This document shows positions 1-64,000 of a stretch of DNA of 64,000 nt, one piece after another. Origin of the DNA: Octopus vulgaris (lineage: Eukaryota); NCBI GenBank assembly GCA_951406725.2, contig OX597815.1, positions 133,548,001 through 133,612,000 on the forward strand, given 5' to 3'. The translations under genes were made by a program, and so were the position numbers. The notes beneath the pieces are model-generated. The model had not been told where the DNA came from. It worked only from the letters and a program-made list of their open reading frames with translations, and searched no databases. The number at the start of each line of letters is the position of its first letter. Position 1 is the first letter of the stretch.

Positions 1-398
1 TCATCATCATTGTCATCATCACCATGGGTCATGAGGAGTTTGTCCAGGCAAATTTTTTACAGCTGGTTACCCTTCTTCTTGCCAACCCTCACCTGTTTTC
101 AAGCAAGATAATATTTTTCCATGGCTGGACATAGTTCCACAAAAGATTAGAAATAAACATCACTTGTATGATGATGACATGTGCTTACAAGTATTGTGTG
201 GTATCTAGACAAGGACATACAAGCACACACACATTCAAATACATGCTTTATGGGCTTCTTTCAGTTTTTGTCTAGCAAATCCACTCACAAGGCTTTAGTT
301 TGCCCTGGACTGTAAGTAGAAAACATCTGCCTAAGATGTTCTGTTGTGGGATTGAACCCCAAACCATGAGGGATGAAAGCAATCTTCTTAACCACACA
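1..398 (-). mobile_element. tRNA-derived SINE family A, RTE-like tail variant (A2)
   Basis: The reverse complement has the head 'tgtgtggttaagaag...gggttcaatcccac', the body 'aagccttgtgagtggatttg...aaactgaaagaagccc' and a (GAT)n tail, as in many other copies in the window. Confidence 0.8.
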
Positions 399-496
399 AT
401 TATGTACACACACACACACGTGCATACACATATGCATATTCTTTACCTTGAGTAGCAGAACAATGTTTTATGCCTACAGCACAAATGATGATGAAG

Positions 497-640
497 ATCA
501 TCATCATCATTCAACATCCATTTTCCATACTGGCATGAGTTGGACAGTTTGACTGAAAATTGGTAAATTGGGGAGCTGCGCCAGGTTCCAGTCTCATTTG
601 GCGTGGTTTCTACAGTTGGATGACCAACCACTCTAAGAGT
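497..640 (-). mobile_element. RTE-tail SINE/LINE 3' fragment (family D)
   Basis: (CAT)n followed by 'ttcaacatccattttccatactggcatgagttggacag', the reverse complement of the shared RTE-type 3' end. Confidence 0.75.
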
Positions 641-689
641 ATAGGACTATAAAATTAATGATTTCTAGAAGACTAGATGTTTGAGATGA

Positions 690-850
690 GGGGCTAGTTG
701 ATTATATCAGTCCCAATACTTGACTCGTGATTTATTTTATGAATCCTGGAGTGATGAAAGGAAAAGTTGAACAAGACAGAATTTGAACTCAGAATGTAAA
801 AAGGTCATAGCTAAATTACTGATAGGCATTTTGCTCTACCGATTCTGTTA
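690..850 (-). mobile_element. SINE family B (Meta-domain-like)
   Basis: 'gatgaaaggaaaagttgaac...gaatttgaactcagaatgtaaa' is the reverse complement of the family B core. Confidence 0.65.
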
Positions 851-1826
851 ATTTATATAATAAGCAATAACTTCCAGCTTTTCAACTTGTCCTTTTACTT
901 GCACTGGTTCTTGGTTCTCATTTTATTTCCTTGCTCTGACCACTTTTGAATTGATATAGGGTCTTCTTTTATGTTGGGGTGTGCAGGACAACAATCAGTA
1001 CCCTTTCCCCCACTCTATAGACAATAAACATGACTCAGAAGATATATATCCCATTATAATAGATTCTTCATTACACATTACCAATTTATTGACTAAACAA
1101 ATACATTATTTTCACTTGTGTGCATACTAGCAAATAAAATTAAAAACAAAGAAAAACACTTGTTCTCTGCAAGGGAGCTTTGTTCTTCAAGTTACATAGC
1201 TTTTCTTACAACTTTTTGTCTTTCTAGTCTTTCCCTCTGCCTTTCTTTTTCTTTCATTCTATATTTTATTTCCTTTGTTACTTTTTTGAAGTTCTTTCTT
1301 ATCTTTTAAAATGTCTTTTTCTTCTTTCTTCCTATCTTATTTCCGCTATTTCTCTCTCCTTCCATCTATCTGTCTCTGTCTTCCACTGTCCCTCTTTCTC
1401 TCCCTATGTTTACTGTAGGTTTTAGCTAACTGCCTTCCTCTCCACATTCCCTACAGTATTGTCACAGATTAGGCAGGCAGGCTAGCTATATAAGATAACT
1501 GAAATATTGATACAACAATACAGAAGACAAAACTGTTTGGTGGGTGAGGGACTGGGGAGTGGCGCAGGCGGCAAGTCTATTCATTTTGTTATTGTTTACT
1601 GTTTCACTAACAACAGAATTACTTATACGATGTAAGAATAAAGTGGAATACCTATAGATCTGTTACTTCGCATACACATACACACATTCTGTCTGTCTGT
1701 CTCTGTGTCTCTTTAAAAATCATACTGAAGCACACCTATAAAAACACATACTCAGACACATCAGTACGGATACTCATACAGAAATTTACACACCTGCATT
1801 TCTACATTCAGTATCGTACAGTTCTA

Positions 1827-2018
1827 CACGAGGAGGTGCTGAAAAGTTCCTGGCTTTAAGTGTGTCGCAAAAGGTCTGGTTGGAGGCCCAACCTTCTGAG
1901 TTCTTTTACAGGGCTTTGTGTGAATCTGAGAGGGCAATGTGTTCAATAAAATCATAATTAACTAATCGACCTGTATTTTCTTTTACCCAAAGCCATGAAC
2001 TTTTTAGCACCCCCTCAA
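1827..2018. mobile_element. Mariner-type MITE (~190 bp)
   Basis: Terminal inverted repeats 'gaggaggtgctgaaaagttcctggcttt' and 'aaagccatgaactttttagcaccccctc'; TA at the left flank; no ORF. Confidence 0.75.
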
Positions 2019-2089
2019 ATGTGTGTGTGTATTTATATTTGTGTGTATGTATGCACTCACGGATAAACGCGAACATAACAGGAAATGTG

Positions 2090-2700
2090 CCACTATGCAG
2101 TCACCTGACATGACAGGAATAACAGCAAAATGCCTCAAATGATTCACTCTCATGAAAAGGGATGGTTGCATAGGATAATGTAATTTCAGGTACACAATGC
2201 CTGTGACAAGGATGGGATTGTCATGGCAGGAACATATCTGTTCAGTCAGGATTGACGTGGGACCAAACGACAACAACATCCATTGTTTAGTCTAATAATT
2301 AAACTTATTTCCACATCAGACATAAAGGTCTCAGAGAGCTTTATAAAGTGGAAGTTGTGACATTCATTAGTCCCCCACTGTTATTAAGGAAGTTATATGA
2401 AATTGGATATCACTGGAATATTAGAATCAGTTTCTTTAGATTTTTAATTAGTTTTAGCCATCACATCTAAGGCCATACTATAGCATCACTTTTGATGCTG
2501 TGTACAGTATTGTTGTTGTTTAGCCCCAGGTCAACCCTAATTAGGCTTACAATTAAATGTGCTCCATTTTCAGTCATGCCAAATCTAGGACTACATTATC
2601 TAGTGTGTCCTTTTTTAAGACTGTTCAGTGTGATTTGAGGGAGATTTGACTGCTATTTCTTGCAGGTCAAGTAACAAAGTAGGGGTTCCCTTTGGTGGCT
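2090..2700. repeat. Two copies of short interspersed repeat family E in inverted orientation (~2090-2280 +, ~2510-2700 -)
   Basis: Motif 'tgtgatttgagggagatttg(g/a)ctgctatttct' or its reverse complement; also seen near 26660, 29960-30190, 52470 and 60140. Confidence 0.55.
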
Positions 2701-2734
2701 TGGTTTATTTTATTTCTTATTGTATTTCTGTGAA

Positions 2735-2993
2735 GGCACGTGGCTCAGTGGTTTGAGTGTCAAGTTCACAATCATGAGGTAGTGATTTCAATTCCTGTAT
2801 CAGGTTGTGTGTTGTGTTCTTGAGCTGCATTGGCCTTTGCTTTTCCCTGGGATAACATTGGTGGTGTGAAGTGGGGAGGCTGGTATGCATGGGTGCCTGC
2901 TGGTCTTCCATAAATAACCTTGCCCAGACTTGTACCTTGGCGGGTAACTTTCTAGGTGCAATCCTATGGTCATTCATGACCGAAGGGGGTCTT
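2735..2993 (+). mobile_element. tRNA-derived SINE family C (internally deleted)
   Basis: A-box 'tggctcagtgg', B-box-like 'tttcaattcc', 3' end 'cattcatgaccgaagggggtctt'; near-identical to the copy at 6225. Confidence 0.85.
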
Positions 2994-3904
2994 CTCCTCC
3001 TCTTGAATTAAATAGTTCCCAATGTTGAGATTGAACTTACTAATTCACTGCTTATACTTAATACATCATTTACCTCATTCTTTTGGAATGTCTGTTCAGC
3101 ATTCAATGTATGATACTTCCTTCTTTCTCTCTGAAGCCCTAATGACTCATAATGTTTCTTTAATAGATATATAAATTTCCATTAAAACCTGTTCTTGAGG
3201 AGTGGTAGACAAATCCATTGTCTGATTTAATGCTAACAGCTGAGCCTTGATAAACCACTAGCAGAGACCACTCTGTTGCAAGCTTTTGGCCCTGGTAAAT
3301 TCCTCCCTTCCTCCCTACTAGTCTTGAAGACCTTGAAAAGTGTCCTTCCTTTTTTGAATAAGTAATAATGGAAAAAGAAAAACTGTCTGTCAGTCAGTTT
3401 CTGTCTCTAGTTGCCTGCTGCATGCCCCCACCATCTCTCTCTCTCTCTTTCTTTCTCTGTGTTACAAGCTACCTTAATAAATTGACTGGTATCTAATTAA
3501 GTATAGTTAAATACTCTCTCAAATGACCTCATGCATTGCCCAGAAGCAGTAGACAATATTTCAGGATGTCAATCTGGAATAACATTACTTCCTGTTTCAG
3601 AAAGCATTTTTGTTTTATTTTTCAGGTTTTCTTAAAAGCCACACTTTTTTTCTTTTTATGCAGCATCTGTATGGCAGTTATTAGTATCAAAGTGCAGGAG
3701 CATTACTTTTAGGTAGAATTTAATTTTAAAAGTTTTAAGAAATGTGGAATTAGAAGTGGTGGCATTCATGTTTTTTTCTTTCTTTTTAATTTTATAAAAC
3801 AATCTAGCTGAAAAAGATAAGTGGCTACAAATGGGAATTGAAGCCTGATTACAAGCTTTATTTATTGGAAGATTCTTAGTGTTATACAAGCCAATGACAT
3901 TGCC

Positions 3905-3905
3905 C

Positions 3906-3950
<45 letters not shown>
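3905..3950. repeat. (TG)n microsatellite
   Basis: Directly visible. Confidence 0.95.
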
Positions 3951-3954
<4 letters not shown>

Positions 3955-3956
<2 letters not shown>

Positions 3957-4270
3957 CATCATTTGACATCCATGTTCCATGCTGGTATGGGTTGGACAAT
4001 TTAACTGGAGCTGATGAGTCCAAGGACTGCACTATGCTCCAGTGTCCACTTTGGTATGGTTTCTATAGCTGGTTGTCATTCCTAATGCCAACAGTTTTAC
4101 AGTGTGTACTGGGTGTTTCATTCATGCCACCAGCACTGTTGAGATTGCCATGCAGCTTGCAAGACTATGACACTGGAACACTTGAAGGTACAGCTTTATG
4201 GGGTGTAAAAATATGAAGCAAGGAGCCAGAATATAGTGAGTTCTCTTGTAGAGGAGCTGCATGACTATTT
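3955..4270 (-). mobile_element. RTE-tail element (family D)
   Basis: 'ttccatgctggtatgggttggac...cctaatgccaac...ttacagtgtgtactgggtg'. Confidence 0.75.
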
Positions 4271-5019
4271 ACATTTACACACACATATGCATGCATGCAC
4301 ACGCACGCGTACACACAATTGTTACTATCATAAAAGTGTCAAATAAAATGTCTTACAGTATTTGTTTTTTTCTCTTTGTGTGCTGGGTTCAAATCCTGCT
4401 TGGCTTGGATCAGCTTTCATCTTTTCATCCTTCAGAATTGATAAAAAAAAAAAAAGGAAGAATGTATTAGTCCAAGGCAGTGGATTGGTGGGATGTTAGG
4501 GCACCAGTTGAAATATATTGTAATACCTGTTTCAGCTCTGTATGTCCTGCGTTCAAATCGAGCCTCTTTACATAAGCGCAGACATAGTTGTGTGGTTATG
4601 AAGCTCACTTTGCAACCATATGGTATTGGGTTCAGTCCCACTGTCTTCTACTATAGACTCAGGCTAACCAATTCTATGTTGTCAGAAAAAAAATTCAAAC
4701 CTTTTGAAGCCTGGCAAACATAGGACATTGGATCAGGCTTTTAAACAAGTTTTGAAGTATTTCAGCTGATCATTCAACAGGCCAGCATACCTACTGTCTG
4801 GAGAAAATGTAAGGTGATGAACATAATATAGGAATGAGAGAGAGGTGAATGAGTGGGAAGATGCTTGATTGGAAGTAACACAAAACCCAGTTCTAAGGAA
4901 CAAAGGTAGTTGTTGTAGTAGTAGAAAAGGAAGAGTGAGAAGACAGCACTAGTAATGTATACTGGGATTTGCAGAATCCTCCATTAATCTGTTGTAATAT
5001 TTTTTTTTTAAAGCTTGTT

Positions 5020-5080
5020 ACTTATTCTATCAATCTTTCTTGCCTGAACTGCTAAATTATAGGGGAATACACATGCACGT

Positions 5081-5130
<50 letters not shown>

Positions 5131-5282
5131 GGTTTTGATATAGTTCCTGCCTACCAGATGCAGCCATAAGGCATTGGTCAGCCCAACTCTATGGTAAAAG
5201 ACACTTGCCCTTGCACAGTGGAACTGAACCCAAAACCATGTGGTTTCAAAGCAAGCTTCTTAACCACACAACCATGCCTGCA
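5020..5282 (-). mobile_element. SINE family A with internal (CA)n
   Basis: 'gacacttgcc...cagtggaactgaaccc...cttaaccacacaaccatgcctgca'. Confidence 0.75.
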
Positions 5283-5502
5283 TCTATGTAAAGCACATTT
5301 TAATAAATTAATTAGATATGAATTTCATCATTTTAAGATGAATGATTAATTTTGAGATTCAAACATGAATAGTTCCTATCACCAAATTATCTCTCCTCAT
5401 GTCCTATACATGTCTATCTTTTAACCCTGTTTCTGCAATCTACTGAAACATGTCATTTCTCTTCTTCTGCTGTCAACCATATCTTTCTTACTCCCCTTGG
5501 AT

Positions 5503-5832
5503 CCTCAACCATTTTTTATCTATGGACTCTTTTGGTACTATTTCATTCTGGTGGACTCCTATAGCCATTTGATGTTTAAAACTAGTTTTATAGAGTGTTA
5601 TTTATTAATGTTTTCACATATTAATTTGTGTAGATTGAATTATGTAAAATGTTGAAGAAAGAACCTTAGCTGTTTCTTGCAATACATACCGATACATACA
5701 CCTAAAGCAAAATTTTTTCAGAGGCCCTTAAAATACTATTGTGGATCCCCAATTTACTATTTTGTTGTGTAGACTCCCAAAAATTTTATATAAACCCTTA
5801 GGGGCTAAATGAACCCTGGTTGAGAATCACTG
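5503..5832. mobile_element. hAT/Charlie-like MITE
   Basis: Right TIR 'gttgagaatcactg'; body matches the copy at 55992-56319. Confidence 0.7.
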
Positions 5833-5834
5833 CT

Positions 5835-6690
5835 CTAGCCTTTCCAACTCATGGACCCTCAACTCTTCCCAATCTTTACAGACGTTGCCTACCTACCTTG
5901 CTTTCTCCTACTTCCCCTATCTCTTCTTCCATATTCTCTTGCAGACCTCCACTCACTACTACTACTCCTATCTGAGGTGCCACCTAGTCACCTCATCAGC
6001 ACTATTTATCTCTTTGGAGACACCATCAGCTCATTCTCACTCTCTCTTCTACATGTGAGGAGCCATGTAGCTCCTCTACAACAAGAACCTGCTCTACCCC
6101 AACCTCTTCCTTTGTACTTTAACTCCTATCTAACATAAGAATATAACACCCCCGCATCCTCAGGTTTGTAGACTTTGTGAGCTACATGGTAACCTCAGTA
6201 GAGCTGGTGGCATGAAAAAGCATAGGCACATGGCTCAGTGGTTAGAGTTTTATGCTCGCAATCAAGAGGTGGTGAGTTCAATTCCTGAACCAGGCCATGT
6301 GTTGTGTTCTTGAGCAAGACACTTTATTTCATGTTGCTCCAGTTCACTCAGCTCTAGAAATGAGTTGAGGCATCACTTGTACCAAGCTGTATTGACCTTT
6401 GCCTTTCCCTGGGATAACACTGGTGGCATGGAGAGGGGAGGCTGGTATGCATGGGTGACTGCTGGTCTTCCATAAACAACCTTGCCCAGACTTGTACCTT
6501 GGAGGGTAACTTTCTAGGTGCCATCCCATGGTCATTCATGACTGAAGGGGGTCTTTACACAGTACAAGATGGTTGGCATTAGCAAAGACACCCAACCTTA
6601 AAAACCTTATCAAAGCAAACACTGGAGAATAATGCAGTCCTTAGAATCATTGGATTCTTGTCAATGGATGTTAAATGATGATGATGAAAA
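5835..6690 (+). mobile_element. Long RTE-tail element (family D) interrupted by a family C SINE
   Basis: 'gtgaggagccatgtagctcctctacaacaagaacctg' is also at ~51355; the element resumes after 6557 and ends in 'ggatgttaaatgatgatgatg'. Confidence 0.65.
6225..6557 (+). mobile_element. tRNA-derived SINE family C, full length
   Basis: A-box 'tggctcagtgg', B-box 'gttcaattcc', central 'tgttcttgagcaagacactttatttc...ccagttcactcagc'. Confidence 0.85.
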
Positions 6691-7893
6691 TCCCTCATCT
6701 CGCAATTTTTGTATTTGCAGTCAAGGTTAGCGTTCGGGAAACTGGGCCTCACAGGAAAGATAAATAATAAAGGACTGAGATGATAGCTATTATTAAAAGT
6801 GAGTGCTGGGGTTGATTTGCTGGAGTACCCTTCAAGGCAGTGCTCCGGCATGGGCTTCGTCTCATGACTGAAATAAGTAAAAGGTAAAACAGGTAGTGTA
6901 CCTAGTACCACATTGTATAGTTATCTGATGTATCCTTTCTCTCTCTTTCTCTCTCTCTCAGATGGTAGGGTAAAATTTGAAGGGAATTTTGGCTTCTAGA
7001 AATAACATGTTGAGGAACTAGAAAATAACAGGACCAAGATGGTTAGCAATAAATATGCTGCATGTCAGACATGTCCCCCATGGAAAAAATATTGAGGTTA
7101 ATACAACGATGATGATTATGATGTTTATGATGATATTTCAAGACACTTCCTCTTGAATAGTATGAGATGAAAAATAGTTATTTGCTTGGACAGTAAGTCA
7201 ACATTGAAAACAAATTTTATAAATTGTTTCACTGGGTGGGAAATATTAGCAAGCTTGGACTTTTAATCTAGACACTATTTTCTTGGTGGAAGTTAGCATA
7301 GAACTAGTAGTGGTTAAGTAATAAGAAGACTGAATTGACAAATTGTGTGTGTGAAATTACATTAAGAAAGCTATTTCTACCAAATTTTAAAAACAAAAAT
7401 ATAAATCTCTTCCTTCTACAATCGTTATTCATAATATTTCTTTTTGATAAAATGAAATTTTAAACATATTTCTTATTTATAGAATTGTCAACTTTTAATG
7501 TTTAAACTAACCTTGTGTGTGTGTTACAAGTTACCAAACCTGTTTAGCTCGTTTCTCTTACTGTGATAAGATCAATGATTTCAAGGAATAAAATGAAAAA
7601 AAACCTCTACATATTTGTAATACAGTGTTTAAAATTGTTTGTCTAAGTAAAGAGTATGGCAGTAAAATATCTTGTGGTTTTCTATAGTGTATCCTATAAA
7701 TCAAAGGCATTATTGTGATACTGCTTTATATACTGTTGCAATATCCTTATATACGTGTGTGTGTGTGTGTATTTGTTGATGGTTAACAAGATGACTGATG
7801 TGATAAAAATGAAATTAGGGGTAATTGATCTGACAGTGATGATGAGGTTTATGTGAGGAACACGAATAAGTCATACATCCAGTATCATAGCAT

Positions 7894-7988
7894 TTAACCC
7901 TTTAGCGTTTAAACTGGCCATATCTGGCCAAAATATTCTACCCATTTTATGTTCAAACTGGCTAGACCTGTCCTCTCACACCTACATA
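7894..7988. mobile_element. piggyBac-type MITE, partial
   Basis: Begins TTAA-CCCTTTAGC; body shared with copies at 26420, 31594, 39830, 40507, 55251 and 56772. Confidence 0.65.
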
Positions 7989-8492
7989 ACGCCCCCCCCC
8001 CAACCTCACAACCAATTCCTATCCCAATACAAACTGGAACTTACTAAATTATCTCAAACTCTCCACTTACAATCCTCTATCAGCTACAGTTAAGAATCTA
8101 CCTTGGAAAAAGAGGAGGGTAACAGCCATATGTTGAAATGCAACAATTCAGAATTGTGTCTCAGTTGTGGACTAGACATAGGGTTGTTATCTCCACCAAC
8201 AGTTGCCTTCACCATTGTGAGTTCACATAGTTCCCTCTAGAGGAAGGGCAGGTACAGTAACACTCCTCCCCCTCATTCACCAACAGCACACCGGACCCAC
8301 TCTGGTTGGAAGGGCATCCAACCATGGGAACCATGCCACCACTACGAAGATCTGGTCACCGTCCAGCATCTGTTTCTCCTCAACAAGCCATCATGGGCCC
8401 TGTCATCTATATTCTTTGGTTCTCACCATGTTGCAGCCTATCCTACAACCTGTATTGGACCAGGACAGTGATGAATGATATGGCAACCTACA

Positions 8493-8494
<2 letters not shown>

Positions 8495-8545
<51 letters not shown>
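8495..8545. repeat. (TA)n microsatellite
   Basis: Directly visible. Confidence 0.95.
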
Positions 8546-8547
<2 letters not shown>

Positions 8548-8966
8548 AAATCGATCAACATCAATGGAAATTGTAGCTGTGATACCAGTGCCAGTGGCAC
8601 ATAAGTGAACCATCCGAACGTGGCTGTTGCCAGCTCCACCCCGACTGGCTTCTGTGCCGGTGGCACATAAAAAGCACCATCCAATTGTGGTCATTGCCAG
8701 CCTTGCCTGGGCTCCATGCCGGTGGCACGTAAAAAGCACCATCCGATTGTGGCTATCTGCCAGCCTCGTCTGGCACCTGTGCCGGTGGCACATAAAAAGC
8801 ACCCACTACACTCATGGAATGGTTGGTGTTAGGAAGGGCATCCAGCCGTAGAAACATTGCCAGATCAGACTGGGCCTGGTGTAGCCTTCTGGCTTCCCAG
8901 ACCCCAGTTGCACCGTCCAACCCATGCCAGCATGGAAAGCGGACACTAAACGATGATGATGATGAT
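8545..8966 (+). mobile_element. Young RTE 3'-UTR-derived element with internal ~60-bp tandem units
   Basis: Repeated 'gccggtggcac(a/g)taaaaagcacc' units, then 'ccaacccatgccagcatggaaagcggacactaaacgatgatg'; CpGs retained. Confidence 0.85.
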
Positions 8967-9209
8967 CATCATCATCATCATCACAGGGAACATCAGTTTT
9001 CCCTGCTGGTATGGGTTGGATGATTTGACAAGATCCAGTCAGCTACAGAACAGTACTGAATTCTGGGGTTTGCTTTGGCATGGTTTCTATGGCTGGATGC
9101 CCTTCCTAATGTGACATGTACACACACACATAGCTAACTATTAATAGGCATGAAACTGTGGAATTGTCACATAAAATCTCTTCATAGGCTTGCTATGTTA
9201 GAAACCTAT

Positions 9210-9253
<44 letters not shown>

Positions 9254-9256
<3 letters not shown>

Positions 9257-9640
9257 TCATCATCATCATCGTTTAACGTCCGTTCTCCATGCTAGCATGG
9301 GTTGGACGGTTCGACCAGGGATCTGGGAAGCCAGAAGGCTGCACCAGGCTCCAGTCTGATCTGGCAGTGTTTCTACAGCTGGATGCCCTTCCTAACGCCA
9401 ACCACTCCATGAGTGTAGTGGGTGCTTTTTACATGCCACCAGCACGGAGGCCAGGTGAGGCTGGCAACAGCCATGATCGGTTTGGTGCTTTTTATGTGCC
9501 ACTGGCACGGAAGGCGGCGCTGGCATCGGCCACGTTCAGATGGTGCTTTTTACGTGCCACCGGCACAGGGATCACAACTGCAGTTTCCATTGATTTTTGA
9601 TGTTGGTGTACTTGACTCAATGGATCTTCTCAAGCACAGG
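9254..9640 (-). mobile_element. Young RTE 3'-UTR-derived element, inverted relative to 8545-8966
   Basis: 'catcatcgtttaacgtccgttctccatgctagcatgggttggacgg' and repeated 'ggtgctttt(t)a(c/t)gtgccac'. Confidence 0.85.
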
Positions 9641-9684
9641 ATCATATATCAGAGTATGATGAATATTATTACTGCAGTGACTTG

Positions 9685-10050
9685 CAACAATAACAGCTCT
9701 TTTGAGAGGTTACACTTTCCGCTTATGATGTTGTGAGCGAGAATGAGATCACCACGGCGTCGTCGTTTTTTGAGAGAATAAAGGTTGAGCGTCTTCAGCC
9801 TTTCTTCATAAGACAATTGCTTGAGACCAAGAACCAAGCAGGTAGCCAGCTTCTGGACTCTTTCGAGATGATGTATGTCTTTGAGGAGATAAGGAGAAGA
9901 GGCTTGAATCCCGTACCCCAATATGGGTCTCACCAGTGTGACATAGAGCAGTAGGAATACGGCTGCTGTGAGCATTCCGAATGACTGTCGAATCAAAAAC
10001 AGAACTCCACGTGCTTTGTTGGCAGCATCGACACATTGGGCCGAAGGCGA
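9685..10050 (-). mobile_element. CR1-clade LINE ORF2 C-terminal fragment
   Basis: ORF 9649..9996 reads LYVTLVRPILGYG...LERVQKLAT...LSYEERLKTLNLYSLKKRRRRGDLI, the typical CR1 post-RT region. Confidence 0.85.
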
Positions 10051-10149
10051 AAAGGAAACAGCATAAAATATTCATCAGAATTATAGAAGCTTGTTGGATT
10101 GTAAAAAAAAATTTGGTATACACAAATGTAATAGTATTAAATTAAAAGC

Positions 10150-10790
10150 ATTATCTATGTATCATATTAAATATCTGTGCACTGTTAGAAAGCATAATGC
10201 TGTGGATGATGTTGATCTTGCTTTGATGTATATTGTGTGACTGGTAGCAGCCAGTTAGTGCCACCAGTCAAAGTATTTAGATTGGAATCTGATAACAGAG
10301 ATCTAGTTTTGTAGTCAGTTCAGTGTTACCTCACTTTCCAGTGTTTCATGATGATGAAAAGAAAATTACTTCAAAATGTATACATCCATCAGTTCAAACC
10401 GCACTGGTGTGTTTACACCTTTTTGTCGACAGTATGAATTTTTCTCCATGACAAAATGTAGTGAATGACTCTTACAGATTTGAATATGTCTCAGACATAT
10501 TTGAATTGGTAACAAGTTCATAGGAAAGAATCGCAAGATGGATTCTTCAAGCCAAGCCAACAAGTAGGAGACTTGTGGGTGGCCAAGAATGAGATGTCTG
10601 AATATGCATAGTCTCAGTTGGTTGCTCTTGGGAATCCAGCTGGAAAATCTAATGATGGTTGCCCTATGGGGCAGATGCTTGAAGACCCTACTGTCACAAG
10701 ATTCCTCAGGAATAGTAGGCAAAGATGGATGAACCCTCATATTTCCAATGAAGTACACTGCCTGTGTGATTCAATGAATTTTGAAAGCAG
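10150..10790 (-). mobile_element. Possible highly decayed Penelope-like RT relic
   Basis: Weak frame-broken motifs only (e.g. FELMDVYILK*FSF resembling L-x-EL-xxx-IL-xxN-xF). Confidence 0.3.
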
Positions 10791-11257
10791 ATAAGAATTT
10801 TGAGATGTTTCATAAAATAAACATGCAAAACACTTGTGCTTATCCTGCTATCATACTTTAACCTCTTACAACTAGTATGAAGCTACTTCTTTCTCTCTCA
10901 AATACAACCACTCAGTTGCGGGTGCTTTTGCTTTTTTTGTCTTGCAAGTTACTTCCCAACCTCACAAATGCTGGTGGCAGGAAAAAACACACAGTACACA
11001 CTGTAAAGTAGTTGGTACTCAGAAGGGCATCTGACTATAGGAACCATGTCAAAGCTGGTATTGGACACAGTCCTACAGCTCATTGGGTCCTATCAAACAC
11101 ATCCAACAGATGCCAGCATGGAAAACATAATAGATGATGTTGATAATACAAAGAACATAGTTTAACAAAAGTCTCTCTCTTCAAGTTACCTTAAAAGGTT
11201 AAAACAAGATTGTATATAACAGAATGAAGAGTAGCCTCATGTTGGTTAATATCAAAA

Positions 11258-11298
<41 letters not shown>

Positions 11299-12307
11299 CA
11301 CTTATTTGACAAGGATTTGATCTGATAGCTGTAATGACTAAAACAAATGCACCACGTTCGGATAGTGCTTTTTACATGCCACTGGCATGGGGACCCAGTC
11401 ATATGATAAAACAATGTGATGACCAATAACATATCTAATTACAATATAATAAGTAAAAGTGTATATAACAGTGTGTATATTTTAATGGCTACCGTGACTG
11501 TATCACAATGCAATTATTATATAATATAAAATGGAATGCCATATTGCATGAGTATCAAATATTTCTCTTTACGGAATCATATTTATTGTTTATAACATAA
11601 AATGATATTCTTCAAGTGAGCAATGCACACAGTATCTTCTATATATTTCTATTTAGTTAATAATTACTAGTTTTACACCAGTGATGTTACAATATGGATT
11701 GGTTGTTTGTAATAATTTGCGACTGTAAATTGGGTAGTAACTGTACTTCTGCTTAAAGAAGTACAGTTACTACTCAGTTGCTACAAGCAAATGAAATAGT
11801 TTACTGTTAAGTGTGGATAAATTCTTACTTAACGTGTTTAAAATCTCCTCCACAAACAAAACCCCAGATAAAGGAATTTATAGAACAGAACAAACACTAA
11901 TCAGTAACAAATATTGTAATAAACCACTGGTTCAAAGCATAAAGCAAAAATATAGGAAAATACATAGAGCAATTTTACATCTATTTTTCCTTACTTGCAT
12001 GGGTTGGATGGGTCTCAAGTATAGCATTTCCTTACTTATTGTATTGTTTTGTTATTTTCTTTCTAAGGGTCAGCTCCCTGAGATCAGCCCTCACCATTTT
12101 TTCCCTTTTTAATTTTTTGGGTCCTGCTCTTGTACATTTTCTTTGCTCTTGAGTCATTTGGCACTTCTTTCTTTATTTGGGTGTCATTCTCCATATGCAT
12201 GACACGTCCATTTCAACTCAGTTTTTTCTCTTCTTATGCTTATTGTATCTGATTCCTCTTATGCTTACTTTTTTGTTCAGCTCCTTTGTTTGCTATCATT
12301 CATGCAT

Positions 12308-12525
12308 ATTGGTTTCAAATTTTGACTCAAGGCCAGCAATTTCAGTGGGGGAAGTGGTTTAGTTGATTACAGCGACTCCATTGCTCAACTAGTACTTATC
12401 TTAATGACCCTGAAAGGATGAAAAGCAAAGTCAACCTATAAGAAATTTGAACTCAGAATGTAAAGACAGACAAAATACTGCTAAGCATTTGCCTGCTGTG
12501 CTAATGATTCTGCCAGCTCATTGCC
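12308..12525 (-). mobile_element. SINE family B (Meta-domain-like)
   Basis: 'gaccctgaaaggatgaaaagcaaagtcaacc...atttgaactcagaatgtaaagacagac...gattctgccagctca'. Confidence 0.8.
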
Positions 12526-13516
12526 TACTATCATTCATGCATATTAACATTATATATCCAACAAAGCATCTTCACCACATTTCTTACCCACTTTTACACA
12601 TTCTCAGTATTCTGCACCTATATTTCAGTATCATGCAACATACCATTTCATATGCAAGCATCATGCAATCTGCTCTCCACTCTTGAATAAAACACTTGTC
12701 CTAGGTGACTGAAATTGAAACCACATGATTGGGAAGTGAACTCCTTAACCACTCAACTATGTCTGCATGTCTCTAATAAGTTTTGGTTACATTTTTGATA
12801 AAAAATGTTTTAGGGTTTGGAAATGTGATTCTATTTTCTATGTATAACCTGAAACCATTAATTTCATGTGGTTCTAATTTCGTTTCTTTCTTCTGTACTG
12901 CTACATTTACTGGCTACTAAATAATAATCAGATTCATTGCTTCTTTAGTTTTATCATCACGCTCCACATGGTCTAATAGAATTACTACTTACTCTGCTAT
13001 TAGGTAGATTAAGAGCAAAAAATAATCCTTTTTTCATTGTGTTTGAACCTGTTACCTAATTATTCAGCCACTTCATCTTTATGGGTTTTAGAATAAACTG
13101 GAAAATATTGGTCTTGCCTACAAAATCAACATCTTGGACATTTTTCCCTTTCATTAAGAATAATATGTGGTATGCAGTTATTTGCACAATACACCCCCAA
13201 AGGATGTTCAAATATAAGAAAAGTGTATTTGTTCCATAAGATGACTAAAATAGTAAGTTGTTTACTAAAACTCTATATACATTTACTTAACAACTTTCTG
13301 GAATGTTGTGGTGGTAATATTATGAAATAGAATAATTATATTCTTCTTATGGAAATATCAGTCTTTTGAGGCATAGAAAATTTAAGTTAGCAAGATGTTA
13401 GGTATTTGCTTTTATATTAGAGTATATAAAGAAATGATATTTCTGAAATTTCAAACTGTTATTGAAAATTTGAGCCATTTTGGTTTAGTGTTTCTTAACC
13501 ATATTATAATAATAAG

Positions 13517-13923
13517 TGGTTGTGTGGTAAGAAGTTTGCTTCTCAACCACATGGTTTTGGGTTCAAGCCCCACTGGACAAGTTTTTTTTTCTACCATAGC
13601 CTCAAGCCAACCAAAACCTCCGTGGATTCAGTAGAATCTGCACAGAAGAAGCACGTTGTATATATGTGTGTGCGTGTGTGTTACTGTCTTTTTGTCTTGA
13701 CATTGTTTGATAGTTGTGAATGTGTGTCACCATCAGGCAAGGGATGTCCTTTGTTTCTTATCTTCTGTGAAAACATGTTTGGTCATAAGGAAACATTACC
13801 TTGATAATGAAACAGGTAAGGGTTGGCAATAGGAAGGGCATCTGGCTGTAGAAAATCTAACTCAACAAATTACATTGAACTTATGCAAGCATGGAAAAGT
13901 AGGCGTTAAAATGATGATGATGA
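13517..13923 (+). mobile_element. SINE family A2
   Basis: Head 'gtggttgtgtggtaagaagtttgct', tail 'gcatggaaaagtaggcgttaaaatgatgatgatg'. Confidence 0.85.
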
Positions 13924-14296
13924 TTACTGAATTTAACGATAGCATTTCATAACTTTTCAGCTTGAAATTGGATCTTGTTTCTGTAAATCAATAAATGATC
14001 ATGTAACAGTGTTGCCTTGCAATTATATCTAATATGATGTGATCGTATTGCTTTGCATTAACGAATCAGCAAAACCACTGCATCTAACAAGAGATGAATT
14101 TGTTATATGTCGATTCAGAGCTTACTGATTGGATTTCCAGTGTTGATGAAATCGTTAAAGGCCAAAAGTCTTGGCAAAAAGTCTCTAACTTTGTGTGTAC
14201 ACTGTAATTGCATATACTTCAGTTTCTCAACAGTGTCTATAAATAACATCAATGCCAATTTTTTATGGTTATCTGAGTTAAGGCATTTTGCAAGTT

Positions 14297-14714
14297 TCAT
14301 CATCATCATCATTTGATGTCCACCTTTCTTTCTCATGGGTCAAACAGAATTTGTTGAAGTAGACTGACTACAGTCAGATGTCCTTCCTGTCACCAGCCAT
14401 CAAATGTTTCCAGGCAAAGTAATAATTCTCCATGGCTGGATATGTTTTTCATGAAAGACTGGAAACAAACAACACCACTTGTCTGATGGTGATACACATT
14501 TACAGTCATCATGTAATGTCAAGACAAGGGTACACAGAAAAATACACTCATGTACTTGTATGCTCATGCACAAACACATCTGTCTACCAAATCCATTCAC
14601 AAGGCTTTGGTTAACCTACAGCTCTAGTTGTTGAAGACACCTACCAAAGAGCTGCTTAATGGGATTAATCCTGAGACCACATGGTTAAGAAACAAGCTTA
14701 CTCACAGCCATGTC
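14297..14714 (-). mobile_element. SINE family A2
   Basis: Reverse complement of the same head, body and (GAT)n tail. Confidence 0.8.
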
Positions 14715-15249
14715 TAATCTCTTTTTATTTTCTTTATTTAAAAGTCTGGATATATTATCTTTAACTTTTTTTTAACCTAGACTCCATCTCTCTGGACTGC
14801 TCCTCCTCATAGGTTACCATCAATCACTATCTTATTTGTAAAGTACAGAAATGAACTATATTAAACTTATCAGTTGTTACAGATGATGATGACATAAGTG
14901 TGAATGAAAGTAAATAGGAATTACTAGTATCTGGAGATTATATTAATGCTTGCAGTTACACGAAACCTTCAGAAAACTACAATTAAGATGTTCATATGTT
15001 AGATTTTGTTATTGATTTGGTGTTCAAGAGCCTGAGGCAACAAGTGACTGTGGCAGATGTCTTGGCATGTCTAGATCAGACAAACATTTAGTGGCGGATT
15101 AGCTAATACAGTAGATACAGACCTTAAAAAGTTTTCAACAAAGGTTAACTCAGTAATGGATGGTTGTAAACTTCCTCAGGATGTTATGCAATCAATTATC
15201 TCTGCTTTCGTCTTTTCCATATGTTTCTTGATGATCTACTTGAAAGTGG

Positions 15250-16020
15250 GAATTATAATGTTAATCATATAGTAAGAGACTAACAATGATAATGTTGATG
15301 ATAGAGTATGAAACTCATTGATAATGTTAATCATGTAGTCTAGATAGGCAATGATAATGTTGATAATATAGCTGTGACTGACAATGATAATGTTGGTATG
15401 GTTGTGTCTGATGTTGATAATAGAGTTGAGAGTGATATTGATGATGTTGAAGATATAGTTGAAATGGATTGATAATGTTGCTGATATGGCTGAAATGGAT
15501 TGATAATGATGATGAAAATGTTGATAATACAGATGTGACTGACATTAATAATGTATTGTTTGGACTGATGTTGATAATACAGTTCAGATTGACATTGATA
15601 GTGTTGATGAGATAAGATGATACTGACATCGATAATGTTAATAATATAAATGAGACTGATGTTGATAATGTTGGTAATATAGTTGAGATAGGCATTGATA
15701 ATATTGATGATATGGTCGGAACTGTTATGGAGGATGTTGATGTATAGATGAGACTGACAGTGGTGATGTTGATTGTATGGTTAGGGCTGACATTGATAAT
15801 ATTGAAGGTACAGCTGAGTCTGATGTTGATAATACAGTTGAGACATTGATAATGTTGATTATATAATGAAATTGACATGGATAATGTCAATATAAATGAA
15901 ACTGGTATTGATAGTATTGATGATATAGATAACATTGTTATTGATAATACTGACAATATGATGAGGCTAACATTAATAATGCTGATAATATAAATGGCAC
16001 TAATGTTGATAATGTAGATG
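15250..16020. repeat. Degenerate ~33-bp minisatellite (consensus ~GTTGATAATATAGTTGAGACTGACATTGATAAT)
   Basis: About 20 diverged units with recurring 'gataatgttgat' and 'gactgacattgata'; it produces the low-complexity ORF 15327..15956. Confidence 0.85.
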
Positions 16021-16059
16021 ATCCAGTTGAATTCAAGGATGTGCCACTTGGGTAGAAAA

Positions 16060-16460
16060 ACTAAACAGATACAACTCCTAAATTTAGAAACCTCATTATT
16101 GATGTCAAAGTATCACTATTTGTATCAAAGTAGGCACCCATGTGTCTCCAGAAGTTCACATATAAGTGATAATTTTATTTTTTTAAATAAATTTGAATTT
16201 GCTACCACAACCACAACCTTATATAATAAACAAACTCACTGAGTTATCATAACATCTACACTCCTTCATCAACCAACCAACCAATGAAGCCTCTGTTTCT
16301 TTAAGCAATGAGTATATATAACTTCTCTACTCATTCACCTTTTCACAAAGCATTTAAAGGTAACAATAAGGAGCAAAATAATTTACTTATATCACCAGAG
16401 CTTTGTGAAAAGGTGAATGAGTAGAGAAGTTATGTATACTCATTGCTTAAAGAAACCAGT
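16060..16460 (+). mobile_element. Decayed Penelope-like RT C-terminal/thumb relic carrying a fold-back
   Basis: Frame-broken motifs VGTHVSPEV, TTLYNKQTH, HLHSFINQP, AFKG and RSYV resemble MGxxxSP, TTxYxKPT, YLHxxSxHP, FKG and RGYP. Confidence 0.45.
16295..16456. repeat. 57-bp inverted repeat (1 mismatch), 48-nt spacer
   Basis: 16295-16351 is the reverse complement of 16400-16456 except at one position. Confidence 0.95.
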
Positions 16461-16616
16461 TCTTTCGTAGGCAAGAGACTGGAGTGTGAGTGTCTTTATA
16501 TCATCATTTAGGTGGTCCCTCTCTGTATTTGCTTTAGGATGTCTGTGCTTCATTAAACTTTGAGCCATGCATGAATGGAAAAGTCAACATTAAAATGATA
16601 TTGATGATAATTATAG

Positions 16617-16998
16617 GTGCAGGCATGGCTATGTGGTAAGAAGGTTATTTCCCAACCACATGATTCCAGGTTCAGTCTCACTGCATGGCACCTTGGACAA
16701 GTATCTTCAACTATAAGCCCTGGGTCAACCAAAGCCTGTTGTATGTGTGTGTGTATGTTACTGTCTCCTTGCCTCAACTTTCTATGATAGTTGTAAATGG
16801 ATTTTACCATTATGCAAATGCTGTCCCTTATTTCCAGACTTCTTTGAAAACATGTCTGGTCATGGGGAATATTTCTTGGCTTGAAAACAGGGGAGTGTTG
16901 GTGGCAAGAAAGGTATCCAGCTATAGAAAAACCTTCAACGAATTCCATTTGATCCATGCAAGCATGGAAAAGTAGGCATTAAAATGATGATGATGATG
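16617..16998 (+). mobile_element. SINE family A2
   Basis: 'gcaggcatggctatgtggtaagaag...gcaccttggacaagtatcttc...gcatggaaaagtaggcattaaaatgatgatg'. Confidence 0.85.
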
Positions 16999-17766
16999 CT
17001 ATATTTTGCATGTGTGTGCAAAGCGGTAGGCTTTTGTTGAGTCAAGTCTGTGAAATGGCTTTGATCCTGGTTATATTTACTTCATGCCACTTATTGTTTG
17101 TACACATCATAGTCCATAGCCTTGAAAAAGATAGACTTTGTCAGGTTGGTAGGCTTTCTCACAACACCAGATTCAAATTGAATTTTAAAAAGTTTGAACC
17201 TATTGATGGTACCTCACGCATCAGATAAACATGCTGTATGCAATTTGTAACTAAATACATTACTGTGAAGTATGGACAGCAGCTATTTTCAGCTAAGGAG
17301 ACTGACTCAATGTTTCATGATTGGTTATGAAAAGGGTCAAGAACTAATTACTGCAGAAACTTTCATAAAGTTCATGCCCTGGTGAGATGTAACCCAATAG
17401 CTGTCTCCTCATAGTAACTGTATAGATTAATAAATTATATGCATCTTCTAAGCAATTACAATTTTTATTTATTTCTGTATTATATTATCTATTTTTGGAG
17501 GCTGCCTTAGCATTAATTTTAGAGATCTGATTACATATAAACAAAGAAACTGTTTTCATGTCCCAACATAACTTTTCATGAATCATGAATTTACATAACT
17601 TGTATTTCAAAGGACAGATACTATTTGGATTGTTCTAGAATAGTAGCTTAGTATTACATCATATATCATCCATTATATTATAACTATATAATGTTGTGTG
17701 TCCTTGCCATGTGGTGAAGAAATTTGTTTTTTAACCATGTGATTATACATGATTATAATTATTGAA

Positions 17767-17983
17767 AGTAGTGAACTGGCAGAATCATTTGCACACTGGG
17801 CAAAATGCTTAGCAACATTTTGTCTGTCTTTACGTTCTGGGTTCAAATTCGATCAAGGTCGACTTTGCCTTTTGTCCTTTCAAGGTTGATAAAATAAGTA
17901 CCAGCTGAGCACTGGGCTTGATGTAATTGACTTTCTCCCTTCCCTAAAATTGCTAGCCTTGTGCCAAAATTTGAAACCAATAT
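17767..17983 (+). mobile_element. SINE family B (Meta-domain-like)
   Basis: 'gaactggcagaatc...gggttcaaattc...ggtcgactttgcctttt...gataaaataagtaccag'. Confidence 0.85.
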
Positions 17984-18098
17984 GATTACATTTGATGTTT
18001 CCAGGGTCAATCATAAACTAAGACCTCTCAGCTGCTTGTCTGCTACCCAATCCACTCTGGCCATTCTCATATATCAGAATGTTTTCACTCACATCTTC

Positions 18099-18129
<31 letters not shown>

Positions 18130-18264
18130 TTCTCTTTCTCTCTCTTTCTCTCAAGAAGATGACATCAGAAAGGTTTCTATCATGCTACCTTCTACAGGTC
18201 TAGTGGAAAAGTTTAACTCAGCATAGTGAGCTAATTAACCACTAAGTTTTGTATTATCAATTAT

Positions 18265-18795
18265 GGAGTAGATGGATAAATTGACAGAATCATTAGAATG
18301 TCAGACAAAGTGCTTCATGGTATTTGTTCTGATTCTTTACACTCTGAGTTCAAATCCTGCCAAGTTCAATTTTGCTTTCATCCCTTCAGGGCCAGTAAAA
18401 TGAAATGCTCCAGCATAAGGTCTTGTCCTTGTGGTGTGATGGCTTTGGTGCCTCAAACACCTTGAGAGCTATGCGAGTGGAGTACAAGTTTCTAGTAGGG
18501 TTCCCCACGATGGACAAGTAAAAAAAGATAGGAACCAGACCAATACTCACCACCCTTTCACAGAAGTTTAAAAAATGGGTTTTCATAGGGCCAACATCCC
18601 TGCCTAGAAGCATCAGTGACTCTTCAAAACCAAGACCTGTGAGAGGAATAGACAGCCCAGATTGGAGAAGAGTGAAGAAAAGTCATCGATAGCCTGCTCT
18701 CCACAGGGAGTGAAAGACTTAAGTAAAATAAAATAAAGTACCAGACAAGTACTGGGACTGATTTAATTGACTTCTGCATTTGTTAGAAATAAATA
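18265..18795 (+). mobile_element. SINE family B interrupted by a ~320-bp RTE-like insert (~18408-18725)
   Basis: The SINE breaks after 'gggccagtaaaatgaaa' and resumes at 'taaaataaagtaccag'; the insert ends in 'gcctgctctccacagggagtgaaagacttaagtaa', an RTE-type 3' end. Confidence 0.6.
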
Positions 18796-18878
18796 TTAAT
18801 TATACAATGCATCTATTGGTTAAAGTGGTAAATTACTCCCATCATCTGTTACCTGTTTACCGGTATTAAAGGGTGGGT

Positions 18879-19302
18879 ATGGCTTTCTTACAGGTTCAAA
18901 TATGTCCCGAGCATATTTGAACTGGTGATAACCTTGTATTTATGCACATAACCGCATAGTGCCGCTACCCCATAATTTGTTTGCAGTGAGCTGCTGATTA
19001 GTGCTACTAGTCACTGTATGATGACAGGAATATTGTAAGAGAGACAATGTCTCTTATCAGCTCGCAGTACATCCTGGCTGGTTTCTGTGACTGAAGAGGA
19101 AATAACTGCTCCAAAATGCTTGCATTTCACAGTCTGGGTAGGTGGCACTGCAAGCTGTGTTTTTGTGTATTTACATCATTTGTCTACAACAGGAAAGTGT
19201 TTCCATGACAAAACAGTGTGAATGGCTTTCTTACCGGTTCAAATATACCCCAAGCATATTTGAACTGGTAACAACATTGTATTTATACACATCACTGCTT
19301 AG
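18879..19302 (+). mobile_element. Retrozyme/Penelope-pLTR-like unit: 343-bp period, 81-bp direct repeats, internal hammerhead
   Basis: 18879-18959 and 19222-19302 align without gaps (11 mismatches by my count); hammerhead fold at 19085-19132. Confidence 0.65.
19085..19132 (+). ncRNA. Type I hammerhead ribozyme, probably inactivated (G12>A)
   Basis: Stem I ctgtga/tcacag; core CTGAAGA; stem II gga/tcc; AAAA in place of GAAA; stem III atgc-tt-gcat; U-H triplet ATT. Confidence 0.7.
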
Positions 19303-19344
19303 AGACAGGTATGTCCCCTGCATCTGTCTTCAGCTGAGTGATCC

Positions 19345-19612
19345 TAATCTTGCAGGCCCATAAGTGCTAGTGCCACATAAAAAGTACCTCTGCTGGTGCC
19401 ACATAAAAAGCACCTGTGTCAGTGTCACTTAACCCCACCCCATGCTGGTACTGTGCAAAAGCACCCAGTACACTCTGTGAAGTAGTTGGCATTAGGAAGG
19501 GCATCCAGCTGTAGAAACCATGTGAAAACAAACATAAAGCCCAGGCAGCTCCTGTCAAACCATCCAACCCATATCAGCATGGAAAATGGATGTTAGATGA
19601 TGTTGATGATCA
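19345..19612 (+). mobile_element. RTE-tail element (family D)
   Basis: 'gctggtgccacataaaaagcacc...ttggcattaggaagggcatccagctgtagaaacc...gcatggaaaatggatgttagatgatg'. Confidence 0.8.
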
Positions 19613-20148
19613 TGCTATATACACATGTACACATACATGCAACAGGCTTTCTCACAGTTTTTGTTTACCAAAATAACACACAAGGTATTAACTGTTGGTT
19701 TACCTGGGTCTATAGTAGTAGATGCTTGCCCAAGGTACTGCACAATGGAACACTCTAAAAACCATGTGGTTGTGAAGTGAGCATCGTAACCACTCAGCCC
19801 CATTACCTGTAACTATGTTGTACCTAATTTTATTTTATTTTTTAAAATTATGTTGAAAATTAAAACAAAGGCAACACATTCTTAGAAAAATGGCTACAAA
19901 AGGGTTAAGGTTAACATTTAAATGTATAAATAAATGAACAATAAGAGGGTTGTGTTTTTAACATTTTTATAACAAAATATATTAAAAAGGTGTCAATTAT
20001 TTAGTGTGAAATAACATTACTGACAGACTAGTAATAAACAATAATCTAGTGACTGAAGTTACTTAGGGAAATGATGCAATTTAAACTAATATAGCTTACT
20101 AAATATGTCACTGACCTTTTGATGGACTTCAAAATATTTATTAATTAG

Positions 20149-20202
<54 letters not shown>

Positions 20203-20432
20203 AGTAAAATGAGCAAAAAAGAAAAAGAACATTGACATATTTGTTACAAGTTTTATATATTTAGAAAAACAAAACACATGTAAAGTTAATGTTCTCAGAG
20301 ATGCCATCTGCATATAAATTGACAGTTAAGTGTCGGTGGACATATCATCTCATAAAAATCAAATTGTTCTGAATTGTCTCTTGTACTTGTTGAAACTTAT
20401 TGAGCACTTATCACTTATATATATATATTATG

Positions 20433-20599
20433 TGTTTATAACTGAGCCACATTGTACCCTTATGGATTTCATGTTTATGACTAAGCCAAATTTTGCCCTT
20501 ATAAATTTCATGTTTACAACTGTGCCAAATTGCACCCATAGACATGATATATTTATAACTGAGCCAGATTGCTTCCATAGACATTATACGTTTATAACC
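20433..20599. repeat. 39-bp minisatellite, ~4.3 units
   Basis: Units start at 20433, 20472, 20511, 20550 and 20589 ('t(g/a)tttataactgagcca.att'). Confidence 0.85.
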
Positions 20600-21199
20600 A
20601 CCAACAACTATCCCTCAAAGCAAACCTCATTGTTTTAAACAAATATTGATGCATTGATTAATATAGTGCTAGATACCCATAAAAATGGAATGGTCATGGC
20701 TGGAATACCTTTGATCACATGTCTGTTGGCCCAGAGCTGACCTAAAGCTAAATAATATTTAGTCAGTACTTCACATCCATATACATTACATGTTTATCAT
20801 TATCTCTTTTACACATATGAATCAATACCTTTTGAAGTCTAAAGATGAAGAGAAATAGATATTGTATTGCCGTAGAACATCACACTCCTAGGACTTGTTG
20901 CATTAAATATTCATAGAACCTACTTAAGGCTGAATCTATCATTTTCCATAAGTTTATGTATGTATGTGTGTGTGTGTGTGTGTGTGTGTCCTTGCATATA
21001 TGTGTACGTGTGTGTGTGTCCTTGCATATATGTGTACGTGTGTGTGTGTGTACACACACATACATGCATTTATTTGTTCTTCTAATCTTATTTTTCAAGT
21101 TTCTTTCCAAGAGAAAGTGCTAGTTTCCAGTGCAGAAACAAGGCTCTTTAAGTGGAATTTAGATAGATGTGTGTGTGTGTGTGCATGCATGCATATGTA

Positions 21200-21890
21200 T
21201 CTGAAGCTACTTAGCATCTCTTTTGGCATACATTTATTAAAGATCATAGGCACATACAACCCACCTCTTCTTCTTGTTTATGGTTTCTTTCTGAATCTTT
21301 GACTCAAATTTTCATATAAATCTAAATAATTAAAATTTTAAATAATCTATATAGTTTTATATAATTATAATTTATGTCTAAATTTTCATTTTGATAAATT
21401 TGTTTATGCAGATCTTTTACAAGGATAATAAAGCTTTGTATATATTTATTACTATTGTTAAACCTGTCCTTGCTTTTGGACTTTGTAAACACCAATACTT
21501 CTTTTGAAACTTGGTAAATTTCTTTTTTTTTCTTCTTAAGACATCCCACTTCGTAATATCTTTCAAAGAATTAATACCTGACAGATTTCTTTTAACCCCG
21601 CAACATCAAACCTTCTTAAGCATTGAAAATTCTTTCTAATTTTAAGTCTTACTTTGAATTTGAACTTCAGTTTAGTTCTTGCAGGATTATACTCATCCTC
21701 TTAAAATCAAGAAACCCATTATTATTCAAAATCTTTCCTTCTAACCAATCATGTGCAATTCCTGGAACCTGGGTGCACTCAGTTTGGGTTTCCTTGTGAA
21801 TCTCTTTATTTTCAAAGAATGTGTTGAACAATGAAATTCGGTTCTGTGTATATTTGTGGCATCAGTAAACCATTGGAGTTTAATTGTTTC
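21200..21890 (-). mobile_element. Ancient RTE LINE relic, end of endonuclease domain plus linker
   Basis: Minus-strand translation NRISLFNTFFENKEIHKET resembles the APE motif NxLxxxNTFFxxKxxHKxTW; many stops follow. Confidence 0.5.
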
Positions 21891-21894
21891 ATAC

Positions 21895-22000
21895 TTGGGT
21901 GCTGGTGCCACATGAAACGCACTGATAAAAAGTACCTAGTACACTCTGTAAAAGTGGTTAGCATCAGGAAGGGCATCCAGCTGTAGAAACCAAGTCAAAA
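21895..22000 (+). mobile_element. RTE-tail element (family D), 3'-truncated at the fold-back
   Basis: The family sequence stops after 'ctgtagaaaccaagtcaaaa', exactly where the inverted arm begins. Confidence 0.75.
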
Positions 22001-22168
22001 CATTCCCCACTAATTACAACATGCACTAATTATATCATGTCAAAAGAATTGATATTTGTAAATTTATCAACACAACCAACTTGAGAACTACTCGTTATGC
22101 ATCATGATTTCCCGAATCAATTCTTTTGACATGATATAATTAGTGCATGTTGTAATTAGTGGGGAATG
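22001..22168. repeat. Perfect 53-bp inverted repeat, 62-nt spacer
   Basis: 22001-22053 is the exact reverse complement of 22116-22168. Confidence 0.95.
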
Positions 22169-23030
22169 CTCAGATATATTTTCAGTCAGTGTCGGAGATA
22201 TAATAGGGTGATATAACTACTATATTATTTGCCATAGACTTCACAATAGCTTTTTTCAATCATTTTCAATAGCTGCTTTGAAAATGTTTATATACACTAC
22301 AGCACAACTGGTAAGTTATTCAATCCCAGAGGGTTTAATTCTAAATTTCACACTTTTGTGTCTCTGATAAGAGACCAATGACTAATATTATCACAGACAA
22401 TGAAAACTATCTTCAAACTCTTGTGGATAAAATTTTATTGGCATGTGACATATTAGACCGTATCATAAATCTTGATAAAGCTGTCATTTTTTATCAGCCC
22501 TGTCGTGAAAATCTCATATAAATCTTAAAATAACAGTATATGGTAAAAGTTTGAAAGATAACCAAGCCTTTATATATTTTAGTGGTTTGTTGAACAATTA
22601 CAGATCTTGATAATTTGCAAATAGAATTCAGAGATCATGAATATCTTTTAAAATTTTCATTATGCTCCAAAAGATATAGATATATAAAATAATACTAAAA
22701 TATCTAAAAGAATATTGTAATTTGCTTGAAGCACTTCAAAATGTATAAATGAGATAAATACTTGAAAAAGCTTTTGAGCAATATAGGTGAGGAGTTAAAA
22801 GAAATATGTAAGGTGATGTCAATAAATGAAAACAAAGAGAAAAGATATTGTATTACTTTCCATAGGCTGTTCAATGATTCTAGAATATTTCAGGAAAGAT
22901 TTCCCTTTTCAAATAGCAGAAAGAAAATATTCAAAGAATTTGAAGAAATACGTTGCTACCGGCAAATCATTTATCATTCTAGTCTATTTTCAAAACATGC
23001 ATTTTTTGATAAATAATGCCTGAATTTCTG
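22054..23030 (+). mobile_element. Ancient RTE (BovB-like) LINE reverse transcriptase relic
   Basis: Frame-broken translation GECSDIFSVSVG...VYIHYSTTGKLFNPRGF...ENYLQTLVDKILLACDILDRIINLDKAVIFYQP...ITVYGKSLK matches the RTE RT layout (GIYIRYRTDGKLFN; LQxLVDxFxxACxxFGLxIxxxKTxVxxQP). Confidence 0.75.
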
Positions 23031-24002
23031 AGATGAGGAAATATCATTATTATATTATATACTGATATATCTAGACTGGTTTTGTTTATAACAACCAATA
23101 CAGTTGTTGATTGTGAACTTAGGTATTAGTTTGTTAATCATTTACAAGCTGTAGACATGCTCATTACTGGGTCTTGAAAAGGTACTCCAATATATTTAGA
23201 GTATGGGTGCCATTGTAGGTGTACCTCGTGTGTCCACCTGGGTTGTTCTTTCACACTCCTGGTCCTATTCACTGGTGCATGCACATTTGGACTGCATAAC
23301 TCTTTATGCATCAGCATGTTGTTTGCTTTGTGCAATTGGTGGCACATTAGTGGTCTACAATGCATAATGCACTTCCATTTGCTTGTTCCTCACACTTGCA
23401 TGTCCATCTTGTAATATTCAGTTGATCCTCTGAGGGTGTTCTTGATTAAATATCTTAGGTGGCCAATAAGAATTTTTAATGGACTTCAATCATCATGTAT
23501 GTATCTGCTCACACATATGTATATTCGTAAGCATCAATGTCATTGCATGTGTAGATATGTATGGTTTGACTTATGTATGTGTACATATACATTCTTTCTA
23601 TGGTATGTATGTTTGCGTGTGTGTACACATACATTACATGTGAAACTTCTGGAATGTTTTACATATTTTCACAGTTCAGTTAATGGATTGCAATGTGATT
23701 TCCTAATTAGCCACCTGCTTCTGGTTTTGTGATGCTTAGATTCTCAAGATTTCATGTCATAGCTGTTAGTTATATATTCAAATGTCTCAATATTCACAGC
23801 TATAAATCTAAAGCTATAATTCTGACAGAGTATCAGCAGATTTCCCTTAGTTGAGCATAGATGTTTTTTTTTTACTTATCTTTAACATCATCTGATGCAA
23901 CTCATTTCCACTACTGTGTGCAATTTTTCTTCATCTTAGACCATTATGTCTGATCTGTTATGCTTACATTTTACTGAGGTTTTGACAGTAACATTTGACC
24001 AA

Positions 24003-24617
24003 TTTTTTGTTGTGTCTTGGGAAGGTCATTATGCCATTAATAAATACACACACTGGTTCTATTTCACTTATTCATTTGTTAATAGGTTAACTATTTAACT
24101 AATCAGTTAGTTGATTATGATTGACTAAACATTTAATCAGACAATCAATTAGTTAATTGGTTAAATACTTGACAAACTGATAAATAAAAACAAAGAAGGC
24201 ACAGGCGTGGCTGTGTAGTAGAACCTTGGGCAAGTGTCTTCTACTATAGCCTCAGGCCAACTAAAGCCTTGTGAGTAGGTTTTGTAGATGGAAACTACTA
24301 TATATGTATGTGTATATGTGTGTGTGTATCTTTGTGTCTCTGTTTTTGTCCCCCACCGCCACTTGGCAACCAATGTTGGTGTGATTACATCCCTGTAACT
24401 TTGTGGTTCAGGAAAGAAACCAATAGAATAAGTTCTAGGCTTAAAACAATGTCTTGGAGTCAATTTATTTGACTAAAACTCTTCAAAGGCAGAGCCCCAG
24501 ACTGGCTGTAGTCAAATAACTGAAAAAAGTCAAAGATATAGGGTAAAAGGTAAGTGAAATAGAACCAGTGTTTGTGTTTATTAATGGCATAATGACCCTC
24601 CCAAGATACAATAAAAT
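24003..24617. mobile_element. Fold-back MITE (~67-bp arms) interrupted by a family A1 SINE (~24197-24537)
   Basis: 24003-24070 'tgtcttgggaaggtcattatgccattaataaa...ctatttcactta' is inverted at 24551-24617; degenerate palindrome at ~24092-24158. Confidence 0.75.
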
Positions 24618-25276
24618 ACATTTCAACACATGGGCTCACAGCAAGAATCTTGCAAATCAAATGCAAAAACGAAATATTTCTTCAATATTCTTTCATATTG
24701 TGATTGAGTACTCTCTCTACCTCACCGTAACTTCTTATATATTCATCTTCAGCTCTGTCCTTCCTATGGATTACAATTGTGTAATTTGCCCTATAAATTG
24801 GAAGGTTGCATTTAGTTGGACATGTTACACTGTATGTTTAGGGAAGACACTTCATTGTTTCTAGTAGCCTGATTAGTATTGTATCTTTCTCTCTTCTCAC
24901 TTTCCTTTTTCCCTTTCCCTCTTTCTCTTTCTCCTCTCCTCTCTGCCATCTCCATTTCTCTCTGCCATCTCCATTTCTCTCTGCCTGTCTGTCTTTGTTT
25001 TATTAGGTCAACGATGGCTGATTAGGATATTGTTTGTCATTTACACTGCTAATCCCTGCAGCAAGATTAACTAGGACCATATAACATTATCTTTTATACA
25101 TCCATCCTGTTTACAAAATAACAAAACACTAGCTTCGGATTTGAACTACTGACCTATAAATCATGTGTTTTGTATATTAAATAAATCACTGAGGTTACAT
25201 TACCTATTCAACCAACCATCTTCCTGCTATGTCATCTCATTAAGTTTACCATAAGCTTTAATGTTTGAATTATTTA

Positions 25277-25935
25277 AGGTGGCAAACTGACAGGTTCATA
25301 AGTAGGCTCAGCAATATGCTTAACAGTATTCCATCCTTCTTTACATTCTGAATTCAAATTCTGCTGAGGTTGACTTTGCCTTTTGGGGTCGATAAAATAA
25401 ATAACAGTTGAACACTGGAGTCGATGTAGTAAAAATTACTGGCCTTGTACCAAAATTTGCAACCAGTATTTCAATTATGTAAATGTAATTGTGCCATTGG
25501 CATGTAAAAGCACCCAGCACACTCTGTAAAGTGGTTGGCATTAGGAAAGGCATCCAGCTGTAGAAACCATGCCACAACTGACAATTGGTGTCTGGACAGC
25601 TCCCTGGCTGGCCAGCTCTATGTCAAATCGTCCAACCCATGGCAGCATAGAAAACAGATGTTAAATGACTATGATGTTATTCATTTATAAAAATTTGTAA
25701 TGTCTTAGTGTTTGTATGTACCTTTAAACAGTCATCTCTGTCATGCAAGCAATTTTGTTTGTTTCCAGTCTTCCATTGAAAACCTGTCTGACCATGGGGG
25801 AAATCTTACCCTGCTTGGAAACAGGTGAGGACTGTTGACAGGAAGAGTATCCAGCTGTAGAAACTCTGCCTCAACTAATTCCATCTGACGGCTGCAAGAA
25901 TGGAGAAGTAGATGTTACACTGATAACGATGACTA
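25277..25935 (+). mobile_element. Adjacent SINE B, family D and SINE A2 3' fragments
   Basis: Successive recognisable cores and (GAT)n-like tails. Confidence 0.7.
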
Positions 25936-26419
25936 TTTGTATGAAAACAACTAGAAGCAGTCTTGAGGCTTTGATATTAAAAGTATTGACTCAGTAGGTG
26001 AATATGGCTAGTGTATTATAGACTAAGTTAGTCTTCCTTAAGTTTCTGTCTTTACAGAATTATAAAGCCTGTTGAATTGATTGTCTTACATGAATTTGTT
26101 ATTTTTACTGTATTTAATTTTGAATGCCATTTTACTTATTTCAAATGAGACTACTTCTAATTGTTGTCTTATATTTTATCTAGCTACTTTGTAAGCTGAA
26201 AAATAAATACTACAGACTGTTGAAATCATTAGGTGGAGCAAAGTAACTGTAATCAGACTTCCTGGATTATATATGGAACTTGTATCTGGAGTAATAAAGG
26301 TTTCCATATATATAGTAAGGGTTTCCTATATACTCCAAACATACATGACCAGCCCCATCCTCCTACATAGAAACATAGATACAGGATGATGATGATTATG
26401 GCACCTGCTAGATATAGGT

Positions 26420-26642
26420 CCTTAGCATTCACAATATTTTGTCAAATGTATTACTTATATATTCATTTTGTTTTAAATTAATCATGCATTACCTTCTTGC
26501 TCTGAGATTTTGGTGATGTGATTGCTTATTTTTGGAATAACATTAAAGTGTAAGTATGAGAGGCTAGAATCTAACTAATTTGAACATAAAACAGGTAGAA
26601 TATTTTGGCTGGATATGGCCAGTTTAAATGCTAAAGGGTTAA
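26420..26642. mobile_element. piggyBac-type MITE (~225 bp)
   Basis: Ends 'ccttagcatt' and 'aatgctaaagggttaa' (GGG-TTAA). Confidence 0.75.
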
Positions 26643-27121
26643 GCAAACCTTTATGTGGCCATTCAACCTGCCAAAAATAGCAGCTAAATCTCTTTCAAAT
26701 TACACCCACCATGTTAGATAATGTTATCCAAAGTATACTAAATGTTAAAAATGTTAGGATGACTTAAACATGAATGCATTTGATCATAGGTCTCCTCTAT
26801 CAGAACTGATTTGGAATACATCATTATCATTCCCATGAAACATTTTTGATCAGGGATCTGCTGTCAAGGCTCAATGGGGCTAAACAACTTCATTATCACT
26901 GTCATCATTATCAGCAGCAGCAGTAGTATTCACATTTTAAAGCTAGTAGAACTCGGTGTCTTTTTCAATTTCCATCTCATCCTACCCTGAGTCCCAAATA
27001 ATCTGCTACATGATTCCCAACCACTTCCCTGCTACTCCCTCATTACCTTTTAACAGCCGTTCCTTTCTTTACTGTTGTCTACTTCATCTTTCAAAATATC
27101 TAAAAATGTTCAATAGAAAAG

Positions 27122-27448
27122 ATCTTCCTGAATCTTTTGTCTTCAGAGGTAACCCTACCTGCATTCTCGAAGGAAACAGATGGGTGGATGGTGTGTTGCC
27201 AAGCCTCAGAATTGGAGGCTATCAAGGATCAATGTGACAAACGCTAAGAGATTTCTTTAGAATATCCATATACTATTTCTTTGGTACACCTCTGTCATAG
27301 TGGCCAGTAGAGAGTTTGCCATTCAGCACAGTCTCAGGCAGGCAATGATCCTCTATCCTGAAAATGTGTCCTACCTTGTGCACTTGTAACTTTATCTTCA
27401 TGCTAGCAGCTTCTGCCTGTTCAAGGATGTCACTGTTGGTAACATATT
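27122..27448 (-). mobile_element. RTE LINE ORF C-terminal fragment (BovB/AviRTE-like)
   Basis: Minus-strand translation YVTNSDILEQAEA...VGHIFRIEDHCLPETVLNGKLSTGHYDRGVPKK*YMDILKKSLSVCHID...AWQHTIH...SFENAGR...EDKR. Confidence 0.8.
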
Positions 27449-27532
27449 TGTTGAGGCAAATTTTCTACAGCTTGATGCCCTTCTTGTTTGAACTGTCTCC
27501 TGTTTCCAAGTAAAGTAAATATTTTCCCATAG

Positions 27533-27966
27533 TCTCTTTTACTTGTTTCAGTCATTTGATTGTGGCCATGCTGGAGCACCGCCTTTTAGTTGAGCAAATC
27601 GCCCCCAGGACTTATTCTTTGTAAGCCTAGTACTTATTTTATCAGTCTCTTCCACTGAACCGCTAAATTACAGGGATGTAAACACATCAGTATCGGTTGT
27701 CAAGCGATGTTGGGGGAACAAACACAGACACAGAAACATATACACACACATACACATATATATATATGTATATATATACACACACACACACACATATATA
27801 TGACGGGCTTCTTTCAGTTTCCATCTACCAAATCCACTCACAAGGCTTTGGTCAGCCCGAGGCTATAGTAGAAGACACTTGCCCAAGGTGCCATGCAGTG
27901 GGACTAAACCCAGAACCATGTGGTTGGTAAACAAGATACTTACCACAAAGCCACTGCTACGCCTGT
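27533..27966 (-). mobile_element. Young full-length SINE family A1 nested in an older A2 copy (~27449-28180)
   Basis: Complete tail 'ctctttacttgtttcagtcatttg' through head 'ttaccacaaagccactgctacgcc'; the host A2 sequence continues on both sides. Confidence 0.9.
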
Positions 27967-29150
27967 ATGCTTTCCTGAGAGATTAGAAATGGACACCACT
28001 TGTATGACAGTAACAGTTACAACTATCATATGATATCAAGACAAACAGACAGACGCATTCACATCCATGCTCATACACAGTCACATACATATGCACACAC
28101 ACACACACAATTAGCTTCTTTCAGTTTTCATCAACTGAATCCACTTACAAGGGTTTGGTTGGCCTGGGTTAAGTAGAAGTCTGTTTTGTCTGGTTTCATG
28201 TAAGTCTAACAACTGAAAGATTATGGTTTCAATGTAGCTGAATCTTGTTTGCTTCTAGACTTTATATGTCAGTGAATGTCTAGGATAAATCATCTGGTTG
28301 TGCAGAGTTTCAAAGAAAATTATGTAACACATTATAAAGATAAATTATATATAAGAATATATTTTAAAACAACCATTGTATTTGCACAGTTGGCTTTTGA
28401 AAGTTTGTAATACCATCCATAGAGATTATTCTAATTGCAGCTTCCAGATTGTTCTAATTGTAGCATATTATTAATAGTCTGCTGTATAAAGCTTCTTTTC
28501 ATAGTATGGGTTTTAGTATCAGACATCAAGAGGGCTTAAAAAATGTGAACATGCATTTGCTCCAATAAAAATATGCTCTAGCCATATAAACATTAAAAAA
28601 AATGGATGTGAGGCAATTTTTGAAAAAAAAAAATCAATTCAGAGAATATGAGCTGGCAGAAATTGATTAAACAGTTTGTAATACTAAAAGTTAATCCTTT
28701 ATGATATCTTTATTGCTCTATGTTCTAAGTTCAAATCCAGCTTTGGTGGGGGTTATCAGTAAAATAAGGATCAGTAATATACAAGATGAGTCAATCAGCT
28801 ATAGCTTCCCCTTTCTAGAACTAACCTTGCACTTGGTAAAAAGAAAATCAATATTGGTTTAAATGTTAGTATCTTTATCCATCCAAGTATGAGTGGTAGT
28901 GATAGTCAGCAACAACTGCTGCTTATATCTGTGTTATAAACACTACCTAGAGAGTGGTAGGTGGATAGAAGCAGTTAAAGTATTAGACAAAATGCTATGG
29001 AAACTGATAAATGATAGCATGTTTATATGGCATGTCTCTCCTCAGTGGCTTCATTGGTGCTTTTAGGCAGCAATGTATGGTAGAAATGGTAGAGAGTCAA
29101 ACAAAATAAATGTCTTATTATAGTATTTAGTTTAATGTTTTAAAATTCTA

Positions 29151-29605
29151 CAGGCATAGGCATGGCTGTGTAATTAAGAAGTTTACTTCCCAACCATGTG
29201 GTCTTGAGTTCAGTCCCACAGCACATCAACTTCGGCAAGTGTCTTCCATTATAGCATTGAATCGTTCAAAGCCTTGTGAAAGGACTTGATTGACAGAAAC
29301 TGAAAGAAGCCTGTTGTGTGTGTGTGTGATATTGGCATCATCATAATTGTGTACCCTTGTCTCAACATCACATGGTAATTGTAAATGAGCATCATCATCA
29401 TCATACAAGCAAGGTTAATTTCTGGTCTTCTGTGAAAAATATATTGTTTGACCATGGGGAAAATGTTACTTTACTTGGAAACAAGTGAGGGTTAGCAACA
29501 GGAAGAGCATCTGACCATAGAAAATCTACCTCAACAAATTCCATCTGACCCATCCTTGTGAGCATGGAAAAGTTGACATTAAATGATGATGATGATGATG
29601 ATGAT
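29151..29605 (+). mobile_element. SINE family A2
   Basis: Head, (TG)n, RTE-type tail and (GAT)n. Confidence 0.85.
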
Positions 29606-30566
29606 TCAGATCTGGTTATAGATGACAATCCTGAGTTCAATCAATGAACTGGAATTGATTCAATTTGTTACGCTATTCCTCACAAATTTGTGGCTACATG
29701 CCAATGCAAAGAATCAATATTATAATCACTGGGTTCTCAAGGATTGAGGTTTTATGTTTTAAGACACAATCCCATATTGTAGCTGATCCAATTCTTTGGT
29801 GGGGGTTATTGGTCCTGCAGGCTCTTTCAGTTTCTGTCCATCTCTTGTTCTTATTGTTGTTTTTAACGTCATGCCAAACCTTCATTGAGTAGACCACCCA
29901 GTCATTTTATGATTATCTGTGAGTATATTATCTAATGTGTCCTTCCCTTTTATTAAGACAGTGTGAGTCAGAGATTTGGCAGGTATTTCTAGCTGGTTGA
30001 GTGGCTTTGCAGAGGCTCTGTTTTTGGTTTGTTTGATCAAACAAACCTCTTTTCTAAGGGTACCACCTATGACAATCTCATCTCAAGTTTAGACAATATA
30101 TCCAAGATTGTTCAAAGTTCTATTTTTTTTAAAGCAATGGAATGTGATTTGAGGGAGATTTGGCTGCTAATTCTAACAGTTTGAGTGTCCATACAGACTT
30201 GTTTGTGAGTTTATATATCAGTTATAAGCTGCATGTTATAACAGCTTCAGTGAAATATAGACTGGTGTTAATTAATTATTAATGAGTGCTATTATATTAA
30301 TTTCTGTCGAGAGTCAATGATGTTGACACAGTCAATAAAATATAAATGAAATACAGAGATTGTAGTAGCAGCAGTAATGATAGTTATATGGTGGTTGTAA
30401 TAGTTGTAGCACTTTCTACTTTGACTGTCTTCATTTGGGAAGGAACTCTACAACCTGTTATATATTACATATAGTCATAATAGCACGTGTGTGAATGTGT
30501 GCTTCTATTTACATATATGTTTGTCTCCCTCTCCTTCATATATTATACATGTGTATAAATGTGTGT

Positions 30567-30631
<65 letters not shown>

Positions 30632-31593
30632 GCATCCAATCTGTTGAGCAAATTTCCTAGTGGAATAGCACAGATGCTCTTAGAAGATGGTTCAATTGAT
30701 CAGTATTGAACTGAGCAGGTTGGCATGAGTGTAGAGAGTTTGTGAAGTTGATTTCCTCTTCCTTGGAGCATGTAAACCATTTGTGTACATGTCTGAAATG
30801 ACTTTGCAGTTTTGAAACCTTCAGTGAAAACTAAGAGTAGCAAATATGGAAAATACTATATTCTGCTTATTTTTTTACTTGGTATTTGCTCCATCATCAA
30901 ATGTCCGAAAAGAGTTGAAATTTATTCAAACTTCAAAAACAATAGACAAAAGTTGTATTGGAAGAACAGAGCTACAAAAAAAAATTAAACAGTGACTGTG
31001 AGGTTAAGCTGTCATGCTGCTTTCCTTTATCATATGACATGGTTATAAGCTGCCTGACTGAACAAAAATACAGATTCCACTCCTACTCTATAGTTGAGTG
31101 GTTTGTGACAGAAAGGGCTCTCAGCCTTAAATGCAGTTAGTCTAACAAATGAATTAAGCCATCCATACAAGCATGAAATGTGGATACAAATTTCTCTCTC
31201 TTTCTCTCTCACTCTCTCATATATCACACACCCTACAACAACTGGAGGCTAGCTTTGTAGCACGAAACCATACTTTTGTTAATTGTTTTAGGTGCTTAGT
31301 TGGGTAGATGTTTGCAATACCAGTGGATGAATTATTCACCGTTTGCTATATTAGAGGCAACAGATCTCCTCTGTGCATGTGGCTGGCTACAAATAGACAT
31401 CATTGACAAGGTCCAAAAACGCTGAGATGCACCTGATGTCCTCACTAGTTACTGCCAGGATGAGTTTTGTCTGCCTCTGATATACATTCTGTTTTGAAAT
31501 ACAGCATGTGTGTGTGTGTGTGTACATACACACACATAAGAGATGTTATCTCAAGGTGAATACCATAGTAACTTGCCTGTGGATGGCATACAT

Positions 31594-31785
31594 TCCATTA
31601 GCATTTAAACCAGCCATATCCAAAATATTCCACCTGTTTTCTGTTCAAATATGATCAGATCTGGCCTCTCACATTTACCCTACAATATTGTTCTAAAAAT
31701 AAACACTCATGCCATTGAAATTTCAAAGCGACATGAATAAATAAGCATTACACTTGACAAAGTAATCTGAATGCTAAAGGTTTAA
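31594..31785. mobile_element. piggyBac-type MITE
   Basis: Same body as 26420-26642 in the opposite orientation; end 'aatgctaaaggtttaa'. Confidence 0.7.
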
Positions 31786-33567
31786 ATATTATGATAAATA
31801 GATGGTTATATTATTTGATACTGTTTCTGTTGTGTACACCATATTAGATAACGATACTAACACTCTTGGGTCTCCCACCTTTGATCTAGCTTAGTGGTTC
31901 TCAACTGGGGTCCATATGACCCTTGTGGGGATTTCAGATATGATTTTTGTTGTTAAAATTTATGGTCAGTATATTGGTAATACTTCTATAATACACAAAA
32001 TATTTTATCAATTTTTTTATACTCCTCCAAATAATACTGGAAAAGATGAAAGGCAAAGGTAACCTCAGTGAATTTTTAATGTAGAGTACAGAGATCTGGC
32101 ATAAATATTGCAATGCATTCTATCCAACCTTCTAATGGCTTTGATTTCATTTGTCACATATAAAGATACATGTGTGTGCATATGTGTGTGTGTGTGTGTG
32201 TGGTAGGTCTGTTTTGGATTTACATTTGTAAAGAAATGTCAATATGTAAATTAGTTTAATAAGTGGTTTGGAATGAGGCGTGACTCGGGAGCTGTAGGCT
32301 ATTGAGTCATTCCTGTAATAATTTCAGCTGACAAAAGAACTGTGTGTGTGTGTAGCATCATCATTGTTTTATATTTGTCTTTCTAGGCTAGTGTGTGTTG
32401 AATAAGTCTGTCGACTCTTCATCATCTGATACACCCATACATAGAGTAAACTTACCTTCTATTTATTTCTATTGTTTTTACAGGTGGATCTTTTCCTATT
32501 ACCAATCAAAATCTATTTTCTTTATGAGCTTAGTTCATTTTATTATGCCACTGACATAAGAGGTGCTATTGGTTGAAACTAAAGTGTATCTGCTATCAGC
32601 TTTTATTCAAAGTCATGACTTTCCTAGCATGCAGGGTCGACATCTGTTTCTTCTTTTTCTCCCATGGTTTTTATATACCAAATCTTAGCTTCAATTGGCA
32701 ATAAAATTAATGATGAATATTGTATTCACTTTTACCTCCTATGTCGAGTAAAGACTGGATAACTGACAAGTTTATTAACACACATATCTAATCCACCCCT
32801 ACACACACACACACACACACACACACCCACAAATTCTTTAGATGCCTTAAAAGCACACACATGACCTTGGCACAACTTCATGGGTCATTGGTTTTAATAT
32901 CATTTCTAGAGATGTAAGCCTTTCCCTATGAAGGCCAATGAAGTACTTGTAGTCTCTATACATAACAGTTGATCTTAGTAATTTCCTTACCCCAGGCAGG
33001 TAGGAAGTTGTAAGGAAATTTAGTGAAGGTAAAATTACGGAAACAAAAATTCAAAAGCATAACTATTTTGTGAAGTTTCAGTAAAGAATTTAGTGTGAGA
33101 ACTAAGAAGTTAGGCACAATAGAGTGATGTAGGGAGTAAAAGAAACAAGTGCACCGGATACACTGTTAGCTAATCAAGAGGAGCAGAAGCTGTAGTAGTA
33201 GTAGTAGCAGTAGCAGCAGCAGCAGAAGAGATGGGTTGGGGAACAATAGGTCTGTGAATAAGTGGTCGAAGCATGTTGGTGATAGAATCTTTGCCAATCA
33301 GTTGAATGGCTTTATTTGGAATGTCATCTTGAATACTTATGAAACAGCAAATATGTTAACAGAACTTTAATGTGGATTCTCTTTGAGCTTTGTAGAGACT
33401 TACTAAATAATGGAAACTGAAATATTGGTGGGGAGAGAGGCATCTAAAGAGGAAACTTAATCTTAGGTAAACTGTTTAAAATTGTTATATATCAGGTCAT
33501 TAAGAATGAAATGTCCGAATTTGAACTGAAAGTTTCTTTAACTTTATCTCAACAAAATGCAATGCAG

Positions 33568-34326
33568 TTAATCAAAGTATGCACCTAAATTATCAACACA
33601 ATTTTGCCATTTTATCAATAGCTTATTTATGTTGGCAGCTAAGAATTCTGGAGAGCAAGAGGTGATGGAATCATGAAAGGCTGTTTTTGCATCTTCAGAT
33701 TTGAAGTCTTTTCTTTGCAAAAAGTTGTCTAATGCCTGGAAATTGTGATAATCAGTTGGTGCAAGGTCTGGTGTTTATGGTGGATGACAAAGTACTTCTG
33801 TTTCTGTCACTTGAGCTCAGTTTCTGTCACTTGAGCTCAGCTTCTGTCACTTGAGTAGCGTTCTTTGTGCAACATGTGGTCAAGCATTGTCTTGCAAGAG
33901 AATTGACCTGTCTCTATTGACCAATCTTGGTTGTTTAATTGCAATTTCACTCATCATTTCATCCAATTGGTTGATGTATACATCCACTGTAATTGACTTA
34001 CCAGGTCCCATGAAGCTGTAGTGGACGACACCAGTATTGGACCACCAAACAGACACCATTAGCTTCTGCTAACTCACGTGTAGTTTGAGATGTATCTGCT
34101 TTTACCGTTTACAGCTCATCATTATCCACCTTGTTCTCAGGTCTACTTTGGGGCTGATTTTCAAGAGTAAAGTCACCAGACAGGAACTTCTCAAACCATC
34201 GATGTACAGTGCGTTATTTGTCATATCTTCACCAAACAGTTCATTGATGTTTCAAGCTGTTTAGGATGCATTGGTTCCACAATGGAACTCATATTCATAA
34301 ACAACATGAATTTTTGATCTATCCAT
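33568..34326 (-). pseudogene. Mariner transposase pseudogene
   Basis: MDRSKIHVVYEYEF...NINELFGE...RWFEKF...VDNDEL; then SVWWSNTGVVHY, LLQDNA*PH and HPP*TPDLAPTDYH, with stops, frameshifts and an internal deletion. Confidence 0.9.
33801..33855. repeat. 20-bp unit repeated ~2.75 times inside the transposase relic
   Basis: 'tttctgtcacttgagctcag' repeated. Confidence 0.9.
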
Positions 34327-34517
34327 AGGTTCACAAAAATTAATTTACAAGAGAAAACTCACAATATAACCAGACACCGTGAATTGCATTTTGAAAAGTG
34401 ATGATGTAACTCTTCAATGTTGTAAAACAAAGAATTGTCAGGATAAAACATAGTTAACAACTGTCAAACTTGGTGCATAAAAAAATCAGACCATTTTATT
34501 CTTAATGACCTGATACA

Positions 34518-34682
34518 TGCAGTTGTGGTTGTGTGGTTAAGAAGTTTACTTCCTAACTACATGGTTTCAGGTTCAGTCCCAGTATGTGGAAACTTGAGTG
34601 TTTTCTACTGTAGCCCCAGGCTGACCAAAGCTTTGTGAATGGAATTAGTTGACAGGACCTGAAAGAAGCCCTCATGAATGTA

Positions 34683-34718
<36 letters not shown>

Positions 34719-34944
34719 TGTCTCCTTGTCTTGAGATTGTGTGATTGTCATTAATGAATGTCATTTGTTTCCAATATTCAGAAAAAACCTGTATGGCTAT
34801 GAGGAAATATTACCTTTCTTGGAAACAAATAATAGTTGCCAACAGGAAGGGCATCCAACCATAGAAAATCTGCCTCAATAATCTCAGTCCAACCCTTGCA
34901 AGCATGGAAAAGTGGACATTAAAATGATGATGATGATGATGATG
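34518..34944 (+). mobile_element. SINE family A2
   Basis: Head, (TG)n, RTE-type tail and (GAT)n. Confidence 0.85.
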
Positions 34945-35570
34945 TGGGATTACCATGAGAGATATCAGAGATTATGTGACATAGCATTTGTAGTATATAA
35001 GAAGGTTTTAGTTGTGTGTTAGCTATGTGTAGAAAGCTATAATACTCTCTAAGATTTACTTAGGGACCCAGCTGAAACTTCATGTATTGTGGCATGGGCA
35101 AACTACTAGTCTTCCATACAACTTTATTTAAGGTGTTTCTTAAGAGATGACACTGCCGTGCACTGCAAGTTGATGCGATAAGAGTTGATGTGTTTATCAG
35201 ACTTTATGGTAGCCTGTTTATTTAGTAATGTGACATGATGTAACTTAACAATGCAATGCACAAATAAAATATGCAAGTTTACAAATATATATATATAGTA
35301 AATAAAAAGACAAAAACAAACACAAGATGAAATCAACAACATGAAGGTGTGATACATGCAAAGTATTAGCAGGTGCTCAACATCAAATATGCATATATGG
35401 GTGAAATGAAGTCTACAAAATCACACAGTTTTACTTTTTTTTTTATGCATAACTTTATTTAAGATTGTACTTTCCGATAGTGGTTATCAAGGTAATAATG
35501 TCATATAACTGCTGAAACAATTTACTGAATAATTTAATGTATTTATAGTTTCCGTTTTTACTATCATTCT

Positions 35571-35965
35571 TGCGTGGTTAAGAAGCTTGCTTCCCAATCA
35601 CATGGTTTCAGGTTTAGTCCCACTGTATGGCACCTTGTGCAAGTTCTACTCTAGCCCTAGGCTGACCAAATCCTTGTGAGTGGATTTGGTAGACAGAAAC
35701 TGAAAGAAGCCAGTTGTGTATCTATCTATTTTATCTGTGTGTGTGTGTGTGTGCGCGCGCATGTGTGAATTGGTGTCTCCTTGTCTTCACATCATGTTAT
35801 ATAGGAGTTGTAAAAGTGTGTCATTGCCTTCATTTCCAATTTTCCATGAAAACATGTCTGGTCATTGGCAGACATTACCTTACTTGAAAACAGATGAGGT
35901 TTGGCTTATCAAATTCTGTCCAACCCATGCAAGTATGGAAAAGTGGGTGTTAAAATAGTGATGAT
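35571..35965 (+). mobile_element. SINE family A2
   Basis: Same family features. Confidence 0.8.
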
Positions 35966-36669
35966 ATATATTAAATACAGTAATAACATGGCATATTTAA
36001 GATAAAATCTGAAGTGTGCTGTTACAGTGTCCCATTTAATTATTGCACATGGCCAACTTTACTCTGATATGTAAATATGATGAAATCTGCCCTGAGCTTG
36101 TTTATATTTTCTGTATGGAGTATCAAATTTCCTCATTGACTATGAGAAAATAAGTGTATACCAATGAGGCTTAGATGAAAGCAGAACAAATTTATCTGAT
36201 CTTTCAGCCTGGCTACTGAGGGACTCTCTGGTTTAATAAGGTGTCATTTTCCACAGTGGGGTTAAAAATATGTTTATTAAACATATGGTTGTAACATTGT
36301 TTATATATTTACCCTCAAGAAACATACTGTAATAAGTAGATGCATCTCCCTTTAGTTTCATGAATCACTATTCCAGTTGTTTGATCAACTGAACAACCTA
36401 TTTGTTGTATTAGCACTTTAAGCAGTTGAGTATCCCACAAATACATGTGCTTTTAAAATTATCCTCAAGTAGGCATTTAAATTACAAGTATAGTTCATAT
36501 GACAGTCTTCTGCATAGTTTCCATTTACTGTTTTTCTCACAAAGCTTAGATCAACTGGAAACTCTGTTAGAAGACATTTTTTTAAGATGTCGCACAGTGG
36601 GATTAAACTTGCAAAGGGAATATTTTAATTATGCGCATGCACACACACTTTTATGCTTATATATAGTGT

Positions 36670-36736
36670 GTTTTGCCCAAGCCCAGGCCCATCAAGGCTT
36701 TGATATTAGATTTAGTTGGCAGACACTGAAAGAAGC

Positions 36737-36781
<45 letters not shown>

Positions 36782-37386
36782 TGGGTGGGTTTGTGGTTCC
36801 TTTGTTTTCATGTTGCACAGTAGTTACTGGAATGATTCCAATCTTCTCTGAAAATATAACTGGCCATGGGGAAATAATACCTTGTTTGGAAAGGGGTGAG
36901 GGTTGGTGACAAGAAGGGCATCAGTCTGCAGAAAATCTGCCTCATTAAATCCCATATCTGTGAAAGCATGGGAAAGTGGATGTTAAATTCCTTTATTCTC
37001 TTACTTGTTTCAGTCATTTGATTGTGGCCATGCTGGAGCACCACCTTGAAAGGTTTTAGTTGAGCAAATTGACTCTCAGTACTTATTTTAAAGCCTACTA
37101 ATTCTATTGGTCTCTTTTGCTGAAGCACTAAGTTATGGGGACGTAAACACACGAACACTGGGTGCCAAGCAGTGATGGGGGACAAACAGACACAAAGACA
37201 CGCACACACACATACACACACACACATATATATGACAAGCTTCTTTCAGTTTTCATCAACCAAGTCCACTTACAGAGCTTTGAGCTACCTGAGGCTGTAG
37301 TAGAAGACACTTGCCCAAGGTATTGTACAGTGGGACTGAGCCTGGAACCATGCGGTTGGGAAGCAAGTTCCTTGCCACACCTGCAC
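36670..37386. mobile_element. Tail-to-tail SINE A2 (+, to ~36988) and SINE A1 (-, ~36990-37386)
   Basis: 'gggaaagtggatgttaaatt' is followed directly by 'ctttattctcttacttgtttcagtcatttg'. Confidence 0.8.
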
Positions 37387-38365
37387 CTAAAATGATGGTA
37401 ATATATATATATATATATATATATATATTGAGCATGGTGATTCTTGAAGAAGATAAAGCTATAGATATTAGTGTGTAAATTATGGGTTAAAAACTCTGTA
37501 TAAAAAAGGTTGAAGCTACCCATAGAACCTATATCTCTTGTAAACATTTTTTAACCCAATATTTTCACACTAATTTTATACGCTTTGAGATTCATCATTC
37601 CAAAGAAGAATTATTTCACATTCTCAAAGTTCCTAAATGCTTATGACGTCAAAAGCATATAAATCATATTAAAACTACTCTAGTAGTTTTACTGTTGCAT
37701 TATATTTTTTATTAATACAATCATCTGATCTTTTTATTCATTCAAAATTGCTCGTTTCAAACCTTCACAATAAATTATTTTTAAAAAGTTCTCACACTTA
37801 GAAAACAATGGTTTTACATGGATTTAAAACTGAACACAAATATTGTTCGCCATTCTTCTTGTAATACAGAAATTATTTTTGAATTGATAATATTTGGATA
37901 ATTTAAAAAAAAATATCTTTAAACAACATTTAAATTATGATTTTATCATCTTTTATTAAATATTTTTCTCCTCTTCACCATTTACATGTTTTTTGTTTAT
38001 TTTGTAGAAACTTTCTATTGTATATATAGAAATACAATAACAAAAAAATTCCATTGAATGGTATTGTATAGAAAATGTTTACTATAGTTTTAGTTTACCA
38101 TCTGAAATAATACATACCTTAATATGTGCATTTTTTTGTTTTCTGGAACAAATTGTCTTGATGTGTGTGATTAACTTGCTTGGTGTTGTTAGACTTATGT
38201 ATGAACTCTATTAGAAAATGTCTGCTGATGTTTTCTACTTCAAACCTAACAACTGACCAACTAATTAATTGTTTTCATGTCATGGCATACCTTTCTGAGT
38301 CAGCTACTGTTTTAAATTGCACATTTGCTCCGAAGTCTTAAATAAATTCTGATCAATTTATAAGT

Positions 38366-38595
38366 TTTACCCTTTTGATAACTAACCTGTCTGAGCCTAC
38401 CTTTGATTGTCTGATATAAACTTTCTGATTTAAGTTATCTAAATTAGAGCTTTTTATTAACATTCCATGTTAATTTGCTTCAAACACTAGGTTAATAATC
38501 ACAAAATTATTTTACTAAATTCTTTATTATTTTCTAAATCAATTGATATAAAGGCAGTTACCATATTTCAACAGAAATATGGTAACAAGGGTTAA
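38366..38595. mobile_element. Second piggyBac-type MITE family
   Basis: Ends 'tttacccttttgata' and 'ggtaacaagggttaa'. Confidence 0.55.
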
Positions 38596-39276
38596 TTTGT
38601 AACTTTTATGTGAACATATGAATATGCTCTCTGTGCATTTCAATTAATTTTGAAAACATTAAAAAATTTGTTGGTGTTACATAAAGTAATTAACTTTTGC
38701 ATTAGAAACCCTTTTATGATGATATCTCTAATGAAATATACTATGCGTATACTAATTTGGAAAATAATTAAGAATTTTGTTGCATTATAACTTTTACATA
38801 TATTTCTATATTTAACTTAGATATTTTTTCCCCTAAAATTATGTTGCAAAATTTTAATTTAAACATGAATTCTTTAAAATTCTTAATTTTTGATCATAGG
38901 GCTAGAAGCATTCTCAGTTGGGTTGAGGTCAGAATGAATAATTGGTTCAGCCACAGTAAAATTTAGCAAAAATTAACTGCAGAATTAATAGAAATAGGAG
39001 GTTAGCAAAAAAGACTGATTATTAGTGCTAACTTTGATTTAAATGAAAGCCTTTGTCGAGTTAATATCTTGGTCATAATCTAAATATTTGTCATTCAGAG
39101 CAGACTAATCATATACATATTTCCCTCACGTAGTTACTAGCTATAACATGTTTGCTTTTCCCTACCACATAGCTGCCAGCTAAAGATAAACCATGAGTAT
39201 GATGGTGACTGTTGTCACATTGTTGATGTAGTGACTACAAGTACTCTTATAGCGGTGACTACAGTTTCCATATAAT

Positions 39277-39490
39277 TGTTTCAAAATTTTGGTGCAAGGC
39301 CAGCAGTTTTAGCAGGGAGGGACAAGTCTATTACATTGACCCCAATACTTGTCTGGTACTTCATTTAATTGGCCCTGAAAGGATGAAAGTAAAGTTGACC
39401 TAAGCAAAATTTGAAATCAGAGCATAGTAAGAAGAAATGCCACTAAATATTTTGCTGAATGTGCTAAAAATTCTGCCAGCTGACCACCTG
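39277..39490 (-). mobile_element. SINE family B
   Basis: 'ccctgaaaggatgaaagtaaagttgacc...ttctgccagctgaccacc'. Confidence 0.75.
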
Positions 39491-39829
39491 AAACAGTGAT
39501 CCCTTTGTTTACAGAAGTAAACTGCACTTCTACTTACAGCTCAGTGGACTAGGATATTTAGAGTTTAAGTGTTTTCATCAATGACACAGCATTGATAATG
39601 AGATATAGACTATTAACACATGGTCTGGTAACCCAGCATTCTGTTGTCACATCTAGCTATGACTCTTACAGTTTCTCATTAATATTTCAAACATTTTGCA
39701 CCTTTGTCCCCCTGTGATGTGATAGATAGCTATTAATGCCTGCACTCAGCTAAGTGAAATGTGTACAGTTAACATCATTTCCCCCATGCTGCTTATTTAG
39801 TTCCAGTTTGGCTTTTAATGTTCTTTATA

Positions 39830-40715
39830 TTAACCCTTTGGCATTCAAATTATTCTGTCAAAAGTAATGCTTATTTATTCACATTGTTTTGAATTAATCA
39901 TGCATTATTTTGTAGCTTTGAGATCTTGATGAGGTAACAGTTTATTTTTAGAGTGATATTGAAGGGTTGGTGTGAAGGGTCACATCCGGTCAGTTTGAAC
40001 ATATCTTAACAATACTAACCCCAATCTGTTGTTTTTACATGAAAGACGTCTTTGAATTGGTTTATTTTATTATTTTTTATTTTTTACTAGTTTCAGTCAT
40101 TGGACTCTGGCCATGCTGGGGAACAACCTTCAGAGATTTTAGTCAATCGTATCAACACCAATACTTGTTTCAGCCTGGTACTTACTTTATTGATTTCTAT
40201 TTACTGAATGGCTTAGTTATGTTTTTCAACGTACAGGAACAAGAAATGCAACTCAGTACATCAGCTTATATTGGTGAACATCATCACAGACATAAGTACA
40301 GTTGCAACACATACACACACATATATATACAACAGGCTTCTGCATATTGTCGGCCTAGCAAATTTCACAGAGCAGATATTGGTCAGACATAAGCTAAACT
40401 AAAAGACATTTGACCAAAGTGCATGCAAGGGATTAAGTCTGGAACCACAGGGTTCCAAAGCAAAATTCTTAACCTCATGGCAATAAACTTGCTGCTATGA
40501 AGCATATAACTCTTTAGCGTTCAGATTATTCAAATGTAATACTTATTTAATTCACATTATTTTGAATGATAGCTTTGAGATTTCAATGATGTGATTGTTT
40601 ATTTTTAGAATGACATTGTAGGTTAGGTGTGAAAGGCCAGATCCGGCCAGTTTGAACATAAAACAAGTAGAATATATGGGCTGGGATATAACTGGCTTAA
40701 ATGTTAAAGAATTAA
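39830..40715. mobile_element. Two piggyBac-type MITEs (39830-40003, 40507-40715) flanking a SINE A1 (-)
   Basis: Starts 'ttaaccctttggcattc' and 'taactctttagcgttc'; SINE tail 'tttactagtttcagtcattgg'. Confidence 0.7.
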
Positions 40716-40808
40716 TTTTTAGACAATTCAGTTTTTCTCCACATAAACACATGTACATTTATGTAATGAGTGTTTCATCATTACTTCAGCAGATATGGTG
40801 AAATCTGT

Positions 40809-40852
40809 GCTTCACTGATGAGGTGAGAATAAGATTGAAACATATTTGGAGC
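40809..40852 (+). ncRNA. Degenerate minimal type I hammerhead-like motif
   Basis: gcttca-CTGATGA-ggtgagaataagatt-GAAA-cata-TT-tggagc; stem I pairs, stem II is weak. Confidence 0.4.
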
Positions 40853-41523
40853 TGACTCCAATATTTACTGAAAACTGAAGAAAAAAAGCCATTAATATAC
40901 ATGTGTGTGTGGGTGGGTATGTGAGTTCCTATTTCCCCTGTCTTCATGTATGTTTACTGGTTGCAAACAATGGCCTCACGGAGTGTTCTTTGCTTGCAGT
41001 TCACTGCAAAAGCATGTCCAGGCTTCTTGACATGTTGCACAATCTTTGTAAGCAAAAGGTTTGTTCATATATTGTCAAATAGTTTTCAGTTCTCTGCATA
41101 ACCATATCTGGGCTGTTTGTTGTTTGATAGACTGGGAGATTGTAAGCTCGCTTGGAAACAAGTGGTCGGGTTGCTAACAGGAAGGGTATCTGACTATAGA
41201 AAACTCTACTTGATGTATTCTTGCCTGACCTATGTAGGCTTGGAAAAGTAGATATTAAAACAATGATAATAATGATAAAGCTCTTTTTTGTATATTTATT
41301 TCTAGTGAAAAATTTTTAATGCTTCATGCATTACATGTTCACACTAACTCACATAGTGTTAATATACCTTGCTTAAGGTTATAATACACTAAGAGTAGTA
41401 TGTTTTAAATCATGAGCCTTTTTTAATTTCTAATTATGATTATTAAAAAATAAAAATGGCTTATACACTTTATGAAATGTTTGATAATTATATTTGGCAT
41501 ATAAATTTTTTTATTTATCAATC

Positions 41524-41525
<2 letters not shown>

Positions 41526-41577
<52 letters not shown>

Positions 41578-41638
41578 CATTGTTATTATTATCATTGTTA
41601 TTATTATTATTGTTGTTATTATTATTATTATTATTATT
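41526..41638. repeat. (ATT)n microsatellite
   Basis: Directly visible. Confidence 0.97.
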
Positions 41639-42159
41639 CATTTTTTAAAAATTCTCTTTTAGAGCACTGGAGATTCACTTGATGATGAAGATGAGGGTGA
41701 CAAGATTGCCTTAGAGACAAAAAGGAATACCACGTTTAATGAGGTAATTCATGCAGATAATCGGAATTCCACTATGGCATCTGATGTAAGTTGCACCAAG
41801 CCTTCCTTTGTTTTGTCTCTTATATAATGGATGATAATAAAGAATGGCCTTCGTCTGAAACTGGTTGAAATATATACATATATATATAAAAATATATATA
41901 TATGTAATGGCTTTGGAAATATGCATTGATCAGATGAAAATATTTTATTTATTCTGCATCTGTGGGATTGCGGTTGGAGATAAGATCTTTGAAATATTGT
42001 GATGCAATAAAGGTCTGAGGGAACAATCTTAGTTCATTAATACAGACATACATGTGTGTGTACTGATACAAAATAAACATACATCAGTGCTTATAATTAT
42101 CGTATAAGTACACACATAAAACACACACGTCATAGGCTATAATACATATATAAGTATAG

Positions 42160-42550
42160 GTACAGAACATGGGTATGTGGATAAGGAGTTCATTTCCCAA
42201 CTTCATGCTTTTGGGTTCACCTTGGGTAAATGTCTTCTGTTATAGCTGCAAGGTGATCAAAGCCTTGTAAATGAATTTGGTAGCTGGAAACTGAAAGAAG
42301 TCTGTGTGTGTGTTCTTGTGTCTCCTTGTTTTGACATCATCTGACAGTTGTAAATGAGTGTCACTGTCATTTAAGTGGAGATATTTGTTTGCAATGACTG
42401 TGTAAACATGCCTGGCCACAAGGAATTGCTTGGAAACAGGTGAAGGTTGGCGGCAGGAAGGGCAACTGGCCTTAGAAAATGTATCTGAAAGAATTCTGGC
42501 TGACCCATACAAACATTGAAAAGTGGACATTAAAATAATGATAATGATGA
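42160..42550 (+). mobile_element. SINE family A2
   Basis: Head, body and RTE-type tail. Confidence 0.8.
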
Positions 42551-42829
42551 CAGATGTTCATTTGTTTAATATGTGTCTGTTTTCCAATGACAACATGGGT
42601 TGGACAAATATATTTTGAGGCTGCATTTTATATTCAGATGCCCCTCCTGCTGTCAACCTTTAAGGGATTTCTGTATATTCCACTGGCATTTGAAAGCACA
42701 GTTGGTAATGTCAACAAAGAATGTAAACCATTACAAAACTGTTTCACTCAGGCAGTGACCAGCAAAGTCATGGAGCATCAACATTAGAGCACAAACACAC
42801 ATGTATGATATACATATGGCATAGTGTGA

Positions 42830-42906
42830 GTGTATGTATGTATGTATATATATGTATATATATATGTATGTATATATATGTATATATATATGTATGTATA
42901 TATATG

Positions 42907-42945
<39 letters not shown>

Positions 42946-43226
42946 GTATATATATATGTATGTGTATGTATGTATGTATGTTTATATATGTATGTATATG
43001 TATGTGTATGTATGTATGTTTATATATGTATGTATATGTATATATATGTATGTATGTTTATATATGTATGTATATGTATATATATGTATGTATATGTATA
43101 TATATGTATATATGTATATGTATGTATATATATATATGTATATATATGTATGTATGTATATATATGTATGTATGTATATATATGTATGTATGTATATATA
43201 AATATGTATGTATATATATATATGTG

Positions 43227-43257
<31 letters not shown>

Positions 43258-43305
43258 GTATATATATGTATGTATGTATATATATATATGTATATATATG
43301 TATGT

Positions 43306-43336
<31 letters not shown>

Positions 43337-43735
43337 TATATATGTATGTATATATGTATATGTATATATATGTATGTATATATGTATATGTATGTATATA
43401 TGTATATGTATATATATGTATGTATATATGTATATATATGTATATATGTATATATATGTATGTATATATGTATATGTATATATATGTATATGTATATATA
43501 TGTATATGTATATATATGTATGTATATATATGTATATGTATATATATGTATGTATATATATGTATATGTATATATATGTATGTATATATGTATATGTATA
43601 TATATATGGATATATATGTATATGTATATATATATGGATATATATGTATATGTATATATATATAGATATATATGTATGTATATATATATGTATATATATA
43701 TATATAAATATATATGTGTCTGTATATATGTATGT
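42830..43735. repeat. ~900-bp compound (TA)/(TATG)/(TATATG) microsatellite
   Basis: Directly visible; source of the long Y/I/M/C/V ORFs. Confidence 0.97.
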
Positions 43736-45214
43736 CAGGTTTCCATACAATTTCCAGTTACTATCTCCACACACAATGCAATTGTCAACCTGGAACTATA
43801 GTTGAAGACATTTGCCCTGGATATCGTGAAGTGAGGGCGGGATATCGAAACCACATGGTTATAGTGTGAACTCTGTATCTACAGAACGATGCCTACAAAC
43901 ACCCATCCCAACACATACATATGCACACAAATTGATAGAAGCTTCTAAACTACAGTGTAGAAATGTTAGGGAAGATGTAAAATGTAGGTTTTCACACATT
44001 TGTAGCCTTACATTAAAAAGTAGATATTGTGTCTGGGCAACATGCTTTTCACTTTCTGATCAGGAAAAGGAGTGTGACCTGACTAGTTGCAGTATTTTTA
44101 TACCACTTTCTCAGAGATCAGTTCCTCATTTTTCCTGACCACTGTGATAATAGTAGTTTGTAGTTATTTAGTTTACACAAATTTGGTTTGAACTAAAATG
44201 ATCTACTAAATTTATTGTGGAAATGACCATTATCATCATCATCATCATCATCAACATTTAACTTCCATACTCCAAGGATTGGACAGTGTGCCAGGATCTG
44301 ATGGGCTCAAGGACTGCACTGTATTCCAGTGTTTGCTTTGGAATCGTGTCTATGGCTGAATGTCCTGATTAATACCAGATCCTTTACAATGTGTACTGGT
44401 TGCTTTTTTTGTTGTTGTTTTTTTTTTGTTTTGTGCCACCAGTTCTAGTGAGGTTAGCATGTAGCTTATGACACTACAGACCCGAAGTGGTTTGATAAAT
44501 AAACTGAAAGAGTCAATTTCAAAAATATCCATGCAAAGGAAACCTTTCAGGGCACTTAAATGTTTCTTGCCACTATTTATTTCTTTAGCTGGAAAGGAAA
44601 GGGACAGGTTCATATGAAATCACCCTAAGAACCTGTTGACCATGAGGGGTTGATTATAAAGCAACTGGAACATACAAAGGAAAGAAATCAGGTTCATATT
44701 AAAGAAAATAGGCATAAGGCATATGTTTTTACCTTATGATAACTATCCTGGGACATCTAGATATATCTGTGATTACTTAGATATATCAGCTGGTACAAAA
44801 AGATACAGGTAAAATCTTGCAGTAAATAGTAGTCAACCACGAGGAGTTTAATGTAAAGTGACTGGAATATTCAAGGATAATGAAGACAGTGAAAAAAATC
44901 CTGCTTACTGAAGTAATTAAAATACTTCAGAGTATTCTACTAGAAAATATATTAAGCTAGAAGACTTCAAATACTTTAGAGTGATTTATATGGTATCTTG
45001 ACACATAGAGGTTGCTCAAGGCATATCTTAATTTGTTTGATTAATGGTCAACAATTAGTATGTGAATATATGTTAAAATATAGCATATAAAGGTAATCAT
45101 AAACTATTCCTAACAACGGTGAATTCATTGCCATTTCAAAGAGCTTCTGGAAAGAAACTATAATTGTTAGATTTACTCAAAGACAGTAAACAAAAACAAA
45201 GGAATATTATATCC

Positions 45215-46113
45215 TTCTCAGCAAAAAAAAAAACAAACAAAAAAACATTACTCCATGATATTAACATTGTCAACAGATCAAATACTAAGAACCTGATAGG
45301 AGCTTGTTCTGCTATCTCCAGAGCACAGATTTTCATCTTAGGAAAACAATGGGAAAACAATCAGACTATATTGAGAACTTTCCTAATCTTGTAATCACAG
45401 ACCTTTTTACATTTACAGCTCTTGGAATTAACATATAGCTTAGTTGTATTTTTGTAAGAGTTGTTTGATTCCTAATCTTCCATTTGAATTAATGACATGT
45501 AAATGAAATAAGTGGGCACATCACCAAAAGAGAAATAGGTTTTATGGACATGGCATCAGTCTCAAGATTAGAAGTAAGCAGCCTTATATTGAACTGAGAT
45601 CATGGCCTAGTATTGATTGGTAGCCTAGTGAATCTCATTTACTTCACTGATGTCATAAGGAAAGGCATAAATGTCCCTTATTCTATGAAGTCTTCATATG
45701 TGTTGTTGTTGTTACTTCCCGTGAGGCCTTCTTAGTAAAAAAAAATATTACTTCATGATATTAACCTTGTGAACAGATCAAATACTAAGAACCTGATTGG
45801 GGCTTGTTCTGCTATCTCCAGAGCACAGATTTTCATCTTAGGAAATTAATGGATCTGAATATCATTAGCGACTGTCTAACATCAAAAGCAACCACTTTCT
45901 GACCATCTTTAAGATGTTACAGCATATGTTAGGAAAAAGAAAGTGATTTATTGATTCTGCTCAGACAAAGATTATTTACTTCTTCAGTATTAGGAATTAC
46001 ATATTCTGGCCAATAATGAGTATCCATTGATAAATATCTCTTTAGTTTTATTTTTACATGAGTTTTTGTATTCCTAATCATCCATTTGAATTAATGATAT
46101 GTAAATGAAATAA
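45215..46113. repeat. Diverged local direct duplication
   Basis: A ~105-bp block at 45241-45345 recurs 500 bp later; a second block at ~45469-45512 recurs at ~46071-46113. Confidence 0.85.
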
Positions 46114-46424
46114 AAATATTGAAAAAAAAAAGAAAAAAAACCCAAATGAAGTTAAATAATAGTCTGAATAGTGCATACTTTTGTAATAACTTCTCAGAAA
46201 TACAGATTTGAAATTAATTAATGGCATATTCTGTATTTCTCTTTTACTTGTTTCAGTCATTGTTCTGTGCCCAAGCTGGGGCAAGGGTTTAGCTGAACAA
46301 ATAAGACTTATTTAAAAGTCTGGTACTTTTTTTTTTTTGGGGTATAAATAAACCAACATGGGTTGTCAAGTGAGGGAAAGACGGAGACATTCACACACAC
46401 GCATGCATGTGCATGCGTGAGAGC

Positions 46425-46780
46425 CTTCTACAGGATTGCGGGGGAAAAATGGATGGCAGTTATGACTTTTCCCAGTTGAGGTTGGCCATAGGGGATTCCC
46501 TGCTTAGCCAGTATGGAGGATGCTTACAACCATTGGAATGAGAAGAAAGGAGCAAAGGGTTACTGTGCACAGGATGGAAGAGGCAGCTGAAAGAGCCTCT
46601 TGTTGGCTTTGAAGCAAGAGAGAGGAGTTAAGCTGGAAGTCAGGAGGAGATGAGGAGGCGTGATTTGGCCACCTCTATGGACCTACCAATAGGAGGGTGT
46701 TACAGTTCAGAGATGAAACACCCAATGAACATTGGATACCATCTGATGACATCATTCCACCTGACCAAAGCGCCTGGTAG
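46425..46780 (+). mobile_element. HERO-clade (R2-group) non-LTR retrotransposon 3' fragment nested in a SINE A1 (-)
   Basis: Translation GWQL*LFPVEVGHRGFPA*PVWRMLTTIG...EEAAERASCWL*SKREELSW matches the restriction-like endonuclease C-terminus of HERO elements. Confidence 0.8.
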
Positions 46781-47559
46781 AATACTTTTACCCAAGGTGT
46801 CACGCATTGAGATTGAATCCAATTAGTAATCAGGTTTTCAAATTTGTTCTGGAAAAGTCTAGAATAACCAAAACCTGAACAAAAAACACGTATTTCTTAT
46901 ATAATTTAAGATTAGTAGTAAGATACCTTGCTGTATTGCCAGACAGAAGTTCAATCCCAGTTAGCATATTAAACCTTACAGTCTAGCTATGAGGAAATGT
47001 TACTTTACTTGGAAACAAGTAAGAGGTGGTGAAACTGCAAAAAAGTCTGTTGTGTGTGTGTGTGTGTGTGTCTGACAAGTAGTGCAGTGTGTCTGCATCC
47101 TCATAACTTAGTGGTTCAGCTAAAGAGACTGATAGAATAAGTACTAGAGTTGATCTGTTCAGCTAAAAATTCTTCAAGGCACTGCCTCAGCATGGCTGCA
47201 GTCTAATGATTGGAAACAAGTAAAAGATAAAAGCTCAAAATATAGACAGGGTACTGTGTTTATCAGTGAGCAGAAACATGATTGTTGATAAACCACTGTG
47301 CAAAATTATCTTCTGTTTCATCATCATCATCAGTAGTGGGTTAATGTCCCACTTTTCTATGCTTGGAAAGATTTTCTGTGATTAGGTGCCCTTCCTATTG
47401 TCAACCATTGCCTGTTTCTAAGCAAGCTAATATTTCTCCTCCAAGGTCAGACATATTTTTATGGAAGCTTAGAAACGAATGATATTGCCTGTATGACAGA
47501 GATGCTCATTTGCATCTATCACATGACAAGGAGGTACAACATACACACTTCTCTCTCTC

Positions 47560-47690
47560 TCTCGGTGTATATGTTGAAGAGCGTAGGCTTGAAACATAAA
47601 TGACTTTCTCACCTTCCTGAGCGTCAAACTAACATCTGCTTGTTGTTTATACACCTGTCTTTTGTTTTTCTGTAAATTTCATATATATAT
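47560..47690 (+). mobile_element. Penelope-derived short repeat with decayed minimal hammerhead
   Basis: tTGAAGA-gc-gtag-gc-tt-GAAA-cata at 47574-47600, then 'gactttctcac...gagcgtcaaactaa...tacacctgtc' and (TA)n. Confidence 0.45.
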
Positions 47691-48590
47691 GGACTCACTC
47701 ATATGCGAGAGGGGATCCCTTAAAGTAGAAGTCAGTTTCTGTTACTTAAGTGACCAAGTTAGTAGTGGGAGTGGTTCTTCCAAAAGCATAGCTGCTACAA
47801 TAAGAATAGGCTGGGTGAAGTTCAGAGAGCTAGTACCGCCATTAGTAATGAAGGACCCTCTCTCTCTCTATTAGTGAAAGGTAGATGGTATGATACCTGT
47901 GTATGAACAGCTATACTACATGGCAGTGAGACATGGGCTATGACTACTGAGGATGTGTGAAGACTTGGAAGAAATGAAGCCAGTGTACTTTGCTGAATGG
48001 GTAATATCAGTGTAAGTGATTTATGAGAAAAATTGGGTATACGTAGCATCAAATGTAGTGTACAAGAGAGAAGACTGCACAGGTATGGCTATGTAATGCC
48101 TATGAATGAAGACAATTGCATCAAGAGGTGCCAATCTCTAACTGTAGAGGGAACATGTGGAAGGGGTAAACCCAGGAAGATATGGGATGAAGTGGTGAGA
48201 AAGGATCTACAGACATTGGGACTCACAGAAGGGATGACAGGGGACTGAGACTCCTGATGGTTTGCTGTGCTTGAAAAGACATATTAAGCTAAGTAAAAGT
48301 GTGGTTGCCCTTGCATATAGGTTTGTCTCCTGCAACCCTCTCTAGATGAACATCCTTAATTTTGTGGGCTCGTAGGTTTTGGTGCCATGAAAAAGGCACC
48401 TGTGCTAGTGCTGTGTAAATGCATCCAATGCACTCTGTAAAATGGTTGGCATTAGGAAGGGTATTCAGCCATAAAAACCATGCCAAAACAGACGTGGAGC
48501 CTGAACAGCTCTTCAGCTGGTCAGCTCTTGTCAAACTATCCAACCTATGGCAGTATGGAAAATGGACATTAAATAATAAAGATGATATAT
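47690..48590 (+). mobile_element. RTE LINE 3' fragment (ORF2 C-terminus plus 3' UTR)
   Basis: ORFs read FCYLSDQVSSG..IRIGWVKFREL and VQERRLHRYGYV..VEGTCGRGKPRKIWDEVV. Confidence 0.9.
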
Positions 48591-49624
48591 ATATATATTC
48601 ACATCATATGTGTATATATGTGTGTGTGTATGTATGTGTATATATATATATATATTCGCATCATATGTGAAAGGCTTCTTTCAATTTTCTATTTACCACT
48701 CACAGGGCTTTGGTCAGGCTAGAGCTACAGAAAGACATTTATCCACAGTTACACAAACACACACACACTTCATTTATGCTGGGCTTCTTTCACTTTTCCA
48801 CTCACTACTTTTGTGATCAGCCTGGGGCTTTAGTAGAAGACACTTCCCCAAAGTGCCATGCAGTGGAACTGCACCTAAAACCACATGGTTGGAAATCAAA
48901 CTTCTTAATCATGCAGCGATACATCCTTTTTAAATATGGGAAGGGATTCTGTGTATAAGATGCCATTCATTGAAAGGGAACATCGAGCTACAAATGTGTT
49001 GAAAATCATTAGTCTAAATTAATGAAAGTTGTCTTTGTTGCTACAGTGAGTTAATTAGTGCTTACTTTACTAAAGGTATTAACTAGTTAATGGTAGGAAC
49101 CATAGTAAGCAAATGACTAGTTAATATACAGGAATACAACAATACTGTATAGGATGTGCTATATTAGTGGCTACATAAGAGATGTAGTGTATTCTCAGAT
49201 AGACTCTGTAGGGAACCAACACTTAAACTTTATCCTATGTACTGATACTGAACACTGCTAGCAGTTTGGACAGGAACCAAGTCTTCCTTGGTAAGTTGAG
49301 CCTCTATCATCACCAACACTATTATTACCACCACCTCACCACCAATACCACCATTGTAGTGTTCCAATAAAACCATGCTTATAAAAGAGCTCAATGTTTT
49401 AGTACACATTAGTATTTGAGGTTGATGTTACTGTTATTTGCTAGTTCTCTCTTCCTTCTTTCTGTTAGAGTGCATGTGTGTGATGCACCAAACATTTTGA
49501 AACTGCACTTCAGCTTGACTTTGACTTACACATGATTTCTGCACTGTTTCACTTTAAGGAAACAAAATGCACATTTCATGGAAAATTTATGATTGATTCT
49601 TAAACATGTTATTTAAAAAAAAAA

Positions 49625-49870
49625 TATTATGGTTGATCAAGAAAAGTATTTCTGTTGTTTAAGAAAAGCATTTCCATTCATGAAAGAAAGTATTTTTGTT
49701 GATCACAAGTTTTTTGTTTTTTATTTATTTATTTATTTTTTGTTGTTGATCAAGAAAAGTATTTTTGTTGATAATAAAATTATCAAGAAAAACATTGTAG
49801 TTGATCAAACAAAAGCATTTTTCTTGATCGAAAATATTATTTTTGTTTATCAGGAAAGTATCTCGATCGT
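49625..49870. repeat. Degenerate ~21-bp AT-rich tandem repeat ('ttgttgatcaagaaaagtatt')
   Basis: Recurring 'gttgatca..aaag.att'. Confidence 0.7.
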
Positions 49871-50019
49871 GCTGTAACATTTGTTTTGGAAGATTAATTT
49901 GAACTGATTTATTTTCATGCTAACAGTCATTAATTTTGTTTTTGTGTATTTGTTATTATTGATCTTCACATTATTTCTGTTAATATTTTCATGTCATCAA
50001 TATTAGAAGGGTAAAGGTT

Positions 50020-51145
50020 AGCAGAGCAACAGTAATTATAAGTATGCCAGACTAAATGCTTTTTGGTGTACAGTTACATCCATTGAGTTTTGCCTTTCAT
50101 CATTCTAGGGTTAATAAACTAAGCACCAGTAAGATATCAGGATTGATTTAATACCCTGTTTCTTTACTGTAAAATGAAATGCATGGCTTTATGCCACAAC
50201 TGAAGCACTGTAACCCCTACCTCCAAAATATGTGGCCTTGTGTTGGTATGAGTTTTCAGAAGTCAGAAAAAATTACTTGTAACAATTGATCCAGCTCTTT
50301 ACATTCTGATTTCAAATTCTGCTGAGATTAACTTTGCCTTTCATCTCTTCAAGGTAAAGTATCAGTTAAGTACTGGAGTCAATGGTATCAACTAATCTCC
50401 ACCCTTTTAAAATTGTTGGCTTTGTGCCTAAATTCAGAAACAATTAACATTAAAATAAAGCTGGCAAGCTGGTAGAATTGTTATCACACCAGACAAAATG
50501 CTTAGCAGCATTTCTTTTGGTTCTTTACATTTTGAGTTCAAATCTTGCTGAGGTCAACTTTGCCTTTCATCCTTTTGGGGGTCAATAAAATAAGTACTGG
50601 GGTTGATGTAACTGACTAGTTCTCCCCCACAAAATTTCAGGCCTTGTACTTATACTATAAGGCATTATTATACTGCACAAAAGGCATTTGAGTGGTAGAG
50701 CAGGGGGTTTTATTTGTGTTCTTTTGACTTCTTTGTTTAAGTTCCACTGTGGTTGACTATGTTCTTTCTTCCGTAAAGGGTGCATAAAATACATACTAGT
50801 CAAATATTAGAGTTGATGTGATCAACTGTATTGCTTCCCAAAATTTATGAACTTTTACCAAATGTAGAAACCTTTATTATTATCATTACATTACTGGCCT
50901 TGTGCCAAAATTATTATTATTATTATAAGGTGGTGAGTTGGCAGAATTGTTAGTATGCCAAACAAAATGATTAGCTTTATTTTGTCCATCTTCAGGTTCT
51001 GTATTCAAATTCCACCGAGGTCAACTTTATCATTCATCTTTTCAGGGTCAATTAATTAAGTACCAGTTAAGTACTGGGATCAATGTAATTGGCTATCCCT
51101 TTCCTCAACATTTCAGATTTTGTGCTTATAGTAGAAAGGATTATT
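50020..51145 (+). mobile_element. Head-to-tail array of about five SINE family B copies
   Basis: The core 'tttgcctttcatc...taagtac...gtactgg' recurs at ~50090, 50335, 50560, 50760 (degenerate) and 51025. Confidence 0.8.
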
Positions 51146-52075
51146 ATAAGAAGTAAGTTGTAACTTAGCTGGTTAGCAATAACAACACAGTTCAGACTTG
51201 TTGCTCTATTAAAAAGTGGTACTTCAATATGGCCATAGGCAAATAGTTAAAAGCAGTAGTGATACTAAATGTTAAAATAAATTTAAATTCTCCATATTTT
51301 CTTGCATTTAAAAGAGATTTTTCTTTCCCTCTAAAAATGTATTCTCTGAAGTATGTGAGTAGCCATGTAGCTTCTCTACAACAAGAGCCTGCTCTATCCC
51401 AACCTCTTTCCTCTTACCTTAACCTGCATCTAACATACAAATGCAACATCCTTCTTCCTTGGGTTTGCTGATTTGCAAGCTACATGGTAACCTTGATAGT
51501 GCCAGTAGCATGAAAATAAAAAGCACTCAGTACACACTGTAAAGTGGTTGATGTTAGAAAGAACATCCAGCCATAGAAAGAAACTATGGTAAAGCAGAGA
51601 CTGGGATACAAGGCAACCCTTCAACTCATTAGATCCTTGTCAAGCCATCTAACTCATGCAAGTATGAAACACTGATGTAAAATGATGAAAAAAAAATCTA
51701 GTTGAAAATGTGCAGTGTATCCTGTACACTGGTGTATATTATATGTTGGCAAATTATTTCATTCATTATATATATATATATATACATACACATCTACCTC
51801 CTATCTTTTCTTTCTTATTTCAAGAAAGTATATACTGTTCTATTCTATCTCTCCTTCTTACACACTTTCTCATTTTGCTCATCTCTCTTCTGTCACATAT
51901 TCTCTTATACCTTTTCTCTCTCTCTTTTTAACTTCTTTTGTCCTTTTTCTTTCTCTTTTCCCTTCATTTATCATTATCAAACACACACACATATTAAATT
52001 GGAATGTAGATTTAAATAATATCTCCCCATTATGAATTTATTATTTATCCTCATCTTTATTCTTTTCTTTTCTAG

Positions 52076-52116
52076 GACCATGTCCCTAAAACATACACTG
52101 CACGAAGAACAAAGAG
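52076..52116 (+). CDS. Candidate 41-nt exon of an unidentified host gene (DHVPKTYTARRTK, or ATG-start MSLKHTLHEEQR)
   Basis: Strong polypyrimidine tract ending 'tttctag', exon-like composition, donor 'AG|gtaaga'; two of three frames are open. Confidence 0.5.
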
Positions 52117-52793
52117 GTAAGAGTTTGAAGTAACCATCTTTCTTTCAGTGTTTTAAAACATCCGCATTGGAAAATGAATTTTTTAAACATGTTTGAAGCC
52201 AAACACATGACTGATAATTATATTTTCAACAGTAATATCACATTTGTAAGGGTTTTCTATCTTATTAACCTCATCTTCTGTATTTCTGCATACACCATGT
52301 TTCAATCTGCTTTCTTTTACAATTTCTAATGCATTGCATTGGCATCTCTCTTTCAGAAGATAATAAAATCATTCATGACAGCCATTTCAATTTCATTAAA
52401 CATCACTGCAGTCATATTCTGGTATAGTAGTATTTTCCGCAACAATATGCACAAGGATGAAAGTCTATGTGGTCATGCGACCTGCTAGAAATAACTGCCA
52501 AATCTCTCTCAGATTACTCCCTGCTATCTTAAACAAAGAAATGGTACAGTAGATAATGTAGTTCTACACAACTCTAAAAAGTTAGGATGGTCATATTTGG
52601 GATGTCTTTTTTAAAGGTTGATCCAGGACTGGCTAAACACCACCACCACTGCCATCAGCTATCTTTGTAGGCTATGTCCTTTAGTGCTTCACAACTGCCA
52701 AATAGCTTTCTTTTCTAATTCTTCATCTTCCTCTTGATTTGTACATGAAAATCCACTGCATGTGTGTATATGTATGTGTATATATATATATAT

Positions 52794-53468
52794 ACCACTA
52801 AGTAAGTTAGGGGTTGTGGATCCAACCCACTAAGGGATAATACTTATCCAATATGCTGTTGGTATACTACCCAAATTATTAATACACAAGTGTTTTTAAT
52901 TGCAATGCAATAAACTCACTTATTGTATTAAATGGGTGCAGGTAAAGAAATATTTTACCATTAATTCATATTACAAATAAGAAAATAGAGAAACACATTA
53001 GTTGGTTTATCAGCTTTAGGATATTAGAATGTTAACTGATTTATTTATCAAAACGACAACCATAATAACATACATTTATACAGTATAAAATTCAATACAT
53101 ATAAGATAAGAATACAAGTAGTTATTAAAAAAAACATTAATATAAATTGTTAAAATCATTAAAATCACTTAAAGCTATTTCAGCCTATGGAAAAAAGTAA
53201 TTTGCTGTGCCTATACATGTCAGTTGTATTGAGGTTGTAGGCAGTTAAAAATGAGGTACTTATATATATCCATAGGCCTCATCAGAGATTATAAAGGACA
53301 TTCAAAATATAAATATATACATGAAACAAGATACACGTACAATTTAATATATATATAAATATCTACACACACACATATATATACATATACACACACATAA
53401 GCAAATATATACACCTATACATGTACATAAATAGACACAATTAAACATACATACAAGCATATAGACAA

Positions 53469-53515
<47 letters not shown>

Positions 53516-53750
53516 TAAACATCCATATCCATGAGTACACATATAATATTTAATTATTACTATTATTATTATTATTAATAATGATATTAGATTCAGTCTA
53601 ATCTTCACTTCACAATACATAATATAGGAGATTCAAATATATAGTATACTATAATATAATATAAACAGATAGTTAAAATCACAGTCAATATATTCATATA
53701 TCATACAGTTAGACTAGAGTTATTAGAATATTTTTTTGCATACACATAAG
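52794..53750 (-). mobile_element. Penelope-like pLTR-type element with hammerhead
   Basis: Begins at a (TA)n run, AT-rich body, hammerhead core on the minus strand at 53163-53290. Confidence 0.5.
53163..53290 (-). ncRNA. Degenerate hammerhead with long stem II loop
   Basis: Minus strand: atct-CTGATGA-g-gcctatgga-[77 nt]-tccataggc-t-GAAA-tagctt-TA-agtgat. Confidence 0.55.
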
Positions 53751-54133
53751 TCTATGTGTGTGGACAACAAATAGATGCGCATGCATATATATACATATGT
53801 ACAAATATACACCAATATCTATGTGAAAATTTTTTTCTTATCATGTACATATGTGTATAAAGCAAGGGCATAGATGTGCAGTTAAACACTTTGTAGCCAC
53901 ATAGTTCCAGGTTTGATCTTACTGTATGGCACTTTAGGCAAATGTCTTCTACTATAGCATTGAAACTGTGTGGAAGCCAGTTGTGTATGTTTATATACAT
54001 CCATGTCTTTTGGCAGTGAGTGCTCTTTACATGTGCAGTGTATAAAGTAACCCCTCTCATGTTACCCTTTAGAGTGATTGGCAAGCAAGCAGTGGACGAG
54101 TTGAGAGATCCCTTTAGTCATATCTTGCAGAGA

Positions 54134-54330
54134 ACTTGACACCATCTCAGGTGCTAGTGCCACAATGAAATGTAAAGTGGTTAGTGATAGGAAGGATATC
54201 CAACCACAGAATCCCCAGGTCAAAAGGAAATGACTTGACAACATCTCAGGTGTTAATGCTACAATGAAATGTAAAGTGGTTAGTGATAGGAAGGATATCC
54301 AACCACAGAACCCAGGTCAAAAGGAAATGA
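54134..54330. repeat. 99-bp tandem duplication within a family D element
   Basis: 'acttgaca..atctcaggtg...caggtcaaaaggaaatg' occurs twice. Confidence 0.9.
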
Positions 54331-55250
54331 AGAAGAACCAGTCTGTGAGAGCAATGGCTGGTATCCCCTCTAACACATTTTTCCTGGTAAAAAATATTCA
54401 CACACAAGGTATTTGAGCTGAATTAAAAGTTTTTTTTAATCAAGGAATATGAACAAAGGTTACTTGCTTGGATGCACACATACTTTGCAAAGAAAGACGA
54501 AATTAGCACACATGCAAATTACTATACACACCCATAGATAAAAATAGAGGGAATATTAGAATATTGGTAGTGGTTCTACATAAAAACTTATGTGGATTGT
54601 GATGACTTGTCCAACCTATGCCATCATGGAAAGGGAACATGATAGTAATGACAATTGTGTGTGTGTGTGTGTGCGTGCGAACTGCTGTAAAGCAGTGCTT
54701 GTGTTGTTTCCTTTCTTATCAAAAGATAACAGCCATTCAATAAACAGGAATTGATAAAATAAGGGACCAGACTGAAATAACTCCAAATTGCACTGTCCAT
54801 AGGCAAAATAATAATTCAATTGCTGATGACATTACCATATTTGATAGTACAAAAGACACTCAGGCATATTAGATACATCCCAATTTCAGTAATGTGTATT
54901 CAAGAAAAAGTGTTTTAAGTGCATTAAAGCATGTAATGTAGGCTTAGTTTTTTATATAGGATCCAGGTTGATGCTTTGGAGGCATTTAAAAAAAAAAAAA
55001 AAAAAGAAGCAATCTGTCTTATATGCCATAATACAGTACATAACAGATAAACTTAGCATTTTGTTTAATCTTTTTATAATACATTTTCATGGGTTCTGAA
55101 GATGAATGCTTTGGTGGAGTGAAGATGAAGACAAGGCTCATGATTTTCCACTATGTTGATTAATCTTTGTATGTAACTAAGATGGGTGTTTACTGATCTG
55201 ATCTCTGGTGAAGCTAACAAAATCTTGGGAAGGAAACCAGTTACAAATTG

Positions 55251-55465
55251 ATGTTTAACCAGCTGTATCTTGCTTAAGTATTTTACCTGTTTTATGTTCA
55301 AACTGGCCAGATTCAGACTCTCATACCTACTCTACATTATAATTCTAAAAGTAAACAATCATATTGTCAAAATCCCAAAGCGATGAAATAATGCAAGATT
55401 AATTCAAAAGAATATGAACAAATAAGCATTACATTTGACAAAGTAATCTGAATGCTTAAAGATTA
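55251..55465. mobile_element. piggyBac-type MITE
   Basis: Same body as 31594-31785. Confidence 0.7.
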
Positions 55466-55991
55466 GATGAATACAATATTATGTCCTGCAATCCAGGCCC
55501 AGCATCATACAGTTGCTGCTCTCTTTTCTGTCTGTACTTTTTGACAATCTGGTCCTTTGTAAAGGAATGTGTAGTCCAATACTGTTAAGGATCCAAATAC
55601 TTGCCGCACTAAAAGCAATCAAGGGCTAAGTTTACTTGTTCATTTTATATGTTTTACTATGCATGTTTGGGTTAGATGGGTACTATTTGAAGCGGTTTTT
55701 TTAATACATGGTTGATTGCTCTTCCTGTCACCAACCATTATTTTATATAAGAAAAAAAAGATGAGCTTTTACTCCACAATTCTGAGAGAAGTGTTCACTG
55801 AGAACAAACAACAAAACTGTCTTCTTACATGCAGTTTCTGTCTACCACCTACCAATTTTACTCACAAAGCATTAGCTGATCCAGAGCAGTTGTAAAAGCC
55901 ACTTGCCAAAGATGACATGCAGTGGGACTAAACCTAAGATCACACAGTTGGAAATTGAACTGAACCACATAGCTATAAAGATGTGTTAAAT

Positions 55992-56319
55992 CAATGATTC
56001 TCAACTTTTTCTTTACCTATGGACCCCTTTGATTACTATATAACTTTGTTGGACTCCCATCACCACATGAAGTATAAAACTAGTTTTATAAATATTTCTT
56101 TCAAAATTCTTATTTTGTTTTTCACACATTCACCTGTGTAGGTTGAACTATGTAAAATGTTAGAGACAAAAATTTTGCTGTTTCTTGCAAGATCAAAAAT
56201 TTTCATGGACCCTTAAACTACTACTGTGAGTTTCCAATTTACCATTTTGTTTGTGTGGACCCTCACAAATTTTATATGGACATCCAAGGGGTCATATGGA
56301 TACCAGTTGAGAACCACTG
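55992..56319. mobile_element. hAT/Charlie-like MITE
   Basis: TIRs 'caatgattctcaac' and 'gttgagaaccactg'; flanking 8-mers tgttaaat and tgttagag (6/8 identical, a likely TSD). Confidence 0.8.
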
Positions 56320-56771
56320 TGTTAGAGCTACCACTAGTGAAGGTTAGAGAAATGTGGTATGTGAATGTTGGCAGAGTGTAACCCAGTTGAATTCTATTAT
56401 AAATAGAAATATAGAAGACGAGGTTAATAATCTGGGAAAAACTCCTCATACTGTTATTCTAGAATTAATTTATTTAAACAATAGAGACATTTGTGTAAAA
56501 TGTACCTTCTCTCACACAGCTGAAGTAAGTTTGTTTTTCAATTTCATCCACCATCATCTTTTAACATCCATCTTCTATGCTGGCATGGGTTGGATGGTTT
56601 GACAGGAACTGACATGTCTGAGGATGGCACCATTCTCCAATATCTGCTTTGGTGTGGTTTCTATGGCTAGTTATCCTTCCTAATTGTAACCACTGGGTGT
56701 TTCTTTTCCCCAGCACCATCATTAGTTAAGTTATTATGCAATGTGGGATTACAGCAAAGAGGGAGGCAGCC

Positions 56772-56999
56772 TTGACTCTTTAGCATTCAGATTACTCTGT
56801 CAAATGTAATACTTACTTATTTGCATTGCTTTCAGTTAATCATGCATTATCTCATAGCTTTGAAATTTCGATGATGTGATTGTGTATTTTTAGAACGACA
56901 TTGTAGTGTAGGTGTGAGAGACTGGATATTGCCAGTTTGAACATAAAATGGGTAGAATATTTTGGCCAGATATGGCTGGTTTAAATGTTAAAGGGTTAA
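56772..56999. mobile_element. piggyBac-type MITE
   Basis: 'ttgactctttagcattc' ... 'aatgttaaagggttaa'. Confidence 0.8.
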
Positions 57000-57095
57000 G
57001 CTACTTAAAATATGAGAGAAGGGACCAGAACAGATTTTTTTGTTGTAGATGAACTACATACCTACTTGCACATTATTATTCATTTCTCTTTCAAA

Positions 57096-57290
57096 GTGGT
57101 GAGCTAGCAGAATCATTAGCTTGTCGGACAAAATGTTTAGTGGCATTTCTTCCAGCTCTTTATGTTCAGCATCCTTTCAGGGTCAGTAACATAAGTACCA
57201 ATCAAGTACTGGGGGGGGGGGGGTCAATGTAATTTACTTGCACCTCCCTTCAAAATTGCTGGCCTTGTACCAAAATTAGAAAGAATTAGT
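57096..57290 (+). mobile_element. SINE family B
   Basis: 'gtggtgagctagcagaatcattagc...catcctttcagggtc...taagtacc'. Confidence 0.75.
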
Positions 57291-57480
57291 AATTTCTCAT
57301 TCCCCATATTCTCATCTGTCTTTCTCTCTCTCACACACATACATGCAACAAGGTACACGATTTAAAAACACTTCATAAAAAAGACAAAGATACAAAAAAA
57401 AATCTCTTTACTCTCTTCTGTTTCACTCATAAGCACACTCACACATTCAAAATCTTCCATTCACACAAACACACTGGCTT

Positions 57481-57545
<65 letters not shown>

Positions 57546-58061
57546 TAGCTCTTTTTTTTTTTCCTCTTTCCCATCTAATTCTCTGACTCTTTCTCTCCTA
57601 TGCAGATTGTTTATTAAAAAAAGAACAAGATAAATAAATTATCTTTTAAAATAGATTTGTGAGTTTTCCCCTCTTCAGAAATGCTGAAATGTTGGCTTGA
57701 AACTATTTAAGCTATTTTAATTCTGAAGATCTTTGTTATAATTTGGTTGTTTGCCAGCATTGGGTTATAAAAGACATTTATTGTTGAGAATATTGCTGTT
57801 GTTTGTTATTCAACTATATTTAAATCCAACATAAAAAAAATTCACCACACTCAGACACACAAATGCACACATACATGTATGCATATAGCTATAGTTTCTG
57901 TCACCTGAAGGATGGATGTTAAAATGATGATGATAAGACCTGCTACTGCTTAAATGAATAATATGTTATCATGATTTGCTGGAGTTAATTTCTCTCTAAT
58001 CAATGCTACTTGGTCATGTCCATATTTAAGTCTCTTTAACTGGCTCAGTCCATCTAGTTGT

Positions 58062-59770
58062 AAAACCATGCTAATAGTAAGTACGGCCCTGCTCAATCTG
58101 TAGAAAAGGCATAGGTAGAAACTCTATAAGATGTACCCAGTGTAAGCTATGGGGCACACAAGAGGTACAGCAATATCAAAGGAAGGCTAACTGGTAAGAT
58201 TTGGTTTTTGCGTGTGGCAGATGCTCAGGAGCAATAAACACTGAAAATGTGCAGAGAACAACTTCTGCCACATTCAAGGGAGAAAAACTAGAAGTAGTTG
58301 ATAGTTTCCATTACTTTGGTGACCAAGTCAGTAGTTGGGGTGGGTGCTCTGAAAGTGTAGCTGCTAGAATAAGAATAGCCTGGGCAAAGTTCAGAGAGCT
58401 CCTACTTCTGCTGGTGACAAAGGGCCTCTTGCTCAGAGTAAAAAGTAGACTGTATGACGCATGTGTACGAACAGCCATGCTACATAGCAGTGAAACATGG
58501 GCTGTGACTGCTGAGGCCATATATAAGCTTGCAAGGAACGAAGCCAGTATGTTCTGCTGGATGTGTAATATCAGTGTGCATACTCAACAGAGTGTTAGTG
58601 CCCTGAGAGAAAGGGTGGACCTAAGAAGCATCAGATGTGGTGTGCAAGAGAGATGACTGCGCTGGTATGGTCATTTGGCGAGAATGGATGTGGATAGCTG
58701 TGTGAAAAAGTGCCACACCCTAGCAGTTGAGGGAACCTGTGGAAGTGGTAGACCCAGGAAGACCTGGGATGAGGTGGTGAAGCATAACCTTCAAACATTG
58801 GGCCTCACCGAGGCAATGACTAGTGACTGGGACCTCTGGAAATATGCTGTGCTTGAGAAGACTTGGCAAGCGCAAGTGTGACCATAACCTTGTGGCCTAT
58901 GCTAGGGATATAACCAGTCCACTTATGCGTGCCTTGAGAGAATGAACCTAAGAAGCATCAGATGTGGTGTGCAAGAGAGATGACTGTGCTGGTATGGTCA
59001 TGTGGTGAGAATGAATGAGGATAGCTGTGTGAAAAAGTGTCACACCCTAGTGATGTGACACTTTTTCACACAGGGATGAGGTGGTGAAGCATGACCTTTG
59101 GACATTAGGTCTCACCGAGGCAATGACTAGTGACCGAGACCTTTGGAAATATGCTGTGCTTGAGAAGACCTGGCAAGCCAAGTGAGACTATAACCCGTGG
59201 CCAATGCCAGTGGTGTAACAATCCCACTTATGTGTAGTTTTCCTTCATTAGACACTAAACTCTGCTTGCAAAGACCTGTTGATCAAATTCGATGACAGCA
59301 CTTCATGACTGGCAGCTGTGCTAGTGGAGCACTAAGAACACCATCCGAGCGTAATTGTTGTCAGTGCCGCTGAGATGCTCCTGTGCCAGTGACACGTAAA
59401 AAGCACCATTCGAGCATGATCGTTACCAGCACCGCCTTACTGGTACTTGTGCTGGTGGTACGTGAAAAACAACATTCGAGCGAGGTCGTTGCCAGTGTCG
59501 CTGGACTGGCTCCTGTGCAGGTGGCACGTAAAAAACACCATTTGAGCGTGGCCATTATCAGTACTGCTTGACTGGTCCTCATGCCGGTGGCATGTAAAAG
59601 CACCCACTACACTCTTGGAGTAGTTGTCGTTAGGAAGGGCATCCAGCTGTAGAAATTCTGCCAGATCAGATTGGAGCCTGGTGTAGCCATCTGGCTTGCC
59701 AGTCCTCAGTCAAACTATCCAACCCATGACAGCATGGAAAGCAGTGATTAAATGATGATGATGATGATGA
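58062..59770 (+). mobile_element. RTE LINE 3' portion with Cys/His motif, internal ~331-bp duplication and full 3' UTR
   Basis: ORFs 58201..58656 (LEVVDSFHYFGDQVS..RIRIAWAKFRELL..ETWAV) and 58675..58881 (GRPRKTWDEVV); 58598-58933 recurs at 58929-59236; (GAT)n tail. Confidence 0.93.
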
Positions 59771-61243
59771 CTTCACTGCTGAAAATGTTAGCTTTTGTTC
59801 AAAATGGCTTGCATTATTTAGTTTATATTTTGAGTTCAAATCCTGTCAGGGTCAGCTTTGCTTTTTATCATTCTGGAGTTGATTTATATTTTGTTATGTA
59901 TCTTGGATGTGAATAGAATTATAATAGAAGATGAAATATTCATCAAGTTTCCATCAATATTTTATATTAAAAATTGTCAGTTTTCAGGGAAATACCATTT
60001 TCAGAAATAGTTGATCTTTAGTCTATAGTCTTTAGGTTTTAGCTCTAATCAAGTATTCCAACCATGACCATCTTATTTTCTCACACAGTGTATCTGGTGT
60101 GACTGAATAATCTGATGTGTTCTTCCTTTTTCCCAGACAGTAAGTTGTGACCTAATGGAGGTTTAGTTACTATTTCAAACAGGAGGTTTTAACTGATTTA
60201 AAAAAACTTAAAATTATATTTCTAAAAATCTAATTGTATTATCCATTCATCTAGTGAATCTAGTGGACTATCATGCGCATCGAGGCACTATGTGCCCTGT
60301 TAATATATTTATTTAGTGGAATTTTGTTTCTTTGTTAGGATTACATTTAATTATTCAGTTATTGAGGGGGATTTTTTTTGCTATACATTATAATTCATGT
60401 ATTGAATATTCTTTTAATTCTGTTATATTATACAGGATGTAAATTATAGTTGGGTATTACAGTACACTCATGTGAAGGGAGCTTTGGTTTTATTTGATAA
60501 AGTAATATCAAAATGTTAAATTATTGGTTAGATGACATTGAATTATGTAAATAGTGCAAAAAATGTAAAGCAGACTAAGAACAATTAACCTTTTGAATTG
60601 GGCATCCAGCTGTAGAAACAATGTCAAAACGAAATGTATAAGTGTGACCTAGTTATCTAATGTGATGTGTCTAGCAGGGTAGTCACTCTGAATAAAACCC
60701 AACTTGGACTGTGACGACTCATCCAACTCACGCCAGTTTGGAAAGTAGAAGTAAATTGATGATGACAGTGACAACAGCTGAAGGGTGGTCATCATGATGA
60801 TGTTGATGAGTTAGTTTTAAAAAATGTAATAAAAACACTAATGTAACACCCAAGAAACAGTCTCTAGACTGTCTATGTACACCTGTACATGCTTGACTTC
60901 ATGCACTAGTGAGTTTGTCATAACAGTTTATGATTGTTTGATAATGTATATCCTATATACGAAGCAAAAAAATGCTGTTGTGGTTGACTGATTATTATAC
61001 TACTTGGATTTCTGTGTAACTCTGTCAGTTGGTGACTCTTTGACCTTGTATAAATTTCTATTACATAACAGTAGGGGTTGGGGACAATTTGTAAACCTTG
61101 GTTTGTAATGGTGTTTGTTAACCATTATAATGCAAAAGTCATCTATGTTTTCTTGGATTTCCTTACGAAAGAATAGAATTTAACTAAAGGTGAAGGGACA
61201 ATGTTTTAGTCAGTGATTACTTATATTCTATTATCATTCATAT

Positions 61244-61418
61244 CCATCATCATCATCACCATTTAACATCCATTCTCCTTGCTGGCATGGGTTAGACAGT
61301 TTGACTGGAGCTGATGAGTTAGAGAGTTGTACCAGGTTCCAATCTGATTTGACATGGTTTCTACAGCTGGATGGCCTTCCTAATGCCAACCACTGCAGAA
61401 ATGTAATGGGTACTTTTC
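61244..61418 (-). mobile_element. RTE-tail element (family D)
   Basis: (CAT)n followed by 'tttaacatcc...gctggcatgggttagacag'. Confidence 0.75.
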
Positions 61419-61479
61419 AATAAATGGATATGGTGTGGTGAGATAGAATCTCTAAAATGTGTTATTTTTTCAAGTCAAA

Positions 61480-62182
61480 TTTTCTTGACTCTTGTCTCTG
61501 TCCAATTACCTCTTTCACCCTTTCCCACTCATCACATCATCTCCCTATTTTTCATCTATCCACCCCTCCCTTTATGCACTGCCACTTATTACCTCCTCCT
61601 CCTGGACCCACTCCTATTTTCTGTTACCTTACTTCTCCCCACAAACTGAGATTCACCATTGGCTGCACTTCCACCTGTATTAATCCTTCACTGCCTTCTA
61701 TCACCATTTCTAACCACCTGTCAGTCTCTTTTCACACTCTCGCAAACCTACCCATCTTTGATAACTTTGTCTCTGCTCTCTCATATATCCACCTTCTTGT
61801 ACCTTGAGGATATGCCCTGATATCTCATCACTACCATCCTTTCTCCCTTTCCAGCAGAAGCAGCCATGCATCTTCCCTACAACAAGACATGTGTTCCTCT
61901 TTAACATACTTCAACCTCTCAACATCTGGCAGAAAGCTACCTCCCTCAATACTACACTTTCTCTCAGCTGATGGGGTCTTGTCTTGCAAGTTACTCAGTA
62001 ACCTTAAAAATGCTGGTGCCATGGAAAAAAAGCACCCAGTGTACTCTAAAGTGGTTGGCATTAGGTAGGGCATCCAGCTATAGAAACCATGCTAAAGCCA
62101 ATGCTGGAGCTTGACATAGTCTTCCAGCTTGGATTCTGTCCAATCCATGCCAGCATGGAAGACAGATGTTAAATAATGATGA
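61480..62182 (+). mobile_element. Long family D element (C/T-rich body plus RTE-type tail)
   Basis: Tail 'gctggtgccatggaaaaaagcacccagt...ccatgccagcatggaagacagatgttaaataatgatg'. Confidence 0.7.
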
Positions 62183-62849
62183 TATCTTTCTCTTTTGTTT
62201 GTCTATATTTTTTGTTTCATATAAAATCACCCAAAAGAAATTCTTCAATGATTTCTCATTCCATTTTAATATTTTTATAACCGAGTTTCTCAAAACAAAG
62301 CTATAAAGGCTGTTAGGGTCCATTGAGTTTTAAATGGAGGCAAATATGAGTACTAAGATAGGTAAATGTTTATTGAAAAACAACAATTTTTACTGATCAG
62401 GATTGGAACTTGTTAGATTAGTTCCAAGCAATGAAACTCCCTTGAATGAGAAATTGGATAGAATGTAGGTAATCAAAAGAGTGTAATGTAGTTAACATTT
62501 TTCTTAAATTTTTCAGTTGATATATTAAAGGTAAAGAAATAAAAAAATAAATTTAAAAAAGCCCCCCCCCCCCCCCAACAATCTTGGACAGGAAGTTGGT
62601 ACTAAATAGAATCAGTGTAATTGAAGGAACAGTTGGTTCAGTCTATTTGAACAAGGGGTCACAGAGATTATGCATCAGTGAATTTTTTAAGTTTAATACT
62701 TTCCCTGCCATGAAAATCATGGCAGCTAATATACTATAAAATGAAATATTAGTTGTATATCTGAATAAAACATTTTTTTAACTAGGAGCACATTTTTTAT
62801 GTGAGATTATTACCCCTTTGCTATATCCTTCAACCCCTAAATCTGTTAG

Positions 62850-63480
62850 TCATCATTATCATCATTATTTAACATCTGTTTTCTGTGTTGGAATGAGTTG
62901 GACAGTTCCATCAAGTTCTGGCAAGCCACAGGGCTGTGTTGAGCTCCAGTGTCAGCTTTGCCATGGTTTCTATGGTTGGATGCCCTTCCTAATGTCAACC
63001 ACTTTACAGCTTGTGCCAGTTACTTTTCTCAAGCCCCCAGCACCAGTGAAGTTGCCAATTGACTTGCAAGACAAGAAAGAAAAATGAGGAAGAAAATCCC
63101 CTTCAACTAAGTGGGGGGAGGGTATTTGAGAGAAGAGAGGTGGCTTTATACCAGGGATTGAGAGGGACAAGTACAGGTTTCTTGCGATAGTGAAGATACA
63201 TGGCTACCTCACATTTTATAAGGGTAGGAGTAACTGGAAAGAAGAGATGGTAGGATGCCAGAGCAAATCCTTTAGGGTACATGATGAACACAAGAGAATG
63301 CCGACTGTAGATTGAGGAGAGGGTTTGGTTCAAAAGATTGTGTAGGGAGAGTGAGAGATGGTTGGAGATAAGAATAGAGGTGAATATAGCTAGTAATGAA
63401 CAAAGGTGGAGGTGTGGTTGATGGGAAATGCCATTGTGGAGAGAGAAGGGGTAAAGATGGGATAGACACAAGTGGCTCAG
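62850..63480 (-). mobile_element. Long family D element, inverted relative to 61480-62182
   Basis: Reverse-complement tail followed by a G/A-rich body homologous to 61480-61900. Confidence 0.7.
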
Positions 63481-64000
63481 GAAGGAAGCTAGGTCAGAAG
63501 GTCGTTATAATTTAAAGATGAGGCATAACAGTTGTCGCCATGCAAATCAAATTAATGACTCACATGAATATATTAGTCATTGATTTAAAGCAGTGTTTTT
63601 CAATAAATGTTTTGCAGTATTTCCAGGTGTTAGCAATGTTTCTAATGTTGCTGCAAGATAATTAAGTTTACAACTACCATTAACTATTTTGTGATAATAT
63701 TTCCAGTGAAATACACTACTTATGTGTTTTAACTAATATTGAAATTAATCAATATTAATCTGGTGTTTAGAACTTAACACTGGATTCTGACTTAAAATTG
63801 TCATGGAAGATTTTAATTTGAATGTAACTACTGAAAAATGTTGTGTGTAAAGAAAAATCAGAAGAGTTTTAGGAGTATACATAGAACTTGTCCTTATTTT
63901 TGATTTTATATTAAGTGACCTCATCCAATCAGTATGCATAAATTGAGGGAAATATCTGAAGTATTGATGGATCTGGGTTATTTGGTGGTAACTAACTCTT

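Follow-up and report, generated by a model that had tools for sequence, protein, structure and literature searches.

Among described systems, the metazoan non-LTR retrozymes come closest to the locus analyzed here. They are tandem units of 150 to 450 bp with type I hammerheads that give rise to monomers and circles, and they are probably moved by Penelope-like elements (PMC7229834). Known units measure 220 to 240 nt in coral, 350 to 390 nt in mussel and 330 or 350 nt in axolotl (Cervera and de la Pena 2020, PMC7229834), so that the kind is already known from molluscs (the mussel) and from many other animals. If a circle served as template, reverse transcriptase would produce cDNA longer than one unit, and the review that makes this point states that metazoan retrozymes have no conserved motif indicative of their partner enzyme (PMC7761336).

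Type I hammerheads are also carried by the pseudo-LTRs (pLTRs) of Penelope elements, where most copies are single motifs lacking an open reading frame (ORF) (PMC4209133). These pLTR hammerheads are typically minimal, with a helix II of more than 4 bp, a shorter helix I, an absent or tiny helix III and an extra base after A9, and they flank an ORF for a reverse transcriptase (RT) with a GIY-YIG endonuclease; their helix III is palindromic and suited to folding as a dimer (Cervera and de la Pena 2014, PMC4209133). The canonical metazoan hammerhead has a helix I of 6 bp and a helix II of 4 bp (PMC4209133; PMC7761336). Animal retrozymes have been argued to derive from Penelope pLTRs (Li, Clavereau and Pollet 2026, bioRxiv 10.64898/2026.07.22.740005), and Penelope-like elements are abundant in octopus (PMC8967140). 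The literature that we searched, which omits most subscription papers, held no report of a cephalopod hammerhead or retrozyme. Cephalopods are not mentioned in the main text of PMC7229834 (searched for octopus; its supplement may list some), in the searched passages of PMC7761336, PMC6155905 and PMC10886601, or in one of the two supplementary files of PMC4209133, and the main text of the 2026 curated repeat annotation of Octopus vulgaris does not mention ribozymes (PMC13282606).

Anatomy of the insert

In the 64-kb stretch of Octopus vulgaris DNA that we analyzed (the window), an 81-nt block recurs without gaps at an offset of 343 nt; 70 of its 81 positions are identical, and identity drops to background on either side. 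This bears out the direct repeat of about 86% identity at a 343-bp offset described in the original prediction, and its reading as about 1.2 monomers is matched by a measured length of 1.24 units and by a period of 340 to 343 nt in the joints of other contigs. The insert consists of the following parts, X1 being one of the public sequencing runs described below.

18879..19302, + strand: non-coding insert, probable retrozyme copy (424 bases, 1.24 units)
18879..18959, + strand: left terminal redundancy, the first 81 nt of the 1.24-unit insert (70/81 identical to 19222-19302)
19222..19302, + strand: right terminal redundancy (70/81 identical to 18879-18959)
18960..19302, + strand: one full 343-nt unit, non-coding (40.8% GC; CpG observed/expected 0.21)
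18969..19073, + strand: variable middle segment (X1 depth 460-1,540; 89 other letters in one joint)
18890..18926, + strand: hairpin copy A (15 of 16 stem positions paired; one A-G mismatch)
19233..19269, + strand: hairpin copy B (15 of 16 positions paired; deepest-covered part of the unit)

At 343 nt and less than 50% GC, the unit lies within the range of non-LTR retrozymes (about 150 to 450 nt). It was not called by Tandem Repeats Finder, and no convincing target-site duplication (more than 4 bp sought) lies flush with the insert ends. The right end abuts another repeat, multicopy and distinct from the unit, that starts at about 19305, and loose ends occur before 19305 in four of four runs. 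A longer insert, reaching back to about 18842, was proposed by nhmmer and rejected after an anchored test gave no significance (6.9% of 2,000 random flanks did equally well). The folding z-score of the unit is -3.6 to -3.8; as 25 random segments of the window included 3 with lower scores, folding stability was dropped as support for the unit. The 5' arm of the hairpin has what we take to be a B-box-like look; as a tRNA module it is unsupported, with 0 genes reported by ARAGORN.

The window is repeat-rich, and no host exon was found in it by Pfam on 150 of the 183 distant frames (33 in repeats or beyond 61.2 kb being left out). The sole Pfam find among these 150 is a mariner-type transposase fragment at 33883-34068 on the - strand (PF01359, E 1.6e-15). 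A reverse-transcriptase-like fragment at 58198-58653 on the + strand has 11 protein matches, of which the 4 with an organism name are all from Octopus bimaculoides, at 69 to 82% identity to the proteins of that species, in agreement with an octopus host. Degenerate minisatellite arrays of 31 to 33 bp occupy 15251-16019, a 39-bp minisatellite of about 4 copies lies at 20421-20598, and a low-complexity repeat of about 1 kb at 42727-43805 produces long spurious open frames. Short interspersed repeat fragments, among which related pairs were seen, flank the insert (17774-17933, 18279-18400, 18731-18773 and 19305-19600) and resemble octopus SINEs.

The hammerhead

Between the two redundant ends, every element of a hammerhead is found where the original prediction had placed it, in type I order with an open stem I.

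19073..19142, + strand: type I hammerhead, including the stem I extension and an internal loop (from sequence and descriptor scan)
19085..19132, + strand: hammerhead core with stems I to III, the sole strict descriptor match in 64 kb
19085-19090/19127-19132, + strand: stem I, 6 bp
19091-19097, + strand: CTGAAGA core
19098-19100/19110-19112, + strand: stem II, 3 bp
19113-19116, + strand: AAAA, with A for G12
19116-19119/19122-19125, + strand: stem III, 2-nt loop
19125 and 19126, + strand: U16.1 and U17
19073-19081/19134-19142, + strand: stem I extension (5 Watson-Crick pairs, 3 wobbles, 1 G-G mismatch)
19113..19113, + strand: A replacing the general base G12, 3' of C in a CpG-decay context
19126..19127, + strand: site of predicted cleavage, following position 17 (U in this copy; C in 81-93% of depth)

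When both strands of the window were scanned, a strict descriptor (one core mismatch, stem I of at least 6, stem II of at least 3 and stem III of at least 4 bp) matched this motif and nothing else. Simulated windows of matched composition, 40 in number, gave 0 matches, and with a looser descriptor the rate was 0.05 per simulated window. By descriptor, the motif shares its core order and three-stem junction with the Rfam hammerhead families. The original prediction had proposed a check against Rfam, and here it was let down: no Rfam hammerhead model matched the motif at E ≤ 10, which counts against the reading that we prefer. At gathering level, Rfam returned nothing over the whole 64 kb, and only weak unrelated matches lay near the motifs. 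ViennaRNA rejects the 2-nt loop of stem III, so that stem III of a monomer would have no more than 3 bp, closed by a loop of 4 nt. In the minimum-energy fold, stem I and its extension form, and hammerhead stems II and III do not. When a degenerate core motif was scanned for elsewhere, viral sequences and prokaryote genomes gave 0 matches and metagenomes gave 1, which we discarded as accidental: it lies in coding DNA that looks bacterial and lacks a stem I.

The core of this copy is not intact, having A at 19113 instead of G12. G12 is described as invariant, and a G12A change slows cleavage approximately 10^5- to 10^6-fold and leaves the fold intact (PMC2553840). In addition to A12, the locus has drifted in its core to U17 and to a broken fourth pair of stem II. 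We therefore predict from its sequence that the locus is inactive, its catalytic base having been lost. Since it also holds one hammerhead instead of two consecutive ones, it should release no monomer or circle; the locus is an old remnant, a fossil, and not a candidate source of circles.

A second copy in the window

The window contains another copy of the unit, overlooked in the original prediction, with the following features.

10233..10515, + strand: second, more diverged copy of sub-unit length (aligns to 18977-19274; nhmmer E 1.1e-17)
10349..10391, + strand: type I hammerhead in the second copy, decayed (C17; 3 core mismatches, A12 among them)
10474..10510, + strand: hairpin copy C (from sequence)

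BLAST recovers 10407-10515 at 74% identity (E 1e-12), and the 5' part, without the hairpin, aligns with a score of 66, the best of 300 simulated sequences reaching 36. Its A12, at 10373, again follows C. A relaxed scan of the 64 kb (up to 3 core mismatches) gave 3 matches, namely, both hammerheads and an A/T run at 62514, the expectation being 0.125 per window (8 simulations). Between the two copies, all 12 stem pairs compared are Watson-Crick in both, and 5 of them are double-compensatory changes (three in stem I, one in stem II and one in stem III), with none broken. The stems thus covary, as the original prediction had anticipated, in a comparison of two copies whose register was chosen by structure. 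When sites were simulated to change independently at 30%, such covariation arose in 1 of 400,000 trials, a probability that is optimistic because MAFFT places the 5' half of the second copy in another register.

Both copies were searched for coding neighbors. No RT or GIY-YIG match to Pfam was obtained in any of the 102 frames of at least 35 codons around them, and at these two copies the expectation that no Penelope ORF adjoins the unit therefore holds. The 134-codon frame that overlaps the second copy was also compared with protein sequences, in a weak search that gave no match among longer proteins. A 140-codon frame on the - strand (9652-10071), which lies some 160 bp before the start of the second copy, has no Pfam match and reads like the C-terminal portion of a LINE protein of the CR1/L2 type. 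Directly after the hairpin of the second copy, fairly GC-rich sequence (10516-10790) has no Pfam or protein match.

The family in public sequencing runs

We aligned contigs of 4 of 24 public runs, carrying four organism labels (A, B, C and E), to 18780-19380 at 80% likeness. The run sample was kept free of possible RNA runs, and the runs include X1, X4, X5 and X20. The search for runs with the sequence listed no RNA run among its holders, a result without bearing on expression. In all four runs contigs fell on the unit (1,373, 1,581, 1,022 and 1,696). With 1,022 to 1,696 contigs per run and a second copy in the window, the unit is not single-copy, a finding on which the original prediction depended. 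Two thirds of the aligned contigs are less than 90% alike, which argues that the relatives are many and old.

Depth is at the single-copy level up to 18863 and then rises, with several pieces starting at 18879. Relative to the flank, it reaches about 20 to 40 times in the middle, 150 to 320 times over the hammerhead and 600 to 1,600 times over the hairpin, ratios of summed contig depth that are not to be read as copy numbers; in X1, depth over the hammerhead is 13,000 to 13,700. The maxima over the ribozyme and the hairpin region show that these are the conserved modules, and the middle segment (18969-19073) is probably subfamily specific. The hairpin region (19200-19302) is 4 to 5 times deeper than the hammerhead and may be part of additional subfamilies or of a partner element. 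This excess is not explained by a pure single-unit retrozyme and counts against our preferred reading.

The majority letters of the family shift the motif toward a better hammerhead. A majority G at 19101 (77 to 88% of depth) pairs with C19109 and extends stem II to 4 bp, a majority A at 19108 (90 to 94%) makes loop II end in A, and the majority C at 19126 gives C17. Outside the core, a majority T at 19077 (54 to 68%) turns the G-G mismatch of the stem I extension into a wobble, and a majority G at 19247 (64 to 74%) closes the A-C mismatch of hairpin copy B. G12 itself, whose restoration the original prediction had set as a test, was in no sequence seen: both copies in the window show A instead, and the best 40 of 260 differences, nine of which were computed, with shares of at least 53%, do not include 19113. 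This also counts against our reading. At other sites where a purine follows C, the shares are 57 to 59% (G at 19241) and 70 to 83% (A at 18909), and such values indicate that CpG decay could keep a G at 19113 out of these best 40.

Joints, arrangement and age

The tandem arrangement put forward in the original prediction recurs at other loci. Among the 15 of 151 joints listed, 19302 to 18967 (+7), 19302 to 18973 (+13) and 19301 to 18974 (+15) give a head-to-tail period of 343 nt, and 19291 to 18987 (+35) gives 340 nt; 12 of the 34 strings between joints were listed as well. One of the listed joints has a period of 342 nt with 89 different letters in the middle; there are shorter forms as well. 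A contig of 491 nt extends over more than a single unit, in a phase differing from that of the locus, and 153 X1 contigs pass 19302 with letters like those from 18960 onward, which means that 19302 is not a family end. Neither end of the insert is a family end. Among 32 of 6,083 pieces listed, none carries two hammerheads, in contigs that are short; this counts against the retrozyme reading. Five of the 15 listed joints switch strand, and some of these may stem from the palindromic hairpin. Between 38 and 53% of contigs run into unlike sequence, mostly not displayed, so that an attached ORF elsewhere is possible. The best 24 of 1,265 loose ends read as the unit itself or the neighboring repeat, except for a single end of low agreement at 19274.

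The left junction is spanned by contigs of X4 (7 differences), X5 (3 differences) and X20 (6 differences). It is common to the four organism labels; the insertion thus predates their split and is old. The two ends differ at 11 of 81 sites, corresponding to a drift of 0.075 ± 0.023 each (Jukes-Cantor, with identity at insertion assumed). On a published scale in which a divergence of 0.065 equals 18 My and one of 0.09 equals 25 My (PMC13282606), we infer an insertion age of very roughly 20 My, with a wide error.

Discussion

Considering these data together, we think it probable that the insert is an old, 1.24-unit copy from a many-copy family of approximately 343-nt hammerhead elements, that this family is likely a non-LTR retrozyme probably mobilized by Penelope-like elements, and that the copy itself is inactive. 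In such a scenario, a source array with at least two intact units would have been transcribed, and each type I hammerhead would have cut after position 17, releasing a unit-length RNA of 343 nt that a host ligase may have circularized. A Penelope-type reverse transcriptase would then have run more than once round this template, or through a multimer, and insertion of the longer-than-unit cDNA would have left the 81-nt redundancy behind, after which the copy would have drifted. A circular template and a multimeric or partial-tandem Penelope-type transcript would fit the insert equally well. Speculatively, the conserved hairpin is a candidate for the site that such a Penelope-type enzyme recognizes.

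Like the metazoan retrozymes of PMC7229834, the octopus family has a non-coding unit of a few hundred nucleotides with GC below 50%, head-to-tail order, many copies, one type I hammerhead with canonical helices per unit and a Penelope-bearing host. Unlike them, the locus comprises 1.24 units with a single A12 hammerhead, and its 16-bp hairpin is strongly conserved and shared more widely than the hammerhead. The dispersed monomers and short multimers, a unit length in range and the co-occurrence with Penelope also agree with the retrozymes of Li et al., whose "active" class, in contrast, requires two consecutive complete hammerheads; our locus lacks these, and no mollusc was sampled there. With the hammerheads of Penelope pLTRs (PMC4209133), the octopus motif has in common its type I topology, the palindromic helix III and the partial tandems. 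It differs from them in a helix I of 6 bp plus an extension and a helix II of 4 bp (family majority), without the extra base and with no ORF seen. Judged by these predicted helices, the octopus hammerhead is canonical rather than minimal.

These resemblances bring up an unlikely yet serious alternative, in which the locus was left by an autonomous Penelope-like element that had been truncated at its 5' end. The unit would be the pLTR of this element, and no free-standing retrozyme or circle would exist. The 81-nt redundancy would then be the usual partial-tandem signature of Penelope insertion, known to yield partial tandems and inversions (bioRxiv 10.1101/2021.04.23.441226; PMC11167929), and the strand switches among the listed joints would follow. 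The abundance of octopus Penelope families, some of them young (PMC13282606), the small palindromic helix III of some invertebrate Penelope elements (PMC4209133), the ORF-less single motifs of most pLTR hammerhead copies and an uneven depth that fits modules common to several families all suit such a remnant. The helices, however, are canonical in size and not minimal, and the closed period of 340 to 343 nt at several loci leaves no space for an ORF inside the unit. Nor do the neighbors speak for it: apart from the low-agreement end at 19274, the best 24 of 1,265 loose ends lead into the unit or a neighboring repeat, and neither copy in the window has an RT or endonuclease match beside it (by Pfam; the protein search was weak). 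As Li et al. derive retrozymes from pLTRs, the two readings are close kin and the contrast between them is soft.

The missing G12 allows another account, which we regard as improbable, namely, that A12 was inherited in the family and the fold was kept as a very slow or noncatalytic structure, e.g., a protein-binding signal. Both copies in the window have A12 and nevertheless covary in their stems, 19113 is missing from the best 40 of 260 differences, and the fold is intact under G12A (PMC2553840). Yet 19113 follows C in a CpG-depleted unit (observed/expected 0.21), a decayed CpG can miss the best 40, as 19241 and 18909 illustrate, G12 is described as invariant (PMC2553840) and the family majority moves toward better catalysis at position 17. 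It would be similarly surprising if an A12-by-descent hammerhead and the widely shared 16-bp hairpin together served a Penelope-type reverse transcriptase as a structural signal. The least credible of these accounts makes the locus a local duplication, or else a DNA repeat, satellite-like or dispersed, that resembles a hammerhead by chance. The absence of an Rfam match, the imperfect core and a minimum-energy fold without stems II and III would suit it, but a motif with 0 matches in 40 simulated windows, covarying stems in a second copy, depth that peaks on the motif and majority letters that repair it largely refute it.

In conclusion, an old retrozyme copy remains the reading that we favor, and the family would extend non-LTR retrozymes to cephalopods, a modest gain given that such elements have already been described in molluscs and many other animals. 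If A12 by descent were true, a retrozyme-like element would have spread without working self-cleavage. The modular conservation is the more useful lead, with the hairpin as a concrete candidate for comparison with octopus Penelope pLTRs.
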